A DNA stretch of 64,000 nucleotides, from assembly GCA_002269645.1 (NCBI GenBank), contig NIVC01001177.1, positions 62,001 through 126,000 on the forward strand, given 5' to 3'. This document shows, piece after piece, positions 1-64,000 of this stretch. The notes under the pieces are model-generated. The model was not told the origin of the DNA and ran no database searches. It saw only the letters and a program-made list of their open reading frames with translations. Position 1 is the stretch's first letter; every line of letters begins with the position of its first letter. The position numbers were made by a program, and so were the translations under genes. The DNA is from Macrostomum lignano. Taxonomy: Eukaryota.

Positions 1-834
1 ATCAGACCGCTACAGCTGTGCCATAGCCTATGGAGTGAAAAAACAGAGGAATTCAAAGTGCTTTGGTTTAATTTTTATAAGCTTGGGTTGGTTTCATTGT
101 TTACTCTTCTCTAGAATGCATCAAATAAATTGGAAAAACTTGACAAACAAACTCCCTTTAACGGAGTGTCTGCCAAAGAAATGTATTTTCTTTCTATGTT
201 GAGTGCAAAGGACCACGCTGATGACGCTGATCTAATGAATTTTATTCACTACCTAAAAGATTCTACCAATGATGACCAGTTGCCACTGAACACTCATCAA
301 CCGGATCTACCAGAGGACGCTGCTCTGTCGGTTATTGATCTAGATCGCGTTGAAATCGACTGGCTGGTATATGTTCCAGCATGGTAAGGCATTCGCGGAG
401 TTTCTAGAAAGGCAAATTGGAATGTCCCTGTGACAATATCGCAGCCCATCCTAAATGAGTTTCTACGTTTCTGTTTGAAGAAAGTAGACGGTGGAGTTTA
501 CTCACCTGCTTCCTTGGTTTGCATGCGTGACGACGATGCGTGGAGCGATTCAGAGATTCAGGCATTCAGAGATATTTCTGCCTGGTTCTCAAGCGCTCTG
601 TCAACATATTTTCTGGAGACGAATTTGCTGCTGCTAATCGAATGCTGCGCGTCAAAGTACGCGAGTACATTGGATCTGGCTCTGTCAGAAGACAATATCC
701 ACCAATCGAGGAAGGTGACCTGGTGCGACTGTGCAAATACTTTGACAGAAGTACAGCAAGAGCGCCTTCAGGATGAAGTGATATTCATGCTACTGAAGTG
801 TTTGCCTTTTCTCGGGGTGGCCTGGTAGGTCTGT

Positions 835-854
835 GAATCCCACCGCTGCCACCA
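835..854 (-). other. Primer-binding site complementary to the tRNA-Leu 3' end
   Basis: The plus strand reads GAATCCCACCGCTGCCACCA, the 3' 20 nt of tRNA-Leu including CCA. It lies 1 nt from the LTR end. Confidence 0.85.
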
Positions 855-855
855 G

Positions 856-1692
856 TGTAGTGTTTATTATTTACTTCCCGACTTACAGGCACTTAAAAAC
901 CGTGTGCAGATTTGCGGCTCAACGTGCAGGGCGTCTCGTCAGCAGATCCTGCGGGGCTTAATGGGCGGTTGGGACGGCTGTGTTAGCCTCTTGTTGACTG
1001 GGCTTTTGGATTTTTGGTCAGGCGAACAAAGAGAGGGTTAAGTTGTACGCACACAGAGAAGCAACAGAGAGGCTAGGAAATCGGAAACGTCTAGACCGGA
1101 AACTAGACAGGAAAAAGGACTGAAAAGGAAAATGAAAAGGAAACGGATCCTGAACCATGGATGGGTGAGGAGGTTCCGTATTTATAGCCTGGGATTCACC
1201 ACTGCCCCAATGCGCACAAGACCTCGTGACTTTGTTCTATTTTTAGAACTGACGTCACTTGGGGTCTCTGGGCAGAATGCACTAGGCGGTGACTCAGTGT
1301 CTATTTTTAGAAATATGAGTCACTACTTTCCTTAGAGAAGGGAAGGGCTTTAGGCACGTGATTTCCCGTAAACACGGACTAGCGAGTGCAGTAAACATGT
1401 TTACTGTACTTTTAGGACTGCAAAGCAAGGCTTGCCATGTGACTTGCTCACATGACAAAGGAAACAGGCCACCACCGTGACCTTGGGACAAGAGCAGCTG
1501 CCACGGCAGAGAAGCTCATGGCTGCAAAAGGGAGCAGAAACAGACAGAAAAGGCGCGGGAACAGCAGGCAGACGGCCAGACAAAGGGGAGTGGGAAGCTG
1601 ACCAGCGACAGACAGTAACCCAGGGCAAGGGCGAGGACGAGGGAAACTGCTGACAAAAGGGGACGCCTAACACCAACTAGCGAATCACTACA
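856..1692 (-). mobile_element. Long terminal repeat (837 bp) of an LTR retrotransposon
   Basis: Perfect 7-bp inverted termini TGTAGTG (856-862) and CACTACA (1686-1692). Minus-strand TATAAAT at 1180-1186 and AATAAA at 863-868. PBS adjacent. No TSD or internal gag/pol seen. Confidence 0.8.
1180..1406 (-). promoter_or_regulatory. LTR U3 promoter/enhancer with clustered transcription-factor motifs
   Basis: TATA 1180-1186; MEF2-type CTATTTTTAG at 1237 and 1301; CRE TGACGTCA 1250; AP-1 TGACTCA 1290 and TGAGTCA 1316; E-box CACGTG 1355; forkhead GTAAACA near 1368; palindrome CAGTAAACATGTTTACTG 1389-1406. Confidence 0.6.
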
Positions 1693-2889
1693 CTACTCTC
1701 TACGTTAGGTAAACCGTTAGGTGAACGCAACCAAGAACAAATGAAGTATCTGAAGAAGAAGGATACTTTGGTAGAAGGAGTAGACGCTGATGGCCAAGCA
1801 AAAAATCAATCGACTGATCCGACGCGTGCTAAGAACAACATAGCAAAGCTCGTCTCTATGGGCAGCAGCGAGAGCTTCTCGTGTACTACTGCAATCTCCT
1901 CTACCTGAGAGCACAAAGGATTCATCATTTTTGCCAACAATGGAAGCGGTAACCTGCGTTTCTCAGTCAACCAAGTTCGAGGCATTAACAGTAGGAATAC
2001 CAAGCCATTTTCCGCCCCTGACAATGGAATCTCTCCCTGACAGTTTTTTTGCTGCGCCGTATTGGAGCAACGCAGGCACACGAAATTCAAGAACACGGGT
2101 TAACTTTTTGTTGCGCACCTTCTCAAACAAGAATCAAGTCGCCAGCCCTCCGGACCGTCCAGATATTCGACGATTCTGCCAGAAGGTCGGATTTTTCCCA
2201 TAAGCGCTAGTGTATTCAGTACACCCCTGTGCACCAATTAGCACTGCGCCTCAGTGCAGCCTTGCCAAGTCTCCAAATTTCATCAGCACGTCGACCACAT
2301 GTGTCTGCATCAGCTCTGACTTCGTTGGTCACTAGCCTTCACCCAGGCGGAGCTTCTGGACCTTCAACAGATGACACCAGGTGACTAAGAACACCCTGAT
2401 GCGAATTTCTCTAGTTTCGCTGATCAAGCCTCGACAGTGGGCAAACCTCAACTGCTGGACATCCTCAGCTAGTCTCTCAAGCTGAGGAGATAGTCACATC
2501 GGCTTTCGCGTGATGTTCGGAAATTAATATGCAAACAAAATACTTTTGTGGTGAAGCGGAGCAGTAGTTATGAAAATTCGATCTGCATACATATCGCGAG
2601 AGGGCTGATCGGGCATTCTGTCTATATTCTGTCGTTTTGTCTGTCTTTGATTAAATTACCGCATGAGAAAAATTAAATTTGAATGCCAAGCAGTTGTTAT
2701 TGGAATTTTCCTTTTTTGAGTGAATGTATTTTTTAATTATTAAATTTACCTGTAATTTATTACAATTGAATTACAATAATTTGCAACTATTCTGTAATCG
2801 TACAATTAAATCTGAATTCGATCCGTAAGAGTCGTGAAATGTGAAAGTCGCGAAATGATGACGTGACACTATTTTCAGTGAACTCACCG

Positions 2890-3112
2890 GCTTCTAAAAA
2901 GTTTTGAGCAAGGAATTTTGCACCAGCTAGATCTTCCCGCCTGTCCCCGCCGGTAGGGTGCCTGCAGAAGCTCTGGCACCGTCTGTGGGCAGTACGACTT
3001 GAGCAATGATAATGATCTATTGACCAGCAGCTGTAGCTATTCCTCTGTTGGAGCCATTCAATGCGATCATCAGAGACAGGCCTGACAGTTGTCCTTGAGG
3101 CCTGATCGCAGA
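2890..3112 (-). mobile_element. Possible hAT transposase C-terminal relic
   Basis: Frame-switching gives LRSGLKDNCQACL / LMIALNG / LQLLVNRSL, resembling the end of the hAT dimerisation region. Short and broken. Confidence 0.3.
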
Positions 3113-3574
3113 AAAAGGGAGAAAAAATGTCACCTGATCAGCTGTATGAATAAATGAAAGGAAAAAAAACAATGAAACATATCTGAGCAGTCACTCAAAC
3201 GCTGCTAATTAATCCTTTCGCCTCTTAGACAAATCCGTACCGTTCGGTAAGCCTTCTGTGACGCCTTTGTTATTTGATTTTCGAGAGCTGAGTTGTTATC
3301 GGCGGTTGTTGATCAATTGATTTCTGTTGAATTATGAATTAAAGGCCTCCTAAGCCCTAAGCGATTAGATAGGAGCCTTTGGATCGATTCCGATACTCTT
3401 AATTAGACGATTAGTTGATTTCTGATTGACGGCCGCCTTCAGAATCGAAGAGACGAACCCCCACGCTACGAAGAACCTGCGCTACAAGAAGGAGCCCACA
3501 GCAGTAAATGATTACTAAATTTAGTTCCAAGACTGGTTTGGAAGTGGGAGTTCGTGCGTTTAGACACCAGACCC

Positions 3575-3576
<2 letters not shown>

Positions 3577-3655
<79 letters not shown>

Positions 3656-3667
3656 TCTCTCTCCTCT
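3577..3667. repeat. (CT)n microsatellite
   Basis: Direct reading. Confidence 0.98.
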
Positions 3668-5196
3668 CATTCTCTAGTGTGTTAAAGTCGAACTCTTCAT
3701 TGCCACAGATTTTAACCCAGTCGACTACTTCAGTGACTGTTTGTAGCCAAGCCAAGCTTCCTTTGTTTTGCTGCCCTATAGACGTCTCAACTCTCTAGGC
3801 GGTTCTGGTTGGCTGGCGGCGAGCCGTACATGACTGAGGCTTTGTGAATCCCCTGTCCAATGTGCTCAGTGTCGCCAGCCGATTCTTAAAGAATTCTCTC
3901 CGTAAGCCTTAATACGTCAGCAATTCCTCACTCCCAAGAGCATTTCAGAAATTACCCCGTGAGCGTTGACATCTTAGCAATTCCCGAATAAAGCTTTTAT
4001 ATGGTTGATATGACGCTACTTTCATACTGGGCATTAGGCTTCTTTCACGTTTGATGTGACGCTTCACTAACTCTTTATTTTTGCTCGTCTGTCTAAAAAA
4101 TAAAAATTTATTGACAAACTCCAGCCAAGGACAAGCTTCGCCGAGTATGAGGTCCATACCTCAGTCGTCATCGCTCAAGCCTATCCTGACACTATAGAAA
4201 TGCTATAATTTAGTTCCACCAGTTGCCAGTTGCTCACCAGTTGCCAGCAGGAGGAGTTATCAAGCACTGGGGCATTAAGCGAAAGTCGTCAGAATTTCCC
4301 TGGGTTGGTTCGTTGCTACCAGACATGCAAAACAACTACAATCCAATACTAGAAAATAGACCTTGCATACTTACAGGCTGAAAAATAGTGCCCAAATCCC
4401 CCCTTGGGTCCTGCAGTCGCGGATGACTGACAGACATAAGCAACACTCTATCGCAAATTTTGCAACAGGGGCAGTTTTATTTTCATCCATGCACCTGACA
4501 GTTTAAAAGTAACAACAGCCTTATATAAAGTGTCAATTCTCATCTTTCCAATCGCTATAAAAACTAAAGATTATGACGTAATCATTACGTACTTTGACGT
4601 AAAAGGCAAACTACTAACTACATATACCATTAGCCGAACGAGTTCTGAAGCTGCAAATTCTTTGTGTGACTTTTAGTTTGTGCATGCCACTTTATTAATG
4701 TTCGAAGAAGACAAACTTTTACGTAGCCGTGGAAGTGGAACAAAAAAGAGCGATTGAAGTTGGTTGGGCGCATTTTTCATTGTTTATTTATATCAAAATA
4801 ATCGTTCTGACGCCTCGTAGCAAGACAGATATACAGTAGATGAGTCCACTTACCGTTGAAACTTACCTTGTCAAGTAGAAAATTTCTTATTCCTGAGACA
4901 AACCAATCATAAATAATTATAAGTAGAAAGACCATTGCACGCATGAATTGTGCGTTTTTCAATTGCGACCGTTGTCGTTGTCATTTCAACCACAAATTAA
5001 TCAAACTTCCCATTGTTAACCTTCGAATAACAGATGAATTCGCTATGCTTCCGGCTTTCTTCAAATTCTTCAAATTTTGTTTTAACAAAATTAAGAAAAC
5101 TTTAATTACATCTAGTGCAATTTGTTTGAAAATTGCAAAGCGTCTTTCTACTTCAGTTTTACATGCACAAGCATTGCCAATAGCCCTTAACCTCAC

Positions 5197-5587
5197 CAAA
5201 AAGCCGGTTAGCATAGACACTGTTAGTCCATGAGCCTCCGCAGGTCACGAGTGCATCTCCAGAGCAGGCCATGTCGCACATCCGCTTTACCCCATCAGCC
5301 AAGCCGTATTTCCCATACGCAGCGCCGCAGAAGCAATGCGAAGCATATTGCAGTCCAAAATAGGCATAATTACGGCAGAAGGCGTAGCAAGTATCGGGTG
5401 TTTGATTTTTGCCGTCAAAGGTCGGCCCAGTCAGGTCCCTGCTGCTCTCGTCCATGTAGCAGTCAATGTAGTTAAAATTCGGGCTGGTTCTTTAGGGCAG
5501 CAAGGTGCAGTTGGCCGAGCTGATTGAGACTGCAATTGCAACGCTTAGCAGCAGGATGCAGCTCAGAGGCTTCTTAGACCGACTCAT
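5197..5587 (-). pseudogene. Secreted WSC-domain gene A, premature stop
   Basis: ATG 5587, signal peptide MSRSKKPLSCILLLSVAIAVSISSANC, TAA at codon 32 (5492-5494; TAC in copy D), then a full WSC domain (DCYMD..CYAFC..YFGLQYASHCFCG..CDMACSGD..CGGSWTNSVY). Phase-1 donor GTGAGG after 5197. Confidence 0.85.
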
Positions 5588-5769
5588 TTTGCTCAGAGAT
5601 ACCTCGAAAAAGATGTGCGCAATTAGACTTTTATTGCTAGTTGTTTCTGTCTCAATATTCATTCTCTATCCAATAGCAAATAGGAAATTTGCAAGTCTCT
5701 CCTAATTGGTCCAGGTGCATAAGTAGCTCTCGTTTTATCAGAAATATGAGTTGTTTAAGATATTTTCAT

Positions 5770-5860
5770 GTACAAGGGGTTTACCGATGAGAGCAGGTAA
5801 AAAATAGATTGTACCAGCTGAATGAAAAATCAAAATTTTATGCACCTTGCATCACTGATT
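5770..5860 (+). mobile_element. Degenerate mariner TIR relic (also at ~15560-15600)
   Basis: TACAAGGGGTTTACCG...GCTGAATGAAAAATCAAAATTTTATGCACCTTGCATCACTG aligns with the left TIR of the mariner at 11164. Confidence 0.55.
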
Positions 5861-6003
5861 AGAGAAAACGTATCACGCTTGTACCGTTGCTTAAATTGTT
5901 TCAAAATCTTTATTCCATCAAGTCAAGGTAATTGCTAAAAATGTAAAGAGGGGTACAAGGTAGAGTTACACCATCGACTGATGACTTTTCACTGAATTCA
6001 CTG

Positions 6004-6232
6004 AGAGCATTAGCTAAGGTAATTGAGCATTAGCTAAGATAATTGAGAATTTGCTTAGGTAATTGAGCAGTAGCTAAGATAGTTGAGCATTAGCGAAGGT
6101 ACTCATAATTGAGCATTAGCTAAGATAGTTGAGCATTAGCTGGGATAATTGAGCGTTAACTAAGGTAATTGAGCATTAGCTAAGATAGTTGAGCATTAGC
6201 TGGGATAATTGAGCATTAGCTGAGGTAATTGA
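6004..6232. repeat. 20-bp minisatellite (GAGCATTAGCTRAGRTARTT)
   Basis: About 11 tandem units that run directly into SINE body sequence. Confidence 0.95.
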
Positions 6233-6330
6233 GGGTGTGTCGCAACCCCCCCCCCAGTCATTGGACTCAACAGCCGTACATAGCCTTCAGATGCTTCAGA
6301 TTGCTGAGCTGTCTGTTGCACATCTGGTTA
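6195..6330 (+). mobile_element. 3' half of CORE-type SINE
   Basis: AGCATTAGCTG..GTAATTGAGGGTGTG..TTGGACT.AACAGCCGTAC..GCTGAGCTGTC.GTTGCACATCTG matches 16394-16522. Confidence 0.75.
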
Positions 6331-6363
6331 TTTAGGGATGGCCTGAATCCGCAATTCTCTGCA

Positions 6364-6377
6364 GTTACCATGGAAAC
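6364..6377. promoter_or_regulatory. RFX X-box-like motif
   Basis: GTTACCATGGAAAC, between the divergently transcribed WSC genes A and B. Confidence 0.4.
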
Positions 6378-6877
6378 ACCATTCCTTGTAATTGATTTCG
6401 TTTGCAGTGGACTCTCCCAGCTCCATTTTCACGGGCGGCATGACTTCTTTGGGAGTCTTAATTAATGCTTTTTAGTTAAAAAAAACTGCCCTAAAAGCAA
6501 GAAATTCCTACATTGCTAATGCGTTTTGGCAAAATATTGGCCATAAGCAACCCAGTCCGGACTCTCCCAGAAATCCCTTATTTACCACCATCCATAAAAA
6601 TTCCATGAGATATTGAGCAGTGTAAGGAAGAATAATCGATATTCCCGAGTAATTCTAGACCCAGACACACTGCACACACGGGCGATACGCGTTAGTGCTT
6701 AAGGTACTCAAATAAAAATCTTGCTAAGAATTCACCCGATACCACAGTGCCCCAAGGACAAGACAAATATTGGCCAATGGGATGAATCCAGCTCTGGATG
6801 AACCATGTGAGGCTATAATAGAAAGTGCCTTGAATCTCCCATGGCTATACCAGTGAGTTTCTGCGGTAAACTAACTA

Positions 6878-7292
6878 ATGAAAAGTTGTCAAGTCATGTT
6901 TGCGACTAACCAATGTCTCCTTATTACTTTATTTATAGCTTTCCATTGCTCGAGCGCACTGCTTGAGTACCGAAACGGAGTTGGCTTTGATTACGTCGGC
7001 TGCTTCGTTGACGGCACGCGAAGAGATTTAAGCGGGACATCAGCCTCTAGCTCCGACAGCCAGACTCCCGCTGCTTGCTACGCGCACTGCTCTGGACAGA
7101 ACTACGCCTACTTTGGAGTCCAGTACGCGAGTCAGTGCTTCTGCGGCAATACTTACGGCAGTCACGGGCGGGCGGGAGCGAGTAGCGAGTGCGGGTCGCC
7201 CTGCTCCGGTGACAGTTCAGTCGCCTGCGGAGGCACCTGGAGAAACAGCGTCTATCAAGTCAGTGACTTCGCTCGGCTGCATCGTACTACAG
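6878..7292 (+). CDS. Secreted WSC-domain protein B (first exon; later exons not identified)
   Basis: Signal peptide (CLLITLFIAFHCSSA) and an 8-Cys WSC domain GCFVD..CYAHC..YFGVQYASQCFCG..CGSPCSGD..CGGTWRNSVY. Phase-1 donor GTAATG at 7293. Confidence 0.88.
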
Positions 7293-7403
7293 GTAATGTG
7301 ATAATCTTTAATTTCACTGTTTCGAAATAACAAATATAGTTTGAGCTGACGTAAGACTTCGAAGTAGTGGTAAATCCTTGACCCTCCAGGACTCTCAAGG
7401 CTC

Positions 7404-8285
7404 ACTCCCCGTGAACCTCACTCTCCCCATGACCCTCTCTCCCCGTGACCCTCTCTCCCCGTGACCCTCTCTCCCCGTGACCCTCTCTCCCCGTGACCCT
7501 CTCTCCCCGTGACCCTCTCTCCCCATGACCCTCTCTCCCCGTGACCCTTTCTCCCCATGACCCTCTCTTCACGTGACCCTCTCTCCCTATGAACTTCTCT
7601 CCCCGTGATCCGCTCTCCCCGTGATCTGCTCTCCCCGAGCCCCTCTCTTCACGTGACCCTCTCTCCCTGTGACCCTCTCTTCACGTGACCCTCTCTCTCC
7701 GTGATCCGCTCTCCCCGTGACCCTCTCTCCTCGTGACCCTCTCTCCCCGTGACCCTCTCTCCCCGTGACCCTCTCTCCCCATGACCCTCTCTCCGCGTGA
7801 CCCTCTTTCCCCGTGACCCTCTCTCCCTGTGACCTTCTCTCCCCGTGATCCGCTCTCCCCATGCCCCTCTCTTCACGTGACCCTTTCTCCCCATGCCCCT
7901 CTCTTCACGTGACCCTCTCTCCCCGTGACCCTCTCTCCCCGTGACCCTCTCTCCCCATGACCCTCTCTCCCCGTGACCCTCTTTCCCCGTGACCCTCTCT
8001 CCCCATGACTCTCTCTCGCTCAATGACCCTCTCTCTCATGTGACACCCTCTTCCCTCTCTCCCCGTGACCCTCTCTCCCCATGACTCTCTCTCGCTCAAT
8101 GACCCTCTCTCTCATGTGACACCCTCTTCCCTCTCTCCCCGTGACCCTCTCTCCCCATGACCCTCTCTCCCCGTGACCCTCTTTCCCCGTGACCCTCTCT
8201 CCCCATGACTCTCTCTCGCTCAATGACCCTCTCTCTCATGTGACACCCTCTTCCCTCTCTCCCCGTGACCCTCTCTACCCTCTCT
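7404..8285. repeat. 16-bp minisatellite (CCCCGTGACCCTCTCT)
   Basis: About 50 degenerate units; source of the spurious ERVTGREGHG ORFs. Confidence 0.97.
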
Positions 8286-9365
8286 GCCCTCCATGACCTT
8301 GACTGCGTGATTTTATGGCTTTCTCGTATTAAGTAACTTGATTGGAAAAATATTCGTATTGCGAAATTCCACTTTTTCGAAGTGTTCCCATCAATGGTCT
8401 TGAATGCAGAATTAAGCAAAGGATCAATGACCAGTACAAGAAAGGTAAAAACCCAGGTAAGGATATTCTTCGTTAACCTCAACGTGTTATTCCATGTCTA
8501 AAAGTAGATGCAAGGCACGAACCACGTGATTTAATTAGATTCTTTGTGCTCAGAGCCGGATTTCTGGTTTTCCGGTCCGGTTATTATTGACTGTGTGGCG
8601 TAAATTCTCCGTTAAACTTTTTGTACGTGATATTTCTCAGACTTATGTCGGACTAATTGTTCATGCATGATCAGCAATAACTTGTCAGCAATTCATGATT
8701 ATTTTTAGCATTATAAGAAGAATATTGATGAATAAAATTGAGCAATTGTTGCGACTTCTGACTTTTCCTGTAGAGCTATAGGAATGAGGACAGATAAAGA
8801 TGATTGATTGTTTTCATTTTTGTCTGTTGCATCGATTTTTCAAGCTGTGTTAACAAATAAATGCAAGGCGTTCATATAGAGTTTTACAGAATTTCACTAA
8901 ACGAGTTACTTATCTTTGCCGGGCGTCAAAAACTTTATTAAAAAGCAAAAATTTCTGCCATAATTTTCCTGAGTTGACTGTAGTATGTTTGAATAAATAG
9001 GTATGAATAAAATCGATGAGTTGTTGGATGAAGCTCACATATTTCAGGAAAGTATCCAGTTAAGTATTGACAAACGTTGCAACGAAATTTTCCAACAAGG
9101 ACTGTCATTTCATTCACAAAAGGTCTCAAATGACACAGAATTAACAGAAACTCAACTCTATATTGTGCAAATACTTCGCTATTGGAAGTACTGCAGCTGG
9201 TTAAAATAATTGATATACGAAATAATGCTTCTGTCAACTTCCTATACACTTTAATGATGATGGTTAGTTGTTTTTGTTGCGATGAGCAGATCCAAAGACA
9301 GGGAAAATGTAAGCCGATAAAGGCATCCTCTACAGATGAGGAAGGATACTGAAGTATTTTAAACT

Positions 9366-9700
9366 ATTGATATTCATAAAGCTTTTCGTTCAGAAAATTA
9401 GAATTCTATGTCAATTTTTTATTTTACGTACATTTCCTGTACCTAAAAATCATAAAAATGCATGGCACAGCTAGACTCTGGTTTTATTGATCTATTTTAT
9501 AATCCCTGTTACACACATTGTTACACAGTCAGTTAAGAACGACAGAATAGATTTATAAAACCAATGAGCTGAGCTGTGCCACTGTAATGGTTTGTAGGCA
9601 CGACACATTTAATAAATTGTACTTCGTACGTAGATATGTCATGCAAAAAATAATATAAAATCCTAATTTTCTGAACGGAAAGCTTTATAAATATCAATAG
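9366..9700. mobile_element. Foldback/MITE-like element with ~60-bp imperfect inverted arms
   Basis: CTATTGATATTCATAAAGCTTTTCGTTCAGAAAATTAG (from 9366) is mirrored by CTAATTTTCTGAACGGAAAGCTTTATAAATATCAATAG (to ~9700). No clear TSD. Confidence 0.55.
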
Positions 9701-10159
9701 AGCTATAAGAAAGGCACAAAAGATTAACATTGGGTCTGCCTCCCTTCGAAAGCAATAAAAATTTTGTGCTTTAAAAATTAAAACTTTCTATCTCCGTAGT
9801 GTATTTTTCTGCGAAAAGTGGCCTTCAAAACTTTTCCCCCATACATTTTGTTTTGAATGTTGCGTCCTTCTACTTTGGTAGTCCTTAGGTCCGACCATTG
9901 CAGAAACTTTGTTTGGTTACCGCTCTCTGCCTCTGTGAGCAGGCAGCAACAGCAAAACAACGGGTTCGCGCTTGGCCTCGCCCGAGAGGACCCTGCAAGG
10001 TGAGCAGCAGGACGTCCTGCAGAGGCCGGGTGCAGCAGTCTTAGACTCAGACCACGTAGCCCGCCAGTTGAAACATTCTCTGCGCCCTCCTCTCCATGTG
10101 GAGCACCAGACTGTCGAGGTTGGTGAGCCGCTGGCATGGTTATGGCAAAGTAAACTGTT

Positions 10160-10330
10160 GGCACCCTGCCGCAGGCATGTAGCGCTGTGGCAATTCTGCT
10201 CATTCCTGAGCACACAACACGCACACAGGGTGTACAGTGGCACTGACTTTCTAATTTTCATGCATGCACACTCTGTGCCTTGCGGGTTTGGCCATCATGA
10301 TTGCAAATCGCATGACAACACCCCCGGGAA
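10160..10330 (-). mobile_element. SINE family 2 fragment (another fragment at ~10845-10915)
   Basis: Shares AAGGCACAG..TGCATGC..ATTAGAAAGTCAG..CTGTACACCCTGTGTG..GCTCAGG with 17880-17990, 20115-20260, 24497-24545 and 57905-58080. Confidence 0.65.
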
Positions 10331-10934
10331 TTTTCGTGTCCAAGCTCCAAATGAATCTGGCCGCGCACGAAAGCGAAACATCGCTCGTGGCGCGTTGAGC
10401 TGCTCTGCCCCCTGGCAAGCTGAGTAGGTCTGCCAACGACTCTGAGTAGTTGCTCCGTGGATTATGGATTATAAAGCGCCTTTTACTTCAGTACTCGTAT
10501 TTCTGAGCATATAGAGGACCAGCAGTTCGTGCGATATATTTACCAGACAAATCAGATAATGTTGATTTTGATTACAGAACCGGTGCTCCGATATCATTTC
10601 CTTTCTTGGCTATTTGCTTTTCTATGAGCATACTATGGATTTAACCGGCCCGATCGAGTAAACAGAAACTTTCTTTGCAGTTGTAGCGAATGTACTACGC
10701 AGTGTGCTGCATGGCTGGTTACACAACCCAGGTTCCTAATTTTCTCTAAGCCGTCCGCTAACGGGCTACGTGATCAGCCAGTGCTGACGGCAACTCTACC
10801 GACTCCGCTGACTCCTGACATACTGAACGCAGGCACTCGTACACATGCTCACACGGAGTGTACAGCAGCCCTAAATATCGTCATGCATGTGCGCAATTTC
10901 TGTCTTCGTGGTTTGCCCACGACCTCGACCCAGT

Positions 10935-11162
10935 CGGAACAATTTGTGTCCTTGAGAGCAAGACACTTAACTCTGCATTGCTTCAGTTCACCCAGCTGTA
11001 AAATGTGGTGTGTGTGGTGACCCCCCAGTCCGACTGAACAGCCGTACAGTCCAAGTGCAATAGCTGCGGCTGAGCTGTCGGTTGCACATCTGCCCATTAG
11101 TACAGGTGTAATCAATTATTATTATTGTTATTGTTATTATTATTATTATTATCATTATTATT
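10935..11162 (+). mobile_element. CORE-type (MIR-core-like) SINE with (ATT)n tail
   Basis: GTGTCCTTGAGAGCAAGACACTTAACTCTGCATTGCTTCAGTTCACCCAGCTGTAAAATG resembles the MIR CORE domain. (ATT)n tail at ~11117-11162. Confidence 0.75.
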
Positions 11163-11163
11163 A

Positions 11164-12241
11164 CGAGGGGTGTCCCAAAAATAGTGGGAAAAATTGATCC
11201 ACAGACTGAATGTGAAATCAGAATTTTATGTAACATGCATCACTGAACTCTCAAAAGAGCCAATCGAAGCACGATGAAAAAGTGTGGAATAATGACCGCA
11301 AAATTGTGGAATAATGACATCAGTGCCGGGCATAAGTGTATATACAATGGGCTAACTTGGCATGTAACTTCGTTAAATAATGACCAGAACACTCGCGCGA
11401 CAGAGACAATCGCGGAAATCGACGTGGTGTTCTCGTGGAAGACGATACTGTTGAGTTCGGCATTTTCTTTTTCCTCATTCTGTTGTTCAGTGTTTCGTCG
11501 AAAGAAGGTCAACGCCAGTTCGTGTACTCCCAGTGGAAATTGGGGAAGCGAATTAGCGAAATTGTTAGCCAGCTGAGTGAAATTCACGGAGTGAGCGCGA
11601 TCTCAAAGAGTGCTGTGTATCGCTGGCTTGAAGAGTTCAGTCAAGGACGAACAGACGTTGCTGACGACACAGCAAACCGTGGCCGTCCGGTTTCTCCTTC
11701 AACGAAGACACTGGAAATGTAACAGAAATGTGACAGAGATCATTCGGGAAAATCCCCGTGTGACTGCAAGAGAGTTGGGGGATCGACTGGGCAGACCAAA
11801 AACCTCAATTCATCAAATTTTTCCTCTGCTGAAGAAGCACCTGTGTGGGCGCATCTTTGACCACGGCGACAACTTGGAGGGAGAGAAGTCCGGCGAGTTC
11901 TGATGCACGAGATTCCGCGTCGAGCTTATGCAGATGCCATCAATGTACTCTTCACGCGATGGACCAAGTGCTGCAAGCTGAGGGGTGACTTCGTCAAAAA
12001 TTGTTCAATCGATGGCGATGCTGAGTAGCCGACCTTGCTGGGCTTGACTTGGTGTAACTCTGCTCCTTAACCCTTGTTCTACTTTTAGCCATATTTTTGA
12101 AGGAAATAACATTTTGTCAAAATTAAAAAAGCAATAAAACTGTAGAATAGTTATCAATTCAGTGACGCATGTTACACTAAATTCTGATTTCGCATTCAGT
12201 CTGTGGATCAATTTTTCCCACTATTTTTGGGACACCCCTCG
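11164..12241 (+). mobile_element. Internally deleted mariner (Tc1/mariner) element
   Basis: Long TIRs starting CGAGGGGTGTCCCAAAAATAGTGGG, TA duplications at 11162-63 and 12242-43. Encodes HTH motifs (SKSAVYRWLEEFSQG..RGRP; IRENPRVTARELGDRL) fused to the C-terminus (LKKHLCGRIF..RWTKCCKLRGDF). The DD34D core is absent. Confidence 0.93.
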
Positions 12242-13702
12242 TATGATTATTGAGCCAGTTCATTGATTCTATAACGTTGCGTGAAATCAGCGTCAGCGTC
12301 GAAATGAACTGTCTCATTGAACACTCTCAGTCGACACTCGCCTTGATAATTTGCCAGTTGTAGAGCGTCGAAAAGATCCATGTCGGCCAGTGCTTGGGAT
12401 GCTAAACTTTATCAGTAAACTCGAATATTTATCGATACTTATCCGACCACCCAGGATGGTATTGACGTGGCTTATCGAAGCAGCTACTCGCTGGAAAGCG
12501 TGGATAGCAGCTAAGAAATTCGCATTAAGTTTGAAATAGACTACTATAATTGATATAACAGTATCGCTTTTGACAGCCAAACTGAGAATCCTCCATACGC
12601 TTCCTGCGAAAAGCCTTGGCTCCGTCTTGCTTTAGTCTATGGGCCAAAGACTGCAAAAGCCAAGCAAAGTGATAAAAAGCAAAATTTATTCATTGGAAAC
12701 TTAGACTAAGGCCAGGGAGACCAGGGAGGGTGAGAAGCAAGCGGGCTGCGGCCAAAAACTATATGTATAGCGCCTTCTTGCCAATTGATGGGCGCCCCAA
12801 ACTGCAGCAACCGTGGTGCTGGCGCCCCTGGCGCTCATACGATGGCACCCCGAGGTGGCACTCTTTGTACTGGCCACATCAATGTTGCCCCCCCCCCAAA
12901 AAAAAAGATGCGCTCCTCTAAATAATGATACCTTCGGGATGGAGTCAAGATGAGCATCACGTAGGAGCTTCTCTAAAGGTTTTTCTAAAGCTCTAAAAAA
13001 TTCACGATGCAGTTGACGCGAACGTGGCAGATGAGTTTCAGTTGGCCCTTGTTTCTAACAAAAGGCCAGAATGACTGACAGACGTAAGTGCCTCTTCTGA
13101 AGTTTTGCATCAGACAGTATAATAATTTGTACGAATGCATGCATCCTTGACAGCTGAACAAGACTAGCAATCAACATCTCGTCAGGCCTAATTCTATCGT
13201 AAGTGAAGAAGTTAGAATTCTTTTTTCATTGAGAATGGCTCTCAAAACCCAGTCTGGATAAAAATTGCTCTGCCGTAGCAGCATAGGTAGAAATGTCTAG
13301 AAAACTTTTTGTACGAGGCAAGCGGTACTCGGAACGGAATTGAGCAAAAAAACAAGCCAACTTATCCCTTCTGAGCGTAAAACCGATGCAAACGCCATGC
13401 TTCATCAAGAACAAGCTCTTAAAATAATTTATTTTCCTGTATTACAGATCTTTAAGTGGCGTGTATGAGGGATACATATAAGCGTTAGAGATTAAACAGG
13501 GACGTATTACAACAGCTAGTAGCAGTGTAGCACAACAGTACAGTAGCTGGTGAATTACCGCATCGGAGCTGTTTTGTGATGATCGCCAGAAGCAAGTCAA
13601 TCGAAAGTCAACAACACACGTTTTACTTACTGTTAGAACTTACCTGAATAAGCTGGATGAACAATGAACTGCATGAGAGGCAATTAAAGGCGTGTTACTC
13701 AC

Positions 13703-14126
13703 CGAGTCGCTCATAGATACTGTTGGACAGGTATCCTCGGCAAGCAATTGAAGCATCTCTTAAGCAACTCTGATCGCACACTCGAGTCCTGCCATCTGCA
13801 GTGCCATATCTGCCGAAAGAATTGCCGCAGAAGCATCTACTACGAAACTGCAATCCGAAGTAAGAAAATCCGGCACAGAAAGTGTTGCAATGCTCAGGGG
13901 CTGTACCAAAGGACCAAGAGCGTTTTCCATTTAAATCGCTATTTAATAAATAATCAACGTAGCAACCAATATACTTGAAGTTCGAGCTGACTTTATAGGT
14001 TAGAAGTTCGCAAGGTGCCGCAAAGATCAAAATGCTCACCGCTGCTACAGCCAGCATTTGACTAGAGCTATTATGATGAATTAACTGCATGGTTGAGCAT
14101 GGTATGCGTCTGAAGGGCGCATGCAT
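13703..14126 (-). CDS. Secreted WSC-domain protein C (first exon; real start may be Met at 14090 or 14057)
   Basis: Hydrophobic leader MLAVAAVSILIFAAPC and WSC domain GCYVD..CNTFC..YFGLQFRSRCFCG..CDQSCLRD..CRGYLSNSIY. Phase-1 donor GTGAGT after 13703. Confidence 0.85.
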
Positions 14127-14518
14127 GTATTTTTACTGGGAAATTTATTTATTCAGAAGATCTATGCAACGACCAATCAGAAAGATTCCTCTCTCTCTCT
14201 AGCTTTTATTTGTGACACCTCTCCCCCCTTTGCCCCAGCCAATGAGCACTGCTCTCTGGCTAAGCCATGCTGCTGTTTCTGCCGTAGGTTAACTTTTATT
14301 TTGGAATCTTAGCCGTGCCCAGTTCCGGTCCCGATAGCACTAGCTCGGTAAGATACAAACGATAGATTAGATTTTAGCATTAAAGTCCAGCATTTGTGTC
14401 AATTCATTGACAATTTGTCGTGAGAATTAACTACTTAACTTAACGTCTTAGCGATTTCCCTAAAAGCCACAAATTTATTAGGGCCACAAAGCCCTAATAT
14501 CCCCATTAGTCTTGACAT

Positions 14519-15600
14519 CTTAAAGAATTCTCTCCGTAAGCCTTAATACGTCAGCAATTCCTCACTCCCAAGAGCATTTCAGAAATTACCCCGTGAGCCA
14601 TCTTAGCGATTCCCCAATAAAGCTTTTATATGGTTGATATGACGCTACTTTTATACTGGGCATTAGGCTTCTTTCACGTTGGATGTGACGCTTCACTAAC
14701 TCTTTATTTTTGCGCGTCTGTCTAAAAAATAAATATTTATTGACAAACTCCAGCCAAGGACAAGCTTCGCCGAGTATGAGGTCCATACTTCAGTCGTCAT
14801 CGCTCAAGCTTATCCTCATCCTCACACTATAGAAATGCTATAATTTAGTTCCACCAGTTGCTCACTCAATAAAAGTTGTGCTATACAGCCAGCAGGAGGA
14901 GTTATCAAGAATATTTCTACTTCAGTTTTTCATGCACAAGCATGGCCCAGATGCCCCTAACCTCACCAAAAAGCCGGTTAGCAAAGACGCTGTTAGTCCA
15001 TAAGCCTCCGCAGGTCACGAGGGCATCTCCAGAGCAGGCCATGTCGCACATCCAAGTCATTCCATCAGCCAAGCCGTATTTCCCATACGCATCGCCGCAG
15101 AAGCAATGCGAAGCATATTGCAGTCCAAAATAGGCATAATTACGGCAGAAGGCGTAGCAAGTATCGGGTGTTTGATTTTTGCCGTCATTGGTCGGCCCAG
15201 TCAGGTCCCTTTTGCTCCTATTAGGGTCCACGTAGCAGCCAATGTAGTTAAAATTCGGACTGGTTCTGTAAGGCAGGAAGGTGCAGTTGGCCGAGTTGAT
15301 TGAGACCGAGGATGCAGCTCAGCGGCTCTGAAGACCGACTCATCTTGCTCAGGGATACCACAAAAAACATGTGCGTAGTCGGAATTTATTGTATTATACT
15401 CCGAAATAACATTTTTACGCCTCAATACTCATTCTTTAGCCCATAAAAAATTGAAACTTGCAAGCCCAGAGAGCAAGTCTCGATCCTAATTGGTCCAGGT
15501 GCATCAGATAACTCGCGTTTTTTCACAACTCTAATGAAGATACTTGAGATATTTTCATGTACAAGAGGGGTGTCCCAATGATAGCAGGAAAAATATTGAT
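14519..15600. repeat. Segmental duplication copy B (paralogous to 3886-5860)
   Basis: See copy A. Confidence 0.92.
14967..15343 (-). pseudogene. Secreted WSC-domain gene D, frameshifted signal peptide
   Basis: Homologous ATG at 15343. A net 20-nt deletion in the signal-peptide region relative to copy A puts it out of frame with the intact WSC domain, and that frame has a TGA upstream and no ATG. Donor after 14967. Confidence 0.85.
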
Positions 15601-16324
15601 GTGAAAAATGAACATGAAATGTCTTGTCTTGCTCAGGCGAGCTTCTTCTGCCTCTGCGACCTGTTTTTTTTTACAGTTTCTGGCGCTCACGTTTCTTCTG
15701 TCTTTTATGTTTCTTCTTCTGTTTATGCCTCTGTTCCTAGTGGTGTACATGTAATTCTACCATTGCTATACATGTATTTTGGTGATAACTTCTGAAGCAA
15801 TTAACAGTTTAGAAAAATGTCTAAACGCAATTTAAATGTGGAGTTCTGACTGCTTTTATGTATTGATTCTTTTATTTTATTTAGGAAGTAGGAACATTCG
15901 ATTTACAATACGGCCAATCATACTAAACCTACGGACAAGCATTGAATGGGGTTATATACTGTCCGTCAAAAATTCCGGAACCCTTGCTACGATGTCTTCT
16001 AGCGGACATAATTTCAGTCCGTTTCAATTGTAACTTGATTCAAATGAAAGCTGCGGATCTCAGCTCCATGATGTGGTCAATAAAAAGTTTATTCGAAGGA
16101 GCGCGTGTGAACAGGCCAGTGTTATGTACATAAAGGTTAGAGAAAAAAAAGTGAGGAAAAGACAAACAAGCAATTGTCTATGGTTGCTGAGTCTATGGAG
16201 CAAACACACATGGGAAGGAATCGGTTTGCGCGCAGTGTTCAGCCTGGCTAACATTAGTCTATGGCCAAAACTTGTGTTGAAATCAACAGGCTCTTATGGA
16301 TTCTTGTGCAGTCAGCTTTCCTGC

Positions 16325-16550
16325 ATTGTGTGCCCTTGAGCAAGACACTTAACTCTGCATTGCTTCAGTTCACCCAGCTGTAAAATGGGTGCCAGCATTA
16401 GCTGGGGTAATTGAGGGTGTGTGCAGGGCAACCCCTTTCCACAGTCCTTGGACTGAACAGCCGTACGCAGCCTTCGGATTCGCGGCGCAATAGCTGCGGC
16501 TGAGCTGTCGGTTGCACATCTGGCCCAATTAGGGCAGATTATTATCATTT
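16325..16550 (+). mobile_element. CORE-type SINE
   Basis: GTGTGCCCTTGAGCAAGACACTTAACTCTGCATTGCTTCAGTTCACCCAGCTGTAAAATGGG plus the body shared with 10935 and 6195; short ATT tail. Confidence 0.78.
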
Positions 16551-17144
16551 TTGAGCTTAAAACATCTAGCAGTTAAATTCAGACTCTAAATTCAGACCAG
16601 TAGACAAAAATGTTGTTTGTGACGCAGCTTAAACGGGTGATAAATTGAATTAGCATTTTTTGATGCGTATAGCCAACAAGTCAATACTGCAACTATCCTA
16701 ACTGTCAGACCATCATGTGTTGCTCCAACAGATGTCTTCACGAGCCAAGCACTGGGGGGGGGGGGCAGAAAGTGTAGTGTGTGACCAGACCAGGCCGCAA
16801 TCTTGGCAACCGTATAATTACATTCTCGCTGAACTTCGCCATTCTCTGCACTATCATGGAACGCCAATCCTATAAATTGATTTCGTCTGGTGGATTCTCG
16901 CAGCTCGATGCATTTAAGTAATAAAGATTCATTTTAATGTAACTACATGTAAGTATACGCCTACACTTTGTAGCGACAAAACACATCATTAGCATGTATG
17001 CATATGCATGTAGGGCCACTATACGCATACATACCGGTACATAGACTCCCGGGAGATCCCAGGGGATCCCAGGTATTCTTATCTAGCCTCTCAAGAACTC
17101 TATTCAAGGAGGGACGAAGGACAAAGGAATGATGTTCAAGGCAC

Positions 17145-17866
17145 AGGGAGGGACGCAAGAGAAACAGGGGACGCAAGAGAAACAGGGGAGGGACTGAGAG
17201 AAACAGGGGAGGGACTGAGAGAAACAGGGGAGGGACTGAGAGAAACAGGGGAGGGACTGAGAGAAACAGGGGAGGGACTGAGAGACACAGGAGAGGGACT
17301 GAGAGACACAGGGGAGGGACGTGAGACAACGGGAGGGACGTGAGAGACACAGGGGAGGGACGTGAGACAACGGGAGGGACGTGAGAGACACAGGGGAGGG
17401 ACGTGAGACAACGGGAGGGACGTGAGAGACACAGGGGAGGGAGTGAGACAACGGGAGGGACGTGAGAGACACAGGGGAGGGACGTGAGACAACGGGAGGG
17501 ACGTGAGAGACACAGGGGAGGGAGTGAGACAACGGGAGGGACGTGAGAGACACAGGGGAGGGACGTGAGACAACGGGAGGGACGGGAGAGACACAGGGAG
17601 GGACGTGAGACAACGGGAGGGACGTGAGAGACACAGGGGAGGGAGTGAGACAACGGGAGGGACGTGAGAGACACAGGGGAGGGACGTGAGACAACGGGAG
17701 GGACGTGAGACAACGGGAGGGACGTGAGAGACACAGGGGAGGGACGTGAGACAACGGGAGGGACGTGAGAGACACAGGGGAGGGAGTGAGACAACGGGAG
17801 GGACGTGAGAGACACAGGGGAGGGACGTGAGACAACGGGAGGGACGGGAGAGACACAGGGGAGGGA
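17145..17866. repeat. Compound minisatellite (21-bp units, then alternating 19/22-bp units) inside a SINE family 2 copy
   Basis: GAGAGACACAGGGGAGGGACGT / GAGACAACGGGAGGGACGT, flanked by AAGGCACAG on the left and TGTACATGCC..CTGTACACCCTGTGTG on the right. Confidence 0.95.
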
Positions 17867-18711
17867 AATGCCGGAAATGTACATGCCGGACGATTAGAAA
17901 GTCAGGACTGCTGTACACCCTGTGTGTGACCGTGTGCAAGAGACATGCCTACAGCATTAGGGCGTCTGCATGTGCTTAGGAGTCAGTGGCCGCTAAAGTG
18001 AAGAACTCAAACGAACGATACAATAACGCAATATTTAACTGAGTGTTAACCCAGCTCCAAGCAAAACTTGATCCGAGAGAAGCAGCACAGCGCAGATTTT
18101 GCGCTCCGATCCTGTTTTTATATTAATTCCAGAGTTCCTCTCGTTTGAGGCGGAGAGTGCCTTCACAACAGATGTTTTAAGTGGGGACGCAGCCCTTGTT
18201 CAAGTTCAGCCAAAAGCACCAAAATAGCTAGTTGCTGGGGAAGTCCGCTCTGCCCTCGCAGGGGTGGCGGAGTGGTGGATTTGACGCATTGGCTGAGTTA
18301 GACGGCTCTGGCTCTTAAGTCCCTTCTCCATCGGCGGAATGTTCGCCTGGTCGTCTCCGGGCGTACGAGACCAGACTATTCTATATATAGTCCGGTTTCC
18401 TGTAGCTCCGTACAAGTTGTCTCGATCCCAGACGGCTCAATCTCGTCCTGTCGCCAGGGACAGCGAGATCCTCTTCGGTCTCCATTGCTTGGTCCTTTTG
18501 TCGATTTTACTTTACATTACTTAGTTACAACAACAACAACAACAACAATACTACTACTACTAAGTACTAACGAGCTTTATTTAGCTGCATGCCACTGTGT
18601 TATGTTATATGAAAGTCCAAACCTCAAGATAGTAACAAGTTTCAACGCGTTCGACATGCCAAAAAATCAGCGCCAATGTTCATTTTTTCTTCAGTGATTC
18701 TGTGTGCTCAA

Positions 18712-19110
18712 TCCGTAAGGTGGGCGATTAGGGTAGCCCAAAGCCAAGCTCTTCCACTCTTCTTATGGTGGCCAAGGCAGCGTGAGGGCGAGCGTTGTCC
18801 CACAAGATTAAGGGCTTGGCACACATGATGCGGCGCTTCTTGATAAGGACACTTTTTTGTAGACAAGCAACTTAATCTTGCGTGGCAATGCTTGACCTTC
18901 CTTCGATCCAACTTCTGACCGACTTCAGAAACGATTTCAAGTTAAAGATTTTCAGCCAAATCTCTCAACCAGTAGCGTTATGCAGCTCAAAACTGCAAAA
19001 TTATTCCCAGACAACTTTGCTGGGAAAGTAGCCGAATGTGGCAGCAAGTTCTAAACTTTCTCGGGTCTTTTGCCATAGACAGAAGTCGCAGTTTTTCATC
19101 TTGAGGTCTG
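18712..19110 (-). mobile_element. Mariner transposase catalytic-core relic
   Basis: CLQKSVLIKKRRIMCAKPLILWDNARPHAALATIRRVEELGF contains the mariner HDNARPH-type motif. Upstream PRKFRT..KVVW is also mariner-like. Stops and frameshifts present. Confidence 0.65.
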
Positions 19111-19985
19111 TACTTTCATATAATATAACAAAGTTTCATGCAGGTAGATAAAGAAAGCCAAAATAAAGTTGTTTGCTGCCCATATGTGCAAAATTGTTGG
19201 GTAAAAATTACAAGTTCATATGTTTATCCAGTCAACAGTTATAACAACTATAAAACCGTACTTATTCAACTATGACAACGCAAATTGCACAAGGAGTAAA
19301 CTAGCTATGCTAATTGGTTAACAACAACAATTAAGGATTGTTGAATTTATATTGCTAAGAGAGGCCATGCGTTAGGGCCCAGATTAAAGGTAGAACAGCT
19401 GGTCGCAGATCTGCGGATTCGGCTCCTTCCCGAGGCTCTGACCAACCAGGTAAGCCAATCGGTGGGCGTACTGGCAAGGCGCTGGGACTCGAATAGTGCC
19501 AGGCCAATTAGCGTACAGGTGAGTCAGTTTGTAGGTAAAAACTTGAACCGAATCAGCGTTTAATCGGGTTTCGTTTTCGTCAATGATGACATTGTAGTGC
19601 GTTGGCGTGACAGTGCCCTGCGTGGCAAGTTTTTAAGACAGTTTACACAAACTTATTTTACAGAACTAACCTCAGCTAACTTTGCTTAACTAATAGCTAA
19701 TTTGATAATCAGAGACAAAATCGCACCTGTTGGGTGAACTGTGACACCAGATAGAAGTCATAATAACCCGGCATGGTTACTGTTGAGTCCACCACGGTAC
19801 CTGGCAGCGGGTTGCTCAATTCCCGATTTTGCTGCTGCTGCTGCTGTTGCAGGAAAAACCGCGCGCTGATTCGCTTCTTCACGATGATCACCTTCAGGCC
19901 GGGCGGCGGCCGTCTAGCGGCGCTGTACAGCTCGCGCAGAAATACCGACACCTGCGGTGGTGCGGGTGGGACAGGTGCTAAGACA

Positions 19986-20352
19986 TGTAGCCCAGTGGTC
20001 TAGCGAGACTCTGATGTGCCAGCGGTCCAGGCTCGATTCCAAGTGCAGTCACATTAATTTGGGGCTAATCTGGAATCTCGGCTTGGCTCTGCTCGTGCAA
20101 TTAACGCCCAGCTTGAGGGCCAACCCCCAAGACACAGTGAAGTGTACATGCCTAACGATAAATAAAGTTAGGGCCGCTGTACACTCCTGTGTGAGTGTGT
20201 GCCTGTGCGTATGACTGCGTACGTATCCGCGCGCTTGTGTGCCTGCTCAGGGGAGTCAGCGGAATGGGCAGTAATGCCTCTCGCCGGTTGTGTGACAATT
20301 TCGACTAAAGTGCGCCGGGGTGCACGCAGCCCCCCGTCTTTAATAAAAAAGA
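19986..20352 (+). mobile_element. Full-length tRNA-derived SINE (family 2) in PIWI intron 6
   Basis: A-box-like TAGCCCAGTGG, B-box-like GGCTCGATTCC, A-rich tail TAATAAAAAA. Flanked by GACAGGTGCT(A/G)AGACA at 19970-19985 and 20353-20368, a probable TSD. Confidence 0.75.
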
Positions 20353-20724
20353 GACAGGTGCTGAGACAGGTGCTGCAACACGTGCTGAGACAGACACTAT
20401 TAGACATGGCACGAATCGCACCTGAGCAAACTCGATATCCTTGACCTGCTCCAGCATGGAGTCGCTGACACCGTCTCTGTAGATGACAATGGAGGCGGGT
20501 AGGCTGCCGCCATTGCTTAGCCTGTACCTCTCCAGTGCAGCACTGAAGCCCTGTACCAGACGCTGGTGCAGCTCGGCTCTGCCACACTGGTGCAACTCGG
20601 CTCTGCCATGCTGCATCATTGCTGCGTAGGAGTAGTACTGCGTCATCAGGGCTGGAGTTGTTGATGGGGCGTCAGAGGTTGAAGTCACTGATCGTTAGCC
20701 TACGCTCGTATCTTTGCTAAAGAT

Positions 20725-21615
20725 CTACCTATCTTGCAACATCCGCAATTTTCAATTATCCTTAATCTCCCATCCTCACAACATTCCAACATCCTTAATC
20801 TTCCAACATCCTCGATCTTCAAACATCCATTATCCTCAATCCCCAACATCCCCAATCTTCAAACATCCATTATCCTCAATCCCCAACATCCTCAATCTTT
20901 AACATCCTCAATCTTCAAACATCCTCAATCTTCAAACATCCATTATCCTCAATCCCCAACATCCTCAATCTTTAACATCCTCAATCTTCAAACATCCATT
21001 ATCCTCAATCCCCAACATCCTCAATCTTTAACATCCTCAATCTTTAACATCCTCAATCTTCCAATTTCCTCAATCTTCCAATTTCCTCAATCTTCCAACA
21101 TCCCTAATATTCCAACATACATTATCCTCAATCTTCCAATGTCACAAATCTTCCAACATCCTCATTCTTCCAACATCCTTCATCTTCAAACATCCTCATT
21201 CTTCTAACATTCTCCATCTTCAAACATCCTCAATCTTCCAACATCCTCATTCTTCAAACATCCTCAATCTTTCAACATCCTCATTCTTCCAACATCCTCA
21301 ATCTTCCAACATCCTCATTCTTCCAACATCCTTCATCTTCAAACATCCTCATTCTTCTAACATCCTCATTCTTCCAACATCCTCAATCTTCCAACATCCT
21401 CAATCTTTCAACATCCTCATTCTTCCAACATCCTCAATCTTCCAACATCCTCATTCTTCCAACATCCTTCATCTTCAAACATCCTCATTCTTCTAACATC
21501 CTCATTCTTCCAACATCCTCAATCTTCCAACATCCTCAATCTTCCAACATCCTCAATCTTCCAATTTCCTCAATCTTCCAACATCCCTAATCTTCCAATA
21601 TTCCCAATCTTCCCA
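20725..21615. repeat. 17-bp minisatellite (AACATCCTCAATCTTCC) in PIWI intron 5
   Basis: Direct reading, about 50 degenerate units. Confidence 0.96.
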
Positions 21616-22621
21616 ACGCATCAACCATTGAAACCAAAGTCGCTCACGATTCAGAGAGAAGACAATGCCCAGAACCGACTGGTTATGCCGTCTGTCATGA
21701 TAGGAGTCCATGCCGACCACCATGCAACCCTCGTACGGCATGCTCAGGCCCCAGGGTATGCCGCCCAGCTTGCAGCTCATCTGCAGGGCCACCCTGCTGG
21801 CCACCGTAGTCGATCTTTCGTCTGAGCTGCTCACGTTTCTGAGTGGCGAGTGACGGATTGTTGATTGTTGACGGAATGGAAGGTGTGACTTGCTTGTTTC
21901 GAGTCGATTTGAATATTGCAGAATGTGCATGAATTCGCAGAATCGATCCAACTAGTAATTTAATCGCTGAGTTGCTACTGAGCTGCAGTTTTCTGCCCTA
22001 GGACCAGTGAAAATGAGGATCTGATCCCACTGCACTCACCGACAATCGGTCCACCCTCGGAGAGGACATTAAAACCTGCTCAGGAGGCAGCCGCCTGCCG
22101 TTGACGTGCACCAACTCCGGTCGAATCTCCACACCGTATCGGGCCGAGCGCTGCTGCGAGGCTTGATTGCCAGCCATGTCATTCGCGAACTGCATCAGCC
22201 GATGTACCGAGCCCTCGGCCTCTGCCTGACGATGCTGTTTTTGTCCGTAATCAACTGGCGGTCCCCGAGCATCTCGACGGTCAATCCGGTCATGATGCAC
22301 AATTCCGGCGGTATCAGACTTCTTGGGGCCTGTTGAAATAAAACTGTTAATATAAATAAATATTCACAATACGGTGACATGTCCCACAACCGGGGTCCAC
22401 GAGAATTAACCCGCAGACGAATTGCCCATCCGAGGTTTGACCGCAATGCTTAGTACGTCTTAATACAGAGACTTACCCGATCAAACCGTTTCGATGGAAA
22501 CTGTATACTAAATGCTGATTTTCTTGTAGGTTTCCATTTCTATGCGCATAATAAAGGGGTACGTATCAGATACACCAGTGGGCTATTAATTCATGCGTAT
22601 GCCATGTCGCTTTGTCCCATA

Positions 22622-22790
22622 CAGGGGCGTCGCCATGGATTTTATGGTGGGGGGACAAAGCCAAGAGTTCAACATGTACTAAATTTGTACTACATGACTA
22701 AATTTTGGCACTTATTTTGGCACCGCAGGCACTCCTTTTAGCGCCGCAGGCACTCATTTTGGCGCCGAAGGCGCTATATTTTGCCGCCTT
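22622..22790 (+). mobile_element. 5' part of a CAGGGGCGTCGCC-headed non-autonomous element (family also at 48470)
   Basis: CAGGGGCGTCGCCATGGATTTATGGTGGGGGGAC followed by ~3 copies of the 21-bp GGCGCCGCAGGCACTCATTTT unit. Same head and unit at 48470-48720. Confidence 0.65.
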
Positions 22791-23534
22791 AAAGAAAAAT
22801 TATTGATTACCACAACGCTAAATGCGCCAAAAGCGCCAATACCGTACGCGGGCCCGCACTCGTACACCCGCTCACACAAACAAATATAGCGCATGACAAA
22901 AAACAAGCGTGCAGTGGTTGTACCTGGCCGCGACCTTCCTGACCCCGACGACGCGGAACTGACACGAGCATCGGCTGGCTAGCATCCTGGATCTGATATC
23001 CGTACCTTGTTCTATAGTACTCGCCAATAGTGATGCTGTGTAGTTCATTCGTAGCCGGATCTCTGTATTCAAATTCGGTGAAGACATTTGCCTCCCAATC
23101 AATATCGTTGATGCGGAATTTACGGTTATTGTTCAAGCGCATCATGACGCTTTGGCCAAATAATGCGTCATTGAAGTATTGGATCAAATGGTCTTTGTTC
23201 ACCTGCGCCTGCTCGTACATATAATCCAGAACAGTGTATTGGTGAACCACTTCGAACAGCAAGTCAACATGCAGCAGAGGGAATTCGGGCTCCTCGGAGG
23301 GCACCACGGCGGCATAGAAACCGGGCCACATCTGCAATGGTAAAATGATTGCAGCTTCCTACAGTTCAAATTGAAATATTCAGTTAGGAAGCCAGATAAA
23401 AGTGAAGTAACGTAGTCTGCAATAGATACAATATTTTAGCACTTGATTAGCAAATAGCTATCAACGCCCACCCCCCGTTGTGGTGGCAACAAAGAAAGGA
23501 ATACAAATTTTTGAATAAACTACATTGTTTGTTA

Positions 23535-24292
23535 TTCCTTTTTGCGGCCTAGTTGGCACTGAAAGCTTTCAATTTAATCATAGATACGGAAATCAGGCTT
23601 GCGAGACTGAAATGTTTCTGTCTATGGTCGACACTCGCTGGCATAGCGGAGTTCAATTTAATCCTGGGGGCATCAATTTGATCATTCTAATCATATAACG
23701 TTAGATATCCAGTGCTATAACACAAGTTGTTTACTTATCGTTAAGAAACACTGAAACCGGACCTACACAACAAAAAATAGACACTTCAGCGCTGGATGTC
23801 GTTGAGTCAAAAAACTGTTTAGATGACTGGCTGTACGGCGATGCTGGCTGGAATAAACCTCAACATAAACTTCCCTGGAATAAACTTCATCGGCTGATCG
23901 CCGCACACTCCTAAGCGGTGACAATCAGACTGTACTTCTCATTGCTAATCTTGTCGTACTGACCGCGGTGTACCTGGACTGGCTGGTCGATGTCGTCATT
24001 TGCCTGGTCGATGTCGTTATTTGTAGTTTAAAAACTCCACTCACTGCCATCCTCTTTAAGTAGCTCGTCTAGATTACTCATTAAAACAACCCAGCTAAAA
24101 ACAAGTTGCGATGACAGTAAAAATGTGCATTGAGAACATAGAACGATCAAATTGATGCCCCCAGGATTAAATTGAACTCCGCTATGCCAATGAGTGTCGA
24201 CCATAGACAGAAAATTTTCTGTCTCGCAAGTCTGATTTCCGTATCTATGATTAAATTGAAGCTTCCAGTACCAACTAGGCCGAAAAAAGGAA
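23535..24292. mobile_element. MITE/foldback element with ~150-bp TIRs in PIWI intron 2
   Basis: 23535-23683 is the near-perfect reverse complement of 24145-24292; TA on both flanks. Confidence 0.85.
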
Positions 24293-24974
24293 TATTTGTG
24301 ACGATTGTTTGTTATCTTAAAGAAAATGATGTTTAAAGCAAAAAAATTATCCTTTTAAGCCATGACTTGACCCTAACTCTACCCTTTGATTCTTGGCCTA
24401 CCAAAAACGCTCCCAATTGACCATTGGTATCTCAGAAACTCGTCCGCAATGAGTCTTAACAACTCAGCAATCCTCTGCTCTCAATGTACACTTTGTGCCT
24501 TGGGGGTTGGCCCTCATGAGTTGTAAATCACACAACAACACCGAGTCCATAAACATGAGAATGCTCACCGCCAGGCGAAAATTAGCGAGTGTAATCTCTC
24601 TGTCCGGATAAAAATAGTTTCGCTGCACCTGCTGCATGCCGAGATCCGGCTGCGCACTAGCAATGAGCACATTCAGCAGGTGCAAATACTCCGGGCTGTT
24701 GTGCAGCACCGGGCCAATCTGTACGATAGTCACTTCGCCGTGCCATCGACCAGCTGTAGCTTCGAAATGCACGCCCTCCGGTGGCGCCTCCAGCGGCTGA
24801 GGCGTGTACAGGATGCCACCGTCATAGATAAATGCGTCTGGCAGGCGGCCGGAATCTTGGAGGACCTGCAACGATTAAAACAAAATAATGGAATAATATT
24901 AATTTCCTTAGATTTCTTTTGTTAAAGTTCAATTAAAAGAGTGACTCAAAGAGCCACCTCTTACATATGATGCC

Positions 24975-25430
24975 ATTGATATAGGGCGCCCACCAAGGAG
25001 ATCTAGGGTGCCCACCAAGGAGATCTAGGGCGCCCACCAAGGAGATCTAGGGCGCCCACCAAGGAGATATAGGGTGCCCACCAAGGAGATCTAGGGTGCC
25101 CACCAAGGAGATCTAGGGTGCCCACAAAGGAGATATAAGGCGCCCACCAAAGAGATATAGGGCGCCCGCCCACCAAAGAGATATAGGGCGCCCGCCCACC
25201 AAAGAGATATAGGGCGCCCGCCCACCAAAGAGATATAGGGCGCCCACCCACCAAAGAGATATAGGGCGCCCGCCCACCAAAGAGATATAAGGCGCCCGCC
25301 CACCAAGGAGATATAAGGCGCCCACCAAAGAGATATAGGGCGCCCGCCCACCAAGGAGATAAAGGGCGCCCGCCCACCAAAGAGATATAGGGCGCCCGCC
25401 CACCAAGGAGATAAAGGGCGCCCACCAAGA
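24975..25430. repeat. 22/26-bp minisatellite (TAGGGCGCCC(GCCC)ACCAA(G/A)GAGATM) in PIWI intron 1
   Basis: Direct reading. Confidence 0.96.
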
Positions 25431-26664
25431 GACAGAAAATTAATTTGAAAGACTGAGCCAGCCTAAGACTAAACATCCAAATTCGCTATGTAGATTTTTA
25501 ACGAGTGAATTAACATTAGTGCTACAAGTCTGATAAGTGACGACTGAAAAGTCGTTTTCTTGAGTAATGCTCTGTTCCAATGGCCAAATATTGTAAGTTA
25601 AACAGCCAAGGCTTACTTGTTTAACGAATGATTTAAACTGCCAACACTCACCTGCAGCCGAAGCTGCTTGGACTCGAGCCCCGGTCTGAATAACACCTTA
25701 TTTTGCATTGCCTGGAAATTTTTAGATACTCTCAGGCGAATGTTGTTGCTAATCAGAGCGACCGGTTCACCGCTGACTCCGCGAGTCAGCTCCACGCCCG
25801 GCGGTCGGACGTCGGCGATGCGATAGCGAAGCAGCTTCCTGGACAGGCCGCCGCGCTCGTTGTCGTGGCCACCGAGACAGGCGAGCTCCATTCCTTGGGC
25901 CAGGCGATCAACTTCTTAACTGCCACCTTCGGTGCCTTGAACGGCTGGAGCTGCGGCGGCGGCTGCTGCTCCTGGCTGAGCCTCATCTGCCGGAGGCTGA
26001 AGCTGCATAGGCGGTTGCGGCTGCGGCTGTTCGTCTTGCCGAGACACAGGTGGCGCTTGTGTGGGCGGCGCCGCCCTGCCTCGAGCCCGGCCACGACCGC
26101 AAGTGGCTACTGCTGGCTGCTGCTGCTGCTGTTGTTGTTGTTGTTGTTGTTGTTGTTCTTCTTCTTCTTCTTCGTGTTTCATGCTGGAGGTGTTTTTGCT
26201 GAAATTTGCATAGAGACAACTTCAATGACTTGAATTAAGATTTTTTGGGCAAATGTTTACTCTGACTTCTATTGATTCTAGTGACTACTGGCCTACCCCT
26301 GAGATGAACTGTACAAAGCAAAGGTTTGTAACAGACTTGACCACTTTTATTTTGTTCCTTCTTGAATGAAATATATTTGATAAATAATCTAATCTAAATA
26401 AATAATAATTAAAAAAAAAATGATAAATATCAAAAATAATATGAAATATGATAATATTGGATATTCTACCTTGCGCCCTTAACTGTTTATAATGTACATC
26501 AAACTAATGTACATACAAAATACTCAAGGGCACGTTGTTCTCTAAGCGAACCCTCAGACTTCCAATATATAAATCGCATTCAATGCCCAAGTGGGGGCAA
26601 ACTTCTTTTCAGCAAATTCTACTGGCCTCGCGTCAATTAATACATTGGCGTGGCAAGCAAAGCA

Positions 26665-27167
26665 ATGGCTGTCCAACTGTAACTGCCCTCACCTGAGCCA
26701 TTTGATGTCAGCTGTGAACCTCACACTCTCGCTTTGCGCAGGGAAGACTGGTCATCGCAATTCTTGTGCTTCATTCAGGCCACAGGAGTCAAGGACCCCG
26801 CGCAACAGAGGCAAGTTCTGCTCTACACTGGCGGCAAAGAGCTGGCCAAACTATACAAACAGCTGAGCAACACCAAAGACACCATTGAGTCACTCCACAA
26901 GTCATTCAAGGACCACTTCACTAATTGCAACAGTATTGTATTCTCTAGGCATGAATTCCAAAACTGCAAGCAGCAGCCCGACCAGAGCATTGACAAGTGG
27001 GTCAGCCGACTGTACAGGACAGCAGAGAGCTGCGACTTCAAGGATCTGCAGGATTCCCTCATTTGCAATCAGATCGTCGCCGGGTGCAACTCAGAACAAC
27101 TTACAGATAACGGCTGCTCCAGACTGCCAACATCGGCCTTCAGGAGGCACTGCAACTGTGCCAGGTG
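26665..27167 (+). mobile_element. Ty3/Gypsy gag, 5' part (pseudogene)
   Basis: ATG 26665: MAVQL*LPSPEPFDV..EDWSSQFLCFIQATG..FQNCKQQPDQSIDKWVSRL..CDFKDLQDSLICNQIVAG, the retrotransposon gag pattern. PBS-like TTGGCG at 26645. Confidence 0.8.
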
Positions 27168-27179
27168 ACCAGAACAGTC

Positions 27180-30100
27180 CAGTGGTGTTAGCCTGGCGCG
27201 AATTTTGTGCTCAATGGCACGAATGCGCGATTTTCGAGGTATGGCGCGAATTTCGTTTAAGCCCATAGAGCGAAAAATTAGACGTTGATTCTGCTCTTAC
27301 TAAAGCTTATCTATGTATTATTTTATGAATTTAGTTCATGCCATTTTGTTTTTGGATTGATGTCATCATATCTTGCCTTGTGTTTCGTGTTCTTTTTGCT
27401 ACAGTTATTAGTTAAGCCACTTTTAAAGTTCTGCGTTGATTGAAATTTAGTCGACTTACGTGTAGGCATTTTTCAATGTAAAGTACATGTAAAGCAGCAC
27501 GATAAATTGTGTTTGGGGTATGATATGGTATCAGGCTATAGTTAAATTATATTAACTAGGGTTAGCTATTTTCAGGATAAGTTTGTCTTATTAAACAGTA
27601 AATTAGTCATCAAAACTTTCTTAATTAACAATCAATTAAACAATGCAAATTATTAATTTCAGCCTGATTGCCTGAAGTAAATGGCTAAAAAACGCACTGG
27701 AATGACGATTGGTTAAAGCAAACTAACAAGAATGGCGATAGCATTGGCCTGTGGGCTCGAAAGGCCAAGGACGGTGATTCCACTTCCAGCTATGAAGCAT
27801 ACTGCACCTGGTGCAATCAACCATTTTCATTCCGGAGTGGTCTAACTAATTTTAAGAGCCACTTGCGCTGCCAAGCACCAAACAGTATCGAGAGCGCTAA
27901 AGAGCAGCAGTTCGCTGAAGCTGCTTATGAATCCCACTAGCAGTGCTAGCACTGGACCAGGATCAGGCAACAGCAAGGAAAATGCTCATGAGCACGAATC
28001 TGCTACTGCGATTGCAAGAGTCAGCGAAATTCGATGCTGTGCAAGAATTGTTCTTAAGAATCGAAGCTTCGAGTCCGAAGATGATCTGGTTGACGATCTT
28101 CACGCCATCTGCCCCGATTCGAAAATTCCACCGGCAATAAATCTTCACCGAACTAAGATCACCTATTTGGTGACCCATGGGTTGTTCCCTTACCTCAAGG
28201 AGGTTGTTCTAAAAGATTTCAAGGCATCGGAATATTTTTCAATGCAGATTGATGAAGCAAATAAGAAGCGCAAGTATATTGGCATCGTACTACGCTACCT
28301 GAAAAAGTACAAGCAGCAACTGAAAGTGGAAGTAGTGTGCATCGATTTACCGTTGCTAGACTCGACAAACGCAGAAGGCATCGCTTCTGCTTTGATGGCC
28401 ACACTTTCGGAATGTGACCTTGTAGCCTCCAACTGCGTTGGTGTAATGACGGATAACTGCAATGTTATGCGTGGTGCCAAAAGCGGTGTGGTTGTGCGTC
28501 TGCAGAAAAACTGGATGTTGGAGGATGCAGTCTGCACCATGTGCATAATGCCACTAAGTACGCCTGTGATGCGTCTGACTTAAGTGTTTGCATCGAAACT
28601 CTCGTCCGGAACATCTACTCTCACTTCAAATTCGCACTGTCTGAACGTGACAGCTTCGACGCCATTGCTAATGAGCTTGAAGAAGTCAAGAACTTAGCTT
28701 TTCTCCAGCCAGTTGAAACCCGCTGGCTGCAGCTTCTTCCGGTCGTTGAACGTATTCTGCAGCTTCTTCAGCCACTGATGAAGTATTTCTCGGAGACGAC
28801 AGACACCGGTGCAAAGTTTGCCATCATGAAAACAAATGTATTAGACGCGAAGGTGCACTTTTTCCTGAATTTTCATTCAGAAGTTCTGAAGCCGTTGCAG
28901 AAATTTGAGTTGCTATTTCAGCAGAGTGGGTGCCAGATCCTCCAACTGCATGATCAACTGACGGATCTCATGCGCCTCTGGCTGCTGCGATTCGCGAAGC
29001 CTGACAAAGTCGCAGAAAAATTGTAGAAATTCGACGTCAAATATGAATCTATCTGGCTTTCTCCATTCTGAATCGCAATAGGCGAGCCAGCTAGACAACT
29101 CTTTGTCGAAATGTCAGCTGCGGACCAGCAAGAATGCCTTTTTTCAATGAAGGCATTTTTTAAGAAAGGAACAGAAAAACTAATAGAGTACCTACCACTC
29201 GAAAGCTCAATTCTCAGGGCGTGTAAGCTTCTGGACCCCAAAAATCAGAGCAACGATCGCTTTGTTCACTGGGTCATCACTTTAGCAAAGCATCTTCCAG
29301 CAATTGTGTCCGAGACTGAGCTAGACAGTCTCCGAGTCGAGGCTCGTCTACACCAGCACGATCTGCGAGATGTCAATGTCGAGAACATTGGATTGCTTGA
29401 ATTCTGGAGCAAAGTCTCTGAAGCAGACAACCGACCTCTGCTGCTGCGCATTGTGCAAGTGTTGTTAGTCCTTCCACATGGCAACACAGAGGTTGAGCGC
29501 GTATTCAGCAATGTCAGCGATGTCGTCACAAAGAAACGCTCGAGCCTGGCACCACTGACGGTGAAAGCGTTAGTAGTCTCCCGATCCTGTCTCCAGACAA
29601 AGTGCTGGTCAGCAGCTACACTTCCTGTCTCTCTGAGGCTAAAGAACATGTGTGCCAGCGTTTACGCTGCCTTCCGACAGCACCTGCAGCAGGAGAAGGC
29701 GGAAGAGGAGCAGAAGAAGCAGAAGGAGTTGGAGAAGCAGATTATTGCGGAAGTTCAAATGGAGAAGAAGGCGAGCAAGCCCTACACCAGCCTAGAGAAG
29801 TCGATGACGACCACCAAGGAGCTAATCAGGCAGAAGCAGACGGAGAAGGAAAATGCTGTAACGACTTCTGCTGGAAATGACTAGGTCAAAAGAAGACAGA
29901 GACACAGAGTTGGCGAAATTGCAGCAGCAGCAGCAGCCGAAGCTTCACGAAAAGAAGATGAAGGAAGCCGAGAAGATTGCCGAGAACGTTCTAAAGCAAA
30001 AGGCTATTAAAAAGGGGGCTTTTGAAACCTCTGCTAAAAACTGTCACCGACAAAAGGTTCCGTCGAAATTGACCACTTAAAAGCTTCCTAGCTCATGCTT

Positions 30101-30755
30101 AGTGTTTCCTAGCTCGCTCCTGTTGAATTGTGCCAGTTTCTCATACATTTTTCTTCTAAGTTAGTGTCTTCAAGCTCTTAAATTACGTTGCTTGCTGCTA
30201 GAACTTTTATTTATTTTTTTAGCTACTTCTCACAACTCATGTGCCAGTTAGACTATCAATGTAGTTTATACGCTCCTATGCAGTTCAATTGTCAAAATCA
30301 AACATATTTTTACTATTGCCATTAACATTGCTATACATTTTCGAATTCGCTCAATTGAAAATCTCTAGAAAATGTTTTTAAGAACTCGTTTTGCCTTACA
30401 TTATTTTTAATGCTAAATGTGCTTGCTGTGTTTTCAAGCTCGTAAATAATGTAAATCACAGCATTATTTGCTACTGGAATTTTCATTTATTTTTCAAGTG
30501 ACTTCTTACAAACTCAAGTGCCAGTTAGACTGTTAATGTAGTTTATTTTAATATGCAGTTCAAGTTCAAAATCAAATATATGTTTACTATTATGTTTACA
30601 TTGCTATACATTTTCAAATTTGGTCAATTATTGAACATTTCTGGAAAATATTTTTAAGAACTTGTATTGCCTAATGATATTTTTATGCTATACTAACTGC
30701 AAGTGCAAAAAAGTATGCAGGTGCAAAAAAATGGGCACCCCCACTAACACCACTG
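27180..30755 (+). mobile_element. hAT DNA transposon (3.6 kb) with frameshifted transposase (~27683-30080)
   Basis: 12-bp TIRs CAGTGGTGTTAG/CTAACACCACTG. BED finger YCTWC..FKSHL, FSMQIDE, MTDNCNVMRG, CSLHHVH, ETRWL, dimerisation domain LPHGNTEVERVFS. Subterminal GGCGCGAATTT repeats at the left end and a ~280-bp direct repeat at 30150-30700. Confidence 0.93.
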
Positions 30756-31500
30756 GCTAGGTCCGTAAAGCTGAAAAATACCAATCAGCCACTATGGAAT
30801 TGCACCGCAAAGAGGCTGTCAATCTTGTGGGGCGCTCAAGAGGTGAGCAAATTGACAGGCCAGCCTTCAAGTCCAACAATCGGCAAACGTGCTAACAATT
30901 TGGCAAATTTGGGCACCATTGCGAAGTTGCGATGCGGACATATGAAAACCTATAGCATCTGTGACAAACTGGGACACCTTGCCAAGGCCTGCATGTTGAA
31001 GCGAACTCAAGAGACTGCATGCACATCCTCGATGATCAAAGGTGGCAGGACCCAGAGAGCTTTCAGCAGTCAACTGAGCAATGTTGAGGTGTTCTGTCTG
31101 GCTATAGACAAACTGCCGCTACTAACAATCTCAATCAATGGCAAGCAACTGGAAGCCCTTGTTGACAGTGGCGCCAGTTGCAATGTGATTGACAACCTTT
31201 CAGGAGATCAAGACTGCTAAAACGCCACTTTGGCTGTCAACAAGGCGGCTTTATCCTTTCAGCTCTCGGTTGTCCCTGGAAACTGTTGGCCAGGCTAAGC
31301 TCATGGTCAGCGTCTGCAGTTCAAAGAACATGGTTGACTTCACAGTGGTGCGCAACCCAAGGTGTCACCATTGTGGGAAGGGCCATGAGTGAGAAATTTG
31401 GGGTACTGCGAGTTAGGCAGAAAAGAAAGATACGTACAAATCAACAGAATTGGCAGCACCAACAAAATGGAAGCAGCTGAACTTGAGTGTCCAGAGAGCT
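30756..31500 (+). mobile_element. Ty3/Gypsy gag 3' part, zinc knuckles and aspartic protease (truncated; no RT/RH/IN)
   Basis: ARSV..AEKYQSATME resumes gag; CDKLGHLAKAC knuckle; protease INGKQLEALVDSGASCNVID..GRAMSEKFGVLR. Confidence 0.85.
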
Positions 31501-31827
31501 ATTCCACAAATTTCCCAGCTGACTAACTCTTCCATTCTCTTTGGAAGAATTCATCCAATTTGTCATTAGACTGGCTAACTGGTAGTGGTAGCTGCCACTG
31601 TTGCAGCAAGGTCAGCAAATCTCAAGGCCACTCACCAATTTTTACTGTCTTTATTCTATATCTGACTATAAAATAAAGAGACCTAGACAGTTTAAATTTG
31701 TTTCTACACTAAATGAACTAATCACAAACTTTAAATTTAATTTATACAAATATGAGCCTATCTAAAATGCCACATTTATTCTTTTCTAATTTCCTTTCAA
31801 AATTTATATAAGGCAAAGATATAGTTT

Positions 31828-32095
31828 ATTCTACCTTATACCATTATTTGTTTATAATGTCAAACTATGCATATCCATAATACTCAAGTGCACAATGTTG
31901 CTCTTTGAATAAACTAATAGGGCATAGACTTTATATAAATTTCATTTAATGCTCAAATATGGCCTAACTTCCTATTCAGCAAATTCTACTAACCTTGTAT
32001 CAACTATCAATTACAATAATAAGCATTGTCTATTATCAGCATTCAAAATGCTCATATGCTATTACAAACTTATCAAGATATTTAATGTTAGACCT
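31828..32095 (+). mobile_element. Heavily decayed second copy of the Gypsy 5' region (homologous to 26462-26712)
   Basis: Colinear blocks TATTCTACCTT..TGTTTATAATGT..TACTCAAG..ATATAAAT..TTCAGCAAATTCTACT, continuing through the PBS-like site into the gag start. Confidence 0.75.
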
Positions 32096-33254
32096 ACCCA
32101 TTTGCCTGCACTAAAACTGCAGCCACGCAGACCATGCATGCTCTCTCTGTGTTAATTCATCTAATCTAACTAGATAACTATGCAAAAAAGCAAATAAGAT
32201 GGGTGGGGTGGAAGAATATCACACCACCATACCAATACTGCCGCCGAGCACAATGCCAAGCGTTATAAATACAATGCAATTAAAAAAGCCAAGGTTCTCC
32301 ACTGCCAAGTTTAGTAAAGTTTGAGCTCAAACCTAAGAAAGGACTTGTCTTAGTTCTTCAAAGTTTCTGCCTGTCGTGGCAGAGGGGTAGCAGATGTATA
32401 AATTAGTTAGCATGAGAGGCCTTCAGATACTCCCGATAAACAACTTGTTACATCTACAAGAAAAATAAGATTTAGTATAGTTGGATTTAGAAAAGTCTAG
32501 GAATTAGGATAGCTACTAACATGTCTTAAAATGGGACTATGCCTATAATGATAACTTAAGAGTAACTTATATGCAATATTTTTATTTAAAAAATTAGCCC
32601 TTTTGATTTTAACAAAAGAATAATTAATTACACTTGCTCTAAGTCTAATTCAAACAGATTTAAGCAGGAAGGAATAAAACAAAAAAGTTTAGCTAATGCC
32701 AATGGCACTTTTAAATAAGTTTGTTTTTTACCTTTTAATAGGCAAGTTTATAATTATAGGTAAACATAAAAAAACAATCCTATATACTAAAAATGAGTTG
32801 TCTGTATCTATCTAGCTATGCGATAGATTTTAGAAAAAACGGCTCAACCGATTTTCTTCAAACTTGCACCATTCGATCAGAAATTTTCCTGGGACGGTAC
32901 ATGCATCTTGGCTAAGAAATTGCTCAATATTAAAGGGATTAAATATTCAAAAAACATGCTTTTTTGCAAAGGTCAAGCAAAATTTTCGACTTGAAATGCA
33001 TTGTAAGAATGCTAGAGAAAACATTGACTGACTGAATTTCAATTCTGATAAAGATTGCATCACAACAAATTGAAAACAGTGCCGAAGAAATGCACACACA
33101 ACTTGATTGAAATTGCGTAACAATATTGCTAACTTAAATTGACACTGATACTGGCTGACTGAGAAATTGATTATGTCATAACATTTTACTCTAACCGACT
33201 TGCTGTAAGTACTGAATTATAAGGGCCACAATTCATGTTCTCCAATTGACAAGA

Positions 33255-33321
33255 GATAGCATAGATGCGAACAGACTGGACTGCTAATGTAGCAACCTGG
33301 GTTCGAATCTTAGTAGTGCCA
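33255..33321 (+). pseudogene. Degenerate tRNA or SINE-head relic (GCT anticodon-like loop)
   Basis: Perfect B-box GGTTCGAATC, ACTGCTAA loop and GCCA end; the anticodon and T stems are broken. Confidence 0.4.
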
Positions 33322-33379
33322 AAAATTTTTTTTAAAACACCTTAAAAACACGAAAAGCTAAAAATAAAAGAAGCGCAAT

Positions 33380-35340
33380 GTCAAACATAAAAGTGGCACT
33401 ATTTCAAAAATAAAATTGGCACCATGTCAAACATAAAACTGGCACTATGTCAAACATTATAGAGCCACCATGTCAAATATAAAAGAGCCACCATGTCAGA
33501 CATGAAAGAGCCACCATGTCAAATATAAAAGAGCCACCATGTCAAACATAAAAGAGCCACCAAATAAATCATAAAAGAGCTACCATGTCAAACAAAAGAG
33601 CCACCCTGCCAAACATTAAAGAGCCACCATGTCGAACATAAAAGAGCCATCATGTCAAACATATACGTGACTCCATGTCGAACATTAAAGAGCCACCATG
33701 TCAGACATAAAAGAGCCACCATGTCAAACATTAAAGGGCCATCATGTAAAACATAAAAAAGCCACCATGTCGAACATAGATGAGCCACCACATCAAACAT
33801 AAAAGAGCTACCATGTCAAACTTAAAAGAGCCATCATGCCAAACATAAAAGAGCCACCATGTCGAATGTCAAAGAGCCACCATGTCAAACATAAAAGAGC
33901 CACCACAGCAAACATAAAAGAGCTACCATGTCAAACTTAAAAGAGCCATCATGCCAAACATAAAAGAGCCACCATGTCGAACATAAAGGAGCCACCATGC
34001 CAAACATAAAAGAGCCACCATGTCGAATGTCAAAGAGCCACCATGTCAAACATAAAAGAGCCACCATGTCGAACGTCAGTAAGCCACCATGTCAAACATA
34101 AAAAAGCCACTTTGTCGAACATTAAAGAGCCACCATGTCGAATGTCAGAAAGCCACCATGTCAAACATAAAAGAGCCACTTTGTCGAACATTAAAGAGCC
34201 ACCATGTCAATCATAAAAGAGCCGCCCTGTCAAACATATACGTGACTCCATGTCAAACATTAAAGAGCCACCATGTCAAACATTAAAGAGCCACCATGTC
34301 AAACACAAAAGAGCTGCTATGTCAAACAAATACATGACTCCATGTCAAACATATACGTGACTCCATGTTAAACATAAAAGAGCCACCATTTCAAATATTA
34401 AAAAGCCACCCTGTCGAACATTAAAGAGCCACCATGTCAAACATTAAAGAGACACCATGTCAAACATAAAAGAGCCATCATATCAAACATATACGGGACT
34501 CCATGTCAAACATTAAAGAGACACCATGTCAAACAAAAAAGAACCACCATGTCAAACATTAAAGAGCCACCATGTCAAACATAAAAGAGCCACCATGTCA
34601 AACATAAAAAAACCACCATGTCAAACATATACGTGACTCCATATCGAACATATACATGACTCCATGTCAAACAAAAAGAGCCACCATGTCAAACATTAAA
34701 GAGCCACCATGTCAAATATATTTTTGACTCCATGTCAAACATTAAAGAGCCACCATGTCACAGAATTAAGCCACCATGTCAAACATAACAGAGACAACAT
34801 TTCAAACATAAAAGGGCCGCCGTGGCGAACATAGAAGAGCCACCATGTCAAAGATTAAAGAGCTACCATGTCAAACATAGAAGAGCCACCATGTCAAGCA
34901 TTAAAGAGCTATCATGTCAAACATTAAAGAGCTATCATGTCAAACATTAAAGAGATATCATGTCAAACACAAAAGAGCCACCATGTCAAACATAGAAGAG
35001 ACACCATTTCAAACACAAAGAGCCACCATGTCAACATTAAAGAGCTACCATGTCAAACATAGAAGAGCCACCATGTCAAACATTAAAGAGCTATCATGTC
35101 AAACACAAAAGAGCCACCATGTCAAACATAGAAGAGACACCATGTCAAACATAGAAGAGACACCATTTCAAACACAAAAGAGCCACCATGTCAAACATAG
35201 AAGAGACACCATGTCAAACATAGAAGAGCCACCATGTCAACATTAAAGAGCCACCATGTCAAACATTAAAGAGCCACCATTTTAAACATAAAAGAGAGAC
35301 CATTTTAAATATAAAAGAGGTGTCATGCCAAACAAATGGA
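33380..35340. repeat. 23-bp minisatellite (GAGCCACCATGTCAAACATAAAA)
   Basis: About 85 degenerate units. Confidence 0.97.
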
Positions 35341-35387
35341 GCCACTATAAAGCTAAGGAAATTGTTGCACTAGCTACTTTTTCTCTG

Positions 35388-35795
35388 GTGGATGCTTGCT
35401 ATTTAAGGATGTATACTTGCCATCAGGGGGATGCTTGCTATTGGAAGGATGCTTGCTACTGGGGTAACTTGCTATTGGGAGATGCTCGCTCTTGAGGGGT
35501 GGAGGGTACTTGCTATCTGAGAGGGGGTTGCTAGATATCTATAAGGTCTCTTTGTATCCAGGTTATGCTTGCTATCAGGGATTGCTTGCGGTCTGGGGGA
35601 TGCTTGCGATCTGGGGATGCTTGCTATCTGGGGGATGCTTGCTATCTGGGGGACGCTTGCTATCTTGGGGATGCTTGCTATCTGGGGTTTCTTGCTATCG
35701 GGGGGATGCTTGCTATCTGGGGGATGCTTGCAGTCTGGGGGATGCTTGCTATTTGGGGATCGATGCTTGAATGCTGTCTGAGGATGCTTGCTATC
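35388..35795. repeat. 18-19-bp minisatellite (GGGGATGCTTGCTATCTG)
   Basis: Direct reading. Confidence 0.95.
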
Positions 35796-37539
35796 TACAA
35801 GCAAGCAAGATTTTCATTTTTAGTATATGGATGTCTGTTGTTTTATGAAGGCTTTATTTCGCTGTCTATTTGTTATTTGTAAAGAACAAGGATTCTATCC
35901 AGATGTCCCCCATCGGGGGGCGAAGATTGCTAGTAATAATACTAATAGGCATAGAACTGGAAGAATTTGCAAGTAAAATATCCAACAAGTTAAAAATGAA
36001 TTAAATGGTACAACTTTAAATATATATATATTGGGGTTCAGTATATGGAAATATATAGAGTAACATGCTTTAAGTGCTAAATTAAATAGATAGTAGGCCT
36101 AATCTTTATTGCACTAGATCCAAATGCAATAATTGATTTTGGTATGAAAAAGGGCCTCGGCCTAAACTTTTGCCTATCTCCACAGTGCATTTTTCAGGAA
36201 ATTGGCCTCTAAAGTTTTATAAACTTTCTATAGCTTGAATAAAACACCCGTCCGTAACTCCGCATATAGACACAAACCTAAACACAACTCACAAGTCGGT
36301 CGTATGGATATTATTCATTAGGCTTGAGGGCGCTAAGTAAATAGTGCCCGGAAAATAGCGTACTCTATCTCATATAGAGCATGTATATATGTCCTATAGA
36401 CAAATGTTTGAAAAAAACCCCGCAACTTGACTAACTGCTTGGAAAAGCGGGCAATTTAAGGCTGACACCCCACCATGCTCTATTCAAAAATAATCTGTTG
36501 TTGAATTTAAAAATATGCAGTATAAACAGTTGTAGGTTAAAACAAAATGAACAATATATGTAAGCAATTTAAGTTTCTAACTCAATCGTGTTTCTTTTTT
36601 AGAAAGCATTGTAAAATGTTAAAGCTTAATTTGGGATAAATTAAGGAATAAGTAGATGCAATAATATGTCATTGGTTATTTTAAAAACTAGGAAATTACA
36701 CCCTTCCAGGAAGCCGAGGACTGGGCTCCAGGCTACTTTCAAAATAGTGTTGAAGCTGAAGCCTTATGTTGCGTCTATTTCCACTGAATTCCATTTGACA
36801 ACTAGGCCTAAACTGTTACAATTAATTGTGATCTACTATGCTTTTGTCATAATATTTAATTTTAAAATAGAAATAGAATTCTGACATCTATTTTTGTCAT
36901 TTTCGACACAGGCTTGTCTCTAATTTTAGTATTTAGAACTTTGTTAGAACTTTATTAGAACTTAATTTGTTATGTACTTACAATTTTTTGGGCTATATTG
37001 TTAGATATTAGTCTTAGCGCTATATTTTTATAACTTAATGATAATAACTAATAGTTTTTATTCAACAAAATGAATAAGTTATTTAATCGTATTGGATAAA
37101 ACAGTAAATTCTTGCAGTTTGTGAAGATAAGACTATAGAATTTCTGGAAGTCATGTGTGCAGAGGTATAAAAAGACCATTCACTCACGTAGAGCAAACTG
37201 AATTCAAGTTTCTGTTACAGGGCTATAATACTATTATATATACTTTTCAAGTAAGAAGTAATTTATTTCATAAAGGTCTTCAAAAACTGCTTGCAAAAAC
37301 TTTCTATTTTACCTATATTTAGGCCTATATACAATACGAGGCCAACTCCTCCATTGGCGGAGTAAGGGGAAGAACTCCCATCGCCAGAATTTCATTTTCT
37401 GAAATCCATCAGCTGAATCCAATGACACGAATCCCATCGTCCAAATCCTCTCCAAATCCTCTATTAACCCCCCAAAAATCATGTTGTTTTACCTGTTTGC
37501 AAAAATTGACTGCCTGCCATTGTCCAGATTGAGACTCTC

Positions 37540-39130
37540 GTCTGTCCCTCTCTCCTCTTTGCTCTCTCATCTCTAATCTCTCCCATCTCCTCTCTGCTCT
37601 CATCTGCTCGTTTATCAATCATTTCTCATCTCATCTCTTATCTCTCATCTCTACTCTCTTATCTCTCCTTTCTGCACTCTCATATCTAGACTCTCTTCTT
37701 TCTCCTCACTACTTTCTCCTCTACTGTTTCCTCTCTTCTCTTTTATCTCTTCACTCTCCTTTCCTTTATCTCCTCTCTGCTCTCTCATCTTTCTACTTTC
37801 TCCCTCTCCTCTCTCCCTTATCCTCTCGCTTCTCTCTCCTCTCTCTCCCCTCATCTTTACTCATTTATCTCTTCTCTCTCGTCTTTTGGCTCTACTCCCT
37901 CCTGTCTCCTCTTTCTCCTCTCTTACCCCCTCTCCTCTCTCCTCTCAATTCCCCCATCTCTTCTCTTGCCTTTATTCTCTTTTTCTTTTCTCTAATCTGC
38001 CCTTTTGATTCTCTCTTTTCATGTTCTCTTTCCTCTAATATTTTATTCACTCTTTCCTTTCTCTTTTCTCTATTCCCTTTCATTTAGCCATTTCATCCTC
38101 TCTATGAAACAGATATCATCAAAATCATCTCCGTTAAATGCAATCCAGCGTGTATCATCTCCTTCAAGCTACAATCCATCATTTAAAAAAATATTATCTC
38201 TATCAAATTTCAGTCACTCAAGACTATGAAACTGAAGTCTATAAAATATGCTTTTTACTTGTCTGGATATACGTCAAAAAATTTAAAAAAATCCTCCATA
38301 AAACCTCTGAAATATCATAGCATGTTTTCCCTGTTTGCAAAAATTGACTGCCAGGTCCAGACTGAGACTCTCTCCTGTCTCCTCTCTCCTCTTTGCTCCT
38401 TTATCTAATCTCTTCTCTCTGCTCTCATCTCCTCTCTCCTCTCTACTCTTACTTTCTTATCAATCACCTCCCATCTCTCATCTCTCCTCTCTGCGCTCTT
38501 ATCTCTTTTTTCTTATCTCTATTCTCTCATCTTTTCCCTTTGCTCTCTCATTTCTTTTCTCATCTCTCTCCTGAGTCCTCTCTCTCTTCTCTTCTCGCTT
38601 CTCTCTCTCCCGTCTTCTCTCCTGTCTTCTCTCAATTCTCTCTTATCTCTCTTCTTCTCTCCCATCTCTCATCTCTACTCACTTATCTATCGCCTCTCCT
38701 CTACCCTGCCCTCTCTCTCTCTTCTCTTTTCTCTCTCGTCTCTTCTCTCTGCTCTCATTTCTCATACTCCTATTTTCTCTCTTACCCTCTCCTTTTTCAT
38801 CTCTCATCTTTCCCCTCTCCTCTCTACCGTCTCCTGTCTCATCTCTCTTCTCTCTTCTCTCTTCTCTCTCCTCTGTACTCTCTTATCCCTCTCTCCTCCC
38901 ATCTTTCCTCCCTCCTTTGCTCTCTCATTTTTCCTCTCTCCCCTCCTTTCTTCCCTCTACATTCTCTTCTCTTCGCTCTCCCTCTTCATCATTCCTGCCT
39001 CACTCCCCTCTTCTCTCCCCTCTGTCGTCGACTCGTCTTTAATCTCACAGCTCTCATATCTACTGTCTTTTCCATCATCTTTCTATCCTCTCTTCTCCTT
39101 GAAATCTCTTCTCTCTACTCTCTACAGTCT
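37540..39130. repeat. Degenerate CT-rich low-complexity tracts with a ~110-bp direct repeat (37476/38317)
   Basis: Both tracts are preceded by CCTGTTTGCAAAAATTGACTGCC..TCCAGA.TGAGACTCT. Confidence 0.85.
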
Positions 39131-39483
39131 TGAAAGACGCCGATAATAAAACCAATTGAATATCGACACAGTCCTTATCTATCTGTTTACACAGTACATT
39201 GCTATGTACACTCAGCCCAAACCAACCCCCCTATTCCGGGGGAATCATTAAATTTTACTTCACCCCAACACGCGGGGGTTTTATTAGCATTGAACCCAGA
39301 ACACGCGTCACCCACCCCTCCAATACACAGCGACCCGCGGGAGGAGGTTGGGGTGGTTGTTTTTACAATTATGCCACTACCCCTCCACTGGAGAGGCAAA
39401 GTGGCCAAAGAAGGTTAAGAAAACAGTTTTCTGCTTTTTTAACTGACTTAATTTTGGAAATTTCAACATTAAAATAGCCTATT

Positions 39484-39892
39484 TGTTGCGTAGGAAAATT
39501 CTGCATTGATATATGTAAGTCCCGCATTTGAGTTGCCAGCCGTCTAGGAGGAGATACGCGTTAAACCCGGCCGGTCGATCGATCCACTCAGCTTTAGATA
39601 TAAGACGGTCGATCGATCCACTCAGCTTTAGATATAAGATATAAGATGTTGCGTAGGAAAATTCTGCATTGATATATGTAAGTCCCGCATTTGAGTTGCC
39701 AGCCGTCTAGGAGGAGATACGCGTTAAACCCGGCCGGTCGATCGATCCACTCAGCTTTAGATATAAGACTAGGAGGAGATACGCGTTGAACCCGGCCGGT
39801 CGATCGATCCACTCAGCTTTAGATATAAGACTAGGAGGAGATACGCGTTGAACCCGGCCGGTCGATCGATCCACTCAGCTTTAGATATAAGA
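39484..39892 (-). repeat. Tandem array of Helitron-like 5' ends with a fixed terminus and variable lengths
   Basis: Six units of 122, 34, 7, 122, 62 and 62 bp all end (plus strand) at TATAAGA. On the minus strand each starts TCTTATA. Confidence 0.85.
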
Positions 39893-40546
39893 TGATATTT
39901 GCCACATGTCCACAGTTCAAACTATGTTATCTACAACAATACGCATATGCTAGGAATTTTTAGACCTTTGCAAAAATTTAGGTTTGACAATAGTAATTTA
40001 GTGTATAATTAGTATGATATCTCAGCTAGTGCAATGTCTAAAGTATAATGAAATAGGAAATTTAGGGGCAAATATTACATGTATTAATAGTTTTTGTCTC
40101 ATTAAGTTTAAGCTATAATTTTTATATAAAGTACTTTACTAAAACTTGATATGATATTATTTGCTTTTTAAATCATTGCCTAATTATATTCATATAAATA
40201 CAATGTATCTTTCTATGTGTATTTCTATTTTAGAAGTTCTTAGAATTAAAAACTAATATTGTAGTATAAAGTTGGAAGTTTGTTATGACTGTATGAATAA
40301 AGGCATTGTTCTTTGATTGTGCTATTTAAAAAAATAAGTTATACTAATCTATCTAGTTAAAGTTTTATTGTTTTTAAAGTTGCTTCTAAGTTATTTGGTT
40401 AATTGTAGTTTCTCCCTCAGATGCCAGTTTATTTGCATAAACTTTACACAAACCAATGGCTCATTCAATTCATGATTAACCCAACCCAAAGTCTAACAAC
40501 TAAAATTACCTTAGAGATTTAATACTCTAAAAGCAACAAACTTCAA

Positions 40547-41697
40547 ATGGCAAGCTCCATGGTTGAGCCAGAAATTGGTGCCCACTCAGATGAGGTCCGT
40601 CGCGCCAAGAAGAAGTCCTCTCGCAGGCATCATCGCGCCGACGAAGGCGAAGAGGAGGCCAGCGAGCGTCGTCGTTCCTCGTCTCGACGCAAGAAATCCG
40701 CAGATGGAGGAGTTGACTCGCCTTCAGTGGACGCATCCGAGAATGGCGAGAGAAAGAAGAAGTCCAAAAAATCGAAGCATCACACTAATAGAGAGGACGA
40801 AACGCCGGAGGAACGCGAGGAGCGTCGAAGACGTCGACGCGAGAAGAAGGCGGCCAAAGAGGCCGCAGCAGCAGCCGCAGCTGCAGCTGTTCCAGCTATC
40901 GACGATATTCCAGACGATCGACTGCCGCAGCGGGTGATCGAGAATCCGCCAGTTCCGCTGTCCGACTCCGAGCACGAGGACGTCGTTGAAATTGTTGAAC
41001 GTCACGTTGTCAGGCAGCCGCAGCCTCCGCCGCCGCCGCCGCCGAAGCCGGCGACTAAGCCGAAGCCACCGCCTCCCGCTGTGAAGCCGAAGCCGCCGAA
41101 GCCCGTCAGCCAGCCGCAGCAGCCGCAGCCGCCACCTCCGCCACAGAGGCCGCAGCCTCCAGTGCGTCACGATTTCTCCGACAACGAGGACGAGCAATCT
41201 TCTGGCGACGATTATCGCGGTAGACAGCAGCAGCAGCAGCAGCCGTTGAAACGCTGGGACGTAGCCGAGGACATGCGCCATCCAGCTGAGCAGCGTCCAG
41301 CTGAACCGGACAACTATGACGACGAAGATGATGAAGACGTACCAGACGAGGCTGTTCCGCAAAACCACAGTTTAAATCGTTGGAATCATCAGCCTCTTTA
41401 TCAGCAGCAGCAGCAACCGCGCGAGGAGCCGCAACAACAACCTTATGGTACGCATGCACATTCGTCACGAAATTATGTGTATTTTTTAGTTTAACAAAAG
41501 TTGCTTGGGTTGCAGAGCAACTCAGACGTCTGAGGGCTTGTGCAATTCGCGCCCATAAGAGCCAACCCACAAGGCACAGAGCTAGACGTTCTTGACCGTT
41601 CATTTCCACTCCCATTATTACTAAAAATCGTTTGTGTCTATCCCTTTATCCCTTTCTATATCCTATAGGTCGTAGAGGCGTGCCACCACCACAGCCG

Positions 41698-41732
<35 letters not shown>

Positions 41733-44700
41733 GCCAGTTCAACCAGATCCCGCCGATCCAATGTCTTTGCATCGTTATATCGCCGACACTCTGGAAGATA
41801 GCGAAGATGAAGATAGACAGCTTCAGAAGCAGCAGCAGCAGCAGCAGCATAATGCTGATGAGCCTGGAGTTGCTAATAACGACTATCCATACTACCAAGT
41901 AAGTTTAGCATCGGTTTTGCTGCTCCAGTGATCTACTGTAAGGTTTATGTCTACTGCAGTGGCACTGTGTGAGTCACTGAAGGTACTGGATATCAATGAT
42001 TTCATTCAATACCTTTCACAGGATCGTTACAACCAGCAGCAGCAACAGTATCCAGACGACCAGCAGCAGTACCCAGGAAATTATCAGCAGTACCCAGATG
42101 AGAATCAGCAGTACCCGGAGCATCAACAATACCCAGACGACCAGCAGCAATACCCAGCCGATCCGGAGCAGCGCTTCTCTGAATTAGTGGAAGCCGAAGC
42201 CGAACAGCCGCCAATTCCGGAGGGTCGCAAAGGCGGCGGCGGCCTACTTGGTCGCCTATTCTCGTCGTTTCGCAATTCAAAGCGTAAGACTTCGCAGAGG
42301 CAGCAACAGCGGCCGCAACAGCAACAGCCGCAGGGAGTTCCTAGCGACTCCGCTGAGCAACAGCCGGGCCTAGCTGAGCAGGGCAAGTGGCGCTCAAATC
42401 CGAGCATGTTCAATGCTAACGAGAATGCCACGCCTGGTAATACGCTGGATCCTAGATTGCCGCCAGGATCTATGCAACAGCAGCAGCAGCTTCAGCCGCC
42501 GCAACCGCAACAGCAGCGTCTGATGCAGGCTGGTGTTAGAACAGTGCCGGACACTGAGGTTCGCGTCATTCTACTGGATGGTGAAGAGATTGGCGTACCG
42601 CTGCCTAGAAAAGCCACGGGAGCGGAGCTAATGGCGCGAGTTTGCGAACACATCGACGTTCAAGAGACTGATTATTTTGGTTTGACTTATGTTGACGCCA
42701 AGGAACGCATGTGGTTTTGGTTGGATAACGAGAAGAAAGTTCTTAAACAGCTTAAACATTGCGATAACAGGCTGTTGAATTTCCAGGTTTGTGTTGAATT
42801 TCCTGCATGAAAAAAGTGAAAATATTCTTGACTGGCCTACTTATTGCAGTAGTCTAGTATGCGCGTATGCATCCATTTCTTCGAAACTCCAACTCCTCTT
42901 GAGGTTCTCTACGTTCGGCAAACGTTGTAAACAACGATTTAAAATCGTGCTTTTGTCGACTGTTGAGGCTCTCGAGGAGTTTTGTTCTTAGTTTCACACA
43001 TGATAAACCATGAATCGTCTTCTTTACGTATGACCCACTATTATAGAGTTTTATCTTTATAATTTAAGGCTTCAGATCGCAATTAAGTTTCTTCTAACGT
43101 TGAGACTATCCGCATTCGACCTCTAAATCACCGAGATGCACGATAAAAACACTCCTGGCAGGCGTAGATGGATTCTATTTGGGAGCAGAAATCTTGAAAA
43201 ATACATGCTGGTGTACATTTAAGGATTAGGGTATATTTTTGTTATTATTAGTGCTATTGGACTATGAAATTTATCATAATTTTTTCACCATTATTAGTAA
43301 TAAAATTACACTACTAATCACAGAGTTAAATATTTTACTGTATTATAATAGAATGTTAGTTGAGACATTTTCTTGCTGACTTGGACTTTGATTCAGGTCG
43401 AGAGCCCCAAAGGGGCTTGCTTATCCAGTTTGGATTTTTTGCTCTAAGCTGACGTATTCGCTTGCATTGTCCGACTGCTCCCTGGGCTGCCCTTCGCTTA
43501 CTAAACTTGTTTTCAAATATGGATTAATATGCTGATGTTTATCATAAATAATCAAAATCTATGTCAAAACAATTCATTCCTTTGACAGGTGAAGTTCTAT
43601 CCGCCTGAGCCGAACATGCTATTCGCTGATGTGACTCGCTACCAGCTGTGCCTGCAGGTTAGGCAGGACATTTACACCGGCAAGCTGCCTTGCACCTGGG
43701 TTACCCAAGCTCTGTTAGGCTCATTTCAAGTACAGTCTGAACTAGGCGACTACGATCTAGCTGAACACGGCGAACTTGACAATATCGATTATTTGCAAAA
43801 TTTCGAATTCGTGCACAATCAAACGCCCGAGTTGGTTCGCAAGATAGCGGAGCTGCACCGCGGTCACAAGGGCGTCACGCCTGAGGTTGCCGACCTGCGC
43901 TATTTGGAAACTGCTCGCCGATTAGAATTCTACGGCGTTGACTTGCATCCGGCTCGCGATCTGGATGACGTTGACATTACTATTGGCGTCTGCTTTGGCG
44001 GCGTCCTGGTGTACAAAGATCGCATGAGAATATCCCGATTCGCTTGGCCGAAAATATTGCGCATCTCCTATAGGAAGAATCTGTTCTATTTGAAGATTCG
44101 CTCCGATCTGTACGACAACGTTGAAGCTGTGGTCGGATTCAAGATGATGAATCACAAGTGAGACTGGTCAATAATTGTGTCATAAATTATTAGTTATAAG
44201 AATTCAGAATCCCAAGAGCTGTTTGGTATCCCAAGAACTGAGAATTCCTTTAGTTGACTCATTGTTGCTTCTAGTCTAGACCATGGCGTCCCGCAGAGCC
44301 TCTCTATCCGGCCCTCGGGTCTTTTGGAACTTCAAAATAGCAATCTGGCCCGCTCAATGTTTATATCTCTTCTCAGCCCTCTTCTCTCTAATCTCCTCTC
44401 TACTCTCTTCCTATCTCCTCTTCTCTCCTCTCCTCTCTTCCCTTCTTTCCTCTCTTCGCTTCTCTATCATCTCTCTCCTCTCTTCTCTTCTCTCTTCTCT
44501 TCTCTCTTATCTTCTCTCTTCTCTTCTCTCTTCTCTTCTCTCTTATCTTCTCTCTTCTCTTCTCTCTTCTCTTCTCTCTTCTCTTCTCTCCTCTCTTCTC
44601 TTCTCTCCTCTCTTCTCTCCTCTCTTCTCTCCTCTCTTCTCTTCTCTCCTCTCTTCTCTCCTCTCTTCTCTTCTCTCCTCTCTTCTCTCCTCTCTTCTCT

Positions 44701-44864
44701 TCTCTCCTCTCTTCTCTCCTCTCTTATCTTCTCTCTTCTCTTCTCTCTTCTCTTCTCTCTTCTCTTCTCTCCTCTCTTCTCTTCTCTCCTCTCTTCTCTC
44801 TCTCTTCTCTCTCTCTCTTCTCTTCTCTCTCTCTCTCTCTCCTCTCTCTCTCTTCTCTCCTCTC

Positions 44865-44916
<52 letters not shown>

Positions 44917-46071
44917 CCTCTCTCACTCTCCTCTTATCTCCTCTCTCTCTCTCTCTCTTCTCTCTTTATCTCTCTCTCTCTCTCTCTCTCCTTCTCTTCA
45001 TTCCTTCTCCTCTCTTCCCTCATACGGCCCGCAGTCATTCTCTACGTTCTCTATCCGTCCCTTGAGGTAAAAAAGTTTGCCGACTCCTGCTCTAGACACA
45101 ATATCGTGCGACAAACCTGTACATATCTAAGCTACTTTGGCTCTTAATCTGATGCGTTTGAAATATTAAGATATCCCCTCATTCAACAATTGATAATCCA
45201 AGGTGGGCCAAACGTTTGTGGAAGATCGCCATCGAGAATCACGCATTCTTCCGTCTGAAAGAGGCCCAACTAGAGAAATCGGGCAGTCGCAGTTCGCTAA
45301 ATTTCATTCGCGGCAATAGTAGCCACCGATTCTCTGGCCGTACGATGCATCAGTACCGAACTGAGGGCGGCACCCTGCGCCATTCTGGCACATTCGATCG
45401 TTCCTTGACTAAACGCATGTCGGCCAGCCTTCCAAGTCTGAAAGGCTCCCAGTACGGCTCGTTTCATAGTTTAAATCGGCTGCATCCGCGAGATATGCGA
45501 CCGCAGGCTAATAGTGGCCGGGGTCGCGGCGGAGTTATCGGCGGTAGTAGTCGGGCTCTCGCTTCAAGTGGCGGCGGCGGTGGCGGCAGCGGTGGCCAGC
45601 CAATGATGATGATGGCGCGCACTGGTAGCGTTAGTATTCTGCCTACTAGCGCGTTTAATAGGCCGTCGGTGAGTCTATATATTGATCTGTGAACTTCGAT
45701 GTTCTTAGGTTGTGCTACACAAGCCCTGTAGCAGTGATTTGGTGACAGGCACTGGTAGCGGACCTAGTGGAGTGACAGACGCTAGGAGCAGTCTTAGTGG
45801 AGTGACAGACGCTAGGAGCAGTCTTAGTGGAGTGACAGACGCTAGGAGCAGTCTTAGTGGAGTGACAGACGCTAGGAGCGGGAGTGACAGTCGCTAGGAC
45901 GGTCTTAGTGGAGTGACAGGCGCTAGGAGCGGGAGTGACAGTCGCTAGGAGCAGTCTTAGTGGAGCGACAGTGATGAATTAATAATTTATATCTATAATA
46001 GTTATCCTAAATCTAAAATCTCTTACTTGCAGAGCCGCGCAACGTCAAACGCAAGCGATGATCTGCTGTAG
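40547..46071 (+). CDS. EPB41: Band 4.1/coracle-like FERM + FERM-adjacent protein, ~990 aa
   Basis: Exons: 40547-41447, 41669-41898, 42022-42786, 43589-44157, 45203-45668, 46033-46071 (phases consistent; the last exon is less certain). Motifs VILLDG..DYFGL..FQVKFYPPEP..RYQLCLQVRQDIYTGKLPC..QSELGDYD..RLWKIAIENHAFFRL..FSGRT match the 4.1 family. Confidence 0.92.
44365..45020. repeat. (CTCTT)/(CT) tract in EPB41-like intron 4
   Basis: Direct reading. Confidence 0.97.
45745..45972. repeat. 30-bp minisatellite (GCTAGGAGCAGTCTTAGTGGAGTGACAGAC) in EPB41-like intron 5
   Basis: Direct reading. Confidence 0.95.
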
Positions 46072-46681
46072 ATTTTCAGGTCTGTTTTGGCGTATTTCAC
46101 ACTGCTTTGATGACATTCGGTAAAACAATTTAACTTAGTGTTCATACGAGCTAGCTCAACTTATGCCACATTTATATGCTGTTTCTAATGTTATCATTTA
46201 GCTCATAGTGAGAGCGTTTCTATATAGAATTCTTTTGTTGCAAATTTTCGCAATTTTTTCTAGCTTAAATTGACTTGATTATTTCGAATCACACGGGCTG
46301 TGCAACGCAACATCAATTGGCATTCCATTTTGACAAGTTTTTAATTTCGATGCAAAGATTTTCGAAGAATAAAGTGTAATTTTTCTATGGTGGTGTTGTT
46401 GCTTTTTGTCTTCTTCCTGGGGAAGACATTTCCTGAAAATTTGTAGTCCCTGCAACTTACATTCCATTTTGTGTCATATTTGCATTATTTTATTCATTTT
46501 TTCTGTGACTTTTTGGCAATAACATTGTTTATAAAAATTATTTACAGTAATTATAGTAGGATCATGTGATTTCACGCAATTACGATTAATTTTTTTTCAA
46601 TCCTTGTACAGTATTTTGACTTGTTGCAATATGTCCTATATAATTGCGGATCCAGTAGCCACCGTTCAGTGTTGTTGTTGT

Positions 46682-47619
46682 TGTTAAACGGGGGTGGGAA
46701 GCCGGGAGCTACCCGCGGATCAGCCCGAAAGGCGGCTCTGCCGCTGAGGGGCACTACCAGGGGCATATGGCCCGAGATACCCCGGGTTGGACCCTGACGT
46801 CTGGGCCAGGGGACCCAAGCCTATGGACTAAGACACCGCCAACCCAAGCCTATGGACTAAGACACCGCCAACCCAAGCCTATGGACTAAGACACCGCCAA
46901 CCCAAACCTATGGACTAAGACACCGCCAACCCAAGCCTATGGACTAAGACACCGCCAACCCAAACCTATGGACTAAGACACCGCCAACCCAAGCCTATGG
47001 ACTAAGACACCGCCAACCCAAACCTATGGACTAAGACACCGCCAACCCAAACCTATGGACTAAGACACCGGCAACCCAAACCTATGGACTAAGACACCGC
47101 CAACCCAAGCCTATGGACTAAGACACCGCCAACCCAAACCTATGGACTAAGACACCGCCAACCCAAACCTATGGACTAAGACACCGCCAACCCAAAAGTG
47201 GAATCAGGGACGGTGCTAAGACCGAGTCCACCCAGGCCACCACCCAGCGGACAAGTCCCGGGAGTGCGCGAAAAAAAGAATTGGAAAAATGTTTGGGATA
47301 CTACTGAAAAGCGGTCCGAGAGCGGGGAGACCCAGAAGTCTCGGAAATGGCTTAATTTTGGAGCGAGTCTGGAAGGCTTGTTTCCGAGGGCGAGACTCTT
47401 ATCAGGCCACCAGAAAACGTATAGGGCTGCAAGCCACGAGGGTGTCACCTATCCAGCTCTATATTGGAGGCCAGGCCAAGGGGTCGGGAAGGGGCACAAG
47501 GAGCAAGAGGACCCGGACTCAGCCGGTATCCCCGATTCGGGACGAACTCATTCCCCAGGACTCCAGTCCACTGTCAGGATGAGAGCCGAGACACAAGGGC
47601 AGGGAGAATGGGACCAACA
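46682..47619. mobile_element. Solo-LTR-like GC-rich element
   Basis: TGTT..AACA ends, GC-rich island in AT-rich DNA, internal 29-bp array, TATA-like sequence near 47460. No TSD found. Confidence 0.35.
46813..47196. repeat. 29-bp tandem repeat x13 (ACCCAA(G/A)CCTATGGACTAAGACACCGCCA)
   Basis: Near-identical units with no spacers. Confidence 0.98.
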
Positions 47620-48469
47620 AGAATTGTAGGACCAAGTACTCTGTTTCTTGGAAAGTTTTTTTTTAAAAAACACGTACTTTTGCTTTTTTGCAGTCAAATG
47701 TGTGCATATTCTGATCGTTAATTTGTTTTAAGTTGAGAAGTTAGAAATTTACCACCACCGAAAATTTAAATTCTGCTTTTGTTTTTCTATATATTGACAT
47801 TGTTTTGTTTAACTGCGTTATGCTTGTATTTAATAATTTCTATATTTATTTTCCCCATGTATAATTGCAAATTTAGTTGGTCAAAAGTTCAGTTTTTTTC
47901 TTGTTTTTAATCATAATAAAATTTTTTGTCAATTCGCAAATTGTATTTAGCCGAGTCTGTATTCCTATACTATCTAGCCGTTTATTGAGTCCGTTAATTA
48001 TATATTGCTTATTGCAAGTAGTAAGCATTCCATTAAAATACTATCTTGATTATTAATGTAACTTATGCACTGCAAAAGTCCAAAGTTTTGGCAGTTTTGC
48101 AATGCCCCTGTGAACACAATACTCGGCTGATAATTTTGTTTTGAAATTTCAAATTAATACATCAATCTATTATGAATCATCTATGCTTGTTGATCACCGA
48201 AAATTTTGAAGCGATTAAAAATATGCATGTGCGTATTTGAATTTTAGAAATTTGTATTGCTTATGCAACTTGTTAATGTTGTCAAATTTCAATATAAAAT
48301 ACTTACATTTGACCGCTTAATTTTTACCGTTCACGCTATTATTAAAATAAAAACGCACAAAATTCAGACCTCTTTGAAACTGGAATAAAAATATATAATC
48401 TGAAATAGAATATGTTTTGTACTGTCTTTTGTTTGTATCTTTGTTGATTTTACTCTTCGTAGTGATTTA

Positions 48470-49320
48470 TAGGAGCGTCACCATGGATTTTATGGTGGGG
48501 GGTACAAATGCAATATGTACATATTTTCATAATCGGTGTTGTCAGCCCTCATTTTAGCGCCGCCGGCACTCATTTTTGTGCCGCAGGCACTCATTTTGGC
48601 GACGCAGGCACTCATTTTGGCGCCGCAGGCACTCATTTTGGCGCCGCAGGCACTCATTTTGGCGCCGCAGATTGTGGTGCCGCGGGTGCTCATTGTGGTG
48701 CCGCAGGCGCTCATTGTGGTGCATGTACTGTGTGCATGTATTGTGGTGCATGTAATACATGTACTTGTATCTGCATAGAGATTGGAGGCCTTTTGAATGA
48801 GCTTCGGCTAGTGAGCCATGTATCAATTAAACATACACCAGCACCAGGGGCGCCAGCACCAGCCCGCCAGCACCAGGGGCGCCAGCACCAGGGGCGCCAG
48901 CACCAGGGGTGCCAGCACCAGGGGCGCCAGCACCAGGGGCGCCAGCACCAGGGGCGCCAGCATCAGGGGCGCCAGCACTAGCTAAGGGACGTCAGCACAA
49001 GGAGCGCCAGCACTAGCTATAGACGTCAGCACAAGGGGCGCCAGCACTAGCTAGGGACGTCAGCACAAGGGGCGCCAGCACTAGCTAGGGACGTCAGCAC
49101 AAGGGGCGCCAGCACTAGCTAGGGACGTCAGCACAAGGGGCGCCAGCACTAGCTAGGGACGTCAGCACAAGGGGCGCCAGCACTAGCTAGGGACGTCAGC
49201 ACAAGGGGCGCCAGCACTAGCTAGGGACTTCAGCACAAGGGGCGCCAGCATCAGGGGCGCCAGCACCAGGGGCGCCAGCATCAGGGGCGCCAGCACTAGC
49301 TAGGGACGTCAGCACAAGGG
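48470..49320 (+). repeat. CAGGGGCG-family element with 21-bp, 15-bp and 34-bp tandem arrays
   Basis: Head TAGGAGCGTCACCATGGATTTTATGGTGGGGGG; 21-bp array 48550-48720; CAGGGGCGCCAGCAC array from 48838; 34-bp unit AGCACAAGGGGCGCCAGCACTAGCTAGGGACGTC. Confidence 0.85.
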
Positions 49321-50409
49321 GAATTTGGGATGATGCATCGAAGATTGGGGATTAGAATTGTAGGAGGGATTTGGGATCATTGGGGGGGGTTCCTTGAAAT
49401 TCTGAGTCACATTTGACATTTGCTTGAGAAAGGGACTAAACAAACAAAATTCGGAGAACTACCTGGGAATAATGCGTAATAAATCCACCTCGCAAATTTT
49501 ACATGGTCAAGTTTTGGGTCATCGAAGCACCGCGGAGGGTCAGCGGCCCCTCCAAAAGACCAACGGATCGGGTCTCAGGATGTTATTTGTCGAATGACAA
49601 AGTATTTAACTGTGTATGATATTAATTCATTTACATTAGTACGTATGAATTAAGATTTACATGTACAGTAGTATTATCAACTTTCAAAAGCCAAATTACA
49701 AGCCACACAAAGCTGCGAAACTTTGCAGACCTTAACTTTAGCTTAGCAATATTCGAGCCTGCATGGTATAATAATTTGAAATGAGCATGAAACGTCAAGC
49801 AAAAATATACACAGACCGTTTCAGATTTTCTATTACATGTTTTTCAGTTTTTATCTCTGTAAGAAATGTACACGAAATCCAATAGGATTATTCTAACAGG
49901 TTCAGGAAATTGGGGTGGTCCAAAAAATAACACCCGACCTGGGCTCTAAACATCGCGCAGGGCACATCAGAGACTTAGAAGAGAACCACCCCCCTCCTAA
50001 ATGCGCAGACAGTTTTACCCAACACCCTCAAAATCAGCTAAGAAGCTGCTCTAGAGTATGTAGTAATACCCGTCCTATAATTGTTTGATAGCTCGTAGGG
50101 AAAGTGTGCACAAAAGCTCTCAGGCGGAGGCGGTTGGTCCCCCCCCCGCCTGTCAGTGACGTTAACTTCAGTTTTTAGTATAAAAAGAGAGCCTTCATAC
50201 TAGAGCGACAGTATTGAAAACTATTGCTATATCGGAGGAACAACCCTTGGTCACGTGATCTCGAGGAAGACAAATCGAAGATATAAATTTGCTTCTTAAA
50301 TGCTTAATTATTCAAAGAGGCAGTAGAGCACATCGAAGAAGACAGTATTAACAGTTATTATTTGTAATATTAATCCTTAATTACTCTGGAACATCCAAAA
50401 GTGGACAAA

Positions 50410-59822
<9,413 letters not shown>

Positions 59823-59999
59823 AGTGCAAGGCTAAGCTGACTGACATAATAATGCGTGTTTTGCGTGTGTTTTTATTCCTTAATTAGATATATTATTATT
59901 CATCTAAATTTGTTTGTCTGTCCTATTTAATAGCTACTATATGTTATATATTTGTATCTTATTCTGGTGAAATACTAGTTCTATTATTGTCACGAAAAT

Positions 60000-60750
60000 T
60001 GGATTCGAATCCCTGAAATGGGGATTTTTATCCTCGGTAAATATTATTATGGATTCGAATCCCTGATTTAGGGATTTTTATCCTAGGTGAATATTGTGGG
60101 ATTCAAATCCCCTGATTTAGGGATTTTTATCCTCTGTAAGTATTGTTGGATTCGAACCCCTGATTTAGGGATTTTTATCCTCTGTAAGTATTGTTGGATT
60201 CGAACCCCTGATTTAGGGATTTTTATCCTCTGTAAATATTGTGGAATTCGAACCCCTGATTTAGGGATTTTTATACTCGGTAAATATTGTGGGATTCGAA
60301 CCCCTGATTTAGAGATTTTTATCCTCGGTAAGTATTGTGGGATTCAAATCCCCTGATTTAGGGATTTTTATCCTCGGTAAATATTGTGGGATTCAAATCC
60401 CCTGATTTAGGGATTTTTATCCTCGGTAAATATTGTGGGATTCAAATCCCCTGATTTAGGGATTTTTATCCTCGGTAAATATTGTGGGATTCAAATCCCC
60501 TGATTTAGGGATTTTTATCCTCGGTAAATATTGTGGGATTCAAATCCCCTGATTTAGGGATTTTTATCCTCGGTAAATATTGTGGGATTCAAATCCCCTG
60601 ATTTAGGGATTTTTATCCTCGGTAAATATTGTGGGATTCAAATCCCCTGATTTAGGGATTTTTATCCTCGGTAAATATTGTGGGATTCAAATCCCCTGAT
60701 TTAGGGATTTTTATCCTCAGTGAATATCATTATGGGATTCGAATCCCTGA
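60000..60750. repeat. 49-bp tandem repeat x~15
   Basis: GGGATTTTTATCCTCGGTAAATATTGTGGGATTCAAATCCCCTGATTTA. Confidence 0.97.
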
Positions 60751-61292
60751 TTTGAGGTTCTTTATTCCTAATTTTATAGAATGAGAGCTCATTAATGTTA
60801 GAGTTTGAAAGTTATCTCAGCCTCGCGTATTTATTTGAGTTTAGCCCACAAAATAATAAATTGTTTAATTGTTCAATTTTATCAATTGTTTTCAGCTTAA
60901 ATTTAAAAAATAGTTGCAAATAAGTTTGTTATGCTCTGCTTCTTGTTGCTTTGTGCTTATTTTCTCTTTTCTTACTGCTCATATCATTATTTATTCGCGA
61001 AGTTTGCGCAGAAAATCTGTCGTTAACACGAAAAAAGAGAAAAAATATTTCGACGAAATTAAAATGGTTAATTATTAACTCGTTGCAAACCATTTTGAAG
61101 CTTTGTTTGGTAGGGTGTTCCTGCTGCTTTTTTACATTGTTCTTTTGTCATTGTTTGTTATATTATTTTATTGTCGGCCTAACCTTTGACAAGACAACAA
61201 AATACTTATTGAAAAATTAACAATCTATGTAATTGTTGCATTGGCAGCATTGCTGTTGTCTTTTGCTTTAAAGATTTTACTTGCGTTGTTTT

Positions 61293-61334
<42 letters not shown>

Positions 61335-61574
61335 CCTTCGATTGTTTGTTTAAATGCGTTTCTTTACAACCTTTGTTCCGGCATTTTTGTTGCTTCATAT
61401 GTGCGTCTCTGTTGGGGCCGAAGTTTCATTATTCTGTCTTTTCTCTGTGTTTTTGCACTCAAAATTCAGCTCTGATGGAGTGGCTCGTGCTTCGGTGATT
61501 GCTTGTGTCTTTTGTGTTTGGCGCGATTTTTTACTGACAGAAATCAATGCTTATTTGTTGTTTGTCTGTCATTC

Positions 61575-61725
61575 TGTCTGTCTGTCTGTCTGTCTGTGTG
61601 TCTGCCTGCCTATCTGTCTACTAGCTGCATATCTGTCCGTCTGTCTTAGTGTCTGTCTGTCTGTCTTAGTGTCTTAGTGTCTGTCTGTCTGTCTGTCTCT
61701 GTCTTAGTGTCTTAGTGTCTGTCTT

Positions 61726-61778
<53 letters not shown>

Positions 61779-61904
61779 GTCTTAGTGTCTTAGTGTCTTA
61801 GTGTCTGTCTTTCTGTCTGTCTGTCTGTCTGTCTGCCTCTGTCTTAGTGTCTTAGTGTCTGTCTGTCTGTCTTTCTGTCTGTCTGTCTGTCTACTGGCTG
61901 CATA

Positions 61905-61940
<36 letters not shown>

Positions 61941-61945
61941 CGTGT
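61575..61945. repeat. (CTGT)n / CTTAGTGT compound microsatellite
   Basis: Direct reading. Confidence 0.95.
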
Positions 61946-62694
61946 ATCTATCTGGTCTGCCAATATTTATCCCACTAATCTATAGTATCAGTCCGTCTGT
62001 AAAGTCAGCCGCCCAAGCGCCCTAATCAGTGTTTCGCAGTTGAAGCTCTCTCGTCCAACGTCAGTGACAGTTATCCAACAATGTGTACATTAATTATAAC
62101 AAACTTGTACAATTAGTACAGCCGAATTTTAAATCTACACTGTGGCTTCTGTTGTGAAAGTAAAATGGTAAAAATCATATGAGCAACGTTGTACAGTGTG
62201 GCGGTCAATATTGTCTTAGTAGTATATTAACCCAATTAATGACTGTTTTTGAGCGCACCACACAATAATAGTAGTATAAAAGTAAAACAGTGTCTTTATT
62301 AGTGAATCCTAATTGCGAAAATTCTGTTTATAATATTATTTTGTTTTACTCGTAAATTGATGCGAGTGTAATCCCAGTACTCGTAAAATAATAAATATAT
62401 TTAGCTTTATTATCTATCGTTACATAAGCGTGGTTTGTAATCGCAATGCACTGTCCTTACACAGAGAATAATGCAAAGAGGCGCTCAGCCAGAATAAGTT
62501 TCTTATATTCATTTATTTATCAATCTAATTACTCTACTTGAAGTAGGCGTAAAGAGTTTGTACTGACAGATTAGTAGATTAATAGTGCATTCCTGATCCT
62601 GGCTGTCGCATCTGGAGGATGATTTCTATTATTTAACAGCGCGGTTGGGAATTTGGCAAGCTTTCTCTTAAAGGGGGATAAGGGCGGCTGAACT

Positions 62695-62709
62695 GGTTGC
62701 CATGGCAAC
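62695..62709. promoter_or_regulatory. RFX X-box
   Basis: GTTGCCCATGGCAAC fits GTNRCC-N0-3-RGYAAC exactly. Confidence 0.5.
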
Positions 62710-63526
62710 GGTACGCGGACAGGCGGCTTTTGCACAGTTGAATAATTCTATTCTCTCTTCTGTCTCTCTCCCCGACTGAAAAAATGCTCACAGGCGTTGA
62801 ATGTACACTGCCGGGACTGGGCTTGCGGTGAGACCACCAACCGATCGTGACACCTCTCTATATCTTCTCTATCTCTTAGCAAGTCCTATATTTCTAAACA
62901 TGAGCGTCTGCTATATAGGTTCTCACTCTCTGCTCTTGTGCGGCTTGTTGAGCATAAGAAATTTTATTGAGCACTCTTTCTACTTCAGGCCCTGCATTCA
63001 CGCTTTAGTTCAGGCTTTTGTATTGGTAGCCATTGGCAACTGAAAAGATGCTTTTCTAACCCTCCCACCACCACCCGCTATCCCAACTCCCCTCCGCTCC
63101 AGCTTCTATTCAAATTATTTGAGTTTTCATCCCTTGGCCTGATCGCGGTGTACATGCAGTGTACAGTGCAAGCACAGAAAGCCATTGTTTGCCTGCTGTT
63201 GGTTGGCTTTTTATAAGTTTGAGATGCTCCAGCTGGCTCTCTGAGTCTGTCTGCCTCCCCCCTCTCTCTCCACACCACGCTCTCTTTCTCAGCAATTTGA
63301 GTGAGCACTCCTCTCTCTCTCTCTCTCATTCCTTTCTTTCTCTCTTTCTCAGATTGCATGCAGCCAGCCAACCAAGTGTGCGGGTGGACAGCCAGGGTGT
63401 TCAAGGCTTATATAGGAAAAGCGTGAACAAAGTCCTTGGCAGGCAAATAAATCTGATACTAAGGTTATAGTTTCTCTTGACTCAGGCTTCCATAAAGCTA
63501 GTATTTTCTAGAAATCCGAAACAATT

Positions 63527-63751
63527 ATGCCGGAGCTTTCCTACTTAGTTTGGGAGCTGCAGGCGGTTCGCCATCGCGAGTCGCTGCATCACAGGCGGGA
63601 TGCTGAGTCGCCCGGCTACATCAAGCGAGCCGCCATTGGGCAGCTGGGAGCAGTTGTAGTCTGCTTGTCTCTAGCCGTGGCTGGCAACGCGATCGCGCTG
63701 GTGGATTTGACCAGCTCAGATGTGGAGAACCAGCTTCAGAATGCTACTCAG
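63527..63751 (+). CDS. Possible first exon of a membrane or secreted protein continuing beyond the window
   Basis: ATG 63527, hydrophobic stretch LGAVVVCLSLAVAGNAIALV, NAT sequon, strong donor CAG|GTGAGA at 63752. No recognisable family. Confidence 0.3.
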
Positions 63752-64000
63752 GTGAGACTTTGTCAGAGTTGTACTGTATATTTTCCATGTATTTTTTATT
63801 TGTCATGCCGTATCATGCTAATAGGCTGTGTGATTAAAGGTGGTTTGGGAGGAGAATGAGGAAATGGAATTGAGGGAGAGAGAGGGAGGGGGAACGGGAG
63901 AGAGAATGGAGAAGGAGAGTGAGAGGGAGAGAGGGGAGAGGGGCAGAGTCAGAGGAAGGAAAAGAGGGAGAGGAGGAGTATCACCCGAGAGAGAGAGGGA

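Follow-up and report, generated by a model that had tools for sequence, protein, structure and literature searches.

A MID-less PIWI gene of the flatworm Macrostomum lignano is probably a decaying, unprocessed pseudogene of an old PIWI lineage

Does a PIWI gene which displays the residues of the slicer site and lacks the part of the protein that holds the 5' phosphate of the guide encode a working Argonaute of an unusual kind, or is it a paralogue in decay? The question is raised by a locus of Macrostomum lignano lying within a 64-kb stretch of contig NIVC01001177.1, the whole of which was analyzed here and is referred to as the window. The minus strand of the window carries a homologue of the PIWI clade (phmmer against PIWIL1, E = 3.5e-93), and the best matches for this gene are three M. 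lignano gene models annotated as "Piwi domain-containing" together with Macpiwi2. The gene is composed of eight exons between 26182 and 19384, separated by seven introns, all of which have GT-AG splice sites (Table 1). An earlier extent of 19384-23331 was too short, as the gene reaches either the annotated ATG at 26008 or an in-frame ATG further upstream at 26182; the latter contributes 58 extra codons with a polyE/polyQ stretch, and an RG motif (GRGRARGR, 26098-26075) lies in frame 5' of the annotated start.

Table 1. Exons of the MID-less PIWI gene and the interval in which a MID domain would be expected (window coordinates).
Feature	Position	Strand	Landmarks	Basis
Exon 1	25652-26182	-	Annotated ATG at 26008; donor CAG/GTGAGT	tblastn with the gene models, flank and upstream translation
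Exon 2 (N/L1 region)	24569-24865	-	AG/GT boundaries	tblastn and flanks
Exon 3 (PAZ domain)	22924-23331	-	MMRLNNNRKF at 23145-23116	Pfam PAZ and conserved-column test
Exon 4 (L2 linker)	22044-22329	-	LIPPELC at 22317-22297	
Exon 4/exon 5 interval, 217 nt	21827-22043	-	Position expected for MID; intron in the database gene models	
Exon 5 (start of PIWI domain)	21648-21826	-	CKLGG at 21774-21760; first catalytic Asp in GMDSYHD at 21714-21694	
Exon 6	20422-20651	-	GRAELHQ at 20607-20587 and again at 20583-20563; second catalytic Asp in YRDGV at 20481-20467	
Exon 7 (PIWI domain)	19727-19951	-	polyQ insertion from a CAG repeat at 19849-19829	
Exon 8 (conserved C-terminus)	19384-19617	-	Catalytic His in QYAHRLA at 19473-19453; stop codon TAA at 19386-19384	

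The C-terminal exon is intact and terminates at its stop codon, and the good conservation ascribed to the C-terminus from the start stands. Two features of the splice sites should be noted: exon 5 has an alternative acceptor at 21838, and the in-frame donor of exon 4 is a weak GTCGGT with a stronger GTGAGT placed 4 nt further 3', use of which would throw the PIWI exons out of frame. When the introns were compared among themselves and against the remaining window sequence, no shared inserted element was seen, only short dispersed repeats, and a tRNA scan of the region found no tRNA-like stretch in intron 6. The gene adjoins transposon debris, with gag, protease and hAT open reading frames at 26.7-31.2 kb.

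The closest full-length relatives of the window gene are Macpiwi2 (ALD16251.1 / KR132203) and Macpiwi1, from the same species and the same PIWI clade, to which it is about 50% identical overall and 59% identical in the PIWI domain. The N-terminal RG motif, the DEDH residues and the C-terminus are common to all three, and one intron, 5' of the WPGF motif, is found at the identical position in Macpiwi2 and the window gene. Beyond this the two genes differ considerably. In Macpiwi2 the L2-MID-PIWI region is complete (900 aa), the open reading frame is uninterrupted and there are only two introns, whereas the window gene, with its seven introns, lacks MID and carries a duplicated Glu segment, a polyQ insertion, a nonsense codon and a frameshift.

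The absence of MID had been part of the original prediction and was confirmed: the PDB alignment leaps from PIWIL1 residue 472 to residue 606, leaving about 134 PIWIL1 residues without a counterpart in the window gene. Pfam matched the Piwi model only at positions 42-300 and did not find ArgoMid. Nodes 460-585 of an 852-node PIWI profile are matched nowhere in the 64-kb window translated in all six frames, and no displaced or degenerate MID exon was detected, either at 19-27 kb or in the window as a whole, when six-frame translations were searched with two HMMs built from 103 PIWIs, one covering the MID region and the other the full PIWI. The loss is larger than the 70-90 amino acids originally estimated, amounting to about 120-126 residues, and corresponds to residues ~502-622 of Macpiwi2, i.e., the end of L2 with its ADW motif and the entire MID. 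With the MID deletion the pocket which anchors the 5' phosphate, marked in PIWIs by conserved Y, K, Q and K residues, is gone too, as had been suspected: in the alignment the near-invariant Y (col889), K (col893), P-S-Q (col904-906) and T (col913) columns all fall in the gap. The string SNRLETSKSHLPFRQQ, which had been read as an eroded MID, proved to be intron sequence within the 217-nt interval between exons 4 and 5 and has no similarity to the MID profile. The 38 open codons 5' of exon 5 to which that reading referred show no similarity to MID, and PIWI homology 3' of the gap begins only at ERSTTVASRV. Loss of MID as whole exons was also considered; the MID of Macpiwi2 lies inside one large exon, and with seven versus two introns the two gene structures are too unlike to decide the matter.

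The reading frame upstream of the PIWI domain carries two lesions. In exon 1 a TAA nonsense codon is present at 25918-25916, codon 31 counted from the annotated ATG, and in exon 4 a single nucleotide has been deleted between 22203 and 22202 (CGG TAC A-T CGG), which leads to a TGA at 22197-22195, three codons on; the PIWI profile accordingly matches exon 4 in one frame with nodes 371-407 and in another with nodes 398-459. The uninterrupted reading frame of a functional PIWI is thus lacking, and the longest canonical product of the window locus would end ahead of the PIWI domain. M. lignano has at least three copies of the MID-less gene, two with the exon 4 frameshift and one open. A0A1I8J3X4 is the gene model of the window locus itself and is identical to it apart from detours around both lesions: it omits "GGS*" at the nonsense codon and, via an alternative donor, takes 43 L2 codons in the wrong frame. 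A0A1I8JI51 and A0A1I8GTA4 represent other copies. The former has a frame-shifted N-terminus and is set apart from the window by about 15 in-frame differences; the latter, unlike the window copy, has neither the frameshift nor the premature stop, its frame being open through exons 1-7 with a Glu in place of the exon 1 TAA and RARYNRLMQ at the site of the exon 4 deletion. The MID gap, the RAELHQCG duplication, the polyQ and the altered PAZ motif are common to all three models, each of which also omits exon 8, with the catalytic His, and the upstream RG-motif extension.

These sister copies bear directly on whether the frame lesions, or the missing MID, are errors of assembly or consensus in a gene that is really intact. 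Long reads, from which the M. lignano assemblies were produced, tend to contain single-base indels, and the deleted base lies within a 2-nt A run. The nonsense change, however, turns GAA into TAA, a substitution atypical of long-read error, and A0A1I8JI51, a clearly different copy, contains the same out-of-frame L2 string, which indicates that the exon 4 frameshift was inherited and makes a sequencing error unlikely. The MID gap, moreover, is identical in the three models and the window. Nor does any MID-like sequence occur within the 64 kb. We therefore regard an intact gene obscured by assembly error as highly improbable.

The remaining domains show a mixture of erosion and conservation. As had been pointed out, the PAZ motif is altered, reading MMRLNNNRKF where the 103 PIWIs have LTRYNNKTY; the changes are T to M (consensus 100% T), Y to N (100% Y, with H in Macpiwi2), T to K (99%) and Y to F (99%). 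The window gene keeps 25 of the 46 conserved PAZ columns versus 32 of 46 in Macpiwi2, and Pfam still recognises the PAZ fold (72.9 bits versus 111 for Macpiwi2). The slicer tetrad, previously described as intact, is so in name only: all four DEDH motifs (GMDSYHD, GRAELHQ, YRDGV and QYAH) are found in the conceptual translation, but the Glu segment is duplicated, and the catalytic residues sit 3' of the exon 4 frameshift. The two occurrences of GRAELHQ in exon 6 result from a 24-nt tandem duplication (TRF: 20563-20608, period 24, 1.9 copies). Structure prediction, which had been proposed as a check against Siwi and MIWI, gave for the open copy A0A1I8GTA4 a confident AF2 fold (pLDDT 80, pTM 0.78) except at two scars, with pLDDT below 50 at the duplicated Glu segment, and its best structural matches were Siwi, MILI and MIWI (TM 0.6-0.75). 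Taking structure and sequence together, the N-L1-PAZ-L2 and PIWI parts are best matched by Siwi (5GUH), MILI, HILI, MIWI and EfPiwi, all of which hold the 5' phosphate of the guide in MID, the domain that the window gene lacks.

The synonymous divergence of the window gene from Macpiwi2 is at saturation (pS 0.63-0.83), which indicates that the paralogue is old and did not arise by recent copying of Macpiwi2. Taken together with a dN/dS of at most about 0.26, a value limited by the saturated synonymous sites, and with the single stop found in 738 codons of this comparison, it points to long constraint followed by recent death. PIWI homology is retained in a gene that has kept its introns, and disabling mutations are present relative to both A0A1I8GTA4 and Macpiwi2. 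The locus is thus very probably an unprocessed (duplicated, intron-containing) pseudogene of an old PIWI lineage which is related to, and distinct from, Macpiwi1 and Macpiwi2. Of the two options originally offered, the decaying paralogue is the one favored by the nonsense codon, the frameshift, the deletion of a whole domain and the internal duplication; the functional non-canonical PIWI (decoy, scaffold or atypical nuclease), which had been billed as the strongest novel biology here, finds no support at the window locus. The lineage evolved under constraint for most of its history; an internal deletion took out the last part of L2 and all of MID, and the 24-nt duplication and CAG expansions accumulated as well. 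The MID-less gene is present in at least three copies, of which the one in the window additionally has the exon 1 nonsense codon and the 1-nt deletion in the L2 exon. On this account the loss of MID probably inactivated the MID-less family as a whole, the window locus presumably yields no functional PIWI protein, and the DEDH motifs and the C-terminus appear to look good only because decay is recent.

A pseudogene may nonetheless be transcribed and act at the RNA level, either through small RNAs or antisense transcripts directed against Macpiwi1 or Macpiwi2, or by belonging to a TE-rich region that produces piRNAs. Small RNAs derived from pseudogenes are known in other animals, and the adjacent transposon debris would suit such a region. 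The saturated nucleotide divergence from Macpiwi2, on the other hand, makes sequence-based cross-regulation implausible, and we give this explanation very little credence.

In a collection of 5.8 billion clusters, the MID-less family is represented by ab initio models only and by no transcript-based protein, while Macpiwi2 has three transcript-based NCBI entries in the same collection. A survey of M. lignano obtained full-length transcripts for Macpiwi1-3 only and otherwise described "PIWI-like gene fragments" (Zhou et al. 2015, RNA 21:1885, PMC4604429), genomic loci without a full-length transcript, into which the window locus fits; this likeness is by description alone, as the paper gives no sequences or coordinates. 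Macpiwi3 is described there as ~30% identical to Macpiwi1 and as having no small RNAs in IP. Identity of the MID-less family with Macpiwi3 was considered and rejected, since Supplementary Fig. 1 of that paper (PMC4604429) shows a different PIWI-domain sequence.

A further explanation accepts that the window copy is dead, as a recently inactivated duplicate, and holds that the family is functional, with an open locus of the A0A1I8GTA4 type encoding a working MID-less PIWI; the roles proposed for such a protein are those of a Tudor-binding scaffold, a decoy, or a nuclease that is independent of guides or loaded in a non-canonical way. Its frame is open, the RG motif is kept in frame 5' of the annotated start, and the confident PIWI-like fold is what such a protein would be expected to show. 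The pattern of conservation is also suggestive. Of the conserved columns kept by Macpiwi2, 16 of 49 have been lost here from PAZ and L2 versus 9 of 101 from PIWI (Fisher p = 0.0007). The window lineage keeps 99 of the 128 conserved columns of the PIWI domain, much like Macpiwi2 (101 of 128), and among the three copies only one of 212 residues is variable in PIWI exons 5-7 versus about 20 of ~400 upstream (p = 0.002). Such domain-skewed erosion, together with the near-invariant PIWI exons, could mean that the PIWI domain has remained under selection; both patterns would be accounted for equally well by gene conversion or by a PAZ that had diverged before the deletion. Against a functional open copy, stable loading of a guide by an Argonaute depends on the MID pocket, the catalytic Glu segment bears an 8-residue duplication, and the in-frame junction of exons 4 and 5 needs the weak donor in place of the stronger out-of-frame one. 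Two of the three known copies are broken, and the open one does not appear to be better preserved than these, with five private amino-acid changes, among them the radical R108I, G110V and VS341-342MP, compared with seven in the window copy and eight in A0A1I8JI51. Neither an orthologue nor any other protein with the same MID-less architecture was present among 1.84 billion cluster representatives, in which all of the 149 other best matches were split at the MID gap; and the family lacks both a transcript-based protein and a full-length transcript in PMC4604429. We therefore consider a working MID-less PIWI unlikely, and the same applies to the roles proposed for it.

Precedents for loss of MID do exist. 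Rare prokaryotic Argonautes without MID have been described (Ryazansky et al. 2018, PMC6299218), and in C. elegans there is an in-frame MID-deletion allele, wago-4(tm1019) (bioRxiv 10.1101/235713). Both resemble the window gene in having no MID, but the pAgos are short or truncated and lack PAZ as well, and the C. elegans allele is a laboratory mutant; natural eukaryotic proteins of the N-PAZ-PIWI type are not among them, and no function has been demonstrated for any.

As a decaying pseudogene, the locus is of value chiefly as a correction. The three M. lignano models in UniProt and WormBase-ParaSite are prediction constructs which step around the stop and the frameshift, and surveys of flatworm small-RNA pathways should leave these "Piwi domain-containing protein" entries out when functional PIWIs are counted. 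Such surveys report PIWI "amplification" in M. lignano. To Macpiwi1/2 and Macpiwi3 the locus also adds a fourth PIWI lineage of M. lignano, an old one, which now consists only of MID-less copies and provides a small data point on PIWI turnover after genome duplication. If the open copy were functional after all, it would be a naturally occurring eukaryotic protein of N-PAZ-PIWI layout, with a DEDH site and no 5'-phosphate pocket, completed by the unannotated RG-motif N-terminus and the last exon, and the faster erosion of PAZ and L2 relative to PIWI, with the near-invariant PIWI exons, would be the footprint of selection. Only if that copy is expressed and under selection would the family become a natural experiment on what a PIWI can do without anchoring the 5' end of its guide.

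The PIWI-clade homologue on the minus strand of the window is very probably an unprocessed pseudogene, and the reading of the original prediction as a decaying paralogue is supported by a nonsense codon, a frameshift and the loss of the guide-anchoring MID domain. Its translated exons show 85-100% identity to three models from the flatworm Macrostomum lignano, to which the window DNA belongs, annotated as "Piwi domain-containing protein", namely A0A1I8GTA4 (P0001, a sister copy with an open frame), A0A1I8J3X4 (P0002, the model of the window locus itself) and A0A1I8JI51 (P0121); the next-best protein match is the full-length PIWI Macpiwi2 (cluster P0003, including ALD16251.1) at ~50% identity. 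Among solved structures the best match is PIWIL1 (E=3.5e-93), followed by Ephydatia Piwi, Siwi and MILI, and what remains of the protein resembles the PIWI-clade Argonautes. An identity with Macpiwi1 or Macpiwi2 is ruled out by the ~50% identity, and with Macpiwi3 by its different PIWI-domain sequence (Supplementary Fig. 1, PMC4604429).

By tblastn and splice-site inspection the gene is composed of eight exons (E1 to E8) with GT-AG introns, and is larger than originally predicted. An in-frame extension adds 58 codons ahead of the annotated ATG, starting from an ATG at 26182 (26182-26009, minus), and encodes polyE/polyQ and the RG motif GRGRARGR (26098-26075) which, like KGRGRSRGRAG in Macpiwi2, would be of the arginine-methylation/Tudor-docking type. 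This extension is missed by the database models of the MID-less family. All three models also lack E8, ending instead in ...VSQFTQ(Q); this exon is undamaged, can be spliced in frame (CAG|GTGCGA ... CGCAG|GGC) and provides the conserved C-terminus as well as the catalytic His. No second PIWI-like sequence was found elsewhere in the 64 kb, either by tblastn or with a full-length PIWI profile against the six-frame translation.

Coordinates of the exons and catalytic motifs of the PIWI homologue and of other open reading frames (ORFs) in the window
Feature	Position	Strand	Content or match
Exon E1	26008-25652	minus	N-terminus
Exon E2	24865-24569	minus	N/L1
Exon E3	23331-22924	minus	PAZ
Exon E4	22329-22044	minus	L2
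Exon E5	21826-21648	minus	PIWI start
Exon E6	20651-20422	minus	PIWI
Exon E7	19951-19727	minus	PIWI
Exon E8	19617-19384	minus	C-terminus and stop
Catalytic motif	21714-21694	minus	GMDSYHD
Catalytic motif	20607-20587	minus	GRAELHQ
Catalytic motif	20481-20467	minus	YRDGV
Catalytic motif	19473-19453	minus	QYAHRLA
Retroelement-like ORF	26734-27168		gag-like
hAT-transposase-like ORFs, between the retroelement-like ORFs	27927-29884		Pfam Dimer_Tnp_hAT, E=7.9e-10
Retroelement-like ORF	30825-31220		zinc-knuckle and aspartic-protease motif
ORF	41947-42810		FERM N-terminal domain, E=1.1e-16
ORF	58489-59499		MTA_R1 and GATA zinc finger

Two introns are filled by large minisatellites, with a 26-nt unit in intron 1 (~19 repeats, 24978-25429) and a 17-nt unit in intron 5 (~51 repeats, 20731-21613). 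Intron 6 carries an ~85-nt dispersed repeat (~20117-20202) that recurs at 58006-58088 and 10842-10918 with 72-77% identity, and a separate stretch (~20279-20346) which matches, at 81%, a sequence near the Macpiwi2 locus (16343-16411 of the fetched locus L001); these repeats may represent a small MITE- or SINE-like element. Transposon debris lies immediately upstream of the gene (26734-31220). On the minus strand at 16961-17939, a Pro/Ser/Leu/Val-rich low-complexity repeat leaves all three frames open (ORFs of 250-307 aa) and overlaps the strong GC and AT skew of the 16-18 kb bin; the one ORF tested, 16961-17884, gave no Pfam match.

Alignment with Macpiwi2 showed that the window gene passes from ...SSPRVDR directly into SDERSTTVASRVALQMSCKLGG, so that Macpiwi2 residues ~502-622, which comprise the end of L2 with its conserved ADW motif and the entire MID, are absent. 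With a MID-region profile built from 103 full-length PIWIs similarity begins only at ERSTTVASRV, the start of E5; nodes 460-585 of the 852-node full-length profile have no match in any of the six translated frames of the window, the Pfam Piwi model is matched from position 42 only, and ArgoMid was not detected by Pfam in the gene. The MID is thus missing as originally predicted, the gap being larger and cleaner than the ~70-90 aa proposed. The near-invariant Y, K and (P-S-)Q columns, which form the 5'-phosphate pocket according to what is established on Argonaute structure, fall within this gap. As MID homology starts only at E5, SNRLETSKSHLPFRQQ, formerly read as an eroded pocket, is instead what the 217-nt stretch separating E4 from E5 yields on translation. 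The altered PAZ was correctly recognized: MMRLNNNRKF, without the usual aromatics, replaces the LTRYNNKTY of the 103 PIWIs at columns which are 99-100% conserved.

Two breaks in the reading frame, both unmentioned in the original prediction, affect the window copy. A premature TAA (25918-25916) occupies codon 31 of the annotated ORF, where P0001 has Glu, and one base has been lost in E4 between 22203 and 22202 (CGG TAC A-T CGG CTG ATG; RARYNRLMQ in P0001). Because of this loss the conserved L2 frame (APRSLIPPELCIMTGLT...) runs into a TGA at 22197-22195 and the remainder of E4 lies in another frame, the PIWI profile matching this exon in two different frames. P0002 differs from the window only around these two lesions: it leaves out "GGS*" and, by taking a donor that lies 20 nt within E3, reads E4 out of frame over its first 43 codons, the conserved LIPPELC...TGLT segment being swapped for PKKSDTAGIVHHDRIDRRD.... 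This structure is that of a gene predictor sidestepping the lesions. An assembly error could produce such breaks, but is most improbable here, since P0121, which differs from the window at ~15 in-frame positions and is therefore a different copy, has the same out-of-frame L2 string together with an N-terminus in a shifted frame; two copies thus share an inherited frameshift, not an error of the consensus. In all copies an in-frame E4-E5 junction requires the weak donor TT|GTCGGT, and the stronger donor G|GTGAGT, 4 nt downstream, would put the PIWI exons out of frame, the donors being ranked here by predicted splice strength. The canonical product of the window locus would stop short of the PIWI domain.

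The four catalytic motifs announced by the original prediction are all in place, and the conserved C-terminus is borne out by E8, which is 60-70% identical to PIWIs from other phyla. All three database copies have a 24-nt tandem duplication in E6 (20563-20608; 1.9 copies, 95% match) that doubles the Glu-bearing segment GRAELHQ(C/R), and all copies have a CAG-repeat polyQ insertion in E7. The CDS of Macpiwi2 (NIVC01001103.1; L001 10001-13472) has three exons and two introns, with PAZ, L2, MID and the first part of PIWI in one large exon, and only one of the seven introns of the window gene, that before WPGF, is at an identical position, which implies that introns were gained or lost on a large scale between these paralogues of one species. 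Codon comparison with Macpiwi2 gave a saturated pS (0.63-0.83), a dN of 0.36-0.65 and a dN/dS of at most ~0.26, a pattern that points to an old paralogue shaped by purifying selection over most of its history; a single stop in 738 codons is consistent with recent inactivation. The most plausible sequence of events is that an internal deletion removed the end of L2 and the MID from the old PIWI paralogue, that slippage-type insertions were then gained, that the MID-less gene was copied, and that the window copy acquired the nonsense codon and frameshift. The well-kept DEDH residues and C-terminus would be a sign of how recently constraint was lost.

That the open sister copy encodes a functional MID-less PIWI, with the window locus as its dead duplicate, appears unlikely. 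The AlphaFold2 model of P0001 (pLDDT 80, pTM 0.78) is best matched by Siwi, MILI, HILI, MIWI and EfPiwi (TM 0.6-0.75), with low confidence in the N-terminal tail, the MID-deletion junction (444-456) and the duplicated Glu segment (528-533; confidence <50). The predicted fold shows remaining domains that are still PIWI-like, a confident fold being no demonstration of function. Five changes are private to P0001, several being radical (R108I, G110V, VS341-342MP), against seven and eight in the broken copies, and P0001 thus looks no better protected.

Conservation is uneven along the gene. Among columns conserved in at least 85% of the 103 PIWIs, the window gene retains 99/128 in PIWI, 25/46 in PAZ and 13/24 in L2 (Macpiwi2: 101/128, 32/46 and 17/24); of the columns kept by Macpiwi2 the lineage lost 16/49 in PAZ and L2 versus 9/101 in PIWI (p=0.0007). 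In-frame variable residues among the three copies number ~20 in E1-E4 versus one in the 212 residues of E5-E7 (p=0.002). This skew is at odds with a simple neutral scenario and might mean that the PIWI domain stayed under selection once the guide-binding parts had been relaxed; a functional ancestor whose PAZ had already diverged, or gene conversion between the copies, accounts for it just as well. PIWI exons that lie downstream of the shared frameshift are out of reach of selection on the protein. A role of the window locus at the RNA level is given very little weight. The MID-less family is represented in the protein collection by ab initio models only, against three transcript-based NCBI entries for Macpiwi2.

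Among 1.84 billion cluster representatives the only match in a single stretch is the MID-less family's own representative; the other 149 best hits all split at query residues ~440-456, where those proteins carry the MID, and no orthologue of MID-less architecture is visible in this set. The only MID-less members of the Argonaute family known are a few truncated prokaryotic Agos, considered incapable of guide binding (PMC6299218); the one other case is a laboratory deletion allele of wago-4 in C. elegans. The window locus departs from a functional PIWI-clade gene in architecture, 5'-phosphate pocket, PAZ motif and open frame, and in the tests available behaves as a duplicated pseudogene; a novel non-canonical PIWI, the other reading first proposed, is not supported for it. 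The MID-less family fits the class of "PIWI-like gene fragments" of Zhou et al. (PMC4604429), who found full-length transcripts for Macpiwi1-3 only. The three M. lignano "PIWI" proteins in the databases are prediction artefacts around lesions and do not belong in any count of functional PIWIs.
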